Part shown: in pieces, positions 1 to 64,000 of the stretch
How positions within the stretch are numbered: position 1 is the first letter of the stretch
Layout of the letters: every line of letters starts with the position of its first letter
IMG/VR virus record: IMGVR_UViG_3300042879_006196
Coordinates: 62,001 to 126,000 of that record
Reading direction: 5' to 3' (one strand)
DNA length: 64,000 nucleotides
Notes under the pieces: model-generated
The model's input: the letters and a program-made list of their open reading frames with translations, nothing else
Database searches by the model: none
Told to the model about the DNA's origin: nothing
Position numbers and translations under genes: made by a program

Positions 1-99
1 CGAGAATTGCTCGCTGTTGCCAGAGAAGGTGGCTCAATCGGCACCTTTTACAATACAAGGCTTCGACCCTTGCCTATAACAAAGTCAGATTCTTTCTGA
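1..99 (+). CDS. 3' end of a KTSC-like small protein, paralog of 5836..6093
   Basis: Frame 1 reads RELLAVAREGGSIGTFYNTRLRPLPITKSDSF*, which matches SELLTVATEGGSLGTFYNSVVRKLPIEK in 5836..6093. Confidence 0.7.
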   Translation, partial: RELLAVAREGGSIGTFYNTRLRPLPITKSDSF

Positions 100-102
100 A
101 TG

Positions 103-125
103 ATAGGGGAATAAAATCCCCTATC
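103..125 (+). terminator. Hairpin GATAGGGG...CCCCTATC after the KTSC-like gene
   Basis: Inverted repeat; a related TAGGGGA-TAAAT-TCCCCTA hairpin occurs twice at about 6100-6175, after the paralog. Confidence 0.5.
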
Positions 126-165
126 TAAAATTTTCCAGGTTTAACAAAACCTGATTATAATGAAT

Positions 166-307
166 GTAAGAACGAAAGTTCTACAAGGTGACGACTCTGC
201 ACCTTGAGGGGAACGGAATTGCCCCTTGAAACCAGTAGCTCCTGTCAAATGGAGTGACGACATCTATTAAGTGCTTTGGGAATAGTTTCTAGAAAGAGGC
301 TATTCCC
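166..307 (+). ncRNA. Candidate structured ncRNA occupying a promoter cassette
   Basis: Starts at the ATG-equivalent position after TATAAT(156-161), has no ORF at that position, and folds into five consecutive hairpins. Confidence 0.55.
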
Positions 308-330
308 CCTCCAAGAGCCCCGCCGCCCGC

Positions 331-366
331 TTTTTCCAGGTTTAACACAATCTGATTATAATAGAT
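331..366 (+). promoter_or_regulatory. Representative early sigma70-type promoter for a leaderless transcript
   Basis: TTTCCA-N18-TATAAT-AGAT-ATG; no room for a Shine-Dalgarno; internal dyad CAG(G)TT-N6-AA(T/C)CTG. Confidence 0.8.
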
Positions 367-765
367 ATGACATTAGAACAACTGCAACAAATCTTTCCAG
401 GTGCTACGGCTGATACTTGGCATCAGCACCCAAACGGTGGTGGATGGGTGCAAAATACTGCAAAGGTATATGAAACTGCTTGGGTTGGCAAAGATGCCGT
501 AGTGTATGGGGATGCTGTGGTGCTTTGGAATTCTTCTATATCGGGGAATGCTAGGGTGTTGGCTGACGGGTATGGGTCTGGAGGAGAAGAAATGACCTTA
601 GAAAAAGCGTTGGAGCGGATTGAGTTCCTTGAGAACGCTCTGAACGGAGCGATTGGTTCCTGCATTAAGGATGAGGAATGTGATTTCACGAAAAAGCCAG
701 AACTGGTGGAATACATTAAGCAAAACTGGTTGAATGCATTAATCAAAGAAATAGATAATGAATAA
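367..765 (+). CDS. Hexapeptide-repeat-like protein fused to a second small protein (internal start at 592)
   Basis: WHQHPNGGGWV...VYETAWVGKDAVVYGDAVV pattern; GGAGGAG precedes ATG 592, whose peptide duplicates the 758 ORF. Confidence 0.75.
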   Translation: MTLEQLQQIFPGATADTWHQHPNGGGWVQNTAKVYETAWVGKDAVVYGDAVVLWNSSISGNARVLADGYGSGGEEMTLEKALERIEFLENALNGAIGSCIKDEECDFTKKPELVEYIKQNWLNALIKEIDNE

Positions 766-964
766 CATGACATTAGAAGAGGCATTGAAACGGATTGAGT
801 TCCTTGAGAACGCTTTAGACCAAGCCATTGACTTGGCAGTAATCCGAACTTGGGATTTAGGATATATTGTAGCAGGTTATGGTGGTGATAATGCAACTTA
901 TGACGTTAGAGAGCCACAAAGAGCTTTTCCTGCTCTAGTGGAATACTTGGAGGGGAAGGAGTGA
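758..964 (+). CDS. Hypothetical cassette protein
   Basis: ORF overlapping the previous stop; N-terminus paralogous to the 592 peptide. Confidence 0.7.
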   Translation: MNNMTLEEALKRIEFLENALDQAIDLAVIRTWDLGYIVAGYGGDNATYDVREPQRAFPALVEYLEGKE

Positions 965-1029
965 AAACCCCCTCCAAGAGTTTCGCTGCCCGCTTTTTCC
1001 AGGTTTAACACAATCTGATTATAATAGAT

Positions 1030-1248
1030 GTGATGTTACCTTACGAATATCTCAACGAAGTGCTTCAAAAGGGCGTTTGCCCAAATTGCAACAAGCCCAG
1101 CAAGTCTATTGACTTCCAATTCTCATATGGCGTGTACGCTGGTGTGATGTGCACTAAATGTGCCATCAATGGCTACAGAGACTCCTGCGGTCACAAGCGA
1201 CCAATGGGCACTAGAGCCGAGTACGAGTCCTTTGGAGAGGATTATTAA
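1030..1248 (+). CDS. Small Cys-rich (zinc-binding) cassette protein
   Basis: GTG at the cassette start position; CPNC and CTKC motifs. Confidence 0.75.
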   Translation: MMLPYEYLNEVLQKGVCPNCNKPSKSIDFQFSYGVYAGVMCTKCAINGYRDSCGHKRPMGTRAEYESFGEDY

Positions 1249-1311
1249 TCCCCCTCCAAAGGGGCGGCAGATCGTTTTTTCCAGGTTTAACACAATCTGA
1301 TTATAATAGAT

Positions 1312-1515
1312 ATGAGCAGTGATACAAAAGAATCGTTGGTTGTACTATCTCTCCTCGGAGGATTTGTTCCGTTGGTCTTTGCAATAGTGTGTCTCCCCAA
1401 GTATACGGAAGCCTCACTTTATTGGCTGAAGTTCGCCATGACCGCTTCAATTGTGTGTCCCGCAGTTGGATTTACAATTGACAGAGTGTGGAGAAAAGTC
1501 ACAAAAAATGACTAG
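1312..1515 (+). CDS. Small two-TM membrane protein
   Basis: Leaderless cassette ATG; two hydrophobic segments. Confidence 0.75.
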   Translation: MSSDTKESLVVLSLLGGFVPLVFAIVCLPKYTEASLYWLKFAMTASIVCPAVGFTIDRVWRKVTKND

Positions 1516-1723
1516 CATCTATGAAGAACTCAAAAACGCTGGTGTGGAAATCTCCAACTGGCAAAGTGACCTTTATTGTCCAAAAAATGCCCAGACTATC
1601 CCAATAGTCAAAAAGTATGAAAAAGAACACTATATTTCTACTTTCAAAAACTTAAACGACGGTCTCACTTGGTATGATGTTGCTTTTGCTTACGACCCTT
1701 ACTGGTCAAAATTAGGAAAGTAA
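1508..1723 (+). CDS. Hypothetical cassette protein (likely start MTSIYEE)
   Basis: ATG 1508 overlaps the previous gene end; part of ORF 1451..1723. Confidence 0.7.
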   Translation: MTSIYEELKNAGVEISNWQSDLYCPKNAQTIPIVKKYEKEHYISTFKNLNDGLTWYDVAFAYDPYWSKLGK

Positions 1724-1786
1724 TTCCCCTCCAAGGGGGCGGCAGACCATTTTTTCCAGGTTTAACACAATCTGATTATAATAAAT

Positions 1787-1981
1787 ATGAGCAATAAAAA
1801 GGCTTCAATCAAAAAACGAATAACAATGAATGGCAAAACATCAATTGTTGAAATAGATGTCTTCCAGCCCACTGGACATATGTCTTACTCAGGATTCGGT
1901 GCTCATGGAAGACAAAATCGAAAATCCGAGCGTCGCCAAAATCGAGCTGAAGCTCGCAACGTAATGAGAGGTGCATTTTAA
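1787..1981 (+). CDS. Small very basic protein
   Basis: Leaderless cassette ATG; GFGAHG followed by an Arg-rich tail. Confidence 0.75.
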   Translation: MSNKKASIKKRITMNGKTSIVEIDVFQPTGHMSYSGFGAHGRQNRKSERRQNRAEARNVMRGAF

Positions 1982-2106
1982 TGATTGACCCAAATGAATA
2001 CAAAGATGACTCTATATCTTTTGATGACGGTTCTCAATTAATTCTGCCCGACATAGAAATTTCTGATGATAATTGGGCATTTGGCACTCTAGATGTTGAA
2101 ACTTGA
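1981..2106 (+). CDS. 41-aa highly acidic peptide
   Basis: TAATG coupling with the previous gene; MIDPNEYKDDSISFDDGSQLILPDIEISDDNWAFGTLDVET (12 D/E, 1 K). Confidence 0.55.
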   Translation: MIDPNEYKDDSISFDDGSQLILPDIEISDDNWAFGTLDVET

Positions 2107-2127
2107 TGTATAATACTACAGTTCAGC

Positions 2128-2200
2128 CTCTCCATAGCTCAGTGGATAGAGCAACTGCCTTCTAAGCAGTAGGTCGGAGGTTCGAGTCCTCTTGGGGAGG
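2128..2200 (+). tRNA. tRNA-Arg(UCU), no encoded CCA
   Basis: Acceptor CTCTCCA/TGGGGAG, D arm GCTC, anticodon arm ACTGC-CTTCTAA-GCAGT, T arm GGAGG-TTCGAGT-CCTCT. Confidence 0.95.
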
Positions 2201-2271
2201 CTGAGCAATCCCCCTCCAAGAGGGTGGCAGCCCGTTTTTTCCAGGTTTAACATTTCCTGATTATAATAGAT

Positions 2272-2373
2272 ATGGAGTTACTAAAAAACATAGTGGTTGT
2301 TCTTGAAGCATTAGCAGCCATTGGGATTTTCATCGTTCTTGCTAAGATTTGGAAGCAAAACAGCAATCGCTAA
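2272..2373 (+). CDS. 33-aa single-TM peptide
   Basis: Leaderless cassette ATG; MELLKNIVVVLEALAAIGIFIVLAKIWKQNSNR. Confidence 0.7.
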   Translation: MELLKNIVVVLEALAAIGIFIVLAKIWKQNSNR

Positions 2374-2386
2374 ATCGCCACTTCCC

Positions 2387-2412
2387 CAGCTCCCCTCGAT
2401 TGAGGGGAGCTG
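2387..2412 (+). terminator. Perfect 11-bp hairpin
   Basis: CAGCTCCCCTC-GATT-GAGGGGAGCTG. Confidence 0.55.
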
Positions 2413-2477
2413 TTCCCCCTCCAAAGGCTTCGCCGCCCGCTTTTTCCAGGTTTAACACAATCTGATTATAATAGATA

Positions 2478-2735
2478 TTGAAAGTGATAGAAAAAACAAA
2501 GAAAGAAACAATAAAGTCTAGGAAAAAATATACAATTAATTATATTCAAGACCTTGGTAATCTTACTTTTATTGTTGAAGAAAAATTCAGTAGCTTAAAA
2601 AAAGCTATTGAGAGGGTGCAAGAAAAAGAAGCATTTTGGATACAAGAGTGTTTTGATGAAGATTTAGGAATATTTGAGCTCAAGCCCCGAATCGCTGGAG
2701 AGCTTGAATTACGATATTCTCTCAGATTTGAGTAA
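2478..2735 (+). CDS. Hypothetical cassette protein
   Basis: TTG start 1 nt from the canonical cassette start position. Confidence 0.65.
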   Translation: MKVIEKTKKETIKSRKKYTINYIQDLGNLTFIVEEKFSSLKKAIERVQEKEAFWIQECFDEDLGIFELKPRIAGELELRYSLRFE

Positions 2736-2811
2736 CACTCTGAAACTTAACCCCTCCAAAGGCTTCGCCGCCCGCTTTTTCCAGGTTTAACACAATCTGA
2801 TTATAATAAAT

Positions 2812-3231
2812 ATGACACTGAAAGATTTTGAGAAAGAGCTTCGCGTAAAAGTTTTAGCAACTTGGGGAACTGTTATAAAGCCTGCAAACTATGGAAAGTT
2901 TACAGATATTAAAGTGAGAGTTTCTTCAGGTGATGAGTTGTTTATTGTTGAAGTTAACTGGGAACATGATGAAAAGTGCTTCAATAAGTATGCTGATTTC
3001 ACAGGCGAATATTCAACGGATGTAATGCTCGATGAAACTGATATTTATGCTTCAGGGTGTTTTGCTCAATTCAAAATACATAGAAAAAGAAGAACTTTTG
3101 AAATAGGTTTAGTAGGCGAGCATTTTAATGATTTTGAATACTTAGGTTTCAAAAATCTAAAGTATGGAGTGCAATTGTATTTCGAAAATAGACAAGCTCT
3201 AGGTTCTTTCAGAGAATTTAGTGATGTTTAA
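2812..3231 (+). CDS. Hypothetical cassette protein
   Basis: Leaderless ATG; ORF fills the cassette exactly. Confidence 0.8.
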   Translation: MTLKDFEKELRVKVLATWGTVIKPANYGKFTDIKVRVSSGDELFIVEVNWEHDEKCFNKYADFTGEYSTDVMLDETDIYASGCFAQFKIHRKRRTFEIGLVGEHFNDFEYLGFKNLKYGVQLYFENRQALGSFREFSDV

Positions 3232-3292
3232 CCCCTCCAAAGGGGAGGCAGATCGTGTTTTCCAGGTTTAACACAATCTGATTATAATAGAT

Positions 3293-3490
3293 ATGAGCAA
3301 CGTGTTTGAACAAAGATTCTACAATGGTCAGGGTAATACATCAATTGAAAAATGCCGATACTTTGGAGAGTCTCATGCTTCTTATGAATGGCATAGACAA
3401 CTTGACCCAAGATGGACAGATGAACAGCAAAAAGCATATCATGAAGGCTATGATATGGTTCTTGAGGAATTGAAGAGAAACAAAAATTAA
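3293..3490 (+). CDS. Hypothetical cassette protein
   Basis: Leaderless ATG; ORF fills the cassette; AYHEGY-type C-terminus. Confidence 0.8.
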   Translation: MSNVFEQRFYNGQGNTSIEKCRYFGESHASYEWHRQLDPRWTDEQQKAYHEGYDMVLEELKRNKN

Positions 3491-3554
3491 ATCCCCCTCC
3501 AAGGGGGCGGCAGATCGTGTTTTCCAGGTTTAACATTTTCGAATTATAATAGAT

Positions 3555-3890
3555 ATGACACCAAGAGAAATTAAAAAGTTGATTGAGCGAATGGCAACTA
3601 ATGGTTTTACCTTAGTAGATGGATTCTTTCACCGACACATATACACTGGTAGAAAGTTGTATAGTGACGTGGTTAAGTTTGAGGATGCCTTGAATTGGCT
3701 CGAAAAGCCTGTTCTCACTGAAAGAATAAGAGACGAAGATATTATGGTGTTTATAAAAAATTATGGCAACGATGTAGCCGCTCGCTATGATGGTTGTTTA
3801 ATTTATGCGTCTATTAGTGGCTTTCGTGACAAAAGACTCACAGATGAACAAGTGGACGCCATTCATAAACAATGGCTTAAGTTACGCTGA
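3555..3890 (+). CDS. Hypothetical cassette protein
   Basis: Leaderless ATG; ORF fills the cassette. Confidence 0.8.
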   Translation: MTPREIKKLIERMATNGFTLVDGFFHRHIYTGRKLYSDVVKFEDALNWLEKPVLTERIRDEDIMVFIKNYGNDVAARYDGCLIYASISGFRDKRLTDEQVDAIHKQWLKLR

Positions 3891-3954
3891 TTTCCCCTCC
3901 AAAGGGGCGGCAGATCGTGTTTTCCAGGTTTAACACAATCTGATTATAATAGAT

Positions 3955-4581
3955 ATGATTCAATACAAGCAGTCGCAAAAACTAAAGAAGCTTCAATTGG
4001 AAAAGAACTTTGCAGAAGCAAACTGGCAAGAAGTTGAAGCGGAATGTAAAATCATCGACTCAGAAAATTCGGCGTTGCATAAAGAGAAATCTCAAGAACT
4101 TCAAAATCATATCAAAGCTATTGAATCTATTTGCAATCTGACTAAAGCCCAAAGTAAATACTTGAATGGATTCTATGCTCCAATCGTTTATACAAGAGAA
4201 GTTGATACTCTGCAAAGAATAAAAAGCAACTACGAAGGCATAATCAAGGAAAAAGAAAAACAAGAAATGTTGGCTAAACAGCAAGAATATCAAGCTAATT
4301 TGCAACAAAAAGCAATTATCTTTTTACTTGAAAATGGTAAAGTTCTTGGACAAGATTTTACTTTGGAAAATGCAATAAATTCTGCTAATAAATTGAAGTT
4401 TAAGCAACTAATTAAAGAGAAACTAGAAAGTTCAAGTGAATTCTCTTTTGACGGTGAAACTTGTGATGAAGATTGTGGTTGGGATGGTATGGGTCACAGA
4501 TGTTTCTGTGGTTGCCGAAGAGTAGATTGGGAATATAACGGCAATTTTGACAATATGTATATTTATGCCCAAGCATACTAA
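3955..4581 (+). CDS. Coiled-coil protein with C-terminal Cys cluster
   Basis: Leaderless ATG; CDEDCGWDG..RCFCGCRRV. Confidence 0.8.
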   Translation: MIQYKQSQKLKKLQLEKNFAEANWQEVEAECKIIDSENSALHKEKSQELQNHIKAIESICNLTKAQSKYLNGFYAPIVYTREVDTLQRIKSNYEGIIKEKEKQEMLAKQQEYQANLQQKAIIFLLENGKVLGQDFTLENAINSANKLKFKQLIKEKLESSSEFSFDGETCDEDCGWDGMGHRCFCGCRRVDWEYNGNFDNMYIYAQAY

Positions 4582-4643
4582 CCCCCTCCAAAGGGGAGGC
4601 AGATTGTTTTTTCCAGGTTTAACACAATCTGATTATAATAGAT

Positions 4644-4814
4644 ATGAGCGACAAAGAATTGAAGCTGATGATTGCTGGACAATGCCTCACGGGGTTGCTT
4701 GCAAATAATTCTCCTTGGAATAACGAATTAAGCCGACCAGCGCTTGTAGACTTTGCTTGGGGGGTTGCAACAGCTTTAATGGAGTTAAGTAAAGAGGAAG
4801 AGGAGAAGAAATGA
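4644..4814 (+). CDS. 56-aa phage protein of the AGQALxGLLAN...A..LM type
   Basis: Leaderless ATG; IAGQCLTGLLAN...AWGVATALM; ATGA overlap with the next gene. Confidence 0.7.
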   Translation: MSDKELKLMIAGQCLTGLLANNSPWNNELSRPALVDFAWGVATALMELSKEEEEKK

Positions 4815-5059
4815 CGCTAAGAGAGTGCATCAAACAAGAACTTAACTATCCCCGTAAAATGCATGGAAGTATTGTTGTTTACCGTGTAAGGCGGGATGGG
4901 GCAACTACATACACCTGTGCGGAGTGGGCTTTGCTTGAAAACAGACCACCCGTTGCAGAAATTTGGCGGGATTGGGGGAACAAAGAATGGCAAGTAAGTT
5001 ATTATAGAAAGCCAACAAAGCAAGAAAAAAAGGTGATAGATGCCTTTAGTTGTTTGTAG
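4811..5059 (+). CDS. Hypothetical cassette protein
   Basis: GAGGAG SD and ATGA coupling. Confidence 0.75.
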   Translation: MTLRECIKQELNYPRKMHGSIVVYRVRRDGATTYTCAEWALLENRPPVAEIWRDWGNKEWQVSYYRKPTKQEKKVIDAFSCL

Positions 5060-5202
5060 GGGAAGGATTAAGTCCCTCCCCCTCCAAGAGGGTGGCAGCC
5101 CGTTTTTTCCAGGTTTAACATTTTCTGATTATAATAATTATTTACAAATTTTTTTTCAAAAAATATTTTTTCCAGGTTTAACATTTTCTGATTATAATAG
5201 AT

Positions 5203-5637
5203 GTGATACACATTCACGCAACCAATCTAGGAGTCAGGTTTGGAACCTCTGACACTACTCTCGTTACTGCAAAAGACTATGATTGGGACTTCCAATTGTC
5301 TACCGAAGCCACTTCCAACGATAAGGACGTTATCGTGTTAAAAATGCCCGAAAACATGGCATTGGAACTATTCTGGGAATACTGCCGTAAAGAAGCATCG
5401 AGCCACCTTCTTTTGCACATTAGTGCTCTATTAGACGAAACTCCAAAAGAGCACATTGTTGAACAACTCCGTTGGTCAGTTGAAATACTGACTGATGATA
5501 GAAATAACAAAGTATTTGGGCGGGTAATCAAGCGTTCCGAGGCGTACATGGCAAAAGATATTGAGAATTTGCTTTTCTATAATCAAGAGCTTAAACTTTA
5601 TGCTCTATTGGATGAGGCTTATTTTTTCCAGGTTTAA
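5203..5637 (+). CDS. Hypothetical cassette protein
   Basis: GTG at the cassette start position; the stop lies inside the next promoter copy. Confidence 0.75.
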   Translation: MIHIHATNLGVRFGTSDTTLVTAKDYDWDFQLSTEATSNDKDVIVLKMPENMALELFWEYCRKEASSHLLLHISALLDETPKEHIVEQLRWSVEILTDDRNNKVFGRVIKRSEAYMAKDIENLLFYNQELKLYALLDEAYFFQV

Positions 5638-5835
5638 CATTTCCTGATTATAATAATTGCCATAGAAAAAAACTATGGCAATTATATCTAGTTTGCAAAA
5701 ATCTATGACAAATTTTCCAGGTTTAACAAAACCTGATTATAATATAGTTGCAAAAAATTAAAAAATTTTTTGGCGGCGGAGCCTTTGGAGGGGAAAAAAA
5801 TTTTCCAGGTTTAACATTTTCTGATTATAATAGAT

Positions 5836-6093
5836 ATGGTTAAGAACCATAAAATCAAAAAAAGCAAAGGCAAGGTAACCATCCTCCCTGAAGCTTCTTT
5901 CGTCGAACGACTTGAACTGAAAGGCAATAACCTGAAGTTCAAAATGAAATCAGGTGATAGCGTATATTCTACCGTTTTGAATCCTGAAAACATTTCAGAA
6001 TTGCTTACCGTAGCAACCGAAGGCGGTAGCCTTGGCACTTTTTATAATTCCGTTGTAAGGAAGTTGCCGATAGAAAAGGTAGCAACCTTCTAG
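5836..6093 (+). CDS. KTSC-like small protein
   Basis: Leaderless ATG; ELL.VA..GGS.GTFYN..VR resembles the KTSC C-terminal motif. Confidence 0.55.
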   Translation: MVKNHKIKKSKGKVTILPEASFVERLELKGNNLKFKMKSGDSVYSTVLNPENISELLTVATEGGSLGTFYNSVVRKLPIEKVATF

Positions 6094-6385
6094 ACAATTT
6101 AGGGGATAAATTCCCCTATTCCATTTTTTCCAGTTTTAACAAATTCTAGACAGAATAGGGGATAAATTCCCCTATTCCATTTTTTCCAGGTTTAACACAA
6201 TCTGAATTATAATGTATATACAGATTGTGGGGTGGGGTTTTTATTTTGCTATAGATAGCGAAAGGGGCACCTTTTTTTATTTTCAGATTGTGTCGTAGCC
6301 TATATATAGGGAGGGGGGGGAGGTTTTTCTCACACAATCTGACCCCCCCTTCTTTTTTCTAGGCCCCTCGTTTACACCGACACTA

Positions 6386-6503
6386 CACAATCTAAAAACC
6401 ACAATCTGAGAATCACAATCTAAAAACCACAATCTAAAAACCACAATCTAAAAATCACAATCTAAAAACCACAATCTGAGAATCACAATCTGAGAATCAC
6501 AAT
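6386..6503 (+). repeat. 14-bp tandem repeat with CACAATCT core, 8 full copies plus 1 partial
   Basis: CACAATCT at 6386, 6400, 6414, 6428, 6442, 6456, 6470 and 6484; partial at 6498. Confidence 0.95.
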
Positions 6504-6858
6504 TTTTTAGTTTATTTTTTTTATTCTCGGATCATAGGGGGGGTGTTTAAATTTAGGGGGGGTGTTTTAAAAAGGGTGTATAGATATATATACATATAGG
6601 GGTAAATTTTCGTATAATTAATAATGGTATACACGATTTTTCTTTTTCTAGCTATATATACAAATCTTTGTTTACTAGAAGCCTTGATACAATACAAAAC
6701 TTTTGTTTCTCGCTTAGGGTCATATTTAATGATTAAATATTTAAATTTCTTATCGTGGTTAAATTTCTTTACATACACAATCTGTCTTTTAAAGGGATCA
6801 CATTTGATAAATTTTTGATTAAAAAATAATTCCAGAAACACTGTTTTATGCATTTCCC

Positions 6859-6891
6859 CGTAATCTAAGAGCACAAGGATTTCGAATATAA
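6859..6891 (+). pseudogene. Remnant C-terminus of a Trp-repeat paralog
   Basis: Reads RNLRAQGFRI*, matching the ends RNLQAQGFPIKIY* and HNLKAQGFPM*. Confidence 0.6.
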
Positions 6892-6909
6892 ATTTAGTAA
6901 TTTAAGATT

Positions 6910-8466
6910 GTGTGGTATAGATATTGCAGATTAATTATAGCTGGCAAAGAACATATAATTAAAAAGATCATTGGTTATTTTAGAGAACAAGGGATTGGAC
7001 AAGTTGACTTAGATAATCTCCAACACAATCTGAATACCTTAGATAAGAATAATTTATTACCAGCGAGAATAGAACCTAGAAAAGATGGTGTATTTTTTGG
7101 TGATAGATTGTATGAAGATTTTTTAGAATTTCAAGAAATAGTGGATGGATTATATGGAGAATATAAATTAAGACAAAAAACAAAAGAACAAAAGAAATTA
7201 AGAGAAGAAAAAATAGAATTTGTTCCAGGTAAAACATCTGTTTATCCATGTAATAGTGTAAATGATGCGATCAAATATGGGGTTGGTACAGATTGGTGTA
7301 TTTCTCAACCTGGTAATGGAAATTATGATTCATATAGATCCGACTATCAATCTACATTTTATTATGTACAAGATAACACTAGACAATCTGATGATCCTTT
7401 ATCTAGAGTAATGGTGGATATACAAGCAAATGGTGTTGTCAAACTCACTGATATAAATAATACCACTGGTACAATAGCTGAATTTGGTACAGATTGGAAA
7501 AAGTATTTCGAGTATTTGGAAAAAAGTGGTGTAGATATTTCTCAATTTGTTAATAAACCTTTGACACAAGAAGAGATAGAAGAAAATAAGTTGATTGGTA
7601 AAGAAATAAATGATTTGGAGAAATTTGAAAAATTACCATTAGAATATAAATTCAAATACATTGGTCGTGGTCATTTATTAACGACAAAACAATTGGAGTC
7701 TATTATTAATCTTCAATCTGTTCATAGCAATGATGTAAAAAATACATTGATAAAACATTATTTAAAAACAGGAAGATCTTTACCAGCAATTCAAAAATTC
7801 ATTTTATTTGAAAGCAATCAAGGATGGAGAACAACATACATAAGAAGTAGAAAAATAGTAATAGATCAAATTAGAAAAAATTTATTGGATGACGACGAAG
7901 TAGCTCGCGAATTTCTAGATGCTGATGAAAGGGCTCTTTATGAAAATCCATTGAAATCAACAAATATTGTTGTGAAAAATATTGAAGATTTTGATTTTTT
8001 ATTAACTAAAGGTGTAAGTTTAAATCAGTTTAATTGGTCTAGTGTTTCTCAGATTCGTAATTTATCTGAAGATTTTATAAGAGAATATAAAGATAAAGTG
8101 GATTGGCTTGATATTTCTACTTATCCAAGATTATCTGAAGATTTTATCAGAGAATTTCAAGATAAGGTGTACTGGTGGATAATTTCTCAATATCAAACAT
8201 TATCTGAAGATTTTATAAGAGAATTTCAAGATAAGGTAAAATGGGGAACAATTTCTTACACACAGGAATTATCTGAAGATTTTATAAGAGAATTTAAAGA
8301 TAAGGTGGATTGGGAGAAAATTTCCAGATATCAAAAATTATCTGAAGATTTTATAAGAGAATTTAAAGATAAGGTGGATTGGTATTATATACGGTGGAAC
8401 GAGAATATTTCCGATGAAACCAAACGCAATCTGCAAGCACAAGGATTTCCTATAAAAATTTACTAA
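6910..8466 (+). CDS. MWY-start protein with KYGxGTxWC domain and 5 C-terminal 23-aa Trp repeats (paralog 1)
   Basis: LSEDFIREFxDKVxWxxISxxQx units at a 69-nt period (8062, 8131, 8200, 8269, 8338). Confidence 0.9.
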   Translation: MWYRYCRLIIAGKEHIIKKIIGYFREQGIGQVDLDNLQHNLNTLDKNNLLPARIEPRKDGVFFGDRLYEDFLEFQEIVDGLYGEYKLRQKTKEQKKLREEKIEFVPGKTSVYPCNSVNDAIKYGVGTDWCISQPGNGNYDSYRSDYQSTFYYVQDNTRQSDDPLSRVMVDIQANGVVKLTDINNTTGTIAEFGTDWKKYFEYLEKSGVDISQFVNKPLTQEEIEENKLIGKEINDLEKFEKLPLEYKFKYIGRGHLLTTKQLESIINLQSVHSNDVKNTLIKHYLKTGRSLPAIQKFILFESNQGWRTTYIRSRKIVIDQIRKNLLDDDEVAREFLDADERALYENPLKSTNIVVKNIEDFDFLLTKGVSLNQFNWSSVSQIRNLSEDFIREYKDKVDWLDISTYPRLSEDFIREFQDKVYWWIISQYQTLSEDFIREFQDKVKWGTISYTQELSEDFIREFKDKVDWEKISRYQKLSEDFIREFKDKVDWYYIRWNENISDETKRNLQAQGFPIKIY

Positions 8467-8504
8467 TTTTTGAACAAATCATATTTTTTATCGTATAATA
8501 ATAA

Positions 8505-8579
8505 TGCGGGGTGGAGCAGAGGTAGCTTGTCTGGCTCATAACCAGAAGGTCGTGGGTTCAAATCCCTCCCCCGCACCCA
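8505..8579 (+). tRNA. tRNA-Met(CAU), initiator-like scaffold, CCA encoded
   Basis: TGCGGGGTGGAGCAG..GGTAGCT.GTCTGG-CTCATAA-CCAGA..GTGGGTTCAAATCCC..CCCCGCA-C-CCA. Confidence 0.9.
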
Positions 8580-8580
8580 A

Positions 8581-8654
8581 GCTCCGATCGTCTAGCGGTT
8601 TAGGACATCGCTCTTTCACGGCGAAGATCACGGGTTCGAATCCCGTTCGGAGTA
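8581..8654 (+). tRNA. tRNA-Glu(UUC), no encoded CCA
   Basis: GCTCCGA/TCGGAGT acceptor; TCGCT-CTTTCAC-GGCGA anticodon arm; ACGGG-TTCGAAT-CCCGT T arm. Confidence 0.93.
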
Positions 8655-8677
8655 ATTAAAAAAGATTGGAATAAAAT

Positions 8678-9424
8678 ATGTATTTACCTTTATTAGCTTT
8701 TTCCCTTTTCACACAATCTACTTTAGATGACACACAATGTAGAAAGGCATTAAATGAAATTCTCCCTATGATGCGCACAACCAATGCTATGAGTTTTAGA
8801 TTAGAGGGGGAGAATGAATACAAGGGGTTTTTTACAAAATATTCGGGCAGTTTTAAATGGTTCAAAAATGAATCTGTGATAAAGTCAGAGTTAAAGTTAT
8901 CGCGAGATCAGATTGGCTTACAAAGAATTGTGGCTGATGGTAAAAAGATTTGGGCACACAATCTGCAAAGAAATGAATATACAGTGGCTCGTTATTCTTT
9001 AGAATTATCTGTGGGCGAAGATTACATGAAAAGATATATAAATGGTGTAAAGTACCCTGTGCTAGGGATGGGGCAACATTTAATGACACTTGCAGATCAG
9101 GTAGGTTTTGTATCACCTTCTCTCAAAGACTGGATTGGTGGTATTGAGTGGCAGGGAAAATTAGAAATAGATAAAAATAATTCTTTAAGAATTGTGAAGA
9201 GAATTTATCAGATTGTGGCTGATTATCGTTATGTGGTTTGGGAGCTTGAATCATTTGATGAGGGTGTCACATTTAATTTTTCAAGCATAAAGATTTACAA
9301 TAAAAGTTTTGATGGGTCAACCACCACCACATATCTTTATTTGGACGATTGTGTGGGTGCGGATCATTTAGGATTTAAATTTGTTCCTCCATCTGGCAGC
9401 AAAGTATTATGGATAAAAGATTGA
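8678..9424 (+). CDS. Secreted LolA/DUF2092-like beta protein
   Basis: Hydrophobic N-terminus; IVADGKKIWAHN...NEYT and C-terminal FKFVPPSGSKV motifs typical of the LolA fold. Confidence 0.6.
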   Translation: MYLPLLAFSLFTQSTLDDTQCRKALNEILPMMRTTNAMSFRLEGENEYKGFFTKYSGSFKWFKNESVIKSELKLSRDQIGLQRIVADGKKIWAHNLQRNEYTVARYSLELSVGEDYMKRYINGVKYPVLGMGQHLMTLADQVGFVSPSLKDWIGGIEWQGKLEIDKNNSLRIVKRIYQIVADYRYVVWELESFDEGVTFNFSSIKIYNKSFDGSTTTTYLYLDDCVGADHLGFKFVPPSGSKVLWIKD

Positions 9425-9460
9425 GAAGGAAGATTTTTTCTCATTCTATAATACTATACT

Positions 9461-9883
9461 ATGAACAAACACAATCTATTAAACAAAATAGCTTCAATTG
9501 CTACAGAACTCGACGTAAAAGGTTTCACAAAGGAAGCAAAGACCTTGGATAATGTGTTAATTAGAGTGGCGGATATTAATCCTGAAGAATATTGGGATAA
9601 AGAATGGAGAAGAGAGTTTCGTGAAGAAGAAAGAACTATTGTTCCAACAAAAAAAGTTTGGGAGTATGTTAAAAGCGCACACACTAAAGAATTAGAATAC
9701 GCACTTGAAGGTGGCGGCTTAGACGTGAAAAATTTTGCTGAATTTTGCTGGTCTTTAAAAGATGAAAATTTAAACAACATGATCAAAAATAGCCCAGATC
9801 TTAATTGGGCATGGTTGGAAGAAGCATTTATAGATCATTTGGAATATATTCAACATTCTAAGTTTGACTCAGAACCAGAATGA
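9461..9883 (+). CDS. Hypothetical protein with shared N-terminal IASxATELD.KG..KEA tag
   Basis: ORF; tag shared with the genes at 9976 and 20778. Confidence 0.8.
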   Translation: MNKHNLLNKIASIATELDVKGFTKEAKTLDNVLIRVADINPEEYWDKEWRREFREEERTIVPTKKVWEYVKSAHTKELEYALEGGGLDVKNFAEFCWSLKDENLNNMIKNSPDLNWAWLEEAFIDHLEYIQHSKFDSEPE

Positions 9884-9975
9884 TTAGGAGGGAGGCTAAT
9901 TTTACGATTAAGCTTCCCCCGAAAAGGTGCGCTTTTTCTAACGTAAATCAATTTTCACATTTAAAGGAGAAAAAA

Positions 9976-10551
9976 ATGAACAAACACAATCTGCTAAAAC
10001 GAATTGCTTCTGTTGCCACAGAGCTTGATATGAAGGGTTTCACTAAGGAAGCAAAACATTTAGATTCTATGCTTTTAAGGTTGGCTATGGATGATGACAT
10101 GCCTGAAATTGAAAAAAGTATTGATAGTGTCACTCCAACTTTTCAAGATTGGGAAGGTTTAAATGCCTTGAATGGTATTTTGATTAGTGTGCTTGGCGGT
10201 CGTAAAGATTTAGACAAAAATTACTATCATGGTGTTGACATTATCATGGATCTTGTTAATGATATTTTCACTGAGTTGAAAAACTTTAATAAATTAAATG
10301 CTAATGAAAATTTTGAACAAAAACAAGATTTGGGCATGGAAATAAAAATGCTTCTTGACACTGTTAGGGATGAGACAAAAGCTTTAATTAAAGAATTTAG
10401 AATTACTTTAGATATGGGTAGGCAAATAATTTTGGATCATGCTTATGATTTAGTGGACAAATTCAAAGATACAATAGATGATTTGTTGGATATGAGCTCT
10501 CTTGACTTTTTACCTAAAAATGATGAACAGTGGCCTGACAAACTGTATTGA
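9976..10551 (+). CDS. Hypothetical protein with shared N-terminal tag (start moved from 9880)
   Basis: AAGGAG SD before ATG 9976; MNKHNLLKRIASVATELDMKG. Confidence 0.8.
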   Translation: MNKHNLLKRIASVATELDMKGFTKEAKHLDSMLLRLAMDDDMPEIEKSIDSVTPTFQDWEGLNALNGILISVLGGRKDLDKNYYHGVDIIMDLVNDIFTELKNFNKLNANENFEQKQDLGMEIKMLLDTVRDETKALIKEFRITLDMGRQIILDHAYDLVDKFKDTIDDLLDMSSLDFLPKNDEQWPDKLY

Positions 10552-10590
10552 TTAAAAGGAAGAGCACCGCGCAAAATTTAAATATAGATT

Positions 10591-12891
10591 GTGTGGTATA
10601 GATATTGCAGATTAATTATAGCTGGAAAAGAACATATAATTAAAAATGTTATTAATTATTTTAGAGAACAAGGGGAGTCTGAAGTAAATCTAAATGAAAT
10701 CTCACAGAAACTAAATGTTTTAGATAAATCACAAAAATTGCCAATTATTGAAAGAAGAAAAAAAAGTATTTTTTTTAATAATCAAGAATTCACCAAATTT
10801 CTTGACTTTTCAGAAAAAGTGGATCGTTTATTTTCTGAACATTTACGAAATGAAAAAACAAAAGAACAAAAAAAAATACAGAAAGAAGAAAAAACAGAAT
10901 TCATTCCAGGCAAAATATCTGTTTATCCATGCAAAAATGTAAATGATACAATCAAATATGGCGCTGGTACAAGTTGGTGTGTTTCACAGCCTGGTAATAA
11001 CATGTATGATAGTTACAGAAATCAAAGTGCGTCCACATTTTATTACATTCAAGATGGAACAAGAGATTCTAGTGATCCATTATCAAGGGTAATGTTAGAT
11101 GTACAAGATGGCGATGAAATTACATTAACTGACACAGATAATGACACTGGCGCTATAGCTGAATTTGGCACAAATGTAGATGCTTATTTAGATTATTTAG
11201 AAAACAATGGCGTAAACACTGCTCAGTTTGTCAATAAACCTTTGACAAATGAGGAAAGAGAAGAATTTCGAATATTAGGTCAAAGAAATAATGATTTAGA
11301 ATGGTTTGAAAATTTAAGTTTAGATTATAAATTCAAATATATTGGAAGAGGTCATCGTTTAACAGATGAACAGCTTTCATCAATTATAAATTTAGAATCT
11401 GTTGACACAAAAAAGATTGCATTAGAATTAATTAATGATTATGTTAACACAGGCTTAAATTTACCTTTAAATCAACAAAAAATTCTATTTGAAATTAATC
11501 CACAAATTCAAAAAACCTATAAAAGAAGAAGAGCAATTGCAATTGAAGCAATTAAGAAATATTATTTTAATAATACATATGAATTAAAAAATTATGCTTT
11601 ACAAAATAAAGATCTTGAATTGATTGATTCAATTATTGAAGAAAAAGGTATTGAAGCATTCAAAAATGCGAGGGCAGCTCAGCCTGTAATTGAATATTTA
11701 TTATCAAAAGGCTTGGACCCTAGTTATGTGAAATGGCAAGACATGTATTTAGAAAAATTATCAGAAGACTTTATAATCAAATACATCAACTTTTTAGACA
11801 TTAAGCGTATATCTCACTATCAAAAACTATCTGAAGATTTTATAAGAAAATATTCAGATCTTGTTGATTGGCGAAATATTTCATATTTTCAAAAATTGTC
11901 AGAAAATTTTATTGAAGAATTTAAAGATCGCGTAGATTGGCAAGAAATTTCAAGCAGACAAATATTATCTGAAGATTTTATAAGAAAATTTCAAGATAAG
12001 ATAGAACAAAGCAGATCATGGTCTGAAATTACACAATATCAAAATTTATCTGAAGAATTTATGGATGAATTTCAAAATAAATTAGATTGGGAAAAACTTT
12101 CAGATTACCATGAAAATAGAAAATATGGACAGAAACTTTCAATTGAATTTCTTTTAAGGCATAAAGATAAAATTGATTGGGAAACATATTCACGTAAATA
12201 CGGTGCCAATATCGCTGAGGAATATTTGAGAGCTCTCAAATATTATATACACTGGGATAAAGTAAGTTATCATAATGTATCTGATGAATTTTTGTTTGAA
12301 TTTGAAAATTATATAAATTGGAAAAAAGCAGCGAGCACAAAAGAAAATATCCCTGAAATTTTACTCCGAAGACACGCTGATGATTTAAATTGGTATCATA
12401 TTTCAGCTTTCCAAACATTATCTGAAGATTTTATAAGAGATTTTGCTGATCGTTTTAATTGGGTTTTTATTTCTCAACATCAAAAATTATCTGAAGATTT
12501 TATAAGAGAATTTAAAGATAAGGTGGATTGGTATTATATTTCTGAATATCAAACATTATCTGAAGATTTTATAAGAGAATTTCAAGATAAGGTAAAATGG
12601 GGAACAATTTCTGTATATCAAAAATTATCTGAAGATTTTATAAGAGAATTTCAAGATAAGGTAGTTTGGCATTTTATTTGTAGATATCAAACATTATCTG
12701 AAGATTTTATAAGAGAGTTTCAAAATAAGGTATATTGGGCAGAAATTTCTCAAGATCAAAAATTATCTGAAGATTTTATAAGAGAATTTCAAGATCGTGT
12801 AAAATTGCATTATTTATTGCGAAATGAAAACCTTTCTGATGAAATCAAACACAATCTGCAAACAAAAGGTTATCAAATAAAACATTTTTAA
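10591..12891 (+). CDS. MWY-start Trp-repeat protein (paralog 2, about 15 repeats)
   Basis: Same N-terminus and KYGAGTSWC domain as paralog 1; long repeat array. Confidence 0.9.
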   Translation: MWYRYCRLIIAGKEHIIKNVINYFREQGESEVNLNEISQKLNVLDKSQKLPIIERRKKSIFFNNQEFTKFLDFSEKVDRLFSEHLRNEKTKEQKKIQKEEKTEFIPGKISVYPCKNVNDTIKYGAGTSWCVSQPGNNMYDSYRNQSASTFYYIQDGTRDSSDPLSRVMLDVQDGDEITLTDTDNDTGAIAEFGTNVDAYLDYLENNGVNTAQFVNKPLTNEEREEFRILGQRNNDLEWFENLSLDYKFKYIGRGHRLTDEQLSSIINLESVDTKKIALELINDYVNTGLNLPLNQQKILFEINPQIQKTYKRRRAIAIEAIKKYYFNNTYELKNYALQNKDLELIDSIIEEKGIEAFKNARAAQPVIEYLLSKGLDPSYVKWQDMYLEKLSEDFIIKYINFLDIKRISHYQKLSEDFIRKYSDLVDWRNISYFQKLSENFIEEFKDRVDWQEISSRQILSEDFIRKFQDKIEQSRSWSEITQYQNLSEEFMDEFQNKLDWEKLSDYHENRKYGQKLSIEFLLRHKDKIDWETYSRKYGANIAEEYLRALKYYIHWDKVSYHNVSDEFLFEFENYINWKKAASTKENIPEILLRRHADDLNWYHISAFQTLSEDFIRDFADRFNWVFISQHQKLSEDFIREFKDKVDWYYISEYQTLSEDFIREFQDKVKWGTISVYQKLSEDFIREFQDKVVWHFICRYQTLSEDFIREFQNKVYWAEISQDQKLSEDFIREFQDRVKLHYLLRNENLSDEIKHNLQTKGYQIKHF

Positions 12892-12900
12892 TTTAAGATT

Positions 12901-14598
12901 GTGTGGTATAGATATTGCAGATTAATTATAGCTGGCAAAGAACATATAATTAAAAATGTCATTAATTATTTTAGACAAAAAGGCGAAATTGAAGACAATC
13001 TAAATGAAATTTATCGCAAGCTTTTGGATCTTGACAAATCCAACAAAATACAAAATATTGGAATAATAGAAGATAAAGTTAATTTTAATGATAATTCATT
13101 CAATAATTTTATAGATTTTTCAGAAAAAATAGATGAATTACATACAAATTATTTTTGGTTGAAGCAACAAGAAAAATTAAAAAAGGAACAAAAAGAATTA
13201 CAAAAAAATGAAATAGAATTTGTTCCAGGTAAAATATCTGTTTATCCATGTAATGATGTAAGTGATACAATCAAATATGGAGCTGGTACAAGTTGGTGTA
13301 TTTCTAGACCTGGTAATCGCATGTATGATTCATATAGATCCAGCAATCAATCCACATTTTATTATGTGCAAGATGGAACTAGGCAATCTGATGATCCATT
13401 ATCAAGGGTAATGATAGATAGGCAGAAAAATGGTGTTGTCAAGCTCACTGATATTAATAACCGTACTGGCACAATAGCTGAGTTTGGTACAGATTGGCAA
13501 GCATATTTTGACTATTTGGAAAGCAAAGGCGTAAAAACTTCTCAATTTGTTAATAAACCTAGAACACAAGAAGAAATTGAAGAGACTAAAAAATTAGGCA
13601 CAAAAAAAGACAATTTAGTATGGTTTAAAAACTTAACAAACGATGAAAAATCAAAATATATTGGAAGAGGTCACCTATTAACTAATAAACAATTAGAATA
13701 TTTATTATCAAGAGATGATATAGGCAAATTATTAATTCCTCAATATTTAAATACTGGTGTTAGTTTGCCTCCAAAACAAAAAAAAATGTTATTTTCTAAC
13801 AAACAATATGAAAATACATATTATAAAAATATTGAAATTGCACATCAAGAAATTAAAAAATACTGCTTTTCAAAACACAGTGATAATATTGCTTGTGAGT
13901 TAGAAATTTTAATAAATGCATTAGAAACAAATCAATTTGAACTTGTAGAAGAATATCAAAATAGAATTAATTTGTTAGACATTGAAAACTTTGAACCCAT
14001 TCCTAATTTTTATGATGATGAAGATGATGAAGATGAAGATGATGATGAAGATGATGAAGAGGTTATTTTTATCGACGGGCGAGCTTATACTTTTAATTTG
14101 AGTGTTAATATTTCAGTGGAAATGGCTGAATTTTTATACGAAATAGGAGCTGCTGAAGACAATTTAAATGAGATCTGCCACATGCGAGGATTATCTGAAG
14201 ATTTTATAAGAGAATTTCAAGATAAGGTGAATTGGAGGGCAGTATCTGAATATCAAACATTATCTGTAGATTTTATAAGAGAATTTCAAAATAAGATAGA
14301 AGAAACAAGATCTTGGGATAGAATTTCTGGATATCAAAAATTATCTGAAGATTTTATAAGAGAATTTAAAGATAAGTTGAGTTGGGATAGAATTTCTGGA
14401 TATCAAAAATTATCTGAAGATTTTATAAGAGAATTTAAAGATAAGTTGAGTTGGGGGAAAATTTCTTATTTCCAAAAATTATCTGAAGATTTTATAAGAG
14501 AATTTCAGGATAAAGTGAATTGGGAGTATATACAGAGCAACGAAAATATATCTGATGAAACCAAACACAATCTGAAAGCGCAAGGATTTCCGATGTAA
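12901..14598 (+). CDS. MWY-start Trp-repeat protein (paralog 3, 5 repeats, acidic tract)
   Basis: Same architecture; DDEDDEDEDDDEDDEE tract. Confidence 0.9.
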   Translation: MWYRYCRLIIAGKEHIIKNVINYFRQKGEIEDNLNEIYRKLLDLDKSNKIQNIGIIEDKVNFNDNSFNNFIDFSEKIDELHTNYFWLKQQEKLKKEQKELQKNEIEFVPGKISVYPCNDVSDTIKYGAGTSWCISRPGNRMYDSYRSSNQSTFYYVQDGTRQSDDPLSRVMIDRQKNGVVKLTDINNRTGTIAEFGTDWQAYFDYLESKGVKTSQFVNKPRTQEEIEETKKLGTKKDNLVWFKNLTNDEKSKYIGRGHLLTNKQLEYLLSRDDIGKLLIPQYLNTGVSLPPKQKKMLFSNKQYENTYYKNIEIAHQEIKKYCFSKHSDNIACELEILINALETNQFELVEEYQNRINLLDIENFEPIPNFYDDEDDEDEDDDEDDEEVIFIDGRAYTFNLSVNISVEMAEFLYEIGAAEDNLNEICHMRGLSEDFIREFQDKVNWRAVSEYQTLSVDFIREFQNKIEETRSWDRISGYQKLSEDFIREFKDKLSWDRISGYQKLSEDFIREFKDKLSWGKISYFQKLSEDFIREFQDKVNWEYIQSNENISDETKHNLKAQGFPM

Positions 14599-14634
14599 AT
14601 TTAGAAATCATACATCATTTTAAATATCTATAAA

Positions 14635-14964
14635 CTAGTTAAAATCAATTTTTGCATCGAGAGAAAAACCTACAATTTTTCTTCCAATGGGATTCCACCA
14701 AGGTTTATTATAAATTGCCTTCACATTTGAATATGACCTAGATAACCCTTGGCATTCTAAAAACTCCTCTAATTTAATTATGGTCGTTGTGGATGAATGA
14801 GAGCATACAAAATCCACAGCATAGCTACCTGAATGAGACAAAGAAGGAATGATTTTAATTTGATCTACACTGTAATTAACTCCACTTACTACTTTAATAA
14901 TTTTGTGAATTTCGTGAAAGTTATATGAAAAATGTTTAGGGATATACATAATATTTTTATACAA
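14635..14964 (-). CDS. Hypothetical protein
   Basis: ORF coupled to the upstream gene. Confidence 0.6.
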   Translation of the reverse strand: MYKNIMYIPKHFSYNFHEIHKIIKVVSGVNYSVDQIKIIPSLSHSGSYAVDFVCSHSSTTTIIKLEEFLECQGLSRSYSNVKAIYNKPWWNPIGRKIVGFSLDAKIDFN

Positions 14965-15622
14965 TTGAACGAATGTAGTCTATAAATTCACCTTGTTTTT
15001 TCATAGAATTTTCAAGCTCCATGCATGAACACGATGTGCCCCAATATTCTTTAGGAGCAGCTTTTAAATAATCAAAATCAGATTCGTAATTACCAATGTG
15101 TTCTGAGTACCAATTTTTTCTATCTTTTCTCACTGAAGAAATGTGGTTACAATAAATTGGATACATATTCAAAGATTCTTTTAATTCATGAAAATGATTT
15201 CTTCTATTGAGAAGATCTTCTCTGTAGTGTGATAAATCTAAACAAATTCCTGCGAAATGTTCAAGCTGCAATCTTGTCAATACTCTAGAATTTTCAGCTA
15301 ATATATAATGCCTGTAGCTATATATATCACTTGTCACAAAAACATCTTGGTGAATTCCATGCAAATTGAACCATTCTGTGCTAAAATTATTTAAGCAAAA
15401 ATCCAATTCTTCAGGAGTGGAATCAATTCTAATATGCACAAGCGGAATTACACAATCTCCCAGATCTTTTAATCTTTGCATTAACTTCATACGATCATCT
15501 TTGACATGCATGCCAGTTAAAAAAAGCCCAAATTCTCTCAAGCTTGAATTATTTTCTACTTCATTTAATTGTATTTCTGTTATTTCGAAATTTGATGTGG
15601 TTATTGATGGTATTATTTTCAT
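14957..15622 (-). CDS. TIM-barrel (xylose isomerase/AP endonuclease 2-like) protein
   Basis: VH, FNLH, EN, CLDLSH, HIS and ELE metal-ligand pattern. Confidence 0.5.
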   Translation of the reverse strand: MKIIPSITTSNFEITEIQLNEVENNSSLREFGLFLTGMHVKDDRMKLMQRLKDLGDCVIPLVHIRIDSTPEELDFCLNNFSTEWFNLHGIHQDVFVTSDIYSYRHYILAENSRVLTRLQLEHFAGICLDLSHYREDLLNRRNHFHELKESLNMYPIYCNHISSVRKDRKNWYSEHIGNYESDFDYLKAAPKEYWGTSCSCMELENSMKKQGEFIDYIRSIV

Positions 15623-15785
15623 ATTGTTTCTCTAAAATTTTTCGCTCTAATGAATCAGATAAAAGATTGGCTTTATCAATGTAATCTTGAGTTGACATTT
15701 CTTTTTTTTGTTTTTTATTGTTGCTTTTAATATACGTGACAACGGCGGCACATGCAAGCAAAGAAATTACAAAATTTGGTTTCAC
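15561..15785 (-). CDS. Small membrane-anchored protein
   Basis: N-terminal hydrophobic helix followed by a Lys-rich stretch. Confidence 0.5.
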   Translation of the reverse strand: MKPNFVISLLACAAVVTYIKSNNKKQKKEMSTQDYIDKANLLSDSLERKILEKQYENNTINNHIKFRNNRNTIK

Positions 15786-15822
15786 AGTATATATTTTACT
15801 GGAAATGTGTCAACAAAACATT

Positions 15823-18474
15823 TTAGATTGTGTTAAATTTTGTTAAGTTTTTTTTCATCCACTGAAGGGCTTCAGCTTTATCGTTAAACTCTCCATTCAG
15901 CTGTGCTTTCCAGGCTTCATCTAACATATCTTTGATATCTCTTCCTTTCAGATTAGTGTTTTCAACAACATCATAGCCATTAATAAACGCCACTTCTCTT
16001 TGCATTCTATTTTGCAACCATTCTAATGCTGTTTCTCTGTTTTTCATTCTTGGATCATGATCCAAAATCATTTTTCTATGTTCTTTCAAAATTTGCCCGA
16101 TTATTGGACCACCTTTTTTCGTGTAAACCATAATATCTCTACCTTGTAAAAGATCTTGTGCTTTATCTTCAAATACACCGAGCTCATTTGCTTTTTCAAT
16201 CATTGTTTTTGCTTCATCTGGTAGTTTTTTTTCTAAAGGTGGTCTACCTGAATGATCTGCCTCAATTAAATAAGAAAGCATTTTAAGATTTGAAGGATAA
16301 ATTTTTTCTGCTAAATTTTTCACAAAAGAATCTTGTTTGGAAGTGTTTGAGTGATGAATGTGTGCAAGATGGTATTCTACCAAAGGTACCACTTGATCTA
16401 TCACTTTCTTGGGAGCCCCTATTGATTCTAAAAACGCTCTAGCTTTAGGTCCGCCTTTTTCTTCATGACCATGAGATGTAATTCTATCTTTTCCTTTTTT
16501 ATTAGTTACAGCTGTCGTTTCAGGTTTTGCAAAATCATGTGCAAGAGCCGCATAAATTAACACTTCTCTTTGTTCAGGAGAAAGATTTTCTCTGTCAGCA
16601 ATTCTAGCTGCTTCATTCATAACATGTGCAGTATGAACGTCCACGCTGCCCTCAGGGTGCCACTCCGAATCTTGTGGGGTATCTTTCAGATCATGTATTT
16701 CAGGGAAATTAGCAGACCAACCAGTGGTATAAAGAAAATCTAATGCCTTTCCTGGTTCAATACCTTTTGTTACAAGTTTTTTAAATTCTTCATAAATTCT
16801 CTCTTTAGGGAGATGCTGGAATTCTTCTCTTATAGATTGTGCTAATTCAGCTGTTTCAGGTGCAATATCAAAACCAAATCTAGATGCAAATTGCATGCCT
16901 CTTAAAACTCTCAATGGATCTTCAGCAAAAGCATCAGATGTATGTCTTAATATTTTATTAGTAAGATCTTGTCTACCGTTATATGGATCCACTATTTCAT
17001 GCGTGATAGGATCATATGAAATAGCATTAATTGTAAAATCTCTTCTAGCAGCAGCCTCTTCAGGTGTAAGATCTGACCTCACCTCTACATTAAAATCTTT
17101 ATGCCCCACTCCTGCTTTAGAATCAAGTCTGGGTAATGAAAAATCAAAATCCATACCATCTTTGCCAACAAATTTAATCACTCCAAATGATTGTCCAACA
17201 AGATCTGCTTTACCATACTTAGACAAAATCTGATTCAATTCATCATAATTAAGCCCATACACTTCAAAATCAATATCCTTTGGTGATTTACCTAAAATGG
17301 CATCTCTTACAGCTCCTCCAACAACAAGTGCCCTACCTCCTGAATTTGAAATATCAGAAAGCAAATCATACACATAATCTGGAAGTGATATCAGTAAATT
17401 TTGTTTTTCACCGTATTTTTTCAAATTAAAAGATACATTTCTTACATAAGCCAATTTATGAATTTTCCTCTCAACATAATCTACGTATTCTTGTAAATAT
17501 ATAGCATTAGATCTTTTTGTTTCTGGATTAATTTTATTTTTTTCTGATTCCAATGCGGACAAAAGATTTCTATAGGCTTCCAATTCGCCTATAGAATATC
17601 TTTCTTTTTCAAAAATTTTATATGCATCTGAAATAATTTTTTTGACAGGTTCAGGCATTATAATTATTGGTTTAGTTCCTTTTTGATTGAAGATATAATC
17701 GTATAATCCTTTTTTAAGGAAAAGCAGATATTCTTTTCCAAAATAATCTCTATGAGTATAATTTGGCAAATATTGTCTATGTTTTAAAACTATATCATTA
17801 ATACAATATTCAATGACATCATGCACAGATTTTCTGACAGATTGATTGTGAAGCTTCGAATAATTTTCTACGAACTCTACATTTAGGATATTGTTGTGTT
17901 TCTGAATTAAGCCTTGTAAATTAGCCCTTGCTTCTTCAGGTGATTGATAATAATAGGGAAATTTCTGCTGATCTTCTCTAGAAAGTTGGCTTTGATGTTT
18001 TTTATCTGTTCTATCTAAAAGTTTTTCATTTCTCCACCAATCTGTTTTGCTTTTTTGTTTACTAATAACATGGGTAATTTCATGAGCCATGTTAGATTTA
18101 ATATAAATTAAATCTTTATTTTTGTCCGATGCAGCATTAATGCCAATTTCTTTGTCAATAGTGGCTTTTGCGTGTTGTTTTTTATTTTTATCAAAATAAA
18201 TAAATACGGGTATTTTTAAATCTAAGGCTTTTGACTCTAACACACAATCTAAAAATAAAGTTTGAATCTTTTGATAAATATCACCCCATAAAAGAAGTTT
18301 TTTTTCATAAGCAACAGTAGAAGTATCAGTGGCATTTTGTAATTCTTCTCTCATAATTGATTCTTTTTCAGAGATCTCTAAAAAAGCTGGATTTGTAATC
18401 ATGGCATATATATTATTTGCCACTGAATCAAAATTATCAAAGTATTGTGTTACTGAGCTATACTTATACCACAC
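15823..18474 (-). CDS. cca: CCA tRNA nucleotidyltransferase with HD domain, fused to an N-terminal HEXXH domain
   Basis: VGGAVRD..DIDFE, RRDFTINA, EDPLRVLR, HPEG..H and HDFAK motifs; N-terminal MWY and AHEITH. Confidence 0.9.
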   Translation of the reverse strand: MWYKYSSVTQYFDNFDSVANNIYAMITNPAFLEISEKESIMREELQNATDTSTVAYEKKLLLWGDIYQKIQTLFLDCVLESKALDLKIPVFIYFDKNKKQHAKATIDKEIGINAASDKNKDLIYIKSNMAHEITHVISKQKSKTDWWRNEKLLDRTDKKHQSQLSREDQQKFPYYYQSPEEARANLQGLIQKHNNILNVEFVENYSKLHNQSVRKSVHDVIEYCINDIVLKHRQYLPNYTHRDYFGKEYLLFLKKGLYDYIFNQKGTKPIIIMPEPVKKIISDAYKIFEKERYSIGELEAYRNLLSALESEKNKINPETKRSNAIYLQEYVDYVERKIHKLAYVRNVSFNLKKYGEKQNLLISLPDYVYDLLSDISNSGGRALVVGGAVRDAILGKSPKDIDFEVYGLNYDELNQILSKYGKADLVGQSFGVIKFVGKDGMDFDFSLPRLDSKAGVGHKDFNVEVRSDLTPEEAAARRDFTINAISYDPITHEIVDPYNGRQDLTNKILRHTSDAFAEDPLRVLRGMQFASRFGFDIAPETAELAQSIREEFQHLPKERIYEEFKKLVTKGIEPGKALDFLYTTGWSANFPEIHDLKDTPQDSEWHPEGSVDVHTAHVMNEAARIADRENLSPEQREVLIYAALAHDFAKPETTAVTNKKGKDRITSHGHEEKGGPKARAFLESIGAPKKVIDQVVPLVEYHLAHIHHSNTSKQDSFVKNLAEKIYPSNLKMLSYLIEADHSGRPPLEKKLPDEAKTMIEKANELGVFEDKAQDLLQGRDIMVYTKKGGPIIGQILKEHRKMILDHDPRMKNRETALEWLQNRMQREVAFINGYDVVENTNLKGRDIKDMLDEAWKAQLNGEFNDKAEALQWMKKNLTKFNTI

Positions 18475-18522
18475 AATCTAGTATTAAAAATTTTTAAGTT
18501 ATATACCTCGTATTTAAAATAT

Positions 18523-18795
18523 ATGAAAGAATTCACTGTGACATTTGATAAGTCAAATTTTTCTAGAGAAAATGCAATTATGAAGTCCAAGAGAATCAAT
18601 TTAAAATTGAACACAATTTTACTTTGGCTAGGTAGACATGTTGTGTATGATCATTATTTAAATTCAGAATGGTTTGGCGGAAAAGAAGATGGCACAGATT
18701 ATGTGTTTTGGTTTAAATTAGAAAAAGATAGAGATAGAGCAGAAATATTTATCAATGAAATAATTGAAAATGGAATTCCAAGAATTAGAAACTAA
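18523..18795 (+). CDS. Hypothetical protein
   Basis: ORF with a CGTAT promoter motif 14 nt upstream. Confidence 0.65.
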   Translation: MKEFTVTFDKSNFSRENAIMKSKRINLKLNTILLWLGRHVVYDHYLNSEWFGGKEDGTDYVFWFKLEKDRDRAEIFINEIIENGIPRIRN

Positions 18796-18839
18796 ATTTA
18801 TATTCCAACATCTGATTGTTCTGTTTCAAATGGTAATGG

Positions 18840-19442
18840 TTATCCAAAATCTTCTGTTTGTTTTTCAATAGATTTATTTACAGGTTCTTGAGGTGGTTGA
18901 TCAGGTTTCTGTGCAGGTTTTTGAGGTGGTTGTGGAATTAAATATCTGTTAAAATTTTCTTTCATATCTCTTAAAATTTGCATGGGGTTAGTTCCTGGCA
19001 TCCAAAATACTTGCGATTGAAATTCTTTTCCATCTATCCCTGTAAGTTTTACTATACCATTATTTATCTTTACTTTATACGAATATAAATACGTTTCTAA
19101 TTTATATTTGTTTGGGTCTTCAGTTTCATTTACACCTCTTTGTGGCAATGTTTTCTGATTTGTTTGTTGTGGGTTAAAATTATTGGTTGGTGCAGGATTT
19201 GTTCGTGGGGGCATTGCTGGTGGCGTCGAACGAGTTGCAGACAAGGCAGGTGTGGGAGAATTTGTTTGTGTAGTTGAAGGTTTTAGAGGTGGCTTCAGAT
19301 TAGCATACCCAAGACCCCCAGTGAGTTTTTTTAAATAAAAATCATTGTCTTTATTTTCTGCCACAATTCTTGGAATTACCACGCTTCCATCAGGCAATTT
19401 TACCGCTTGATTTATCACTGTTTGACAAAATCTGTACCACAC
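18840..19442 (-). CDS. MWY-start Pro/Gln-rich protein
   Basis: MWYRFC start; low-complexity linkers. Confidence 0.75.
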   Translation of the reverse strand: MWYRFCQTVINQAVKLPDGSVVIPRIVAENKDNDFYLKKLTGGLGYANLKPPLKPSTTQTNSPTPALSATRSTPPAMPPRTNPAPTNNFNPQQTNQKTLPQRGVNETEDPNKYKLETYLYSYKVKINNGIVKLTGIDGKEFQSQVFWMPGTNPMQILRDMKENFNRYLIPQPPQKPAQKPDQPPQEPVNKSIEKQTEDFG

Positions 19443-19520
19443 AATCTGATATTAAATAAATTTCACATTATTTCCTTCGAATGAATTCAGCAAATTCGTG
19501 TATGTTTTTTCGTATATAAA

Positions 19521-19988
19521 ATGATGATTGAAAAATTAAATGAACAAATACATGAATTTTACAATAATAAATATCTAAGAAATAGATATCCATCTTTGTC
19601 ATATGTTTCATCTACACATGGTTTTGTTAATGGAGATTCGCCAGATTTAGCTGCTGTAGCTTTGGGTTATAAACCTGCGGCTTTATGGCATGAAAATTGG
19701 ACAGATGTAAATTCTGATTACATCACTTCTTGTTGCTATAGAGGTAATGAATTATTGTATTTGGACACTTATACTGTAGTGGTTTGTGAGAGAAAAGATT
19801 TTGATAAGTACAAAGCCATATTTAATAAGCCAAATACATCCAGGGAGTGGGGAGAACTTTTAGGATACCCAAAACATCTTGTTGATTTGTTTGTAGAATG
19901 CTGCGAAGGAAGAGAAATTCCAGACTGGGACACTTACAATACCAAAGCTGAAGAAATGGCTCTCAGATTGTGTATGGAAATGGATTAG
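19521..19988 (+). CDS. Hypothetical protein (KPA...GELLGYP motif)
   Basis: ORF with a CGTATA promoter motif. Confidence 0.7.
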   Translation: MMIEKLNEQIHEFYNNKYLRNRYPSLSYVSSTHGFVNGDSPDLAAVALGYKPAALWHENWTDVNSDYITSCCYRGNELLYLDTYTVVVCERKDFDKYKAIFNKPNTSREWGELLGYPKHLVDLFVECCEGREIPDWDTYNTKAEEMALRLCMEMD

Positions 19989-19989
19989 T

Positions 19990-20778
19990 TTATCGAACAG
20001 GTTCGTAAGGTCTATTTCTTTCTCTTTCAAGATATTCTTGCCTTTCTTTTTCAGCTTTTTCAGCTGCTTCTTGTGCTTTAAAATATTTTCGACTTTCTTC
20101 ATTCATTCTTTCTAGTTCATCTGGGTCAATATTAGCATAGTATTTTTCTTGAGCATCTCTTTGTTCTTGAGTTATCTTGAGTTTTTCATCTATTTTTCTC
20201 TGATTTTCTCGTTGTTCTTCTTCCTGTTGTTTTCTTGAAATTAAGTTTGCATTTTCAATTTGTTGATACTTTTCCATTTCAGTTTGTGAATTATTATCGT
20301 TTAAGCGTTCTTCTTCTTCTAAAAAATTTCTTGCAAGGTATTCAAATATTTCTGCTTTCTCAAGGGATACTTTTGGCTGCTCAGCATGTATTGGTTCAAA
20401 TATTTGCTCTAGCCCTTCATTTTTCAAACGCTCTAACACGTAATTTAATCTTCTTTCAGCTCGGTTTTTTTTAGCTAATAATGTTCCAGCCATTACTCGA
20501 TTTGGTGCAATCTCAAAGCGTTTATCTGAAAATAAAAATCTGTCAAAATACTCTTGATTTTCCATTTTTTCCATTTCTCTAAAATATGCATTTTCTGCTT
20601 TGAGAAATTCTTTTTGAGCCTCAGCAAGTTCAGCTTTGAACGCATGAACTCTTAGAGGGCTTTGTGCATATTTTGCAATTTTTATAAAAACGCTGTGCAT
20701 TTGTTTAGCCTCTTTAGTGAGCCCAGCATAATCAAGTTCTGTAGCGATTGAGGCAATTTTAACAAGCAGATTTTTCAT
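19990..20778 (-). CDS. Coiled-coil protein with shared N-terminal tag
   Basis: MKNLLVKIASIATELDYAGLTKEA. Confidence 0.8.
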   Translation of the reverse strand: MKNLLVKIASIATELDYAGLTKEAKQMHSVFIKIAKYAQSPLRVHAFKAELAEAQKEFLKAENAYFREMEKMENQEYFDRFLFSDKRFEIAPNRVMAGTLLAKKNRAERRLNYVLERLKNEGLEQIFEPIHAEQPKVSLEKAEIFEYLARNFLEEEERLNDNNSQTEMEKYQQIENANLISRKQQEEEQRENQRKIDEKLKITQEQRDAQEKYYANIDPDELERMNEESRKYFKAQEAAEKAEKERQEYLERERNRPYEPVR

Positions 20779-20780
20779 TT

Positions 20781-21368
20781 TTAATTCCTAATATTTTTTA
20801 CCACTTGGTTCCAGTCCATAATTTCTAAAATTGCATCAATGTACCCTTCGCGGTCTGTTCCAAAATCTGGGAAATAAGCATGTTCATACATGTCTATTGC
20901 TGCAATTAATTCACAATTCCACATAGGGAATGTGTTTTGTGTATCACCGATTACATTAATAATCATTTCGTGGTCGTAGCAATAACCAACAAATGCCCAG
21001 CCACGTGATGCTAATGCTGTGGCTTTTAAGTCATTAATGTAGTTTGAAAAATTATCATAATCAGCTTTAATTAAAGCATTGAATTCTGAGGTGGGTTTTC
21101 CATCTCCATTCAAATGATTAAAAAATATTTTGTGATTTAAAAAACCTCCATATGCAAAAGATTCAGCCATTTTTTGATCTCTCACTTCAGAAAAAATAGT
21201 GTTGATCTCTTTTAAATTTTTTCTTTTGTTTAAAGCTTCCACTGCTTTATTATTATTTTTGGCGTAGCTTTGCCAAAGTTTCAAATGTTCCTCATTTGTT
21301 TTTTTAGAAATCCCTACTTTTTGTAATTTGTTTTTAGGTAATTCTTTTGGAATGTCTAATTTTACCAC
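20781..21368 (-). CDS. sod: Fe/Mn superoxide dismutase family protein (start moved to GTG 21368)
   Basis: H..L..SY, NHKIFF, RGWA and DMYEHAY motifs; AGGT exactly 34 nt before the GTG. Confidence 0.85.
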   Translation of the reverse strand: MVKLDIPKELPKNKLQKVGISKKTNEEHLKLWQSYAKNNNKAVEALNKRKNLKEINTIFSEVRDQKMAESFAYGGFLNHKIFFNHLNGDGKPTSEFNALIKADYDNFSNYINDLKATALASRGWAFVGYCYDHEMIINVIGDTQNTFPMWNCELIAAIDMYEHAYFPDFGTDREGYIDAILEIMDWNQVVKNIRN

Positions 21369-21439
21369 ATTCTTTTTTTCTTGATGACAACTTATATTAC
21401 CTTGAAGGAATTTGAAGTGAGATTGTGTAATTAGATTGT

Positions 21440-22972
21440 ATGAGTGGTTGTGTTCCTTGCATGAAGGCAAATGAAAATATTTTCAGCTTGATTGATTATG
21501 CAAATAGCTTAGACATTAAAAATCCTAAACTCGCATCAAAAATTGATCAGATTGTGTTGGGGATGGTGAAGGAAAGTCAAGCTACAGACAACAGTTTAGC
21601 TTTTCAAGGACCAGGTACTAATGTGGAAAGAACTAAAGTAGAACAAACAGACAACAGTTTAGCTTTTCGAGGACCAGGTACTAATGTAAATAGAAAGCAA
21701 GATTCATCTGAAAAAAAAGGTGGTTTAGGGGAATCTTTGTCGAAAGTTGCACCTTCAGCAGCTTATATTGGTTTAACTGGAATGCAATTTGTTGCAAATA
21801 AATGGTGGGATGAGCTTTTTATGGAACGTAGATTTTATTATTTATATAGTCTTGCAAATCAACAAAAAGACCCGACAAAAAAGAAACAACTATTCAAAGA
21901 AGCAGCATTTGCCTTTCAAACAATAGAAAAAAACCACCCACAACTTTTTAACAAAATTGTAGAAAATTTAAATTTGAAAAACGTAGATAGCCTAAATGGA
22001 TTTTTTTTGTTACAGTTAAAAACTGTAAAAAAAGAACTCAATAACTTTCAAAAAACTTTAAAAGCAATGGGCGGATATGAAAATCTTATACCAAGTGTAG
22101 CAAAATTAATTGAAGAATTGCAAGACAAAATGCTTTCTAATAATGTTCCAAATGGACAAGTACAATTTTACGTGGAAAAATTAAAAAAAGCTTTAGCAGG
22201 AAAAAATTTCGAAGATGCCTATAAATTTATAAGTAATTGGAGACAGCCTAACACATTAATGAATACTATTGCTAAAAATCTGACACAAAGAAACCCCCAA
22301 GGAGTCATTATTGCTGATGGCGCGGAAGTTTTAAAAAAAACAACAAATGCTACTATGGTTGTATCAGAGAAAGAAGTAAGTAAGTTGGGGAAATTCCTTG
22401 AAGAAATTACATTAGCATTTCCATTTTTAAAAGATTATATTAAACCGATAAAAGTGTTTGGAGGTATTGTAATAAATCTGGGTTTGGGTTTAGCACAATT
22501 AGTTGACGTAATTAATATGATGCGCACTGGTCAAGCTAGAGGTGCTAAATTTTGGTGTCAGGTATTTGGAGCACTTTCATCTTTTATTCAATCAGCTTCT
22601 TTTATACCCGCTGTTATGGTAGCCACAGAAGGAATTTCTGCAGGAGTTGGTGCTTTTATGAAAGCTATAGATTTAATAATAAATGGTGCTTACTGTACTT
22701 CTGTTTTTTTCTTTTCAGCTAGTGATGCCAAAAATCTTCAAGGATCTATCACACAATCTCAACTATCTCCTAATGATTTGAATGTTGCTAATCAATTAGT
22801 AAACATTAAAAATAAAAAAATGATCAATGATCAATTTAAAGGAATGGTTGCTAATAATAAAATTGAGAATCCTAATGAAGTGGGGGCATATTTGAGAAAA
22901 CAATTATTAACTAAGCCGATTGCCCAACCTGGACAGCCAGTTGCTCAACCAGGACAACCTGCTGTAGCATAA
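21440..22972 (+). CDS. Large hypothetical protein with tag-like N-terminus and hydrophobic C-terminal helices
   Basis: YANSLD..NPKLASKID; duplicated TDNSLAF.GPGTNV; Gly/Ala-rich hydrophobic region. Confidence 0.75.
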   Translation: MSGCVPCMKANENIFSLIDYANSLDIKNPKLASKIDQIVLGMVKESQATDNSLAFQGPGTNVERTKVEQTDNSLAFRGPGTNVNRKQDSSEKKGGLGESLSKVAPSAAYIGLTGMQFVANKWWDELFMERRFYYLYSLANQQKDPTKKKQLFKEAAFAFQTIEKNHPQLFNKIVENLNLKNVDSLNGFFLLQLKTVKKELNNFQKTLKAMGGYENLIPSVAKLIEELQDKMLSNNVPNGQVQFYVEKLKKALAGKNFEDAYKFISNWRQPNTLMNTIAKNLTQRNPQGVIIADGAEVLKKTTNATMVVSEKEVSKLGKFLEEITLAFPFLKDYIKPIKVFGGIVINLGLGLAQLVDVINMMRTGQARGAKFWCQVFGALSSFIQSASFIPAVMVATEGISAGVGAFMKAIDLIINGAYCTSVFFFSASDAKNLQGSITQSQLSPNDLNVANQLVNIKNKKMINDQFKGMVANNKIENPNEVGAYLRKQLLTKPIAQPGQPVAQPGQPAVA

Positions 22973-23035
22973 AGCCCAATATAAACTGAAAAAACATTTA
23001 AAAAAAACAAATGTTTAAAGTTTATGTTGGGCTTT
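22971..23035. terminator. Long interrupted hairpin between convergent genes
   Basis: AAAGCCCAATATAAACT..AAACATTT/AAATGTTT..AGTTTATGTTGGGCTTT. Confidence 0.65.
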
Positions 23036-23039
23036 ACAA

Positions 23040-23399
23040 TTATTTAAGAGTGAGAAGATATTTTAATTGATTAAGTGCGCCAAGCATTTCATCTCTGATG
23101 TTTAAAAGATCTGTATCTTTCTCATTAAGAGCTTGTGGAATTTTGTCTTCAAGCACTTCAATATAAGCATCAATGTTGTCTTTAAAATTATCTGCATAAT
23201 TGAACAAAGTTATGTTAAATTTATCACTTGCCACTGGTCTTTTATATTTGCCGATATGAATTTCCATAAATGAATCAATCAAATCATCTAATGTTTCATA
23301 AGCGTTGCCTAATGCCTTATGTTCTGCATAACTTTCTGTTTGCCAATGGTAAATTCTAAGTTGATTTTGCAACGTAAGAAATAATTCAACTATGCTCAT
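23040..23399 (-). CDS. Ferritin/Dps-like four-helix protein (DUF5856-like)
   Basis: YHWQT.SYAEHKAL...D.F.E and NIRDEML..LN.LKYLLTL motifs. Confidence 0.75.
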   Translation of the reverse strand: MSIVELFLTLQNQLRIYHWQTESYAEHKALGNAYETLDDLIDSFMEIHIGKYKRPVASDKFNITLFNYADNFKDNIDAYIEVLEDKIPQALNEKDTDLLNIRDEMLGALNQLKYLLTLK

Positions 23400-23460
23400 A
23401 CTTATTACTTAAAAAAAAATAGGGCAAAGCCCTATTTTTAATTCTTTTATGAAATAAATT

Positions 23461-24258
23461 TTATTTCAAGACTATCATTTTTTCATGTCCCACTCTCACA
23501 CTTGGATCAACATAACATTTAATTCCTTTTTCTCTTAATTCAAGGAAGAAGCTTGCATCTTCGGAAGAAAAGTCATAAATTTGCCCACCTTTAAGTTCAT
23601 GGAATTGCGGTTTGAAGAATGGATATTCAAAAGATTCATGCACTCCAGATCTGACCATAAGCCAGCCAAAACCAATGTAAACACACTCAAACACTCCATC
23701 ATTCTTTTGAACTTCTGGAAGTTTTGATTTTTTATCCATTTGTTCAAGAGTAAGGAATTGAAAACTGCCATTGTTTTGGAAGTAATCTTCATCCCATTCA
23801 TCCACGCAAGTGGTGTGGTGACCATCTGCCATTAAATAAACGCCAGAAAGCATTTGCATTTGTGGGTTTTTTTGCATTCTTTGAAGAAGTTTGAAAAAAT
23901 CTTCAGGAGAAAATACGATGTCAGAATCAATCCACATAATGTAATCATAAGTAAATTGACCATCGAATGGTTTTTGATTTCTCCCTCTCAATACATGTGC
24001 CCTCAAGCAAGCTGAACGTGCGTAATAAACTACAGGGCTGTAAGCATTACTTAATGCAAATGAGATCCCATTTTGATACATGGCATTGCAAAGATTTGTC
24101 CAACTTTGTAGAAAATTAGCAGTGAATTCTCTACCAGGAATGCAAAAAATTACATTGATGTGTGGTTTTTGACCTGGTAGAGGTTGAGAGGGAGTTTGCT
24201 GTGCATAATTTGATGCGACTTGTGCTTGGTTTGAAACTGAATCAAGTTTAAACTTCAT
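23461..24258 (-). CDS. GT-A fold glycosyltransferase-like protein
   Basis: WIDSD (DXD), GFG, SED and VGHEK motifs. Confidence 0.75.
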   Translation of the reverse strand: MKFKLDSVSNQAQVASNYAQQTPSQPLPGQKPHINVIFCIPGREFTANFLQSWTNLCNAMYQNGISFALSNAYSPVVYYARSACLRAHVLRGRNQKPFDGQFTYDYIMWIDSDIVFSPEDFFKLLQRMQKNPQMQMLSGVYLMADGHHTTCVDEWDEDYFQNNGSFQFLTLEQMDKKSKLPEVQKNDGVFECVYIGFGWLMVRSGVHESFEYPFFKPQFHELKGGQIYDFSSEDASFFLELREKGIKCYVDPSVRVGHEKMIVLK

Positions 24259-24262
24259 AAAG

Positions 24263-24448
24263 TTATTTTACAGGATTTTTCAGTTCTTTTTTCCTTTCAA
24301 TAGCTTTTCTTCGTTTTTTTACAGAAGGTTTTTCATATCTTGATCTATCTTTTAATTCTTTGAGAACGCCATCCTGTACGACGGCTGTGTTGAATCTACG
24401 AAGTAGAGAGTCAATGCTTTCATTTTGTCTTGAGTTTACTTTTATCAT
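24263..24448 (-). CDS. rpsU: 30S ribosomal protein bS21
   Basis: ESIDSLLRRF...G.LKE.K....YEKPSVKKRRK. Confidence 0.9.
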   Translation of the reverse strand: MIKVNSRQNESIDSLLRRFNTAVVQDGVLKELKDRSRYEKPSVKKRRKAIERKKELKNPVK

Positions 24449-24451
24449 TTT

Positions 24452-24976
24452 TTACCCTAAAATATCGCGTGGTGATTCTAAAACAATGATACCAGATTGA
24501 TTTTCATTAGTCAAATCCAACACAATCTTCATTCCTATATTTTTTGTTAAAAAAGCAATAATATCATCAGCTTTGTGAATCAAGCGCTGATCAATTATAC
24601 TATACGTAGAATTTGAGAAAAAGATTCCTGGTATTTCTTCATTCATAACTTTAATATTTGACAGCAATTTGAATTCAGAAATGTCAATATTTAAATATTT
24701 CAAAAGATAAACCATGTGATCATCTAAATGGCTTATCACTGGATCATCAGCTTTAATAATGTATTCGAAAAAAACATTTTTTGTTTTTTTGGTTTTTAAT
24801 TTTTTATAAATAAATTTGCCAGCACCCACATAGAAAAAAGGCGAAAATTCTCCATTAATTTTTAATCTTACAATTCTATTTGGATATTGTGTATCAAAAT
24901 CTTTTAATAAGCTATTCATTGTGGATTTTTGATCTACGTCTACACAGATAAAAGGATCTATAAAATTATCAAACAT
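24452..24976 (-). CDS. Hypothetical protein
   Basis: ORF with CGTATATT 12 nt upstream. Confidence 0.7.
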   Translation of the reverse strand: MFDNFIDPFICVDVDQKSTMNSLLKDFDTQYPNRIVRLKINGEFSPFFYVGAGKFIYKKLKTKKTKNVFFEYIIKADDPVISHLDDHMVYLLKYLNIDISEFKLLSNIKVMNEEIPGIFFSNSTYSIIDQRLIHKADDIIAFLTKNIGMKIVLDLTNENQSGIIVLESPRDILG

Positions 24977-24978
24977 AA

Positions 24979-25716
24979 TTAATATACGGGGGCTTTAATG
25001 TGATGTTCTTTAAATTTAAGCACGTTTTTGATAGAAGCAATTTTTTCCACTGAATAAATATAAGTGGATTCAAAATATTCACGATCTACAAAAAAACCTG
25101 TTGTGTGATATTTTTGATTTACACATTCAATAATTTTTATTTTTGCATTGAAAAAACATTTCAGTTTCGATAGATTGTATTCAGAGATTGGTTCACCAAA
25201 GTAAATATAAGGAGCTGTGGAAGTGAAGCATTTCAAAAGAATTTTTTCTCTGTCACCAGTAGCCACACATACATCATCAAGAGGTTGTTTTTTTAATTTT
25301 ACATTTATAAAGTCATCAATATTTGGTTCTAGTATTGGTAGTAGAATTTCTTGTCTGTAAAATGATTTGAAATTATCTTTCAAATTTTTAATAATAATTA
25401 TTGGCTCTTTATCGAGAATCAATACTGCTTCACCTAATGCTCTTAGTTCTTTATAAGTTACGATTGCACTGGTTTGATCTTGAGGCACAATTATCAACCA
25501 TTTCACACAATCTGACAATACTGTTTTCCAATAATTTTCAATGAATTGATTTGATTCTTTATAAATCATTACTAAATTTGGATTGTCGGATTCTTTAATA
25601 TTTTTATTCAAAAGTAAAAGATTATTTTTTGCATGTAGATCAAAATAATTGCCATAAAACCTATAAGATTCAATCTCGTTCTGTAGTAAAATAAAAAACA
25701 GACAATAATCTAGCAT
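24979..25716 (-). CDS. Hypothetical protein (start probably ATG 25716)
   Basis: ORF; AGGT 35 nt upstream of this ATG. Confidence 0.6.
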   Translation of the reverse strand: MLDYCLFFILLQNEIESYRFYGNYFDLHAKNNLLLLNKNIKESDNPNLVMIYKESNQFIENYWKTVLSDCVKWLIIVPQDQTSAIVTYKELRALGEAVLILDKEPIIIIKNLKDNFKSFYRQEILLPILEPNIDDFINVKLKKQPLDDVCVATGDREKILLKCFTSTAPYIYFGEPISEYNLSKLKCFFNAKIKIIECVNQKYHTTGFFVDREYFESTYIYSVEKIASIKNVLKFKEHHIKAPVY

Positions 25717-25809
25717 CAATATTTTATACAAGCCTAGTGATAATATTACCTTAATTAAAAATAAGGAAAAATCAATTTTTTTTCAGAAACAAAAACCAGG
25801 AGAATCGAA

Positions 25810-26076
25810 ATGCCTAGAAAAGGAGTGCCACACAGAGTAGATGAAGTTGCAGATGCAATAGTTGACAAAATGAAAAAAAGTAAGAAAAAAATGAGTGAAG
25901 AAAAAATGTATGAAATCGCTTATGGTACTGCTTGGAAACAATTTTATAAAGAAAATCCAGATTCAAAGAAAAAGAGTAAAAAAGAAAAGAAATCTTTTGA
26001 AATCATTAATAACTTAAAAATCGCACAATTGTTAGATGATATAAATTTACCAGAATATGCTGATTTATATAGCTAA
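25810..26076 (+). CDS. Small basic protein with C-terminal KIA.LLD tag-like segment
   Basis: AGGAG SD; Lys-rich. Confidence 0.7.
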   Translation: MPRKGVPHRVDEVADAIVDKMKKSKKKMSEEKMYEIAYGTAWKQFYKENPDSKKKSKKEKKSFEIINNLKIAQLLDDINLPEYADLYS

Positions 26077-26078
26077 AA

Positions 26079-27065
26079 TTAATTTGTGGATTTCACCCAC
26101 ACTTCAAGAGCTTTTACTGTACCAAGTGCTGCGATTGATCCAGAAGTAATTCCCATTGAGGTAATACCAAGTGCTCTATAAGTGGAGTTGTTAAAAATGC
26201 CGATGTTTGCCCTTCCAGTGGCGTTTGTGGTGCTTAAATTCACTACTGTGGTTACACCTGTAGATAAATAAACAGTGATCCCTAAATTAGAAAATAAATT
26301 GGTGCATGAAAGTCCTGTTATTGAAGCAGTGCCAAATCTAAATTCGAAATATTCTGCATTTTTAATTGGTCTAAAAGCATATAATGTTGATGAAGTTGTA
26401 CTAATTGGACCAGAAAGAATTATAGTATTTGTATTCAAAACTCCGACCACTGTTGTAGAGAGGGATATAGCTGAAGAGCTAGGTAATCCGCTTACAGGTG
26501 AAGCTACAATAATGTCTCCATTCATGGCAAAATTAGTTATAGGTGAAAATCCAGAAACAGTAACATTATTGCCTGAAATTGTAGAAATGCTTGCAACATT
26601 TTGTTTATTAGTAATTGGCGAGGTAGCTGGATAATAAATTAAACTTGTTCCATTCCAGGATGCAAAACCAATTTGCTGAACTAGTTCTTGAGCATTTGCT
26701 TGATACCAAGATTCTTTGAATGAATTTTGCCAAGCCACGTTGCGAGAAATACTTAGAGCATTAAACCAGTCTCGAAGAGCAGATGAATATGTGTTATTGA
26801 AAAAATTATTCAGAGTTTGATTTACTGTTTTTGCAATGTTTAACGCACCTGTAGAGTATGTATTTTCATTGCTTAAATGCGCATTAACCACACTCACACC
26901 ATTAGCCACTTCAGTGGTGGACATACTTGCTAAGAATAGTTGTCTAGAGGCAATGTATGTGATAAGTGTAGATGTAGGGCTATACACTTCTTCAAAACCT
27001 TTGGCATAAGATGTGCCAATTATGGCTTGATAAGAACTAAAAAAACTTGTATCAGAAATAGCCAT
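26079..27065 (-). CDS. Ser/Thr-rich putative virion structural protein
   Basis: Composition rich in S/T/N/G and poor in charged residues. Confidence 0.5.
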   Translation of the reverse strand: MAISDTSFFSSYQAIIGTSYAKGFEEVYSPTSTLITYIASRQLFLASMSTTEVANGVSVVNAHLSNENTYSTGALNIAKTVNQTLNNFFNNTYSSALRDWFNALSISRNVAWQNSFKESWYQANAQELVQQIGFASWNGTSLIYYPATSPITNKQNVASISTISGNNVTVSGFSPITNFAMNGDIIVASPVSGLPSSSAISLSTTVVGVLNTNTIILSGPISTTSSTLYAFRPIKNAEYFEFRFGTASITGLSCTNLFSNLGITVYLSTGVTTVVNLSTTNATGRANIGIFNNSTYRALGITSMGITSGSIAALGTVKALEVWVKSTN

Positions 27066-27091
27066 ACTGATACAAGTTTATGACAACGATG

Positions 27092-27349
27092 TTAATTTTC
27101 CTTCTTTGTTTGCATTGCTGAAACCATTGCTTTAACTTCTGGTTGCTTGAAAAAGTTGAATGTCAACTGATCAAAACCAAGAGCATATAGTACAGCTTGT
27201 GGCAACACAGCCAAACCTGCATCAACTGCAGCTTTGAGATCATGTGCGCTTAGCCATTGATTACTGAAAGCAGTAAGAAAAGCTGTGCCAACAAAAATAA
27301 GAATCTTTTGAACCATTAGATTCAGTTTGAAATCCTTAAAATAACTCAT
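27092..27349 (-). CDS. Small membrane protein, holin-like
   Basis: Strong GGAGGTG SD; two hydrophobic segments and a charged C-terminus. Confidence 0.45.
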   Translation of the reverse strand: MSYFKDFKLNLMVQKILIFVGTAFLTAFSNQWLSAHDLKAAVDAGLAVLPQAVLYALGFDQLTFNFFKQPEVKAMVSAMQTKKEN

Positions 27350-27374
27350 GTTTCACCTCCTATTATAATATACG

Positions 27375-28361
27375 TTAGTTATGTCTCAAAATTGCATACT
27401 TTCTGAAATCTTCTAAATTATTTACTCCAGAATAGGTTAAAGCAGACTTAATTCCTGCCAAGAAATCTTTGAGAATGTCTGAAGTTTCGCCAGCATAAGG
27501 CAATCTAATTGCTTTACCTTCTGGTGCAACATGAGATTTTCTAACTCCAAAAAACTTATCCATAGCTGTCTTTGAAGACATGCCATAATAAAGTTTGTAG
27601 GAGCTTCCATCAGGATCATGAACTAACTCAGAAGGGGAATCAGAGGTAGGTGCTAACACGCTACCAAGACAAACAAAATCTGCTCCAGCTGCTAATGCTT
27701 TCGCTGCATCACCAGAAGTAGAAATACCACCATCTGCAATAATTGATGCTGTGGTTTTACACGAAGCAACCTCATAAACAGATTGTAAAGTTGGAATATG
27801 ATGACCAGTAACATATTTGGTTGTGCAAGCTTTTCCTCCAGCCACACCAACTCTGACAGAATCTGCTCCATGATCAACTAAAAACTTATAGCCCTCTTGT
27901 GTGGCTACATTTCCAGCAACGACAGTATTGAAGCCAATTTTTTTAACTTTAGAAACAAAATCTCCCATTTTTTTGGAATGCCCATGAGCTATATCCACTA
28001 AAATAATTGCATCATTTCCAAGCATATAAAAAATGTCTTTTGCAACATTAAGATCTTCTTCTTTCACTCCAATAGAAAAAGGAAAATACTTCATTTTAGC
28101 TGGAAAAGATGTGGTCAAGTGAATTAAATCATCTCTGGAAAGAAACCGATGATAAAATGCTATTGATCCACTTTTATCTAACGTATGTGCCATTTTTTCA
28201 CCAACTACAGATGCCATGTTTGTGGCAATTACAGGATGTTTAAGAGTGACAAAAGGCGATAAGGCACTTGATAAGTCTGGATTTGATCTGCTTTCAATTT
28301 CTGAATAGCGTGGCTCAAGCCAAACATCATCAAAAGATAATAAATTAGTTTTTTTTAACAC
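27375..28361 (-). CDS. GMP reductase / IMP dehydrogenase family protein
   Basis: LSFDDV, DIAHGHS, AGNV, VGVAGGKACTT, IIADGG, YYGMSS and PEG motifs. Confidence 0.9.
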   Translation of the reverse strand: MLKKTNLLSFDDVWLEPRYSEIESRSNPDLSSALSPFVTLKHPVIATNMASVVGEKMAHTLDKSGSIAFYHRFLSRDDLIHLTTSFPAKMKYFPFSIGVKEEDLNVAKDIFYMLGNDAIILVDIAHGHSKKMGDFVSKVKKIGFNTVVAGNVATQEGYKFLVDHGADSVRVGVAGGKACTTKYVTGHHIPTLQSVYEVASCKTTASIIADGGISTSGDAAKALAAGADFVCLGSVLAPTSDSPSELVHDPDGSSYKLYYGMSSKTAMDKFFGVRKSHVAPEGKAIRLPYAGETSDILKDFLAGIKSALTYSGVNNLEDFRKYAILRHN

Positions 28362-28381
28362 AAATTAATATACGAAAAAAA

Positions 28382-28840
28382 TCAATCTTCGTCATCAAAA
28401 TCTTGATCTTCAGGGATGTCGTCGCAAGAATTGAAACCATCAATTGCTTTCATCCAATCTTTTTGATCAGTGGATTCATCAGCCACGTCAATAATTGCGT
28501 TTTTCAGATACATAAGAATTTCTTCTTTATTACTGCAATCACAATTTTCTAAAAACTTTTCATCAAGGGGTTTGATAAAATCTTCAAATTCTGGAGATTC
28601 AAGAATCAAAGTAATAATGTGATATCCTGCAGGATAAACTGAATTCAAAACATATCCGTCAGGAAACTTGGTTTGTACTTTTACTTTTTCTTTAAGATTA
28701 GTAACATCAGCCTTATCTAAAATTTGTAAATATTGCATTAATACTTTTTTAGCATAAGCTTTAGCGTTGTTTTGAAGTCCTGAAGATTGGTCTTCAGAAT
28801 TAAGTTTATTATAAATAGAATCTAGTAAAGCTGGTTTCAT
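28382..28840 (-). CDS. Hypothetical protein
   Basis: ORF in an operon-like run. Confidence 0.7.
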   Translation of the reverse strand: MKPALLDSIYNKLNSEDQSSGLQNNAKAYAKKVLMQYLQILDKADVTNLKEKVKVQTKFPDGYVLNSVYPAGYHIITLILESPEFEDFIKPLDEKFLENCDCSNKEEILMYLKNAIIDVADESTDQKDWMKAIDGFNSCDDIPEDQDFDDED

Positions 28841-28843
28841 TTT

Positions 28844-29422
28844 TCACCTCATTGTTGTATCAATTAAATGTTCTGGAATCATATTAAAAACTTCCACCCC
28901 TGTATCAGGAATATCAATTACAACATGCTTACCATCAATTATTACAGGAAGATTTAACACTTCCCTTGGCAACAGTTTTTCTATCATTTTAGGAGTAAGA
29001 AGATCGTCAAAATCCCAACTACCTTTCAGATCAAAAAAGTATTCGTCATACATTCTTAAACAATTTAAAAAAGTAGTTTCTATTTTGATACCTTTTGATT
29101 TTACAAGATTTTCAACAAGATTTTTGCTTGCAGTCTTTGGATTTGATTTACCTCCTTGTGTTGGAGTGTAATTAGTCATGTGCGGGCTTTTGCCTTTTCG
29201 TTTTTTCTTTTCGTTTTTTCTTTTAGCTTTGATTCGATTTTTTCTTTCCTTTTCATCTAATGTTCTAGCTTTAGATGCTGGGGTACATACTGGGTATTTT
29301 CCTTTATCAGCATTAGACCTACCACATTCTTCAAAGCCACCATCTTTCTTAGGTCTTGAAACATCAACCCACTTTTCTTCATTAAACCACTTATCTAAAT
29401 CTGATTTTTTAAAAATACTCAT
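28844..29422 (-). CDS. Conserved viral protein (L.KWF.E.WVDV...CGR...YP.C.P)
   Basis: Motif recognised from phage and giant-virus hypothetical proteins. Confidence 0.65.
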   Translation of the reverse strand: MSIFKKSDLDKWFNEEKWVDVSRPKKDGGFEECGRSNADKGKYPVCTPASKARTLDEKERKNRIKAKRKNEKKKRKGKSPHMTNYTPTQGGKSNPKTASKNLVENLVKSKGIKIETTFLNCLRMYDEYFFDLKGSWDFDDLLTPKMIEKLLPREVLNLPVIIDGKHVVIDIPDTGVEVFNMIPEHLIDTTMR

Positions 29423-29471
29423 TCTAATTTCTCTCAGAACTGCTTGTTAAATTACTGAAGTAAAGACTTTT

Positions 29472-29759
29472 TTAATCCTTTTTCCTGTAACCACCGCCTC
29501 TTGCTTTGTAGGTTTTAACAAGCCAAGCGTTTGCATAAGCACTTGGATAAACATCAAATTTCTTTTTAGCTTCACTTTTCACCCTATTGTATAAAGCCAT
29601 GTCAGTGGGTGCATTTTTAGAAGAACCTTTATACTCTGTAGATTTCTTTTTTTTCTTTGCCAAACGAAGGGCAAAATCTAACATTTCTTCTGCAAGTTTA
29701 ACGTTACCGCTATAATATTCTTTAACACTTTGTTTAACAATTTCGGCAATTTTAAGCAT
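29472..29759 (-). CDS. DUF5872-like basic protein with tag-like N-terminus
   Basis: LY.RVK.EAK.KF.VYPSAYA.AWLVK.YK.RGG.Y. Confidence 0.65.
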   Translation of the reverse strand: MLKIAEIVKQSVKEYYSGNVKLAEEMLDFALRLAKKKKKSTEYKGSSKNAPTDMALYNRVKSEAKKKFDVYPSAYANAWLVKTYKARGGGYRKKD

Positions 29760-29764
29760 AATAT

Positions 29765-30460
29765 TTAATTAATATTATCTTCTTCAATTTCCTCCACCGT
29801 GTAAGAACTAATAAATCTTTCCCATGATAAATCTGTGCCAGATTTGAATAAGTTATCTCTTTCAGAATGTAACACTGATTTCAAATCATTTTGAATCCAA
29901 TACTTGAATTTTTCTTTATCATAGCTTATAGGCACCCATTTTAATTGTCCATCTAAAACACCTTTGTCTTGATTTTTGACAAAATTAAAATTTTCAGGTT
30001 GAAAAACAATTAGACCTAAACCCTCAATATCTTTTGGCTCACCATGAAGGGGATTTTGTAAACAAAAAGCATATGCCATTAATTGTAAGAAATAAATACT
30101 AGCAAGTTTCTGAGAAATGTGTGTGGTTTTATAATCAACTACAAAATGCTTGCCATTGTTGGTGTCGAGGAGACAATCAATTTTACCCTTAAAACCCACT
30201 TTGAAATCACCTAACGTAAATAATTTACTTTGAACATTGATGTCTTCGTGAGTGATGTGTCCAGAAGGAGCGCCCTCAACTATGTCAGTGCATTCCACTT
30301 TATCAAATGCATGTCGCATACAAAGATCAATCGTAGTAAATACAGAAGGAAATGCAAGTTTTGGTCTTTGAATTTTTAAAATATATTTATCATAGAATCC
30401 TACTTTAGAGTCTGACCAAAAATAGGATAGGTCGGAAGGCGAGAGCCAAATTTCTTTCAT
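29765..30460 (-). CDS. PD-(D/E)XK nuclease (RecB/Cas4-like)
   Basis: LSPS, GKIDCL, VVDYKT and QL.AY motifs. Confidence 0.8.
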   Translation of the reverse strand: MKEIWLSPSDLSYFWSDSKVGFYDKYILKIQRPKLAFPSVFTTIDLCMRHAFDKVECTDIVEGAPSGHITHEDINVQSKLFTLGDFKVGFKGKIDCLLDTNNGKHFVVDYKTTHISQKLASIYFLQLMAYAFCLQNPLHGEPKDIEGLGLIVFQPENFNFVKNQDKGVLDGQLKWVPISYDKEKFKYWIQNDLKSVLHSERDNLFKSGTDLSWERFISSYTVEEIEEDNIN

Positions 30461-31008
30461 TAAAGTTTTTTACGAATTGTTTTACGTTTAGGTTTTGTTT
30501 TTTTTGCGTTTGTGGTTTTTTTCGCCTTTTTTTTCAACACTTGGTCTTTGTCTTTTTCGGAAAATCTTTCAAAAAAATTAGTTCTAGTCTCTAAGGGGTG
30601 CCTGAATCTAAATATTTCAATTTTACAACCTGGATTGTTTTTATCAGGCTCGGTAATCATATGTTTACCAAAATCAGCCCAGTGTATTAAAATATCGTTT
30701 CGAACGATTTTATACTTTTCCAAAATATCACCGATTGCTTGTTGATATCCTACTTGGTCACCAATCACCCAGGTATTTGTAGTTATGGTAATTTTTACAG
30801 AAACACCACACGAAATTGGTTCTTCGCCTTTGTCTTTCCAAACACTTTCAAAAATTTCTTTGCAAGATTTTTCGTAATTTTCATATCTTTCTGATGGTAA
30901 AATTCTTCTTCTGACAATTCTTTGTGATGTTTTTTTTGTTGCGGGTCTTCCTGGCATAAAAAATTCTAATATTTTTATTCCGTCTTCAAGTTCAAAGTGT
31001 TTGTCCAC
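30460..31008 (-). CDS. RusA-like Holliday junction resolvase
   Basis: PG.P.TKK.S; D..G....GDIL....IV.ND; DK.NP. Confidence 0.65.
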   Translation of the reverse strand: MDKHFELEDGIKILEFFMPGRPATKKTSQRIVRRRILPSERYENYEKSCKEIFESVWKDKGEEPISCGVSVKITITTNTWVIGDQVGYQQAIGDILEKYKIVRNDILIHWADFGKHMITEPDKNNPGCKIEIFRFRHPLETRTNFFERFSEKDKDQVLKKKAKKTTNAKKTKPKRKTIRKKL

Positions 31009-31025
31009 TTTTTAATTGTACATTT

Positions 31026-32042
31026 TTAAGCAAGATCTGAAATAAATAAATTACTATAATCAGGATAGAATGCTGCTCCATCAAAATTGAATTCAAAATC
31101 TGTTTTAATAAGTGATTCTGCAGTCAAAATAAATTTTTTACTTTTACAAAGCATTGGTAATTCTGTTCTCAAAAAAATTAAATTTATCAACGATAAATTT
31201 ATTAATGTATTGTAATACGAATATTCAGATTGTGAAAAATATGCAGGCAGTGTTAATTGCTCAAAACCAGTGACACCAAATCTTTGAGTTATTGCATAAT
31301 TTTTTATGTTGAATGTTACAAGATTTCCTACATTCACAAGAAAGTGTTTTTCATATTCGAATTCAATATCAAAATTATAATCATCAAGAAAAATTCCAGA
31401 TGAGGCTAAGTTAAATTGATAAGAACTCACACCAGGCTCTTCAATATTGAAACCAACAAGAGAATCATAATTTTTGCCCAATCTGCCTAAATAAAAATTA
31501 GATTGTGCGGGAAAATCGCTTGAAGAAAAAAAATAAGAATCAATCCAAAATTCTGAATTGGTATTTCTTGTTAATGGGATGTTAGATTCAATAATTAATG
31601 TTTGTTTTATTTCATTTTCAGAAGCGTTTACAGTATATTTTTTAAGAATGACATACTCTGAAATAAAATCTGTGTTATAATCTGAGTCGCTTGGATAATG
31701 ATGAAGTTTTTGCCATTGCCAGTTAGCTAAGTTTAATGCTAAATAGTTTAAGCAATTAAATCTTAAAAAGCCTTGATTTCCTCCAGCCACGTCAATTATT
31801 ATTGGAGCGGTTATAGTATATGTGTATGTAGGGCTTGGTACGCTCTGAACAAGAATACCTGGTTTTCCTTGTACCATGAGTTTTTTATCCATACCTGAAC
31901 TTAATTCAATTTCAAAATTACTTGCTAAAATTTTTACCAGTGAATTAAATGATGTTGGGATTCCCAATCTTTCAAAAAATTGCCAAAAGTCTAGCTCTAC
32001 AACATAGTAGCTGGAATAATATGATGCAGGTAGAACAGGCAT
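31026..32042 (-). CDS. Hypothetical protein, possibly structural (start moved to ATG 32042)
   Basis: AGGA exactly 34 nt before ATG 32042; beta-rich composition. Confidence 0.55.
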   Translation of the reverse strand: MPVLPASYYSSYYVVELDFWQFFERLGIPTSFNSLVKILASNFEIELSSGMDKKLMVQGKPGILVQSVPSPTYTYTITAPIIIDVAGGNQGFLRFNCLNYLALNLANWQWQKLHHYPSDSDYNTDFISEYVILKKYTVNASENEIKQTLIIESNIPLTRNTNSEFWIDSYFFSSSDFPAQSNFYLGRLGKNYDSLVGFNIEEPGVSSYQFNLASSGIFLDDYNFDIEFEYEKHFLVNVGNLVTFNIKNYAITQRFGVTGFEQLTLPAYFSQSEYSYYNTLINLSLINLIFLRTELPMLCKSKKFILTAESLIKTDFEFNFDGAAFYPDYSNLFISDLA

Positions 32043-32082
32043 AAAGTAAATTTCTGATATTTCCAAATATGATCCTAATATT

Positions 32083-32736
32083 TTGTATAATATTAAAATG
32101 TTTGACAAAAATGCTTATTTAACAGAAAAAATTATTAATAAACTCACACAATCTGAAAATTTTAATGAAAGCATAAAACAGTCAGTGATAGACTTAATGA
32201 ACCACGTAAATGTTGACGTGGTGACAAGCTCATCAATTGACGAAAACAATGTTATAACATTACATTGGGTAAAGTTTTGCACTTTAATTAATGAGTTGTT
32301 AGAATCAGGCATGAATGTAAATATTAAAAATTTCACAGATCTTTTTCATGAAAGTCAATTGAAAAAAACAAAACAAACAGTCAATAATTCAAAACATAAA
32401 GTATCTGAAAAAATTTTGAACAAAAAAGCACCTAATGAAGATACAATAAACAGATTATTGTCAATTGCCGAAGAAGTAGATATGATTGATTCCTTCAATT
32501 TATCTCTTTTAAATGAAAATGGCTTAAGGGTATCAGGTTTTATTAAATCTGATGAAACAAGTTTGGATGGTGAAGAGCTTAATGTTCAAGGATCTGAAAT
32601 TCCATATATTATAGTCGATAAAGATGATGTATTTTTGAGTCCATTCACATCTACTGCTAATATTTACCAATTAGATTCTGACACTTGGTTAGATTTGGAA
32701 ACAGATCAAACTTTTAAAGTTTATTATTCATCTTGA
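32083..32736 (+). CDS. Hypothetical protein
   Basis: 217-aa ORF. Confidence 0.7.
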   Translation: MYNIKMFDKNAYLTEKIINKLTQSENFNESIKQSVIDLMNHVNVDVVTSSSIDENNVITLHWVKFCTLINELLESGMNVNIKNFTDLFHESQLKKTKQTVNNSKHKVSEKILNKKAPNEDTINRLLSIAEEVDMIDSFNLSLLNENGLRVSGFIKSDETSLDGEELNVQGSEIPYIIVDKDDVFLSPFTSTANIYQLDSDTWLDLETDQTFKVYYSS

Positions 32737-32975
32737 TCTGTTTCTTCATCATTTTGAATGATTGTGTAAACTGGGTCCATGAGATTTTTGATGTCATTGA
32801 TATCTTCATAGATTATTTCTTGGTTATTTTTTATTTCAGAAATTTGTGTTTTAAGATCTTTAAGGTGATTTGAGTTAGATTGAAATAAATCACACAAAAT
32901 TTCACCTAAATCATTTATGTCACCTTTGGCTTCAGTGAATTTTTTTTTCAGTTCTTCTAGTCTTTTGGCTGTCAT
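32724..32975 (-). CDS. Small coiled-coil protein
   Basis: ORF with ATGA coupling. Confidence 0.6.
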   Translation of the reverse strand: MTAKRLEELKKKFTEAKGDINDLGEILCDLFQSNSNHLKDLKTQISEIKNNQEIIYEDINDIKNLMDPVYTIIQNDEETDQDE

Positions 32976-33232
32976 TTTTCTTTGAATTCCACTTGATTAC
33001 CGTCGAGAACTAATTTTGTTTCACCACCTTGTGAATCAGCATCATCCATTTTATCTTTTAAATCAAGCACTTGTGTATTTATTGCATCAAGTTTATTGTT
33101 CAACTGTTGCTGAGGGGTGATTTTTTTCTTAGTTAAGTTAAAATTTGCAGCAAAAATTTGCTTCTCTAATCTATCTGCTTTAGCAAACATGCCATTTTGG
33201 TCCAATTTATTTAAGTATTCAACAAAATTCAT
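32972..33232 (-). CDS. Small protein with tag-like N-terminus
   Basis: LNKLDQNGMFAKADRLE. Confidence 0.65.
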   Translation of the reverse strand: MNFVEYLNKLDQNGMFAKADRLEKQIFAANFNLTKKKITPQQQLNNKLDAINTQVLDLKDKMDDADSQGGETKLVLDGNQVEFKEK

Positions 33233-33408
33233 CGTCCGATTTTAATTTTAGGGTAAACTGCTTGATTTTCAGCATCTTGTGCATGAACTATTAAATCCAC
33301 CAACTCGCTGATGGCTTTAAGTGCATCTTTGTTAGTGAAATCAATTTTGCCTCTGCATTCGTATATTTTATCAAGTACAATATCTCTGTCAACTTTAACT
33401 ACAGGCAT
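33229..33408 (-). CDS. 59-aa hypothetical protein
   Basis: MPVVKVDRD...KIKIGR*; ATGA overlap with 33232; AGGG 33 nt upstream. Confidence 0.5.
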   Translation of the reverse strand: MPVVKVDRDIVLDKIYECRGKIDFTNKDALKAISELVDLIVHAQDAENQAVYPKIKIGR

Positions 33409-33425
33409 AGTATTATCTTCTCAAT

Positions 33426-33845
33426 ATGTTAGATTTCCCCTTGAATCAAGTAATAAAATCAGAAAATGGCTGGACGTGCAATGTTTTTCAGCTAAATTAT
33501 ATAAATACAGGTGGGCTATTCATATCAGAAGAAGATTATGAACACATGCAAGTTGATCCATTTAAAGATCAAAATTATAGGTTTTACCAAAAAACAAAGA
33601 AGATTGTGTTATCTGGTTCGGGAGATTTAAGTTATAATTACTGTGCTTTAAACCTAAGATACACTTACTGGAAATGCTTATTGTGCAAAAAGCTAAACAA
33701 AATTTCAGAACCAAATTGTTACTGTTCAACGTATAGTAATTGTTGGTCTCCAGTTGATGGGGTAATTGTAGGTTGTTTATTTGCAAATAATTTATCTTTC
33801 CCATATCATTTTGAAGACACCACGCTTTCAAACTTAATTTTATGA
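33426..33845 (+). CDS. Cys-rich hypothetical protein
   Basis: WKCLLC..N..CYC motif; overlaps the SbcC start. Confidence 0.6.
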   Translation: MLDFPLNQVIKSENGWTCNVFQLNYINTGGLFISEEDYEHMQVDPFKDQNYRFYQKTKKIVLSGSGDLSYNYCALNLRYTYWKCLLCKKLNKISEPNCYCSTYSNCWSPVDGVIVGCLFANNLSFPYHFEDTTLSNLIL

Positions 33846-34966
33846 AAAGATATATCAAAACAATTACACTAAAGAACTTTCAGAGTTATAAAAATCAAGT
33901 TATTCACTGTAAGCCAGGTTTGAATTTATTGATTGGAACTTCTGATTCTGGAAAGTCCGCAATTTTAAGGGCTATTTCTTTTGTTCTTTATAATTATCCA
34001 AAAAGAGATTCTTTAATTCATTGGGGTGCAAAAGAAACTGAAGTAACACTTGAGTTTAGTGATGGCTTAAAAGTAACAAGGGTGAAGGGTGAGTCTAAAA
34101 ATGATATTATTGCTATTAAACCTGATGGCAAGGAAATTAAAAAAACAAAAATAGATTCAGAAATCCCCGATGAAATAAAAGAGTTATTGGGCAACCCTCC
34201 AAAAGATGATTTCAATGGTTTAATCTCTTATTCTGATCAGTTTTCAAAATTATTCTTAATTGATTTGTCTCCTAGCGATTTGCCAAGAAGTTTATCAAAT
34301 CTTACAGGTGTTTCAGTGCTTGAGGATTCTGCTAAATATTTGATGTCTTCATATAAAGCGATTGAAAAACAAACCAAAAATGATGAAAAAGAATATAAAA
34401 ATTTAATTGAAGAAATACAATCTTACAGTTTTGTGCAAGATTATGAAAGTAAAGTAAATGATTTGTCTGATAGGTTTGACAGTTTAAATAAACTTGAAAA
34501 TAAAATAGATGAATTTACAAATTTGATTGATGGAATTAATTTAGAAGTTGACAAAAGTTATTTAAAAGTTTTAACAGATTTGATAACAAAAATCGAGACT
34601 GCTACAAAATCTGTAAAGGATGCCTTAGATTTGTCTAGTGATTTACAGAGTCTGCAATTATTTAATCTTTTAAATGATCAGTCTTTTGATGAAAATTGCA
34701 TTTTAAGTTTAGAAAGCATTATCACCAAAGCAGAAAATCAAATAGTTTTAATCAATAATCAAAAAGAAAATTTAAAAACAGTTGAATCATTGAATGACTG
34801 TAAAATATTACATGAAAAAATAAAAGAACACGGTCAAAAACTAAGTGATGACTACAAAAAAATTGCAAATGAAATCACACAGTCTGAAAAAAATTTGAAA
34901 GAGTTTAAGCAATTTTTAATTGATGAAAATATTCAATGTGAAGTTTGCGGGAGTGTATTAAAATGA
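33842..34966 (+). CDS. SbcC/Rad50-like ATPase, N-terminal half
   Basis: LKNFQS, Walker A GTSDSGKS, coiled coil, ends in a CEVC zinc hook. Confidence 0.85.
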   Translation: MKRYIKTITLKNFQSYKNQVIHCKPGLNLLIGTSDSGKSAILRAISFVLYNYPKRDSLIHWGAKETEVTLEFSDGLKVTRVKGESKNDIIAIKPDGKEIKKTKIDSEIPDEIKELLGNPPKDDFNGLISYSDQFSKLFLIDLSPSDLPRSLSNLTGVSVLEDSAKYLMSSYKAIEKQTKNDEKEYKNLIEEIQSYSFVQDYESKVNDLSDRFDSLNKLENKIDEFTNLIDGINLEVDKSYLKVLTDLITKIETATKSVKDALDLSSDLQSLQLFNLLNDQSFDENCILSLESIITKAENQIVLINNQKENLKTVESLNDCKILHEKIKEHGQKLSDDYKKIANEITQSEKNLKEFKQFLIDENIQCEVCGSVLK

Positions 34967-35922
34967 ACACAAGATTTTTAGTTATTGGCGATAATCATTT
35001 AGATTCTAAAACACCACAGAATCGATTAGATAATTACATGGAAGCTACTTTAATGGAGCTAGAAGAATGTTTATTAATTGCACAAGCTGCAAAAGTTGAT
35101 TTTTGTGTATTTTTGGGTGACATTTTTAATCGAATGGAGGTTGGTGGTGAGTGTCGAAATCGCGCTTTAAGAATTTTATCTTCCAATAAAGGTGAATTAT
35201 GGTCATTCAAAAAGTATGTGGTTATAGGAAATCACGATATTGCACATAATCCAAATAATTTAGAAAAATCAGCTCTTTATACTCTAATATCGGCAGGAGT
35301 AATTGAGTGTGTAGATTTTCTTCCAGATTTATCAATAAGATTTTGGCATTTTACACCTGATTTAGATCAAAAACTCAGAGAGGGCGTGTTGCTTGATTAT
35401 GATGAGAAGATAATGTTTTTACATGCATCTATCGTTACTGTTCCAGCTAAATTTGATCACGTTCTTTTTGATGATTTGCAAGTTGGTGAAAATACAAAGT
35501 TACTGTTTTCAGGTCATATACACAAAAAAATGCAAGCTGAGAAAAATGGCATTAAATTTGTGAATCCTGGTCCAGTAGGTAGGCACGAAATATCTTCAGA
35601 GTATGAAAAAAATAAAGTGTCAGTTATGTTATGCCAATATGATTACATCACAAATGAATTGAAAACACGCGAAATGTATTTGAAATATTCATTACCTTAT
35701 GACGTAGTATTTGATGTAAATAAAAATTTACAAAAGAAAACTGAAAATAAAAACACAGAACTTTTCATCAAAGCAATCACAGATATAGAAATGGTTTCGC
35801 CAATATCAAGTGATTTAAAGGATGATTTGATTGATTATGCTAAAAAAGCAAACACAACTGAGTCTGTGGTTAAAGAGGCTATTGATGCCATTGATTTAGT
35901 AAAAACAGGTGGAGTATTATGA
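34963..35922 (+). CDS. SbcD/Mre11-like metallophosphoesterase nuclease
   Basis: GDNH, GDIF, GNHD, GHIH and NPG motifs. Confidence 0.88.
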   Translation: MNTRFLVIGDNHLDSKTPQNRLDNYMEATLMELEECLLIAQAAKVDFCVFLGDIFNRMEVGGECRNRALRILSSNKGELWSFKKYVVIGNHDIAHNPNNLEKSALYTLISAGVIECVDFLPDLSIRFWHFTPDLDQKLREGVLLDYDEKIMFLHASIVTVPAKFDHVLFDDLQVGENTKLLFSGHIHKKMQAEKNGIKFVNPGPVGRHEISSEYEKNKVSVMLCQYDYITNELKTREMYLKYSLPYDVVFDVNKNLQKKTENKNTELFIKAITDIEMVSPISSDLKDDLIDYAKKANTTESVVKEAIDAIDLVKTGGVL

Positions 35923-36182
35923 ATTATTCAGAACAATTAAAACAAAAAGAAACAAAACTCATTACTTTAAAAGCGCAAGCTTCTGCAAAAAAACAATCTA
36001 TTGAAGAAATGCTAGAGAAAAGAAAAAAAGCAGAAGATGAAGTGAAATCTAAATTTGGAATTACGCTATCAGAAGTCCCTGACAAACTCGTAGAATATCA
36101 AAAAAATCTCAAAGAGTTATGTGAAAAGTTGAGTTTGGAGGTAGATGAAATTGAGTCCGAATTTGCAAAAATTAAATGCTAA
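35919..36182 (+). CDS. Short coiled-coil protein
   Basis: Heptad-rich ORF within the SbcCD operon. Confidence 0.7.
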   Translation: MNYSEQLKQKETKLITLKAQASAKKQSIEEMLEKRKKAEDEVKSKFGITLSEVPDKLVEYQKNLKELCEKLSLEVDEIESEFAKIKC

Positions 36183-36819
36183 AATCAATTCTTTATCAAA
36201 TCAAGTTTCTTTAGCAAAAGGAGTGAAAGACAGAATTGTCGTTCAAACTAATAATTTAAAAACAAAAATTGATGCAGATGTTTTAGATGCCAAAAATAAA
36301 AAAGATGCTTATCTTTTACTTTTGGGTTTTGTTGCACACAGAAGAGAGAGTGCGATTAAATCTATTGAGAACACAGGCACACATGCTCTCAGGGCAATTT
36401 ATGAAGATGATAGGTCTTTAGTATTTTTGAAAAATGAAGAAAAAAAGAATTCCGCTGCTTTTAAAATGGAAGTGGGAATTGAATCTAATCTAGAATCTAC
36501 ACGAATTATCACTGGATTAAAAGATGAACGAGGCGGAGGCGTTTGTGAATCATCATCCTTTGCTTTAAGATTTGCCGCTCTGGAATGGCTAAAATATTCA
36601 GGTCCAATGCTTTTGGATGAATCTTTTAGATCTATGTCTTCTGACGAAAAAATTAGTAATGTTGCAAAATTTATGAGACGATACATTGACTCTACAGATC
36701 GTCAAATATTTTTTGCCACTCACATGCATGATGTATTTGCAGATTATGCAGATCATATTATTTTTGTTAATCAAAATGATGGAGTATCACAGGTAAACAC
36801 TCAAGATGAAACAGACTGA
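36145..36819 (+). CDS. SbcC/Rad50-like ATPase, C-terminal half
   Basis: Signature-like ERGGG, Walker B LLDE, H-loop ATH. Confidence 0.8.
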   Translation: MKLSPNLQKLNAKINSLSNQVSLAKGVKDRIVVQTNNLKTKIDADVLDAKNKKDAYLLLLGFVAHRRESAIKSIENTGTHALRAIYEDDRSLVFLKNEEKKNSAAFKMEVGIESNLESTRIITGLKDERGGGVCESSSFALRFAALEWLKYSGPMLLDESFRSMSSDEKISNVAKFMRRYIDSTDRQIFFATHMHDVFADYADHIIFVNQNDGVSQVNTQDETD

Positions 36820-37492
36820 AGAAAAAATCATCAATATTTTAAATAAGTGGTATGATAATCTTACTCCATTGGAGGAAGAAGATTTCATAAAATATGAGTT
36901 TACTAAAACTAAGTTCAGAACAAAATATTTAATGAGAACTGGTGAATTTCTTAAAATTACAAAAAGATTAGAAGCAATTACGTTTAACAACATTTGTACT
37001 GGTCTTTCAAAAAATTATACTGTAACAGAAGATTTACTTGATCAATATTTAGAGTGGTGCTTTGACAATTATGATTTCTTTTCCAAAAAATACAAAGGTT
37101 TTAGCCTTGCTTCATGTGCTGCGTTTGCTTCTGAATGGGACATAAATTTTTTGAATTTCAAATTTGCAGATAAGCTTTCTCTCAAAGATTTAGATGGCTT
37201 AGAAGTGGGTAAAAATATTTTTTATTGTTTTGAAAAATATGGTATTGCCTTAGCAGCTACAAAATTAATGCAAGAAAAAAACGCTGATCGCAAAAGTTTA
37301 GAAAATGTAATTATTAAAAAATTAGAATCTTTGACTACAAACAAAGAAGATTTAAATAAATTAAAAAATATGTTGCGTACAACAGTAGAAAATGCGCCCT
37401 ATAGTTCAGAAGTATTATTTTGGAATTACGGAAATTCTTTTTCAGAATTATTCCTTTATTTCAAAAATGAACCTTGGTGCCCTAAATGTTGA
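36806..37492 (+). CDS. Hypothetical protein
   Basis: ORF in the operon. Confidence 0.7.
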   Translation: MKQTEEKIINILNKWYDNLTPLEEEDFIKYEFTKTKFRTKYLMRTGEFLKITKRLEAITFNNICTGLSKNYTVTEDLLDQYLEWCFDNYDFFSKKYKGFSLASCAAFASEWDINFLNFKFADKLSLKDLDGLEVGKNIFYCFEKYGIALAATKLMQEKNADRKSLENVIIKKLESLTTNKEDLNKLKNMLRTTVENAPYSSEVLFWNYGNSFSELFLYFKNEPWCPKC

Positions 37493-39090
37493 AATCAGAT
37501 GAATACAAATTAGAGTTAGAAAATCAAATTAAATCAAATCGTTCTTTAATTTACATCACTACACATGAGGAGCATAGAGTTGATGATTCAATTCAATCAA
37601 TTGCTTGTAACAGATCAAAGCCTTGGTCGTTTGTTTACTGGGACATTTCATCTGGAGGCATTACTAATTCAAACTCATTCAAAATAGATCCAAACTTAGA
37701 TCAAACAGAAATCTTAGATTGGTTTCAAAAGTTAATTGTAGAAAAAGATGATTTTTGTATATTAGTGTTACATGATTTTTACAAGTTCTTAGCACCTGAG
37801 GGTCATCCTGGTCAAGTAGAAATAGTTACCATAAGAGCTTTAAAAAATTTAGTAGAAAAATGCAACACTGAAAGAAAATGTGTAATTATCACAGGTGCAA
37901 AATATTTTCTCCCCATAGAATTTGAAAAGTTAGTATGTTTATTGGATTGGCCTTTGCCTGAGAAAGAGCTTATCAATGAAAAAGTTCTTTCAATTGTTAA
38001 TCAGGTAAAAAAAAGAACTGAATTAAAAACTTTCAAAACAGAATATAACCATGATGAAATTGAAAATATAACTAGAGCTTTTCAAGGGCTTTCTTTGAGA
38101 GAAGTGGAAATGATTTGCACTTATTTTATTTTAACTGAAAATGAATTTTGCCCAAAAAAAATTGCGTCTAAAAAACAAGACATAATAAAACAATCTGGAA
38201 TTTTAGAATGGATTGAATTAGAGTTTGATCTAAGCAAAGTGGGTGGCTTAGCTAATTTGAAAAATTGGCTTGTTAAAAGAAAACACGCTTTTTCTGACGT
38301 TGCAATTGATTATGGTTTGCCAGCTAATCCCAAAGGCTTAATGATTATAGGAATTCAAGGTGCAGGTAAATCACAAGTTTCAAAAGCAATCGCATCTTTT
38401 TGGCAGTTGCCTTTGTTGAGGCTGGACGTAGGCAGGGTTTTTAGTGGAATTGTAGGAAGTTCAGAAGAGAACCTTCGTAGTGTGATCAAAACAGCAGAGT
38501 CTGTTGCACCATGTATAATGTGGGTAGACGAAATTGATAAAGCGTTTTCTAACATCGGTAATACAGGAGATTCAGGAACGTCTTCGAGAATTTTTGGAAC
38601 TTTTTTGACATGGATGCAAGAAAAAAAGTCTCCTGTATTTGTTGTAGCTACAGCAAACGTGGTAGCAAACATTCCGCCTGAATTAATAAGGAAAGGGAGA
38701 TTTGATGACATTTTTTTTGTTGACCTTCCAGATGATGAAGAAAGAAAAGAAATTTGGTCAATTCATTTAGAACAAAGAAATTTTAATATCGAAAATTTTG
38801 ATTTAAAAAAGCTTGTTTCCAACTCTGAAGGTTTTACAGGTGCTGAGATTGAAGCCGCGATTGTTTCTGCAATGTATGAAGGTTTTTCTGACAACAAAAG
38901 ACCAATAAATTCCGTAGATATTATTAAAGAACTAAAAGAATCGGTACCTATTTACATAACCATGAAAGAGAAAATTGAAGAGTTAAGAGATTGGGCAAGT
39001 AAAAGAGCCAGAAATGCTTCAAAATCTAAAAATGTAGTGATCTTGAAGGATTATGTACCGACGAACAATATCGAAGAAGAAGAATTATGA
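37486..39090 (+). CDS. Ycf46-like AAA+ ATPase
   Basis: GIQGAGKS, WVDEIDK, PPELIRKGRFD and FTGAEIE motifs. Confidence 0.88.
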   Translation: MLKSDEYKLELENQIKSNRSLIYITTHEEHRVDDSIQSIACNRSKPWSFVYWDISSGGITNSNSFKIDPNLDQTEILDWFQKLIVEKDDFCILVLHDFYKFLAPEGHPGQVEIVTIRALKNLVEKCNTERKCVIITGAKYFLPIEFEKLVCLLDWPLPEKELINEKVLSIVNQVKKRTELKTFKTEYNHDEIENITRAFQGLSLREVEMICTYFILTENEFCPKKIASKKQDIIKQSGILEWIELEFDLSKVGGLANLKNWLVKRKHAFSDVAIDYGLPANPKGLMIIGIQGAGKSQVSKAIASFWQLPLLRLDVGRVFSGIVGSSEENLRSVIKTAESVAPCIMWVDEIDKAFSNIGNTGDSGTSSRIFGTFLTWMQEKKSPVFVVATANVVANIPPELIRKGRFDDIFFVDLPDDEERKEIWSIHLEQRNFNIENFDLKKLVSNSEGFTGAEIEAAIVSAMYEGFSDNKRPINSVDIIKELKESVPIYITMKEKIEELRDWASKRARNASKSKNVVILKDYVPTNNIEEEEL

Positions 39091-39800
39091 ACACCAGTCC
39101 TATTTATGACAATCCAGATTTACAAAAGATAGATTTTAAAAACAAGTTGAGAAGATTGTATACCTCATCTGGTATTCCTAAAAAATACCATTTTTGTACT
39201 ATGGAAACTGATTGGTCAGTTACCTACTCACCTAAAGGAAAACTTACAGGTGTGGCAAAAAAAAGAAGTGAATCAATTTATCAATTTGTTGTCAATTATA
39301 TCATGGCATTGGACAGCATTATTAATGGGCAAGGCATGAAAGTTAAGTTCAAAGACTCTGTAGTTTTTGTGTCAGACTTAATTTTGGATGGGACAAAATC
39401 TTCAGGAAAAACTTTTTTACTTTCAATGATTGCTCAGTCTGCAATTAACAATGGGCATACCACAAAATTTGTTGAATGGTCAGATTATTTAGATAGATTT
39501 CAATCGTTTGAAGCCAGAAAAGTACATGAAGATTTTTTTAATGATTGTCTTGATGTAGATTTTTTAATCTTTGATTCAATCTTTCAATATGACATAAACA
39601 ATAAGTTTTTTGCAGTGCAATTAGATAGACTTATTACAACTAGGCTTAATGCTGGAAAAATTACAATTTGCTCAATAGATACAGTTAGTAATCAAAATCC
39701 AGTTTTTGGTTTTATGTGGAATAAGTTCACACGCGAAACTTTTACTTTTAAATTGCCAGAGGCTTCACTAACAAATGAAAATAAATCAAAGAGAACTTGA
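39087..39800 (+). CDS. DnaC/IstB-like helicase loader
   Basis: SGIP.KY, GTKSSGKT and LIFD motifs; adjacent to the helicase. Confidence 0.65.
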   Translation: MNTSPIYDNPDLQKIDFKNKLRRLYTSSGIPKKYHFCTMETDWSVTYSPKGKLTGVAKKRSESIYQFVVNYIMALDSIINGQGMKVKFKDSVVFVSDLILDGTKSSGKTFLLSMIAQSAINNGHTTKFVEWSDYLDRFQSFEARKVHEDFFNDCLDVDFLIFDSIFQYDINNKFFAVQLDRLITTRLNAGKITICSIDTVSNQNPVFGFMWNKFTRETFTFKLPEASLTNENKSKRT

Positions 39801-41274
39801 ATTCAAAATTTTAAAATGCATCACAACTTATGATGGTGCAGTAGATATAGCTATAGAAAAGGCTCTTCAAGAGTATCACTTCCTGACAAAAGAACCAGGT
39901 GCTGATATTTCTTTAACAGGGAAACTTTTTAAATTATGCCACGAATATTCAAAAGATTCGGGCGGATATAAAATTACAGAAACTGTTTTAGAAAGTTTAC
40001 TTCTAAGAAAAGGCGTAAAGCCACAAACTCAGGCAAAGTTTTTGAATTTGTGGTTAGAAATAGCTGATGAAGAAACTTCAAAAGATGAACTGCCACACTT
40101 AGTTGATTTGATCAAAGATAGATATTGTGTCAAATTGCAAACTGAAATGGTTGATAAAATGGCAGAGTATGTCCAGAATGATCAAATTAAAGACTCAATT
40201 GCTTTAATTACAGATTATGTTAATGCAATGACTCAGGAGCAAGATGAGTTCTCTAAAGATAAAGTTGAATTCAACATGTCTGAAGCCAGCACTTTCTTCT
40301 TTGAAGAATATGATAACAGGGCAGCAAATATGGACTTGTTCAAAGGGATAAATTGTGGTTTATCTCAAATTGACCAAAAGACTTTTGGTTTTATGCCATC
40401 ACAATTAGTTTGTCTTCTTGCTCCAAGCTCTGGAGGTAAATCAGTGCAGTTGCTTAACTGGGCAGACCATGCACACAGAGTTTGTAAAAAAAATGTTCTT
40501 TACTTCTCTTTTGAAATGTCTTCATGGCTGTGTAAGCTTAGACACGCATCATTGATTTCACAAGTTGATTATAGTAGACTTAAAAGTATTTCTATCTCAC
40601 CAAGTGAAAGAGAAAAACTAGAAAAATCTTTCAAAGAGATTGACAATGGAAAATATTTTGAGTACATGGAAGCCATTGAAGACCCAACCCCTGAATTTAT
40701 TGAGCAAAAAATAAGAGAAATTACTGCAACTAAAGGTAAACCAGATCTAGTCGTAGCTGATTATATCGGCAACATGACAACACGATCTACAAGCAAAAAT
40801 GCAAAACACTGGGAAAAAAATGGGGATGCTGCCGAAGGCTTGTTCAAGGTAGCCAAAAGATATGGTATTCCAATTTTGACAGCTCAGCAAATCAACAGAG
40901 ACTCAATTAAAGAAAATAGAAAAAGAAAAGAAGATGGTAAAGCATCTGCATATTATCAAGACGCCGCTTCTGGTGACCAAAGGTTGATGCACTTGTCTAC
41001 TTATGTTATAGGAATGGAGCCAAACAAGGAAGATCAACTTTGCAAGTACTACCCTGTAAAAATGCGAGATGCATGGTTTAAGCCCTTTGATGCTAGATGG
41101 ATACCTGAATATAATAAGGTGGAAGAACTCACTGATTCTGAGCAATCTGCATTAGATTTAATTAGCAATGCCGATGTGAAAAATTATGAAAGCACCAACA
41201 CCAAAAAAACTTATAATAATTTTGAAAATATAGAAACAGATCTTTCAAATTGGACGGAAAATTTTGATTTTTGA
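39775..41274 (+). CDS. dnaB: DnaB-like replicative helicase
   Basis: APSSGGKS, FSFEM, VADY and AQQINR motifs. Confidence 0.85.
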   Translation: MKINQRELEFKILKCITTYDGAVDIAIEKALQEYHFLTKEPGADISLTGKLFKLCHEYSKDSGGYKITETVLESLLLRKGVKPQTQAKFLNLWLEIADEETSKDELPHLVDLIKDRYCVKLQTEMVDKMAEYVQNDQIKDSIALITDYVNAMTQEQDEFSKDKVEFNMSEASTFFFEEYDNRAANMDLFKGINCGLSQIDQKTFGFMPSQLVCLLAPSSGGKSVQLLNWADHAHRVCKKNVLYFSFEMSSWLCKLRHASLISQVDYSRLKSISISPSEREKLEKSFKEIDNGKYFEYMEAIEDPTPEFIEQKIREITATKGKPDLVVADYIGNMTTRSTSKNAKHWEKNGDAAEGLFKVAKRYGIPILTAQQINRDSIKENRKRKEDGKASAYYQDAASGDQRLMHLSTYVIGMEPNKEDQLCKYYPVKMRDAWFKPFDARWIPEYNKVEELTDSEQSALDLISNADVKNYESTNTKKTYNNFENIETDLSNWTENFDF

Positions 41275-41785
41275 TTATAATGATTTAAATACGATGTTTC
41301 ATGCCGATGCATGGTTGGAGGAAAATTTTGGATGTGAATTTTATAAATCATCTAATGGGAACCTTATGTGTTCATGCCCTTTTGATGATCATGCTGATAC
41401 AAGTCCTTCATTTGGAGTGCATTTAGAGAAAGGCTTATTCAAATGTTTTGGTTGTGGTCGTGAAGGATCTTTAATTACCTTGGTTTCAGAGTTGATGAAA
41501 GTAAATTTTTTTCAAGCTGTAAATATTATTGCTACTTTCGAAGGATTGAATTTAGATAATATAGATTCTTTAACAGCAAAAAATGAAAAGTTTAAAAAAG
41601 CTCTTATGGAATCAAGTAATGAAGAAAATAAATTGACTAAACTTATTCAAAAGGCTACAATTAAAATAAAAAAAACAATGAAAACAGATTTTTACAAAGC
41701 TGATGACATGTATAAATTAATGGATGAATACATTGAGCAACAAAATTATGATGCTCTGAAGGAGATTATAAATGGAACAGCTTGA
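41264..41785 (+). CDS. Stand-alone CHC2 zinc-finger domain of DnaG primase
   Basis: CPFDDH.D..PSF......FKCFGC. Confidence 0.8.
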   Translation: MIFDYNDLNTMFHADAWLEENFGCEFYKSSNGNLMCSCPFDDHADTSPSFGVHLEKGLFKCFGCGREGSLITLVSELMKVNFFQAVNIIATFEGLNLDNIDSLTAKNEKFKKALMESSNEENKLTKLIQKATIKIKKTMKTDFYKADDMYKLMDEYIEQQNYDALKEIINGTA

Positions 41786-42065
41786 AGATGCTTTAGGAAA
41801 AAAAATAATTGATGCACAAACCTTGGAGATCATTCAAGAACGAGTTAAGTATCACACGGAAAATCCTCCAAATATGATTTGTGTAAATGTTGTTTTAAAT
41901 GGCGTGGCAGCTTTGAAACACATAATTTGTAAGGAAATAATCATGAACGCAGCAAATGTAAGCGAACAAGAAGCAGATTGGTATATTTTAAGAGCTGGCT
42001 CTGAAAGAGAGTTATCACGCTTAGCAACTATCGGGGTGGTGATGAACTCTGGTGATGAACTCTGA
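41772..42065 (+). CDS. Hypothetical protein
   Basis: AGGAG SD; ORF. Confidence 0.65.
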   Translation: MEQLEDALGKKIIDAQTLEIIQERVKYHTENPPNMICVNVVLNGVAALKHIICKEIIMNAANVSEQEADWYILRAGSERELSRLATIGVVMNSGDEL

Positions 42066-42661
42066 TGATGAAGTTTGATGTAGAATTGTGTAAATTTGCT
42101 TTAAAAAACAATTTACATGTTGAATATTTCATTTGGGTTTACCTTAGAAGTTTGAACTCTACAGGCTTACACAATCTGGACTTCCCATACAACAAGAGAT
42201 TTTCAAAATCTTGTTTTGAAAGAAAGCTAAAATCAAATCTTTTTTATAAAATTTCTGGAAATAAGATTGTGTTAACAAGCTCAAAAAATCTGCCATTTTT
42301 TTATAAATCGAAAAAATATTCATTTGATATAAGTGTTTTGAATCTTTTTGCCAGAAAAAATTCTTCAACATCTGATAAAATAATTGTTGGATGGACAAGT
42401 ACAAATATAAAATATCTTTTAATTTGTTTGGTGGGCTGCCAATATGATAGTAAAAAACCTTACGCTTTAGAGCTGATAAGTGAAGATACTGGTCAAGCTA
42501 TTTCTACAATTCAAAGAGCCTTAAAAAATCTTTTTGTTCACAGATATAACTTGCCTCAAGGTAATCCCAGCCCACGTTCTTATTTGTATCAAAACAAAAG
42601 TGTGAATCTATCAGCAAATTATAATCAATTTTTGCTGGGAAAAAACACTTCAATTAATTAA
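42065..42661 (+). CDS. Basic protein with possible C-terminal HTH
   Basis: LELISEDTGQAISTIQRAL. Confidence 0.55.
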   Translation: MMKFDVELCKFALKNNLHVEYFIWVYLRSLNSTGLHNLDFPYNKRFSKSCFERKLKSNLFYKISGNKIVLTSSKNLPFFYKSKKYSFDISVLNLFARKNSSTSDKIIVGWTSTNIKYLLICLVGCQYDSKKPYALELISEDTGQAISTIQRALKNLFVHRYNLPQGNPSPRSYLYQNKSVNLSANYNQFLLGKNTSIN

Positions 42662-42683
42662 TAATTGCCGTATATTGATATAT

Positions 42684-45600
42684 ATGTGTAACAATAAAGA
42701 CTTCGTGCATTTGCATTGCCACACTCATTACAGTGTTCAAGATGCCCTCCCTACGCCTGAAAAATTGATTTTAGGAGCAAAGGCACAAGGTTTTACATCT
42801 ATTGCTATCACTGATCACGGAAAAATGGCAGGTCATTTTGAATTTGCTGATGCTGCTCATAAAAACAATATTAAACCCATATTAGGATGTGAATTTTATT
42901 TAGCAAAAGATAGATATGATAAAAGCAATTTAGCTGCAGATGGAACAAAAAAAGGTAGAGAAAAATTATCTCACCTTACGATTCTTGCTCAAAATAAAGA
43001 AGGATATAAAAATATTCTACAACTAGGCTATGAGGCTTCAAATCCAGATTGTTATTATTATTTTCCAAGAATTGATTTTGATTATCTTGCCAAATACAGC
43101 GAGGGTTTAATTTGTTTGTCAGGTTGCCTTGCATCAGAATTAAATCAAGCTTTATTAAAAGGTTCTTACGAAGATGGGCTTAGGGTAGCTAAAAAATATA
43201 AAGAAGTGTTTGGAGATCGTTATTTTATTGAGCTTCAGTATCATGGTATTGAAGAACAAAAACACAATCTTCCATCGCTGGTTAAGATTGCCAAAGATTT
43301 AGATATTCGCACTGTGGCGTCCAATGATGTGCACTACGTGGAAGCTATGGATTGGAAACTGCATGACGTATTGATTCAAATGAAAGATTTGCGAGATGAT
43401 AAAGGCTCTAAAAATCAAGGAAAGAAAGAAGCGTATGGATCGCACCAATTCTGGTTAAAATCTTATGATGATATGTATAGAATTTTCGGAGGAAAAGTGC
43501 CAGAATCACTTTCCAATACTAAGCTCATTGAAGAGATGGTAGAGGATTATTATGAAGTAGATTTGCCCCACTTGCTTCCAGAAGGAAAGATTGATACAGA
43601 AAATAAATCATTTGTAAATTTTTGGCAATCAAAACTTCCACACCATGAATCCAAAGAAGCATATTTGGCTTATCAAGGATTTGTTGGACTAAAAAATCTA
43701 GGTTTAGATAAAAACCCCGAATATATAAAAAGACTAAAATATGAAATTGAAACTATTTGGTATATGGGTGTAACAGATTATTTCTTAATTCAAAAAGAAA
43801 TGGTCAATTACATGAATGAGAAAAACATTTTATTTGGAGTGAGAGGTTCAGGAGTTGGATCACTGTTAAATTATTGTTTAGGTGTGTCTTCTGCTGATCC
43901 AATAAAATTCGGCTTAATGTTTGAGCGATTTTTAAATCCTGGCAGAGGAAATCAATACAAAATAGACTTCGAAACCTTCAATGATATTGATGAAAATATA
44001 GATGAAATTGAAGCTAAAAATTGGATAAAAGAACAATGTAAGGTGTTTCTTGAAAACCCAGAAAATAATCAATATGAATCAAGAATTTCTAGAGAACTTT
44101 GGATTTTAGAAAACCAAAAAGCATTAATTAAGTTGATGAGTGCATCAAAGAAAGGTCATAAACTAAAACAAAATTCTTCCAACTTTATTACATTTTTTGT
44201 TGCTGGTATTGCAAATGAAATTCCTACAGGCGAATTAATTATCACTAAAGTTTCAGGTCTGCCTGACATTGATACTGACATTGATGACTCAAAAAGACAA
44301 GAAGTGATTGAGTGGGCTAAATTGAGATTTGGCGAAGATAATGTTAAAGCTGTTGGCACATGGGGTACATATAAAGCTAAAGCATCAATTCTTGGTACAT
44401 TAAAAACATCAGAAAAGTTCAAAAAACAATATGGTGACAATTTGGCACAAATGGCACTGAAAGTTTCAGGTGCAATACCTAATAAGCCTGATATGACAAT
44501 AAAACAGGCTATTAAAGATAGCCCTGATTTTGCATATTGGGCTGGTAGATTCAAGGAAGAAACAGAAAATGCAGAAAAACTGCATGGGACAATTTCAAAT
44601 TTAGGTGTACACGCCGCCGCTGTAGTTGTGTCAAAAAAACCTATTCATCATGTTTTGCCAGTTGAAAATTCTAAAGGCACTATGTGTACAGCTTTCGATA
44701 TGTCAAATGTTGAGAGAACAGGAACAATCAAATATGACTACCTTGGACTTGCTACATATAGACAAATTTCTTTAGCTAAAAAACTCATCAAACAGAGACA
44801 CGATGTTGAAATTGATCTACTGAAAATTGAGCTTGATGATGCAAAAGTTTTCAAATCGGTTTTTACAAAAGGAAACACAGTATCTATTTTTCAGTTTGCA
44901 AGTGCTGGTATGCAAAAAGTGCTGAAAGAAGTAAAAGCTTCTAGCATGGATGATTTAATTGCAGTGGCTGCTCTATATCGTCCAGGTCCCTTAGATTATA
45001 TCCAAGATTATGCCAGAGGAAAATTCAATCCTAGCTCTGTTAAATACTGTCATCCAATGGTTGAAAAACATCTTGCACCTACTTATGGAATTATGGTTTA
45101 CCAGGAACAAGCAATGTTTTTGGCTCGTGAAATGGCAAATTTAGATTGGATCGAAGTAGATAAATTAAGAAAAGGTATCGCTAAGAAATCTGGTAAGCAA
45201 TTTGATGAAGCTTGTGAAAACTTTGCTAAAAAAGCATCTGAAAGAGGCGTTGCAGGCAACGTTATCAAAGAAGTGTTGCAATTAATGTCTAAATTTGGTG
45301 GATATGCATTCAATAAAAGTCATGCTTGTATGTACGCAATTGTTGCTTATTGGACTGCATATCTTAAAACTTATTATCCTGCAGAATGGATGGCATCATG
45401 TATTGAATCAGACAAAGATGACACAGACAAGCTTGATATTTATCTTACAGAATGCGAAAGATTGGGCTTGGTCATTCAAGAGCCAAATGTTAATGAATCT
45501 GACATATTTACCACTGTATCTGAAGATGGAAAAATTTGTCTTCCAATTACATCTTTGAAAGGAGTGGGCAATAGTGGTAGCAGTATTGTGGAAAATAAAC

Positions 45601-45890
45601 CTTACAAAGGCTTAACAGATTTCGTTGAAAGGTCTGGTTGCAATAAATCTTTATTTGTTGCTTTATCAGCAGGAGGCGCTTTAAACTGTTTAATTAATGA
45701 AAAAGATATAGATGAAGAGGACTTTTTAGATTTTTGGTTGGAATATTCCAAATCAAAAGCAAAAACTAAGAAAAAAACCACTGCAATCAACGTAAATTTA
45801 AATACAATGAGTTTGCTTGAGATAAGAAATATTTCACAAAAAAATAATTCAAATGGCTCAGACTTACTTTCAATGTTGGATGAACTATGA
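42684..45890 (+). CDS. dnaE: DNA polymerase III alpha subunit
   Basis: PHP HLHCHTHYS and TDHG; RGSG.GS; PDIDTD; KYDYLGL; FGGYAFNKSH. Confidence 0.95.
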   Translation: MCNNKDFVHLHCHTHYSVQDALPTPEKLILGAKAQGFTSIAITDHGKMAGHFEFADAAHKNNIKPILGCEFYLAKDRYDKSNLAADGTKKGREKLSHLTILAQNKEGYKNILQLGYEASNPDCYYYFPRIDFDYLAKYSEGLICLSGCLASELNQALLKGSYEDGLRVAKKYKEVFGDRYFIELQYHGIEEQKHNLPSLVKIAKDLDIRTVASNDVHYVEAMDWKLHDVLIQMKDLRDDKGSKNQGKKEAYGSHQFWLKSYDDMYRIFGGKVPESLSNTKLIEEMVEDYYEVDLPHLLPEGKIDTENKSFVNFWQSKLPHHESKEAYLAYQGFVGLKNLGLDKNPEYIKRLKYEIETIWYMGVTDYFLIQKEMVNYMNEKNILFGVRGSGVGSLLNYCLGVSSADPIKFGLMFERFLNPGRGNQYKIDFETFNDIDENIDEIEAKNWIKEQCKVFLENPENNQYESRISRELWILENQKALIKLMSASKKGHKLKQNSSNFITFFVAGIANEIPTGELIITKVSGLPDIDTDIDDSKRQEVIEWAKLRFGEDNVKAVGTWGTYKAKASILGTLKTSEKFKKQYGDNLAQMALKVSGAIPNKPDMTIKQAIKDSPDFAYWAGRFKEETENAEKLHGTISNLGVHAAAVVVSKKPIHHVLPVENSKGTMCTAFDMSNVERTGTIKYDYLGLATYRQISLAKKLIKQRHDVEIDLLKIELDDAKVFKSVFTKGNTVSIFQFASAGMQKVLKEVKASSMDDLIAVAALYRPGPLDYIQDYARGKFNPSSVKYCHPMVEKHLAPTYGIMVYQEQAMFLAREMANLDWIEVDKLRKGIAKKSGKQFDEACENFAKKASERGVAGNVIKEVLQLMSKFGGYAFNKSHACMYAIVAYWTAYLKTYYPAEWMASCIESDKDDTDKLDIYLTECERLGLVIQEPNVNESDIFTTVSEDGKICLPITSLKGVGNSGSSIVENKPYKGLTDFVERSGCNKSLFVALSAGGALNCLINEKDIDEEDFLDFWLEYSKSKAKTKKKTTAINVNLNTMSLLEIRNISQKNNSNGSDLLSMLDEL

Positions 45891-46570
45891 TAGAAGATAC
45901 AAATTTTATAGATAAGTTTTTAGATTGGGAAAAGTTTGATGCTACTTCTCAAATCTCAAAAAGAATAAATGGTGTAACCAAAGAAGCAGTGATTGATGAA
46001 GTCACAATTTGGGAGAAAACCATTAAAACAATGATCCCTCTTGATTATCAAGAAATTCATAAAGAAATATCCTCTTGGGATATTTCAGTTCCAAGTGCGC
46101 ATGCTCTCACATATGAAAATATCGCTTCCACTTATGCTAGGCTTGTTTCATACAAGCTAAGAGTAAGCAATCTCTTATCAGCTGCAAAAGCTTGGAGAGA
46201 TACTGCAGAAACTGGCATGAAATATGTGGAAGAACTTGCACAGGGTGCTTTTACAGGCACTGCTGTTGAAAAGAAAGCAAATGCCGCTTATGTAGTACAG
46301 CCTTTTGTTCACCTAAAAGTCCATGCGAGCAGATTAGAAAATTATTTGGAGAAAATACACTCCTCAATAATGTTTTGTGCTCAGCAAATTGATTTGCTTA
46401 TAAAAGAAAAACAATCTATAGCCAAATTAAATTTCAAACTTGGTCAAGAAGGCGAATTAGTCATTTCAAATCAAACTTCATACAATGAAGAAGAGGAAGT
46501 GATTGAAGAAGATGGGGAAATCTGGACTCCCATACAAAAAAGTAACAGAAACCAAAAACATTCGAGATAA
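45887..46570 (+). CDS. Helical hypothetical protein (possible recombination mediator)
   Basis: ORF between dnaE and ssb/recA; function inferred from position only. Confidence 0.5.
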   Translation: MIEDTNFIDKFLDWEKFDATSQISKRINGVTKEAVIDEVTIWEKTIKTMIPLDYQEIHKEISSWDISVPSAHALTYENIASTYARLVSYKLRVSNLLSAAKAWRDTAETGMKYVEELAQGAFTGTAVEKKANAAYVVQPFVHLKVHASRLENYLEKIHSSIMFCAQQIDLLIKEKQSIAKLNFKLGQEGELVISNQTSYNEEEEVIEEDGEIWTPIQKSNRNQKHSR

Positions 46571-46625
46571 TTTTAAATAATTTTCACGATAATTAAATTG
46601 ACTTATTAAGTCCAAAAGGAAAAAT

Positions 46626-47489
46626 ATGAAAAGAGTAACACCAAAGTCATTACAAGAAAGACAAAACAACAAAAGCAAATATGCTGACCTTCCTAAGTTG
46701 AAGGACATTCTCGTAGACCTCTCTGTCAAAAACACTCCAAAGGTGGTTCGAAAGATCCGTCTTGTTGGTGAGGCACAACTTTTTACAGAGATACAAAATA
46801 AAAAGCGAATCCCTGGTCAAAAAGGAACTGAAGCTGTTCCTTTCCCTGATGTTCATAAAAATGCATCTCCAACTCGTATTGGTCATGATGATGAAACTAA
46901 GTGCCCTTGGAGAGCAATGGGATATATCGGATCAAGACGATATGCTCAACGCTGCTTAGAAGAACAAGAAGATGGTACTTGGGTACACAAGATTCTTGTC
47001 AAAGGACCATCAGTGTTTGACTTTTTCTTTGATTGGGAAGAAGGACGAAGAGCTGAAAACGATCCAAACATTTCCTGCTTCTTGGGTGGTGATGTAGCCC
47101 CTCCAGTGCGAATACAAGCCATTTATGATGCTACCAAGCTTGGCAATGTAGATTATAAAGTATTTGATGTGCCTAAAGATATGCCATTGACAGAAGAGCA
47201 TATTAACTTACTCCGAAGTGTTAGAGAACCGTCTGCTGATGAAATGAACGCTTTCAGGAATGAATACAATGAGGAGCGAAAAAATGATCCATCAATGCCT
47301 GAATGGAGAGACTATTTCGAGTACGGTCACGATATTCGAAGAATCTTCAAGCACACTCCTCCTATTGAAGATAATCCTGAAGAAGAGCAAAAGTCTGAAG
47401 AAAGCCACTCTTTTACACAATCTGAAACTGCCTCTACACAGTCTGAATCTGAAGATAACAGTTTTGATCTAGAGGATGTAAACTGGTAA
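46626..47489 (+). CDS. Putative single-stranded DNA-binding protein
   Basis: IRLVG..CP pattern; acidic tail ending in an aromatic residue; upstream of recA. Confidence 0.6.
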   Translation: MKRVTPKSLQERQNNKSKYADLPKLKDILVDLSVKNTPKVVRKIRLVGEAQLFTEIQNKKRIPGQKGTEAVPFPDVHKNASPTRIGHDDETKCPWRAMGYIGSRRYAQRCLEEQEDGTWVHKILVKGPSVFDFFFDWEEGRRAENDPNISCFLGGDVAPPVRIQAIYDATKLGNVDYKVFDVPKDMPLTEEHINLLRSVREPSADEMNAFRNEYNEERKNDPSMPEWRDYFEYGHDIRRIFKHTPPIEDNPEEEQKSEESHSFTQSETASTQSESEDNSFDLEDVNW

Positions 47490-48691
47490 TGGCAAAAGGA
47501 CCACTTAGCAAAGAAGAAAGACAAAAGCTTTTAGAAATAAAGCTTAAGTCTATTGGTTCCCTTGACAAAATTGTTAAGGGAGAGGATTTTGACGCTAGAC
47601 ACAAAGATTACATTCCTCTTGGAATCCCTGAGATTGAGTGTGAAATGGGTGATTTGCCTGGGTTCGTCATGGGCAACTTGATTGAACTAATTGGTGAAAG
47701 TGGTTCTGGAAAAACTTACGTTGCTTTAAAGGCAGCGGCACAAGCCCAAAAGAAGGGGATGAAAGTGGCTTTCTTTAACGTAGAAAATTCTTTCTACGAA
47801 AAGCGAGCTAACCAAATTGGTGTCATTACTAGAGATCCAAATCTTTTTGAAATGATTCCTAACTTAGGTTCTGGAGAAGTTATCTGTGACACTGTTTGTG
47901 CAATGGTAGAGTCTGGATTATACGGATTAATTATTGTTGACTCTGTAACAGCATTAATTCCAAGTGATAGTTTGGAAAAAAGCTTTAATGATCCTCGGAA
48001 AATTGGTGCACATGCTGTGCTTGTTGGTGAGCTTGCAAAAAAACTCACCTTCTTAACTGGAGAGTACAATACTAATGTAATCTTGATTAACCAATTCAGA
48101 ATTGGCGCAGGAGCTATGCCAAATACTTTTGTGAAGAAACCTACAGGTGGTGAAGGATTATACTTCTATGATCACTATAGATTTACTTTTAAAAAGATTG
48201 GTGGAGCCGCTGGCGCCATTTACAATGCTGATAAACAAATTATTGGAGGTAAAACCGAGCTGACAATGCACAAAATTCGTTATGCCGCTCCAAATACAAA
48301 GGTAATTTTTCCAATCTACTTTACAGAAGAGGACTCAAATCCTGTTATTGACTTTTTAATGAGAGCAAAAGCAAGAAATGTTGAGTTAATCAAAGAAGTG
48401 GGGGCTAAAAACAAAAAGCGTTATCAATATATTACCGAAGACGGTGAAATTATTGAATCAGGTGAAGCAAAAGAGTTTATTAACTTTTTGATGAAAATTC
48501 CAGCGCCTTCAAAACGCACAAGAAATGACCAATCAGCAACAGCATTTGAATACATTTGTCGAAAGATTAAGTTTGACGACAAAATGGTAAGTGAAATGCT
48601 TGAAAAACTTGAAACAGAAAGTGTTTTTGAAACACCTTCCGAGTTGATAGGATATACTGAAGAAGTAGATTTCAATGATAGCTCAGATTGA
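47489..48691 (+). CDS. recA: RecA/UvsX recombinase
   Basis: GESGSGKT, IIVDSV.AL, INQFR and TGG motifs. Confidence 0.9.
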   Translation: MAKGPLSKEERQKLLEIKLKSIGSLDKIVKGEDFDARHKDYIPLGIPEIECEMGDLPGFVMGNLIELIGESGSGKTYVALKAAAQAQKKGMKVAFFNVENSFYEKRANQIGVITRDPNLFEMIPNLGSGEVICDTVCAMVESGLYGLIIVDSVTALIPSDSLEKSFNDPRKIGAHAVLVGELAKKLTFLTGEYNTNVILINQFRIGAGAMPNTFVKKPTGGEGLYFYDHYRFTFKKIGGAAGAIYNADKQIIGGKTELTMHKIRYAAPNTKVIFPIYFTEEDSNPVIDFLMRAKARNVELIKEVGAKNKKRYQYITEDGEIIESGEAKEFINFLMKIPAPSKRTRNDQSATAFEYICRKIKFDDKMVSEMLEKLETESVFETPSELIGYTEEVDFNDSSD

Positions 48692-49400
48692 ACAATTCCA
48701 GAGAGAACTAAATCTATCCTCAAGTGCTAAAAAGTATCTTGAGGATAGATTTTTTGATTCAACTACTGTTGAGCAATTTAATATTGGATTTTGTCCTTCA
48801 TGTTCAAGTTTCAATTTTGATTTGCTTAATGGTAGAATTGTAGTTCCAATTTTTGACGTGTATGGAAAGCACATTGCTTTTGCAGGTAGAAAACTTGATA
48901 ATTACAGCACTGACGTTAAAGATTTCTATCAACAAAAAACATCTGATTTAGTGGGTTTGAATAAATTTTTGAAGTGGAAAACCTCTAAATGGATAAACAC
49001 TCCTTATACAAAAGCTAATCACCTGTACAACTTAGACAAAGCTAAAAAACATATTTTTGACTTAGGGTTCTGTGTGATAGTTGAAGGATATTTTGATGTT
49101 ATGCGATTATCTCAGCTTGGGTATAAAAATGTAGTGGCTTTATGTGGCACTTCGCTTACATCAAGACAATGCGAACTAATTTACAGATACACCAACAAAA
49201 TATTAATTATGCTTGATGGTGACGAAGCTGGTAAGACAGCAACAAATAAAACAATTTTCAAAGCAAGGGCAAACAATATTTTCGCCAATGTTATTGATAT
49301 GCCTGAAAATTTAGATCCTGATGATTTAGATCAAGAAACACTTGAAATAATCTTCAATGAGATAATTAATTCAGATGAAGAGGTGTATATAAAACTATGA
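48675..49400 (+). CDS. dnaG: DnaG primase catalytic core (Toprim), lacking the zinc finger
   Basis: F.IGF, RIV.PI, FAGR, KWIN, VEGYFD, GT, DGDEAG and DPD motifs. Confidence 0.88.
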   Translation: MIAQIEQFQRELNLSSSAKKYLEDRFFDSTTVEQFNIGFCPSCSSFNFDLLNGRIVVPIFDVYGKHIAFAGRKLDNYSTDVKDFYQQKTSDLVGLNKFLKWKTSKWINTPYTKANHLYNLDKAKKHIFDLGFCVIVEGYFDVMRLSQLGYKNVVALCGTSLTSRQCELIYRYTNKILIMLDGDEAGKTATNKTIFKARANNIFANVIDMPENLDPDDLDQETLEIIFNEIINSDEEVYIKL

Positions 49401-51142
49401 AAAAAGCAGAATGGATTTTAAAATCATTTAGTAGAGAACTCGCATCCACTTTAGCAGAAGAGTGCGAAGTACCTAAGCCTATTGCTAACATTTTAGCAAG
49501 TAGAGGAATTGATTCTAAAGAAAAAGCACTTGAATTTATTGAAAAGCCAGCAAAATTAATTAGAAACCCTAAAAATTTGCCAGATTGTGATAAAGCTGTT
49601 GCGCGATTAAAAAAAGCAATTGAAGAAAAAGAAAAGATTTATGTTTGGGGCGACTATGATGTTGATGGGATCACATCCACTTCTATTGTCGTTACATGTT
49701 TTGAAATGTTTGGTGCAAATTTTATTTATAAAGTACCAAATAGATTTGATGATGGCTATGACATTAAAAGGCACTCTGTTGATGAATGTATTAAAGAAAA
49801 ATGCACACTTCTTATGAGCGTGGACTGTGGAATTGTCGCTTTTGACACTGCAGATTATGCCAAAGAACAAGGCATAGATGTAATTGTTACAGACCATCAC
49901 TCTCCAAGCGAAGACGGTAAAATTCCAGACTGTGTGGCTGTAGTTAATCCAGCTAGATTGGATTCTGAATATGGCTTTTCTGGGCTGTGTGGAGCCACTG
50001 TAGCATTTAAATTAATGTTAGCACTTGGTAGAGCATTAAATTTTGATTTGAATAAAATTGTTTCTGAAACAATTGAATTTGTTGCACTAGGAACTGTCGC
50101 AGACGTTGCGCCAATGACTGATGAAAACAGAGTTTTAGTTCACAAAGGATGCCAAGTACTATCTAACTCTAAAAAAATGGGTATTCAAGAAATTTTAAAA
50201 ATTGCTGGAGCTAAAAATGTTGATACAACAACTATTGGATTCCAAATTGGTCCTAGAATGAATGCTATAGGTAGATTATCTGATCCAATGATTGCTGTAG
50301 AGTTAATGTTAGAGAAAAGCCCACAAAGAGCAAAGTTTTTAGCAAACCAACTTGACACAGCAAATAAACGAAGACAATCCAAACAAGAGCACATGGTTCA
50401 AGAAGCCTTAGATATGGTTGAAGAAGAAAAACTATATGAAATGTCTGCAATTGTATGTTGGGCAAAATCTTGGCATCCAGGGTTGATAGGGCTAGTATCT
50501 GGCAAATTAGCAGAAAAATATCATAGACCTGCGATTGTACTTGCATTAAATGATGAAGGTAAAGCAAAAGGGTCTTGCCGTTCCACTAAATCAGTGAATA
50601 TTTTGAATATTTTGAAACATAAAAAAGTTTTGGATTATTATTCAAAAAAACTTGATGGTAACCCAATAGTTGGTGGACACGCCTTTGCTGCTGGAATGGA
50701 AGTTCCTGAAAAAAATCTTGAGGCGTTTAGAGACTCTGTTTGTGAAGTACTCACAGAACTAAATCCAGACTTTGCTCCTGGCAATAGAATCTTCTTTGCA
50801 GATTCATTTATAGCAGCTGGTGAGGTTAATGATACAACTTTTGAGTCTTTACAGGGACTCGCTCCTTTTGGTTCTGGTCACACAGAGCCAGTGTTTTGGT
50901 TAAATAAAGTTAAGGTCTTAGAGCAAAAACATTTATCCAATGGTAAACATTTGAAATTCATATTACAACATGATAGATTCAAGTACAAAAAACTTTCAGG
51001 GCTATTATGGCATAGGGCTTCAGATTACAATGACAACTATGTAGAAGAATATATTGATCTGCTTTTTACTTTTGGTAAAGAAACTCGCGGTTTTGGTTCA
51101 CAATTTTATTTACAAATTGTAGATTTTAAAATTTCTGAGTAA
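49397..51142 (+). CDS. recJ: ssDNA exonuclease RecJ
   Basis: GDYDVDG, DCG, TDHH, GTVAD, GS.RS and GGHA.AAG motifs. Confidence 0.93.
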   Translation: MKKAEWILKSFSRELASTLAEECEVPKPIANILASRGIDSKEKALEFIEKPAKLIRNPKNLPDCDKAVARLKKAIEEKEKIYVWGDYDVDGITSTSIVVTCFEMFGANFIYKVPNRFDDGYDIKRHSVDECIKEKCTLLMSVDCGIVAFDTADYAKEQGIDVIVTDHHSPSEDGKIPDCVAVVNPARLDSEYGFSGLCGATVAFKLMLALGRALNFDLNKIVSETIEFVALGTVADVAPMTDENRVLVHKGCQVLSNSKKMGIQEILKIAGAKNVDTTTIGFQIGPRMNAIGRLSDPMIAVELMLEKSPQRAKFLANQLDTANKRRQSKQEHMVQEALDMVEEEKLYEMSAIVCWAKSWHPGLIGLVSGKLAEKYHRPAIVLALNDEGKAKGSCRSTKSVNILNILKHKKVLDYYSKKLDGNPIVGGHAFAAGMEVPEKNLEAFRDSVCEVLTELNPDFAPGNRIFFADSFIAAGEVNDTTFESLQGLAPFGSGHTEPVFWLNKVKVLEQKHLSNGKHLKFILQHDRFKYKKLSGLLWHRASDYNDNYVEEYIDLLFTFGKETRGFGSQFYLQIVDFKISE

Positions 51143-51240
51143 CTTTTTTTATTTCTCATACGTATATATATTTAGTTCGTCTCCTCTAGTAGACCAAAGA
51201 ACTGTTTTTTGCGCAAAAGGATTTGCGTAATAAGGAATAT

Positions 51241-52152
51241 ATGAGAGGAGACTTATTAAATTCAGAATATCAAAATAGACTCGAAGAAGCGGTAATCAGT
51301 TACCAAGACATAGTTAGCAAAGGCAATTCTAATGAGATAGAACTTGCCTACAAGAGTATTGTTGCTCTTTACAACCCTTTAGATTTTTATCATGAGTGGT
51401 ATGATAAATATAAATACTTATTTGATTCACAAGAAGATTTTGTTGCAGATTACCTTAGGGTTTTTGCAACAGTCTTGCTTGGTTGGAAGCCAAGAGGTGA
51501 AAGAGCTAAATCTCGTTATGAGGGTAGCGGAGAATTTAAAAATTATTTCATTGGCTCACTTTATCACAATTATATTAACCTAGTCAAATCTGACCAAGCA
51601 GCCAAAAGAAATCTAACTAAACAATGTCCAATTTGTAAAGATTGGGTCAATCCAATTTCCACACATTTAATCACATGTCACTCAAATTTATTGTGGGAAT
51701 GTTTAGATGAAATGGGTATTGATTTGGAGTTGTCAACTACTTGCCCGCTATGCACAAATTTCAAAATTGCTAAATCAAACAATGATCGCACAAAAATTAC
51801 ACAGTTATTAAAAGCTCATTTTATTTCTAAACACACTTCTTTGCTTTTCAATAAGTTCAATGAGCTTTATCCAGATATTTCGACTATTGCACCTAAAGTT
51901 TCGTCCGTTTATTTAGAAGATAATAATGAAGAGCTAGATGTCTACGAATTAACTGAATCCAAAGACAGTTTGATAAATAAATTAATGTTACTTGATTTGG
52001 ATGAAGTTCAAAAAAGCATTATTGATCAAATATTGAATGGTGACACTAATTTAGTATATAAAGCAGATAAATATAAATGTACAAAAGACGAGTGGGATCA
52101 TGCAATGGAAAACTTGAAGGAGACTATAAGCATTTATGGATACGAACAATGA
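51241..52152 (+). CDS. Sigma-factor-like protein with two inserted zinc fingers
   Basis: Region-2-like EDF......F......FKNYF....HNYIN; CPIC..H..H and CPLC..H..H. Confidence 0.5.
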   Translation: MRGDLLNSEYQNRLEEAVISYQDIVSKGNSNEIELAYKSIVALYNPLDFYHEWYDKYKYLFDSQEDFVADYLRVFATVLLGWKPRGERAKSRYEGSGEFKNYFIGSLYHNYINLVKSDQAAKRNLTKQCPICKDWVNPISTHLITCHSNLLWECLDEMGIDLELSTTCPLCTNFKIAKSNNDRTKITQLLKAHFISKHTSLLFNKFNELYPDISTIAPKVSSVYLEDNNEELDVYELTESKDSLINKLMLLDLDEVQKSIIDQILNGDTNLVYKADKYKCTKDEWDHAMENLKETISIYGYEQ

Positions 52153-52531
52153 AAAAGAAATTTTGATTGAAAACAACAGTGAAGTTAATGAAAAATTTAT
52201 CTTTGCCGATGACGCTTTTACATTAAGAGTTAGAGGTGGTGTCTATGACCCTGAAAAACCTAGCAAAAAACCGACAGACCCTGTGGCATTATCAAGAGCA
52301 ATATTGCACGTATTGCGAAAAAATGAATACGTTAAAGTCGAGTCTGTCGGTCCTAATGCTTTGGTGATTGCTATGAAAGCGTTTATACTTGCTGCTAACG
52401 AAGTGGAAAGTAGAACAAACGGTGCAGTTTTGGTTTGCAGGCAAGCAGAATATGAAGCAATCGTGAATAATAAAAAAACAAAAGGTGTATGCACAAGAAT
52501 CTTCGGGATACCAATAAAATACACCCTATAG
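52136..52531 (+). CDS. spoVS: SpoVS-like (Alba-fold) protein
   Basis: P.ALSRAI..VLR....V....VGP.AL..A.KA...A resembles SpoVS PxxVAGAI....IGAGAxNQAVKA. Confidence 0.65.
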   Translation: MDTNNEKEILIENNSEVNEKFIFADDAFTLRVRGGVYDPEKPSKKPTDPVALSRAILHVLRKNEYVKVESVGPNALVIAMKAFILAANEVESRTNGAVLVCRQAEYEAIVNNKKTKGVCTRIFGIPIKYTL

Positions 52532-52980
52532 TTTTACGAGTTTTACGAAATTTTCCTGATTTTTTTGCAGGAAAAACAGAGGAAAAAACAGAGGAAAATT
52601 TGCCTGTTTTAGATCGCGAAAATGTGCAAAAATTAATTGAAAAAAGGGTAAAAATGATAGGCGCTTTTGTCCCTTTTCGAGAAAATAAGATAAGAAAGAG
52701 ACTTCTGGTTTTTATCAAAAAAAACCGCAGGGCTCTTATAAATGAACAAACTTGCTGCAGGCTCATAAAGCAATTTACGCCAGCAGCTTTTTTGTTCTGC
52801 GAAGTTTGTGAACATGAACATGAAACCATAAATTGGGACGCTTGTAAAATGTGCGGAACTTTTAATAATTACATAATTTAAGCTCAATTTAATGAGTATA
52901 TATAGTATATAAAATGAAAAAAATAGACCTGATTCGTGATACTGTTAATATTCATTTTGGAGCAAAAGTGAGAAAATAAA

Positions 52981-53955
52981 ATGCTATTTGAAGAACAATT
53001 ATCAAGAAAACCTAATCTATATCCTTGGACACAGGGATTTATCGACGTTATGGAAGAAGGACACTGGACAGCCAAAGAATTCAATTTTCAAAGCGACTTG
53101 CATGATTATAAAATCACATTCAATGATGAAGAAAGAGAAGTGATCAAAAATACTCTTTCAGCTATTGCACAAATTGAAGTAGCTGTTAAAAAGTTTTGGT
53201 CAAAAGTTGGAGATAATTTTCCACACCCAAGCATTAATGATTTGGGAGTGGTAATGAGTCATGTGGAAGTAATTCACAACATTGCTTACGAAAAACTCTT
53301 AAATGTATTAAATTTAGATGATGTGTTTGAAGAAAATCTCAAGCTTGACATCATCAAGGGCAGAGTTAAATATTTACGAAAGTACACACATAGATATTAT
53401 GAAAATTCTAAAAAACAATATCTTTATGCATTAGTGCTTTTTACTCTTTTTGTAGAAAATGTTTCATTGTTTTCTCAATTTTATGTTATCAATTGGTTTA
53501 ACAGACACAAAAATGTTTTGAAAGATACTGCACAGCAAGTGGCATATACTGCCAAAGAAGAGACTGTACATGCTTTGGTAGGTATTAAGCTCATCAATAC
53601 AGTTAGAAATGAGTATCCTGAATTATTTGACCAGGAGTTTGAACAAAAAATCTTGTCAGAAACTGTTGAGGCTTTCGAGTGCGAAGCTAAAATTATTGAT
53701 TGGATTTTAGGTGATTATTCTGGTGAAAAACTATCTACCAATCATTTGAAAGAATTTGTCAAGGACAGATTGAATCAATCACTAGCTGCTATTGGGTTCA
53801 AAGAAGTTTTTGAAGACATAAATAAAGAGATTTTAGCGGAGACAGAATGGTTTAACGAAGATGTGCTCGGTAATACCAACACAGACTTTTTCTATGCTCG
53901 TCCAGTAAATTACTCTAAAGGAAACAAGAGCTATGACTCAGAGGAGCTTTTTTAA
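52981..53955 (+). CDS. nrdB: Ribonucleotide reductase class I beta subunit
   Basis: HW...E, QIEV, EVIH..AY, EN.SLF, E..H and DFF motifs. Confidence 0.92.
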   Translation: MLFEEQLSRKPNLYPWTQGFIDVMEEGHWTAKEFNFQSDLHDYKITFNDEEREVIKNTLSAIAQIEVAVKKFWSKVGDNFPHPSINDLGVVMSHVEVIHNIAYEKLLNVLNLDDVFEENLKLDIIKGRVKYLRKYTHRYYENSKKQYLYALVLFTLFVENVSLFSQFYVINWFNRHKNVLKDTAQQVAYTAKEETVHALVGIKLINTVRNEYPELFDQEFEQKILSETVEAFECEAKIIDWILGDYSGEKLSTNHLKEFVKDRLNQSLAAIGFKEVFEDINKEILAETEWFNEDVLGNTNTDFFYARPVNYSKGNKSYDSEELF

Positions 53956-55604
53956 TGAAGAATATTGAATGGCTTAATGAAGATTCCCGCACGTTTCTTG
54001 CCAGAGGGTATTTAAGAGAGGGCGTAGAACCTGAAGATCGTATCAAAGCTATTGTTGAGACTGCCAGTAAATATCTTTATAAAATTGAAGATTTCAAAGA
54101 AAAATTTGAAGATTACTTAGCTAGGGGTTTTTATTCTTTGGCTTCTCCAGTTTGGAGTAATTATGGAGAGTCCAGAGGTTTACCAATCAGTTGCAATGGT
54201 CAATACATTGATGACTCTATGGACGACATTCTTTATTGTAATGGAGAAACTGGAATGATGACAAAACATGGCGCTGGCACTTCTGCTTATTTTGGAGCTT
54301 TGAGGGGTCGTGGAAGTGATATTTCTGCTGGAGGTAAATCATTTGGATCAGTGCATTTCATGCAAATGTATGATACGACAACAAGAATTGTAAGTCAATC
54401 TAATGTTAGAAGAGGTTCGTTTGCGGCTTATTATCCAATTGAAGGTCCAGATATTCTTGAATTTTTAGAAATTAGAGAAAATGGAAACGCAATTCAAGAC
54501 ATGAGCATTGGAGTCACCATCACTGATGAATGGATGAAAGCCATGAAAGATGGAGATAAAGACAAAAGAAAACTTTGGGCTAGAGTTATTAAAAAACGCT
54601 TTGAAACTGGCTATCCATATATCTTTTGGACTGATACAGTGAACAAAAACGCACCTCTTTGGTATAGAGACAAAGGTATGAAAATTCATGCGTCTAATCT
54701 CTGTTCTGAAATTTGCTTACCATCTGATGTTGAGAACTCTTTTGTGTGTGATCTTTCATCTATGAATTTGCTAAACTTTGAGAAATGGAAGGATACAGAT
54801 GCTGTAGAAATTCTCACTTATTTCCTTGATGCTATTATGGAAGAGTACATAGAAAAAACAAAAGATTTACCTTTCATGAAAAAAGCTCACAATTTTGCAA
54901 AAAATCATAGAGCTTTAGGACTTGGTGGTTTGGGTTGGCATTCATATTTACAATCCAAGATGATTGCATTTGAATCCACAGAAGCAAAAATTAAAAACAC
55001 TCAAATTTGGAAGTTGATCGAAGAAAAAACTATTTTAGCTTCTAAGAAAATGGCAGAACTATATGGAGAACCAGCTGTTCTTAAGGGCTACGGTATGCGA
55101 AACTCCACATTAGTTGCAGTTGCGCCTACCACTTCATCTTCTTTCATATTAGGGCAAGTGTCTCCAAGCATTGAGCCACTTAATTCAAACTATTTTGTTA
55201 AAGACTTAGCTAAAGGAAAATTTACATACAAGAATCCTTTCCTTAAAGAAGTGCTTGCGAAGTATGACAAAGATGATTCAGCAACTTGGAAAACTATTAT
55301 GGTGCATGGTGGTTCTGTTCAACATCTTGATTTCTTAACTGAAAATGAAAAAATGGTATTCAAGACTTTTGGAGAAATTTCACAAAAAGAAATTGTAATC
55401 CAAGCGGCGGCTAGACAAAAGTATATTGATCAAAGTCAAAGCTTAAACTTAATGATTCATCCTGACACTTCTCTCAAAGATGTTAATGAATTAATGATTT
55501 TTGCTTGGGAATCAGGAATAAAAACATTGTATTACCAAAGAGGGACTAATCCAAGTCAAGAATTGGCGAGAAATTTATTAAACTGTGTTAGCTGTGAAGC
55601 GTAA
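53955..55604 (+). CDS. nrdA: Ribonucleotide reductase class I alpha subunit (no ATP cone)
   Basis: PISC, SNLCSEI, APT.SS, DQSQS.N, KTLYY and C-terminal CVSC. Confidence 0.93.
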   Translation: MKNIEWLNEDSRTFLARGYLREGVEPEDRIKAIVETASKYLYKIEDFKEKFEDYLARGFYSLASPVWSNYGESRGLPISCNGQYIDDSMDDILYCNGETGMMTKHGAGTSAYFGALRGRGSDISAGGKSFGSVHFMQMYDTTTRIVSQSNVRRGSFAAYYPIEGPDILEFLEIRENGNAIQDMSIGVTITDEWMKAMKDGDKDKRKLWARVIKKRFETGYPYIFWTDTVNKNAPLWYRDKGMKIHASNLCSEICLPSDVENSFVCDLSSMNLLNFEKWKDTDAVEILTYFLDAIMEEYIEKTKDLPFMKKAHNFAKNHRALGLGGLGWHSYLQSKMIAFESTEAKIKNTQIWKLIEEKTILASKKMAELYGEPAVLKGYGMRNSTLVAVAPTTSSSFILGQVSPSIEPLNSNYFVKDLAKGKFTYKNPFLKEVLAKYDKDDSATWKTIMVHGGSVQHLDFLTENEKMVFKTFGEISQKEIVIQAAARQKYIDQSQSLNLMIHPDTSLKDVNELMIFAWESGIKTLYYQRGTNPSQELARNLLNCVSCEA

Positions 55605-55612
55605 GAGGAATT

Positions 55613-56017
55613 ATGAATAATGAATATGTTGAAAGAGTGGTAAAAATATTAGATGCAGAAGTAAAACAGGATTTAGGAGATAATGAAAATCCAAAATTCA
55701 AGCAATCTTTAGTTCTATTACTTCAAGATATTGAAAATAATGAAGTTTTCAAAACAATTCTTCAAGAAGAAGATATCAGAAAAATTGTAAGAATTAACTC
55801 TCCACTCACCAGCAAGCAACTCATTGATCTTTGTATTTTGCTAAGACAAAGAGAGGAACCATTAAGATTGATGGTTCCTCAGTCATCTTTTGAAATTTCA
55901 GCAGATGACATTTTAAAAAATACTCAACCTCCTAAAAAAAATAGAAGACGTAAAAGAAATTCAAGAAATAGAAAAAAAATCTATCAATCAAACGATAATA
56001 ATCGTAAAATAAATTGA
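55613..56017 (+). CDS. Hypothetical protein with basic C-terminus
   Basis: GAGG SD; ORF. Confidence 0.65.
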   Translation: MNNEYVERVVKILDAEVKQDLGDNENPKFKQSLVLLLQDIENNEVFKTILQEEDIRKIVRINSPLTSKQLIDLCILLRQREEPLRLMVPQSSFEISADDILKNTQPPKKNRRRKRNSRNRKKIYQSNDNNRKIN

Positions 56018-56472
56018 TGGATAATTACATTGAATTAGCACTAAGAACCGAACCTACAACAGAACAATATGAAGAAATTCTGAAGCGCGTAGGTAATCCA
56101 GAAATCATTCGACTTTTACATGCTTTTATGGGTCTCAGCACTGAAGCAGGAGAAATTGTAGATGCACTTAAAAAGCACATATTTTACGGAAAAAATTTAG
56201 ATTTAATTAATATTGCTGAGGAACTTGGAGATTGTGAATGGTACGAAGCAATTGCAGTAGATGCTTTATCTAAGCTACTTAATCGCGAACCAAAAGATCT
56301 CGAAAACACAATCAAGGAAATTAACATCAAGAAATTGCAAGAGCGATATCCTGAGAAATTTTCTGAACAAAGTGCCATACACAGGAATATTGATGCAGAA
56401 AGAGACATTTTAGGTGCTGTTGAAGATCCTAAAAAAATGATCAGATATGGCTCAGGAGAAGCAAATGCCTAA
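56017..56472 (+). CDS. MazG-like nucleotide pyrophosphohydrolase
   Basis: GL.TEAGE..D..KK, EELGD.WY and N..KL..RYP motifs. Confidence 0.85.
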   Translation: MDNYIELALRTEPTTEQYEEILKRVGNPEIIRLLHAFMGLSTEAGEIVDALKKHIFYGKNLDLINIAEELGDCEWYEAIAVDALSKLLNREPKDLENTIKEINIKKLQERYPEKFSEQSAIHRNIDAERDILGAVEDPKKMIRYGSGEANA

Positions 56473-56938
56473 GACTATCCACTACACAGAATCTAAAGAG
56501 CTGAAAGAATTAGCCAAAAAACTGCGTGGAGCGTATGTAAATGTTATTGGGTATGTTGATTTAGAAAAAATATTTTTTGCTTTTAAGGGTGGTGATGTAA
56601 ATGATGATTTTCAATACGAAGTGCTAGGGCTAAAAAATGAATGGGTAAAACACACCTCTAGTAAAGGCGACGAACCAAAAGTATACTGTATTGCTTTTGC
56701 ATTTGATGCCTATCAACAAGCTTTAGGTTCACAGCTTGAATGGATTTTGTTAGAAGCTTTATATTCTTGTCATCCACTTATGGATGGAAAATTAAGAAGA
56801 AAAGATGTTCATCAATACTCAAGATTTTTAAAAACTCTTGAAGATCTGGGAGAAAGTTTTACATGGAGAGCAAACAATCACTTGCCTTCTTTACTTGGTG
56901 ATGAAACCATTGTATTTGCATTAGAGGAAGATGAATGA
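56447..56938 (+). CDS. Hypothetical protein (degenerate phage metallopeptidase-like fold)
   Basis: Overall pattern similar to that family, but HEXXH is replaced by LEALY. Confidence 0.4.
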   Translation: MAQEKQMPKTIHYTESKELKELAKKLRGAYVNVIGYVDLEKIFFAFKGGDVNDDFQYEVLGLKNEWVKHTSSKGDEPKVYCIAFAFDAYQQALGSQLEWILLEALYSCHPLMDGKLRRKDVHQYSRFLKTLEDLGESFTWRANNHLPSLLGDETIVFALEEDE

Positions 56939-57912
56939 GCTTATATAATAAATATAGACCAAATACTTTTGAGAATTTAATACAATCTAAATTTAATAAA
57001 GGTTTTACAAAAGATTCTCTCACACATCATGCATACATGTTTTTTGGTTCTCCAGGAACAGGTAAGACTTCAACTTCCAGGCTGTGTATGGCTGAATTTT
57101 TAGATGATAAAGAAAAAAATTTGGCTATAAATGGTACTCATCCAGACTACATTGAGGTAAATTGTGCCGTCAATAATGGTGTAGATGATATCAGGAACAT
57201 AATCTCAGATATTATCAATACAATGCCTGTGCAAAGCAAATACAAATTTATCACATTTGATGAATGCCACATGCTTACTACACAATCTCAAAATGCATTG
57301 TTAAAAACTGTAGAAGAGCCGCCTAAGCATGTTAAGTTTTTTTTCTGCACTACAGAAGTTAATAAAGTTCTTCCTGCAATCAGATCAAGATGTCAACTTG
57401 TTCCATTTATTAAGTTGAATGAAAAATCTCTAATAAAAATTTTAGAAAATATATGTAAAGGAGAGAATTTCAGCTATAATCAAGAGTGCCTTAAGCTAAT
57501 TTCAAGTTGTGCTGATGGCTCTGCAAGATCTGCAATCAATTTGTTAGAGCAATGTTGCTCTGTTCTCAATGATGAAGATGCTGTGGCTCAGATCGTCGGC
57601 ACTTCAAGTGAAAGCAATTTTTTCAATCTTACAAAATTCATTTGTAACAAAAATAAAAATCAAAGTTTAATTCTATTGGAAGAAATTTTTAATAATTCAA
57701 TTGACCCAGGAAGTTTAATGAATAAGTATGCTGATTTTATAGCTGAACAAATTTTAAACAGAGTGAGTGATCCAGCAAAGTGTGAATTTGAAGGCAAAAA
57801 GCTTTTAATTATTGCAGATTGTGTGACAGAAATATTAAAAGATTTTAAAATTTTGCAAAATATAAAACTTATTTCTAAAATAAACGTATTAAAAGCAATA
57901 GAAAAAATGTAA
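56935..57912 (+). CDS. dnaX: DNA polymerase III gamma/tau clamp-loader subunit
   Basis: LYNKYRP, GSPGTGKT, DECHML, NALLK.VEEPP and SRC motifs. Confidence 0.9.
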   Translation: MSLYNKYRPNTFENLIQSKFNKGFTKDSLTHHAYMFFGSPGTGKTSTSRLCMAEFLDDKEKNLAINGTHPDYIEVNCAVNNGVDDIRNIISDIINTMPVQSKYKFITFDECHMLTTQSQNALLKTVEEPPKHVKFFFCTTEVNKVLPAIRSRCQLVPFIKLNEKSLIKILENICKGENFSYNQECLKLISSCADGSARSAINLLEQCCSVLNDEDAVAQIVGTSSESNFFNLTKFICNKNKNQSLILLEEIFNNSIDPGSLMNKYADFIAEQILNRVSDPAKCEFEGKKLLIIADCVTEILKDFKILQNIKLISKINVLKAIEKM

Positions 57913-57942
57913 TTCTGCAAATTTATTTGTAAAATTACATAG

Positions 57943-58662
57943 ATGGTTGAAACGGATCTAATTCTTCACGCTCTTGTAGTAAAAGCTAAAAATGGTGACC
58001 AAAGGTCTTTTGATCAAATATTAACAATCCTTGACCCCGATATTAAAAAATTAGCCCACAAATATTACATCGTCGGCAGTGATGAAAACGATGTAATCCA
58101 AGAGTGTAGAATTGGGGTTTGGAAAGCAGTGAAAGATTTTGATGATTCAATGGGCATGACTTTTAAAAACTTCAGTTTGAGTTTGTGTTGCAAGAGGCAT
58201 TTAATCACTGCAATGTCTCATGCAAACACACAAAAATTCAAACTTCAAAATGAAGCTGTATCATTAAGTGCCCCTGTTTCTTTAAATGAAGAAGATGGGA
58301 TTCAAACTTATGCAGATTATATTCCAGATCAAAATTCTGATTTGTTAGAAAATTATATAATTCAAGAAGAATTTGAAACTAATTTAGGGCTTATTTCAGA
58401 CAAACTTACTAAATTAGAAATGTCAATATTTACACAATATGCCTATAATTCTTCTTATAAAGACATTGCAAAAGCACTTGATGTCAAACCAAAAACTGTT
58501 GATAATGCTTTGATGCGAATTCGTAAAAAAAGCGCGGAATCTTACCAAATATATTTGACTTCATTTTCTCAAATTAATATTGGTATAGCTTCGTATATTA
58601 ACTTACATGAAGGCGAAATTATACAAGAATTTATTGGAATCAGCACTTTCACGATGCTTTGA
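57943..58662 (+). CDS. sigH: SigH-like RNA polymerase sigma factor
   Basis: D.IQE..IG.WKA..DF, C.KR.LITA..A..QK...N..VSL and SY..IA......K.VDNAL.RI.KK match SigH signatures. Confidence 0.85.
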   Translation: MVETDLILHALVVKAKNGDQRSFDQILTILDPDIKKLAHKYYIVGSDENDVIQECRIGVWKAVKDFDDSMGMTFKNFSLSLCCKRHLITAMSHANTQKFKLQNEAVSLSAPVSLNEEDGIQTYADYIPDQNSDLLENYIIQEEFETNLGLISDKLTKLEMSIFTQYAYNSSYKDIAKALDVKPKTVDNALMRIRKKSAESYQIYLTSFSQINIGIASYINLHEGEIIQEFIGISTFTML

Positions 58663-59701
58663 TGCTTGTGAAAAAAAAACTGCTGAATCATTGACACAAT
58701 TCATATTTGAAAATGACAAGCTAATTTTATCAGCTAAGGGCTATTTCACTTATTATGAAGAATGTATAGATTTTATTGAATGCTCTGAAAATGCTATGTT
58801 CACTGTTAAAACAGCAACAATTTTAGAATTCGTTAAACATGTATCCTCAGATTGTGTATTATTGGCTTTTGATGAAGAAAAGAAATCATGTTTAATCTCA
58901 AGTTCTGATAAGAAATCAAAAATAGCTCTGCAAGTGTCAGACACTTCCATAGAAAACAATATTAAATCTGAATATAGTGTCAATTTCAGTTCAGAAAATC
59001 CGCATGAAATTATTTCAAAACTTAATTTTGCTTCTAAGTTTTGCTCAAATAATTTTCAAGACCATCCTTTATCGGCAATTCATTGTGAGATTGACATAAA
59101 CGCATTCAACATCAAAAGCACAAATGGTCCTTCATTTTACTCATCTAGTTTGCCAATTACATCAAGCTCGGCAATGGAGATATTTTTGCCCAAAAAAGCC
59201 CCTGCTATTTTGAAAAATGTTTTTCACGAGCAATTATTCAATAAATGCTCGTTCGATAAACGCTCTGTTTTGTTTGAATCTGACAAATGTAAGCTCACAT
59301 TTTTCGTTGAACAAAGTAATTCAACATTTCCCGACCAAGTTAGGGAATGGATTAAAAAAGATTCTAATGCAAAAATTAAAGCATCAGTTTATGAGTTATC
59401 TAAAACTCTGAAGTTTTTCAATGGTGTATTCAATGAATCATCTGTTAATTTCAACATTAAAGATGGAAAGCTTAATTTAGAATCGAAAGAAAATAATCTA
59501 GCCGCTAAAGAAAACGTGGCAACCGAAGAATGCACAGGTGATGCTACTTCGGCTTACAACTCAAAATACTTCTTGGATTGCTTAGAATCTCTACAATCAT
59601 CTTGGGTAAATCTTGATTTTATAGAAATGAGTGAAAGTTTCTACATTTGTAAACTCACTCACGGTAGCACATTAATATTACTATGTCCAACTATATTTTA
59701 G
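58607..59701 (+). CDS. dnaN: DNA polymerase III beta sliding clamp
   Basis: About 364 aa; STNG, FPD, YNSKYFLD and terminal LCP motifs; next to dnaX. Confidence 0.75.
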   Translation: MKAKLYKNLLESALSRCFDACEKKTAESLTQFIFENDKLILSAKGYFTYYEECIDFIECSENAMFTVKTATILEFVKHVSSDCVLLAFDEEKKSCLISSSDKKSKIALQVSDTSIENNIKSEYSVNFSSENPHEIISKLNFASKFCSNNFQDHPLSAIHCEIDINAFNIKSTNGPSFYSSSLPITSSSAMEIFLPKKAPAILKNVFHEQLFNKCSFDKRSVLFESDKCKLTFFVEQSNSTFPDQVREWIKKDSNAKIKASVYELSKTLKFFNGVFNESSVNFNIKDGKLNLESKENNLAAKENVATEECTGDATSAYNSKYFLDCLESLQSSWVNLDFIEMSESFYICKLTHGSTLILLCPTIF

Positions 59702-60531
59702 AAGGAGAATCTTTTTTTATTCTTGAGAAGCTTTACGAGTTGACAGAAGGTAAAAAGATTGAAATTAACCCAGAGAAAATTAATCCGTTTTCACTTTTTG
59801 GAAATGTGGATTACTATGTATTTTTTGATCCAGATAAAGAAACTATTGAGTCAATTAATTTCAATAACTTCATTTTGTGTTTCATGGACAAAAATGTTGA
59901 TTTGAGGTTAGATTACATTAAGCGCATAAAGCAAATATCCACTATCAAAACATTTGATCCAATACCAACTACAGATTTTCAAACATTGAAAGAAATTTTT
60001 CCAAATATTACTCAGCCAAATTCTTTGCCAAGTAAAAAAGGAAACTTAAAATATAACGGATCAAAACAAAATTATGAGTGGTTTGACTTATGCTTAATAA
60101 ACGATTTATATTCTTTTGATGATCAAAAAATTTACCAATTAGTTTTTGATTCATATTTTGATATATGGAGATTTACAGATGATTTGTGGTGTGGAAGCAC
60201 AAAATGCTTATCGCAGATTAGATATATTAATGAAAAGAATTTTGAAGATTATTTTAATAGAATAAGAGAAACTTCAAAAGATTATATTGAACTAATACAA
60301 ACACAATCTAAAAACTTCTACTTGCACAAACAAGCGTACAGCTCTACATCAATTACAAATGAATTTAGATTCAGTAAAATAAGAGAAAAATTAATTTTAT
60401 TAAAACCAAATTCAGAAAATTTTGTATTAAGTTTATTTGAAGAATGTTTAAAAAATGTAAGATTAGGTTCAAACCCGAAATTAGAAATGATAAAACTTTT
60501 TTTCAAATTTAAACAAAATGTATCAAAATGA
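59683..60531 (+). CDS. Divergent clamp-loader delta (HolA)-like protein
   Basis: YILEGESFFI start and SLFG motif; located in the clamp operon. Confidence 0.5.
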   Translation: MSNYILEGESFFILEKLYELTEGKKIEINPEKINPFSLFGNVDYYVFFDPDKETIESINFNNFILCFMDKNVDLRLDYIKRIKQISTIKTFDPIPTTDFQTLKEIFPNITQPNSLPSKKGNLKYNGSKQNYEWFDLCLINDLYSFDDQKIYQLVFDSYFDIWRFTDDLWCGSTKCLSQIRYINEKNFEDYFNRIRETSKDYIELIQTQSKNFYLHKQAYSSTSITNEFRFSKIREKLILLKPNSENFVLSLFEECLKNVRLGSNPKLEMIKLFFKFKQNVSK

Positions 60532-61072
60532 CTATTTACATATAGATTCTTTAGTAGCTAAAGTTAAAGAAAACAACACAGACGCACTGTGGGAGCTTTT
60601 TGACTTCTACAAGCCAATAATTAATGTGTGCGTGAATAAAGTACACTCAAAATATAAAACCGTTGAAAAGGATGATTTATTTTCAGAATGTATTTTCATT
60701 TTCAAAGACTTATGTATGAAATATGAAAAAGATAAGTGTTATTTTTCTTATTATTTAGATACAAGGCTTCAGCCATACTTAGTTTCAAAAGTAAAATCAA
60801 AATATATAGATAAAATTAACATTGTCACACTTAATGAGCATGAGCACTACGATCAAGAGGAATTTCTTGGTTATTTTGATGGCAATCCAGTGTTAGAAAA
60901 AGCAATCAATAGCCTACCAGAAAAAACTAAACATATTATTGACTTATTTTACTTCAAGAATCTAACACAATCTGAATGTGCGGTTGTGTTGAAAATTTCT
61001 CAACCAGCATTTAACAAAAAACTTCATAAGGCTTTGGAAATTTTAAGAAAAAATATGGAAAAAGAGTTATAA
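60518..61072 (+). CDS. Sigma-70 family sigma factor
   Basis: DDL.SE, FSYY, LPEK...I.L.Y...LTQ.ECA..L.ISQ region 4 HTH. Confidence 0.85.
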   Translation: MYQNDYLHIDSLVAKVKENNTDALWELFDFYKPIINVCVNKVHSKYKTVEKDDLFSECIFIFKDLCMKYEKDKCYFSYYLDTRLQPYLVSKVKSKYIDKINIVTLNEHEHYDQEEFLGYFDGNPVLEKAINSLPEKTKHIIDLFYFKNLTQSECAVVLKISQPAFNKKLHKALEILRKNMEKEL

Positions 61073-61110
61073 AAAGTAATCCCAGAAATTACTATGTATT
61101 AAGGGTCATT

Positions 61111-61836
61111 ATGAATTCTGCAGATTTCGAAATTTTTTACAACTGGAACAACTCAAACAAAACAAACGACAAAATCCAATTCCGTACCATTCAGTCTAGA
61201 ATGTTACCATTACTTGAAAGAAAAGCTTTCACCAACTCTGAGATTGAAGAAATTCTGATTGCAGAGGGCTACAAGGAATCTTTGGTTAAAGAAGCTTTAA
61301 AAATCACTAACACTAAAGTTGCCTCTGAGCAAGAAGTGGAAATGAATGTTGAGGCAGCCAATGGAGTTCCCAAAAAATACTCAGACATTTCGCATAAGTT
61401 TGAAAGAGTTTTGCAAGCACATGGTCCAAGAAAGTTTGTGAAACTTATGACACAAGGCGAAAGCCCTCTGCTTAAAGTTTCTAGAAAGGAGCTTGAGACT
61501 TTTCAAAAAATTGCTGATGTAGCTTATGAAAATCCAGTGCAATTGCAAACTTTGCATGCATTTATGCAACCTTCCATAATTTCAGAACTTGCAGAAAACG
61601 TGTGTAGGGCAAGAAAAATTGCTCAAAAATGTACAGTTACTAAAGTTGCAAGTGGTAAATTCCAAATTTCACACAATGGCAAAAAAGTAGAAGCATCTAT
61701 CAAGCCTGTTGATTCAACGAGTGATAAATTTGCAAAATCAAATTATGGCGCATTTGGTTTTCCTGACGAATATGTAATACTTGCATACGAGCATAATTCT
61801 CCATATTCACAAATTAAAAAAGATTTAGGTCTTTAA
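61111..61836 (+). CDS. Hypothetical protein
   Basis: 241-aa ORF. Confidence 0.7.
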   Translation: MNSADFEIFYNWNNSNKTNDKIQFRTIQSRMLPLLERKAFTNSEIEEILIAEGYKESLVKEALKITNTKVASEQEVEMNVEAANGVPKKYSDISHKFERVLQAHGPRKFVKLMTQGESPLLKVSRKELETFQKIADVAYENPVQLQTLHAFMQPSIISELAENVCRARKIAQKCTVTKVASGKFQISHNGKKVEASIKPVDSTSDKFAKSNYGAFGFPDEYVILAYEHNSPYSQIKKDLGL

Positions 61837-61850
61837 TTTTTCTTTTATAT

Positions 61851-61871
61851 AGGCTGATTTTTAATTAGCCT
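61851..61871. terminator. Hairpin terminator
   Basis: AGGCTGATT-TTT-AATTAGCCT. Confidence 0.55.
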
Positions 61872-61873
61872 GT

Positions 61874-63200
61874 GTGAACTACCCAAGGGCTAAAGACCCT
61901 TGGGCTTCAAGTTTCACAGCCTCTGCTACTGCAGACGACTCCACTTGTTTTTGTTTTATATCCGAATTAGTTCCTAACCCAGATAGATTGTTTAAACCTT
62001 GGATGAGAATATTTTTACTTGCATTTACATCTCTGTCGTGTGTTGTTCCACAAGACACACAAATCCATTCTCTGTCTTTCAAGGTCAATTCTTGATTTAT
62101 CCAATGGCAACTATTACACATTTTACTGCTTGGAAAGAATCTGTCTATTTTAACAATAGTTTTATCATTCCAAGATGCTTTATATGAAAGCATATCGTAA
62201 AATATTCCTAATCCAACATCTGAAATAGATAATGCTAATTTATGATTTTTCATCATGTTTTTTACAGCCAAGTCTTCTACGCAAATAACATCGTGATTTT
62301 TGATTATATCTGTGGATACTTTATGTAAATTGTCTTTCCTTCTGTTTGCTACTTTTTCATGGATTGTAGCTACTATTTTTCTTTGTCTTTCTTTCTGACC
62401 ACTTCCTTTCATTTTTTTTGAAAGTTGCCTTTGTTCGTATTTTAGTTTGCTTAATGATTTCCTTAAACACTTAATATTTTTGTATTTAGTTCCATTACTA
62501 AGAATCGCTAAATCTTTCAATCCTGTATCAATTCCTACAGATGAATTTGTTTTCTCTAATTCTGGATGTTCTACTTCACAAGTTATCGAAATATAATATT
62601 TTCCTGTTGTTGTTTTAGTTATTGTTCCATTAAGAATCCTTCCTTTTATTGGTCGATGAATTACGATTTCTATGCCTTTTTTAAACTTGGGAATAGACAA
62701 TTTTCCATCTTCGATGGCTAAAGACTGAGGAACATGAAACGATTGTTTACCATTCTTTTTCTTATATCTTGGGAACTTTGCTAGTTTTCTGAAAAACCTA
62801 TTGTATGCAATGTCTAAGTTTTTTAAAGCAGATTGTAGTGATTGTGAATTAACTTCTTTCAACCAAACTAAATTTTTTTTTAATTCTGTTAAAGAAGAAG
62901 CATTATCATAATAATTTAATGAATTTCCATTATTAAGATATTCTTCTTGTCGTTCGTTTAGAAATCTATTAAACACAAATCTCATACACCCAAAATGCTT
63001 CGCAAGAAGCATTTCTTGATTCTTTGTTGGATGTATCCTATATTTATATGATTTGTGTATAGTTTTCATCTATAATATAATATACAAGATATTTTATGCA
63101 ACTACCTTTTTTTTGATAATTTTTCAAAAAAATTGTGTAATATATTTATAATGAGCATTCATCCCAGCGGCTAAAGACCACTGGGTTTTCTGCTCACGAT
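61874..63200 (-). mobile_element. IS200/IS605-family (IS1341-type) element without tnpA
   Basis: Subterminal hairpins CCCAAGGG-CTAAAGA-CCCTTGGG (61882-61904) and CCCAGCGG-CTAAAGA-CCACTGGG (63163-63185); right end TTCAC at 61878-61874; left boundary approximate. Confidence 0.85.
61879..63069 (-). CDS. tnpB: TnpB RNA-guided endonuclease
   Basis: YKYRIHPT HTH, RuvC GIDTG / VEDL / DRDVNA, CNSC..CVSC zinc finger. Confidence 0.95.
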   Translation of the reverse strand: MKTIHKSYKYRIHPTKNQEMLLAKHFGCMRFVFNRFLNERQEEYLNNGNSLNYYDNASSLTELKKNLVWLKEVNSQSLQSALKNLDIAYNRFFRKLAKFPRYKKKNGKQSFHVPQSLAIEDGKLSIPKFKKGIEIVIHRPIKGRILNGTITKTTTGKYYISITCEVEHPELEKTNSSVGIDTGLKDLAILSNGTKYKNIKCLRKSLSKLKYEQRQLSKKMKGSGQKERQRKIVATIHEKVANRRKDNLHKVSTDIIKNHDVICVEDLAVKNMMKNHKLALSISDVGLGIFYDMLSYKASWNDKTIVKIDRFFPSSKMCNSCHWINQELTLKDREWICVSCGTTHDRDVNASKNILIQGLNNLSGLGTNSDIKQKQVESSAVAEAVKLEAQGSLALG

Positions 63201-63203
63201 TTA

Positions 63204-63926
63204 ATGTATAAATTTATTATGTCACAAAACGATACCCAAGCAATTACTCCAATCATAGATAACATTATTTTAGATGATTCTGTTGCTCATAATGTTGATG
63301 ATATTGAAAATTCTTCTATAGTTTTGTTCAGTACTTTAAAATCTGATGCTAAACCTTTAAAGCCTTTTAAGCTAAATACATCAGGAATTGACTACCCACA
63401 AATGTATGCACCAAAATGCGCAATTTGTAATTCGCCTCACAGAACTTTATTAGAGCATGTGTATTTAGATTGTGGCAAAAAAGTAAATACAACAATAAAG
63501 TTTTTTGAAGATCATTATTCTGCAAAACTTAACTGGGCTCAAGTAAAACAACATGTAAAATATCACTGCGATTTCAATAAAATTGAAACCCCAGGATTAT
63601 TAGATTATGAAGGCAGAGAAGAAGAACTTTCGAGATGGAAATATCGTGAGTTTGAATTAGTTCTCACTGCTCTCATGGTTGAACTGAATGATGTAAGGGG
63701 CATAAATGCAAAAACTGCTGATGAAATTTTAAAAAGATCTGCTATGATCGAAAAACTTACAAGACAGCTAATGCTTGTAAAAGAAAAAAGAGATGATAGT
63801 TCTGGTCTAATGCCAAATGTTTTTGAAGTACTTTTAGAATTGCATGATCAAATGGTTAATGATGAAGATAAAAGATTAATCAGAGAAAAAGGGCGTGATT
63901 TAAGACAAATGTTGGATAGGGCATGA
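63204..63926 (+). CDS. Zinc-finger helical protein, possible terminase small subunit
   Basis: C.IC.SP.R...H...H motif followed by a coiled coil; functional call is tentative. Confidence 0.45.
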   Translation: MYKFIMSQNDTQAITPIIDNIILDDSVAHNVDDIENSSIVLFSTLKSDAKPLKPFKLNTSGIDYPQMYAPKCAICNSPHRTLLEHVYLDCGKKVNTTIKFFEDHYSAKLNWAQVKQHVKYHCDFNKIETPGLLDYEGREEELSRWKYREFELVLTALMVELNDVRGINAKTADEILKRSAMIEKLTRQLMLVKEKRDDSSGLMPNVFEVLLELHDQMVNDEDKRLIREKGRDLRQMLDRA

Positions 63927-64000
63927 GCAAAAATCTTAAAAATAAGCAGGCAATTGAACATAAAGAAAAAATGCACCGAGATGCAGCAAAGCTAGATCAG
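63923..64000 (+). CDS. 5' end of a CDS running off the window
   Basis: ATGA overlap; MSKNLKNKQAIEHKEKMHRDAAKLDQ. Confidence 0.55.
   Translation, partial: MSKNLKNKQAIEHKEKMHRDAAKLDQ

Follow-up and report, generated by a model that had tools for sequence, protein, structure and literature searches.

A phage protein family joining a constant N-terminal head to exchangeable, diversifying tryptophan-repeat arrays, with a probable role in protein binding

Three paralogous genes in a 64,000-nucleotide stretch of phage DNA (the window) encode proteins in which a constant N-terminal module, the head, is followed by an array of 23-residue tryptophan repeats and a C-terminal cap. The source is an uncultivated lake-water phage with a 347-kb genome, and a fourth paralog with the same N-terminal domain, Trp repeats and cap lies outside the window at genome 303189–306014. 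The repeat units are homogenised at the DNA level and hypervariable at a few positions, they turn over fast between strains, and arrays of different types are exchanged on one head. The best reading of these observations, which we hold with modest confidence, is that the constant head carries an exchangeable, diversifying protein-binding array whose variable strip binds host or competitor proteins in an arms race. That the strip binds proteins, and that it serves in an arms race or in counter-defence, is what we infer from the observations.

The genes would thus form a multigene family of modular, probably cytoplasmic phage proteins. The head is assumed to supply a constant activity or docking function, and the C-terminal alpha-solenoid of Trp repeats would supply target recognition. 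In each unit, positions 14, 16, 17, 20 and 21 would sit on the side of helix B that faces away from the core, and from unit to unit they would line up as one unbroken strip. The first 36 nt of the units, being nearly identical, may provide the homology on which unequal crossing-over and gene conversion act, both inside one paralog and from one paralog to another; these events would alter unit number, move units and keep the scaffold uniform. Selection would maintain the diversity of the strip residues, and the most likely ligands of the strip are host proteins or those of competing elements. The features of the three genes are as follows (window coordinates; the basis of each is given in brackets).

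6906..6917, + strand: start-site DNA motif GATTGTGTGGTA with the GTG start codon within it (also at 10587–10598 and 12897–12908)
6910..8466, + strand: paralog 1, 518 aa, with N-terminal module, 5 Trp units and cap (ORF list, unit HMM, AF2 model)
6910..7944, + strand: paralog 1 N-terminal module, aa 1–345, modelled as an alpha/beta core with the invariant Cys130, then a helical domain (AF2 model, family alignment)
8062..8406, + strand: paralog 1 repeat array, 5 units of 69 nt, with LD, WI, GT, EK and YY after the W (TRF, unit HMM)
8407..8466, + strand: paralog 1 C-terminal cap ISDETKRNLQAQGFPIKIY and stop codon (sequence; helix 502–510 in the AF2 model)
10591..12891, + strand: paralog 2, 766 aa, with N-terminal module, about 15 units and cap (ORF list, unit HMM)
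11758..12114, + strand: paralog 2 older block, 5 diverged units including the 27-aa IEQSRSW variant (unit HMM)
12115..12417, + strand: paralog 2 degenerate units, about 4, aa 509–609 (weak HMM matches)
12418..12831, + strand: paralog 2 young block, 6 units with VF, YY, GT, HF, AE and HY (unit HMM)
12901..14598, + strand: paralog 3, 565 aa, with N-terminal module, acidic linker, 5 units and cap (ORF list, unit HMM)
14014..14060, + strand: paralog 3 poly-Asp/Glu linker, a GATGAA-type repeat (TRF)
14191..14547, + strand: paralog 3 array, 5 units with RA, IEETRSW-DR, DR, GK and EY (TRF, unit HMM)

All three ORFs open with GTG / MWYRYCRLIIAGKEH. The start-site motif is common to eight ORFs of the genome, all four paralogs among them. 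The N-terminal MWYRY peptide was set aside as a targeting signal, since the DNA motif that encodes it also occurs at unrelated genes.

The earlier note on this DNA counted 5, about 15 and 5 units in the three paralogs. TRF places 69-nt arrays at 8062–8382, 11821–11997, 12385–12839 and 14313–14525, and a unit HMM bears out the count, with 5 units in gene 1 (aa 385–499), 11 clear and about 4 degenerate units in gene 2, and 5 units in gene 3, one of which has a 4-aa insertion. Units 2–4 of gene 3 include a near-perfect tandem duplicate. The 60 residues surrounding its poly-Asp/Glu linker have a pI of 4.05 and a net charge of −21. The common N-terminal domain and the NEN-ISDETK-NL-AQGFP cap, which had also been pointed out, extend to the fourth paralog. 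A Pfam scan of the three proteins at E ≤ 0.1 gave no ankyrin, LRR, HEAT, LRV or DUF4116 match, and weak matches in the repeats (DarA_C, CYNS_N and others) were disregarded, being far below the cut-off.

The note had also described the first ~36 nt of each unit as almost invariant, which holds for the 15 young units; the array of gene 2 begins with five older units that have diverged, and these stand outside this set. Across the young units, codons 1–9 are essentially identical, synonymous sites included. TTA is used in 15/15 units (42% of Leu codons genome-wide), TCT in 15/15 (genome 34%), ATA in 14/15 (genome 26%) and, at codon 12, AAG in 11/13 (genome 16%). Codon bias was rejected as the source of the uniform 5′ part because the minority codons ATA and AAG are near-fixed, as are TTA and TCT at 15/15.

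The residues after W do vary widely, as the note stated. Positions 14, 16, 17 and 20 take 6–10 different residues each in the young units, with moderate variation at positions 10, 21 and 23. Among 486 distinct units from 118 proteins, the entropy at positions 16, 17 and 20 is 3.6–3.95 bits, and it is below 0.6 bits at nine scaffold positions; W15 is kept in 96–99% of the units. In this genome, positions 14/16/17/20 have a pN of 0.64, compared with a pS of 0.24 at the scaffold codons. The variable codons are thus saturated, whereas the neighbouring codons 15, 18 and 19 are mostly unchanged. The variable positions show enrichment of Tyr, Trp, His, Gly and Cys, and the repeat arrays are acidic (pI 4.7–5.3, net charge −8 to −16). 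The reading as a protein-binding array is favoured because this enrichment resembles that of protein-binding paratopes and because the arrays are acidic.

Particular units recur in different paralogs, as had been noticed. The KWGTIS units of genes 1 and 2 have a 68-nt exact tract in common, and the DWYYI units one of 61 nt, whereas the N-terminal regions of the two genes have no exact tract of ≥30 nt in common past the first 35 nt. Genes 2 and 3 both have the 27-aa IE..RSW variant unit, as do several orthologs. A UvsX-like recombinase is encoded in the same genome.

Between close orthologs, the variable positions change 2–10 times faster than the rest of the protein. Gene 2 and its ortholog P0012 differ at 15 of 70 variable positions, 4 of 160 scaffold positions and 8 of the 389 residues of the N-terminal region (aa 1–389), and the ratio of pN at variable positions to background pS is 4.4 (p = 1.5e-4). 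For gene 3 and P0017 the ratio is 4.1 (p = 6e-13), a value possibly inflated by the alignment of non-orthologous units, and for the two remaining pairs it is 1.0 and 1.5. Per-position rates, which had been proposed as a check, therefore show the variable sites outpacing the scaffold, but positive selection is significant in only two of the four ortholog pairs. Between orthologs about 80% identical overall, 24 of 35 variable residues are replaced.

Orthologs carry between 2 and 14 units, and near-identical strains differ in the content of the units as well as in their number. Some proteins match gene 3 in all else but have 4 units where gene 3 has 5; these come from short-read assemblies, in which repeats are possibly collapsed, and strain-level differences in unit number could in part reflect such collapse of tandem repeats. 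When public lake-water runs were compared with 10591–14598, the assembly contigs broke at every repeat, so that differences in unit number could not be confirmed; the unique (non-repeat) parts of this region are identical in three runs from 2020–2024. The single lake-water run labelled 'RNA' is probably DNA.

AlphaFold (AF2) models each unit of paralog 1 as two short helices, with pLDDT 93–98 in the repeats (81.5 for the whole protein), and it predicts with high confidence that the repeats build an alpha-solenoid. In the model, helix A comprises positions 3–8 and helix B positions 15–21. L1, F5, I6, F9, V13, W15, I18, S19 and Q22 look like core residues, and helical-wheel reasoning from the DSSP string would put the variable positions on the side of helix B opposite this conserved stripe. 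Structure prediction, the other check proposed for the note's solenoid, thus suggests one variable face, the surface exposure of which is likewise deduced from the DSSP string and helical periodicity. Searches of PDB sequences with the proteins and with profiles gave nothing significant, and neither did Foldseek against the PDB for both domains at E ≤ 0.001. A wide fold search (VIA) with head and array gave Z ≤ 6.5 and no convincing solved match. The best resemblances of the array to solved structures were to ankyrin repeats and designed helical-repeat binders, 6ndz_B (Z 6.0) and 4o60 (Z 5.3), in the range of chance helical-repeat arrangements.

The head comprises about 345 residues and is modelled in paralog 1 with pLDDT 92.2 and pTM 0.84 as an alpha/beta core that contains one invariant cysteine and leads into a helical domain. 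Its family comprises 652 clusters, apparently all from phages, and none of the 50,697 GenBank phage records searched contains the head. Sequence, profile and fold searches found no recognised catalytic motif in the head and no solved structural relative, so that its 'constant activity' is an assumption; AFDB clusters searched with it gave weak matches with low TM.

The head is at most distantly PcfJ-like. All four paralogs match PF14284 (PcfJ-like) in the same region, at best with 20.5 bits, below the 25-bit gathering cut-off, as do 10 of 29 close family members (E 6e-4 or weaker) and 4 of 96 in the wider family. An hhalign comparison with a 26-sequence PcfJ alignment of low diversity (Neff 2.9) gave a probability of ~0.1 over 88 colinear columns, with Cys on Cys and a common order of invariant Cys, S/T-T-hydrophobic strand and conserved Asn. 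PcfJ has HHCVG, with His before the Cys, whereas the window heads have Trp or Phe there. Foldseek against BFVD returned seven models with PcfJ-like names at probability 0.47–0.97 and TM of only ~0.2. PDB searches found no solved PcfJ structure, and the literature searched held no functional study of PcfJ (Enterococcus plasmid pCF10). A direct Pfam scan did not bear out the PF08004 (DUF1699) labels precomputed for homologs.

Of the 71 relatives that were scanned, 28 have the head joined to ankyrin repeats, and others have it joined to LRR, DUF4116, LRV or WG-beta arrays; the ankyrin, LRR, LRV and DUF4116 repeats belong to these relatives and to none of the three window proteins. Since the same head joins ankyrin, LRR and other binder repeats, the array can be regarded as an exchangeable binding module. 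A further-reaching reading, which we offer as a tentative possibility, is that one head, possibly an enzyme around the invariant cysteine, is retargeted to host or rival proteins by swapping whole arrays (Trp, ankyrin, LRR, LRV, DUF4116) and by shuffling and diversifying a three-to-five-residue code per Trp unit. If true, this would be a recombination-based, reverse-transcriptase-free counterpart of DGR-diversified binders and of the F-box/ankyrin adaptors of eukaryotic viruses.

The repeat falls within a family that already has a name, the tryptophan repeat gene family of entomopoxviruses and jumbo phages, and the head is the new part. The earlier note was thus correct that similar Trp repeats are known in large DNA viruses. 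The units are tandem, about 23 aa long, with a conserved Trp and an LSE.F(I/L) motif, and the genome has several paralogs (four in 347 kb), both as in that family. The matches include AFDB clusters named 'Tryptophan repeat gene family protein' (E = 2e-12 to 1.5e-10, 34–45% identity) and the entomopoxvirus protein MSV205 (42% identity), and tblastn to Bacillus phage BpSp genes so annotated gives 49.5% identity (E = 3e-27). PHROG 3532 matches at E = 1e-110. Matching places number at least 40 in Listeria phage LPJP1, at least 36 in BpSp and at least 28 in Bacillus phage G. BpSp likewise has paralogs in tandem arrays. The products of its annotated genes gp123–127 are small (140–200 aa), whereas the window proteins carry the extra 345-aa head; in the entomopoxvirus protein AMV254 an F-box takes the place of this head. 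The papers searched contained no description of hypervariable positions on a uniform scaffold in this family, and no experiments on any Trp-repeat protein were found in the literature searched.

The variability might be had without any adaptive diversification, if the variable residues were unconstrained surface positions of a structural or spacer solenoid and the uniform scaffold reflected recent tandem duplication with purifying selection. The surface of any solenoid varies more than its core, and the ratios of about 1–1.5 in two of the four ortholog pairs fit neutrality. The ratios of about 4 in the other two pairs do not, and E3, D4, R7 and E8, which are expected on the outer side of helix A, are nearly invariant among the 486 units, so that surface position alone is insufficient for variability. 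The saturation of the variable codons beside the mostly constant codons 15, 18 and 19, the enrichment of aromatic residues at variable sites and the recruitment of other binder repeats by the same head also argue against neutrality, which we regard as unlikely. Restriction of the variability to a few codons within otherwise identical DNA could instead suggest that a DGR or similar mutagenic system writes them, and PcfJ-like domains occur in some DGR targets. Such writing is very unlikely, and its DGR version is effectively refuted: the whole 347-kb genome contains no reverse transcriptase (PF00078, E ≤ 1) and no template repeat, all four bases are used in the variable codons (A 77, T 48, G 40, C 15), and ortholog substitutions at these codons go beyond adenine-templated sites.

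Other alternatives concern the target. Receptor-binding proteins such as tail-fibre tips and the DGR-diversified Mtd typically show diversifying selection on the surface that binds, and the paralogs might be virion-displayed or receptor-binding accessory proteins whose arrays recognise the host cell surface, the variability being host-range adaptation. PcfJ-like domains precede the variable region in some CPR target proteins of a DGR survey (PMC5758913), and BFVD gave one weak match to a 'structural protein' of phage PA5oct (probability 0.54). The Trp-repeat genes, however, lie among tRNA genes, a CCA-adding enzyme gene and replication genes, and their relatives adjoin genes for Hsp70, an FtsH-like protease, Ro60, sigma factors and ribonucleotide reductase; none of these neighbours is a structural module. 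With no match to a PHROG structural family, and no signal peptide, fibre or trimerisation motif visible by eye, such a role seems unlikely. The nearby tRNA and CCA-adding enzyme genes might rather suit a nucleic-acid reader like TALE, PUF or PPR proteins, in which positions 16, 17 and 20 would read one base per unit. The near-identical units have few variable residues each, on one helix, and these three positions have the i, i+1, i+4 geometry of the PUF recognition residues on helix 2. Nevertheless, nucleic-acid binding is very improbable because the arrays are acidic and positions 16/17/20 show 418 distinct triplets in 486 units (206 distinct pairs at 16/17), where a four-letter code needs far fewer; fold searches also gave no structural match of the array to TALE, PUF or PPR. 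The nucleic-acid target envisaged in the earlier note is disfavoured on these grounds and by the paratope-like residue enrichment, and host defence proteins, its other suggested target, are a conjecture, while its idea of a recombination-diversified solenoid binder agrees with the solenoid model, the one-sided variable residues expected from the helical wheel, the fast evolution and the exchange of units.

The protein-binding array that we favour can be compared with known modular systems. As in the TALE effectors of Xanthomonas, near-identical tandem units are uniform at the DNA level and have few specificity residues, and in TALEs recombination alters unit number and order. TALEs, however, are basic DNA-reading proteins with units of 33–35 aa and a small code formed by the variable residues at positions 12/13, whereas the present arrays are acidic, with 23-aa units and hundreds of combinations, and they have no sequence or fold match to TALEs. 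PUF proteins have eight 36-aa three-helix repeats in which a few residue triplets suffice to read RNA bases, and here the units are of 23 aa with two helices, with no Pfam or fold match. Ankyrin and DARPin-type designed binders also have short two-helix solenoid units with variable positions on one face; their units are of 33 residues and Pfam ankyrin does not match here. The poxvirus ankyrin/F-box (PRANC) host-range proteins and AMV254 combine a constant domain with a variable array in multigene families of large viruses, and the array is taken as the substrate-binding part (PMC7728225). Their constant domain is an F-box, whereas the head here is N-terminal and not an F-box, so the likeness is architectural only. 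To our knowledge, SCF ligases do not occur in bacteria.

In jumbo phages, the tryptophan repeat family ranks among the larger gene expansions that lack an explanation, with dozens of copies in G, BpSp and LPJP1. The present locus offers a testable model for it, a two-helix 23-residue solenoid with specificity at positions 14/16/17/20/21, and ties the Trp repeat to a large, phage-restricted head that swaps between classic binder repeats. If the model is true, these genes would represent a class of phage proteins that is widespread and directed against proteins of the host or of competitors, and the repeat would be a compact natural scaffold for engineered binders.

Three ORFs with tryptophan (Trp) repeats lie at 6910–14598, as had been proposed from the sequence alone. 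The N-terminal module and the C-terminal cap that they share are also present in a fourth paralog elsewhere in the genome:

6910–8466, + strand: gene 1, ORF with 5 units by the unit HMM
10591–12891, + strand: gene 2, ORF with 11 clear and about 4 degenerate units by the unit HMM
12901–14598, + strand: gene 3, ORF with 5 units by the unit HMM
Genome 303189–306014: fourth paralog, 941 aa, N-terminus and C-terminal cap as in genes 1–3, repeats mostly degenerate

These counts agree with the 5, about 15 and 5 units of the earlier note, and the 69-nt tandem arrays were detected by TRF. The rest of the genome contains no further ORF with the Trp repeat or the N-terminal module. The Trp repeats are genuine and exceed by far what chance would produce.

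The virus record, 99% complete by CheckV, has 347,392 bp, of which 62001–126000 form the window. Phage replication genes are present (DnaE-like polymerase, DnaB helicase, RecJ, ribonucleotide reductase, UvsX-like recombinase), as are three tRNA genes. The phage occurs in metagenomes of lake water collected between 2020 and 2024. A close cultured relative was not found, the polymerase being at most 36% identical to that of any GenBank phage record. The ORF at 61879–63069 (− strand) matches the phage transposase family phrog_506 (E = 2.5e-128), which places a mobile element within this jumbo-phage genome.

The Trp repeat has no Pfam model, and the PHROGs families that it matches (phrog_3532, E = 1e-110) have no assigned function. 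Foldseek against the AlphaFold DB clusters returned matches named 'Tryptophan repeat gene family protein', including MSV205, a protein of Melanoplus sanguinipes entomopoxvirus. By tblastn, the repeat occurs in at least 40 places in the cultured jumbo phage Listeria phage LPJP1, in 36 places in Bacillus phage BpSp, where five small tandem genes are annotated as the tryptophan repeat gene family, in 28 places in Bacillus phage G, and in Rak2-like coliphages. The statement that similar repeats exist in large DNA viruses was correct. Papers give the family no more than a name, for example in phage G gp556/560 (PMC12484599) and in AMV254, which combines an F-box with Trp repeats (PMC7728225). Since this family already has a name, though it is uncharacterised, the repeat as such is not new.

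The AlphaFold model of gene 1, which rests on 29 homologs, gives the array a pLDDT of 93–98. Each 23-residue unit is modelled as two helices, A (residues 3–8) and B (15–21), and a capping helix follows the array. Solved structures resemble the array only in the general manner of helical repeats.

When the units were aligned as DNA, two age classes were apparent. The 15 young units (every unit of gene 1, the final six of gene 2 and four of gene 3) have the same codons 1–9 throughout. TTA and TCT each occur in 15/15 young units, vs 42% and 34% predicted from genome codon usage. The minority codons ATA (14/15 vs 26%) and, at codon 12, AAG (11/13 vs 16%) are nearly fixed. Counts so far above genome usage place the uniformity of the units at the DNA level, and it does not follow from codon bias or protein constraint alone. 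The near-invariance claimed for the 5′ part of the unit thus holds for the young units but not for the first five of gene 2, which form the older, diverged class. Recurrence of the same variable units in genes 1 and 2 is borne out by identical stretches of 68 and 61 nt in units with the same variable residues. Beyond the first 35 nt, the N-terminal parts of these two genes have no identical run of 30 nt or longer in common.

On this scaffold, positions 14, 16, 17 and 20 each take 6–10 different residues among the young units. Across 486 distinct units from 118 proteins, the entropy is 3.6–3.95 bits at positions 16, 17 and 20, 2.0–2.8 bits at 14, 21 and 10, and below 0.6 bits at 1, 2, 3, 5, 6, 9, 15, 18 and 22. 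On a helical wheel of helix B, W15, I18, S19 and Q22 fall within one 100-degree arc and 16, 17, 20 and 21 opposite. The variable residues should therefore form a single strip along the stack, as judged from the DSSP string and the wheel, in line with the single variable face that the earlier note anticipated. Charged residues E3, D4, R7 and E8 of helix A, expected on the outer side, are nearly invariant; thus variability is not general to non-core positions.

Comparison with close orthologs gave the following values.

Differences between paralogs and close ortholog proteins (P numbers). pN and pS are nucleotide-level proportions of non-synonymous and synonymous differences by region, with pS taken outside variable positions; the ratio is that of variable pN to pS.
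Gene 1 and P0001: pN variable 0.034, N-terminal 0.017; pS 0.034; ratio 1.0; Fisher p 1
Gene 2 and P0012: pN variable 0.102, N-terminal 0.010; pS 0.023; ratio 4.4; Fisher p 1.5e-4
Gene 2 and P0014: pN variable 0.077, N-terminal 0.020; pS 0.053; ratio 1.5; Fisher p 0.32
Gene 3 and P0017: pN variable 0.570, N-terminal 0.083; pS 0.140; ratio 4.1 (possibly inflated); Fisher p 6e-13

By region, pN at the variable positions significantly exceeds pS in two pairs but not in the other two, and the gene 3 ratio may be inflated by the pairing of non-orthologous units, since gene 3 has 5 units and P0017 has 8. Between gene 2 and P0012, protein changes affect 15/70 variable, 8/389 N-terminal and 4/160 scaffold residues. 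Between orthologs about 80% identical overall, 24/35 variable residues are replaced. When young units of this genome are compared pairwise, pN is 0.64 at 14/16/17/20 vs a pS of 0.24 at scaffold codons. Unit number ranges from 2 to 14 among orthologs, and unit 1 or unit 3 is missing from proteins otherwise identical to gene 3, differences that rest on short-read assemblies and may partly reflect repeat collapse.

Nucleic acid had been offered as one possible ligand, the arrays being likened to TALE, PPR and ankyrin repeats. The arrays are acidic (pI 4.7–5.3, net charge −8 to −16), the 486 units hold 418 different 16/17/20 triplets and 206 different 16/17 pairs, and the variable sites are enriched in Tyr (2.6-fold), Cys, His, Gly and Trp. 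Such composition and diversity argue against a base-reading code and for a surface that would bind protein or another ligand. As to the source of the diversity, a diversity-generating retroelement is excluded: the genome lacks a reverse transcriptase, and all four bases occur in the variable codons.

The head (residues 1–345) was searched as a profile among 1.84 billion representatives and matched 652 clusters at E ≤ 0.001; by ESM Atlas rows, members with a recorded taxon are nearly all phage (Uroviricota). A search of 50,697 GenBank phage records did not find the head. AlphaFold on a 96-sequence alignment (pLDDT 92.2, pTM 0.84) models a helical N-terminus, a small beta element, a long helix, an alpha/beta core (109–215) and a helical domain (220–345). 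Cys130 is invariant, and Y142, R143, S148, D155, D170, T180, D181, N184, T186 and E222 are nearly so. Solved structures and AFDB clusters gave no convincing match. A tentative link leads to PcfJ (PF14284) of Enterococcus plasmid pCF10: all four paralogs match this model in the same region, below the cut-off, weak BFVD matches include several PcfJ-like viral models, and hhalign with true PcfJ of pCF10-type plasmids is colinear and sets Cys on Cys, at a probability of only about 0.1. In pCF10 (15874–17984) the type PcfJ gene directly adjoins a gene annotated as Cas9 inhibitor AcrIIA9 family, with a DpnD/PcfM gene also close, a gene order which hints that PcfJ-like domains belong to anti-defence neighbourhoods.

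Ankyrin repeats follow the head in 28 of 71 relatives scanned, LRR or DUF4116 in single cases; Atlas clusters add LRV and WG-beta arrays. Among 146 further cluster representatives, only the ortholog of the fourth paralog carries Trp units. Since several array types stand on the same head, the head is the constant part and the array interchangeable. This exchange is the strongest independent argument for the Trp array as a binding module.

The paralogs adjoin tRNA-Met, tRNA-Glu and a CCA-adding or poly(A) polymerase-type nucleotidyltransferase with an HD domain (15823–18474, − strand), whose extra N-terminal region of about 380 aa has no family match. The arrangement is kept in a related 101-kb contig. 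Neighbours of ankyrin-bearing relatives include Hsp70, an FtsH-like protease, Ro60, sigma factors and NusG. Two huge-phage contigs (L013 4096–11159, L015 5763–9785) place such relatives beside phage-encoded Hsp70, an FtsH-like AAA protease, Ro60 (TROVE) and an IF1-like gene, a neighbourhood that may hint at ties to protein quality control or degradation. As the paralogs and these relatives lie outside structural modules, the neighbourhood favours an intracellular role.

Between paralogs 1 and 2, adjacent small ORFs of 140 and 223 aa (9461–9883 and 9880–10551) contain a very similar stretch of ~37 residues (MNKHNLL..IAS.ATELD.KGFTKEAK.LD..L.R.A), which in the second starts within the ORF, at Met33 of the listed frame. 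The related contig L010 has another full paralog in their place. A GTG within the motif (A)GATTGTGTGGTA is the start codon of eight ORFs, among them the CCA-adding enzyme and all four paralogs:

Window: 6906–6917, 10587–10598, 12897–12908
Window, − strand: 18467–18478
Genome coordinates: 81446, 172154, 303185, 309117

No Shine-Dalgarno sequence lies upstream of these eight starts. With the GTG inside a conserved motif, the N-terminal peptide MWY(R/K)(Y/F) is probably dictated by a promoter, leaderless-start signal or similar DNA element. Allowing up to 2 mismatches, the motif occurs 176 times in the genome vs 21–32 in shuffles. Upstream of paralog 1, the intergenic segment 6090–6510 is packed with its core in both orientations, with inverted pairs CACAATCTG...CAGATTGTG and poly-G/C runs; two 56-nt direct repeats lie at 6088–6197 and eight tandem units CACAATCT(A/G)A(A/G)AA(C/T) at 6386–6503. 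The segment looks like a binding-site array, regulatory or origin-like. At genome 14.4–32.7 kb, outside the window, ~70 copies of ATGATTAATACAGATTGTGTGGA(A/G) form a dense array, all on the + strand and spaced roughly 150–350 nt.

In the sources searched, three aspects appear to be new: the quantified hypervariable residues on a DNA-uniform scaffold, their rapid turnover between strains, and the fusion of the Trp array to a large head family, confined to phages, in which binder arrays are swapped. The preferred reading is a protein-binding array that diversifies while its head stays constant, and that would act within infected cells, in host takeover or counter-defence.
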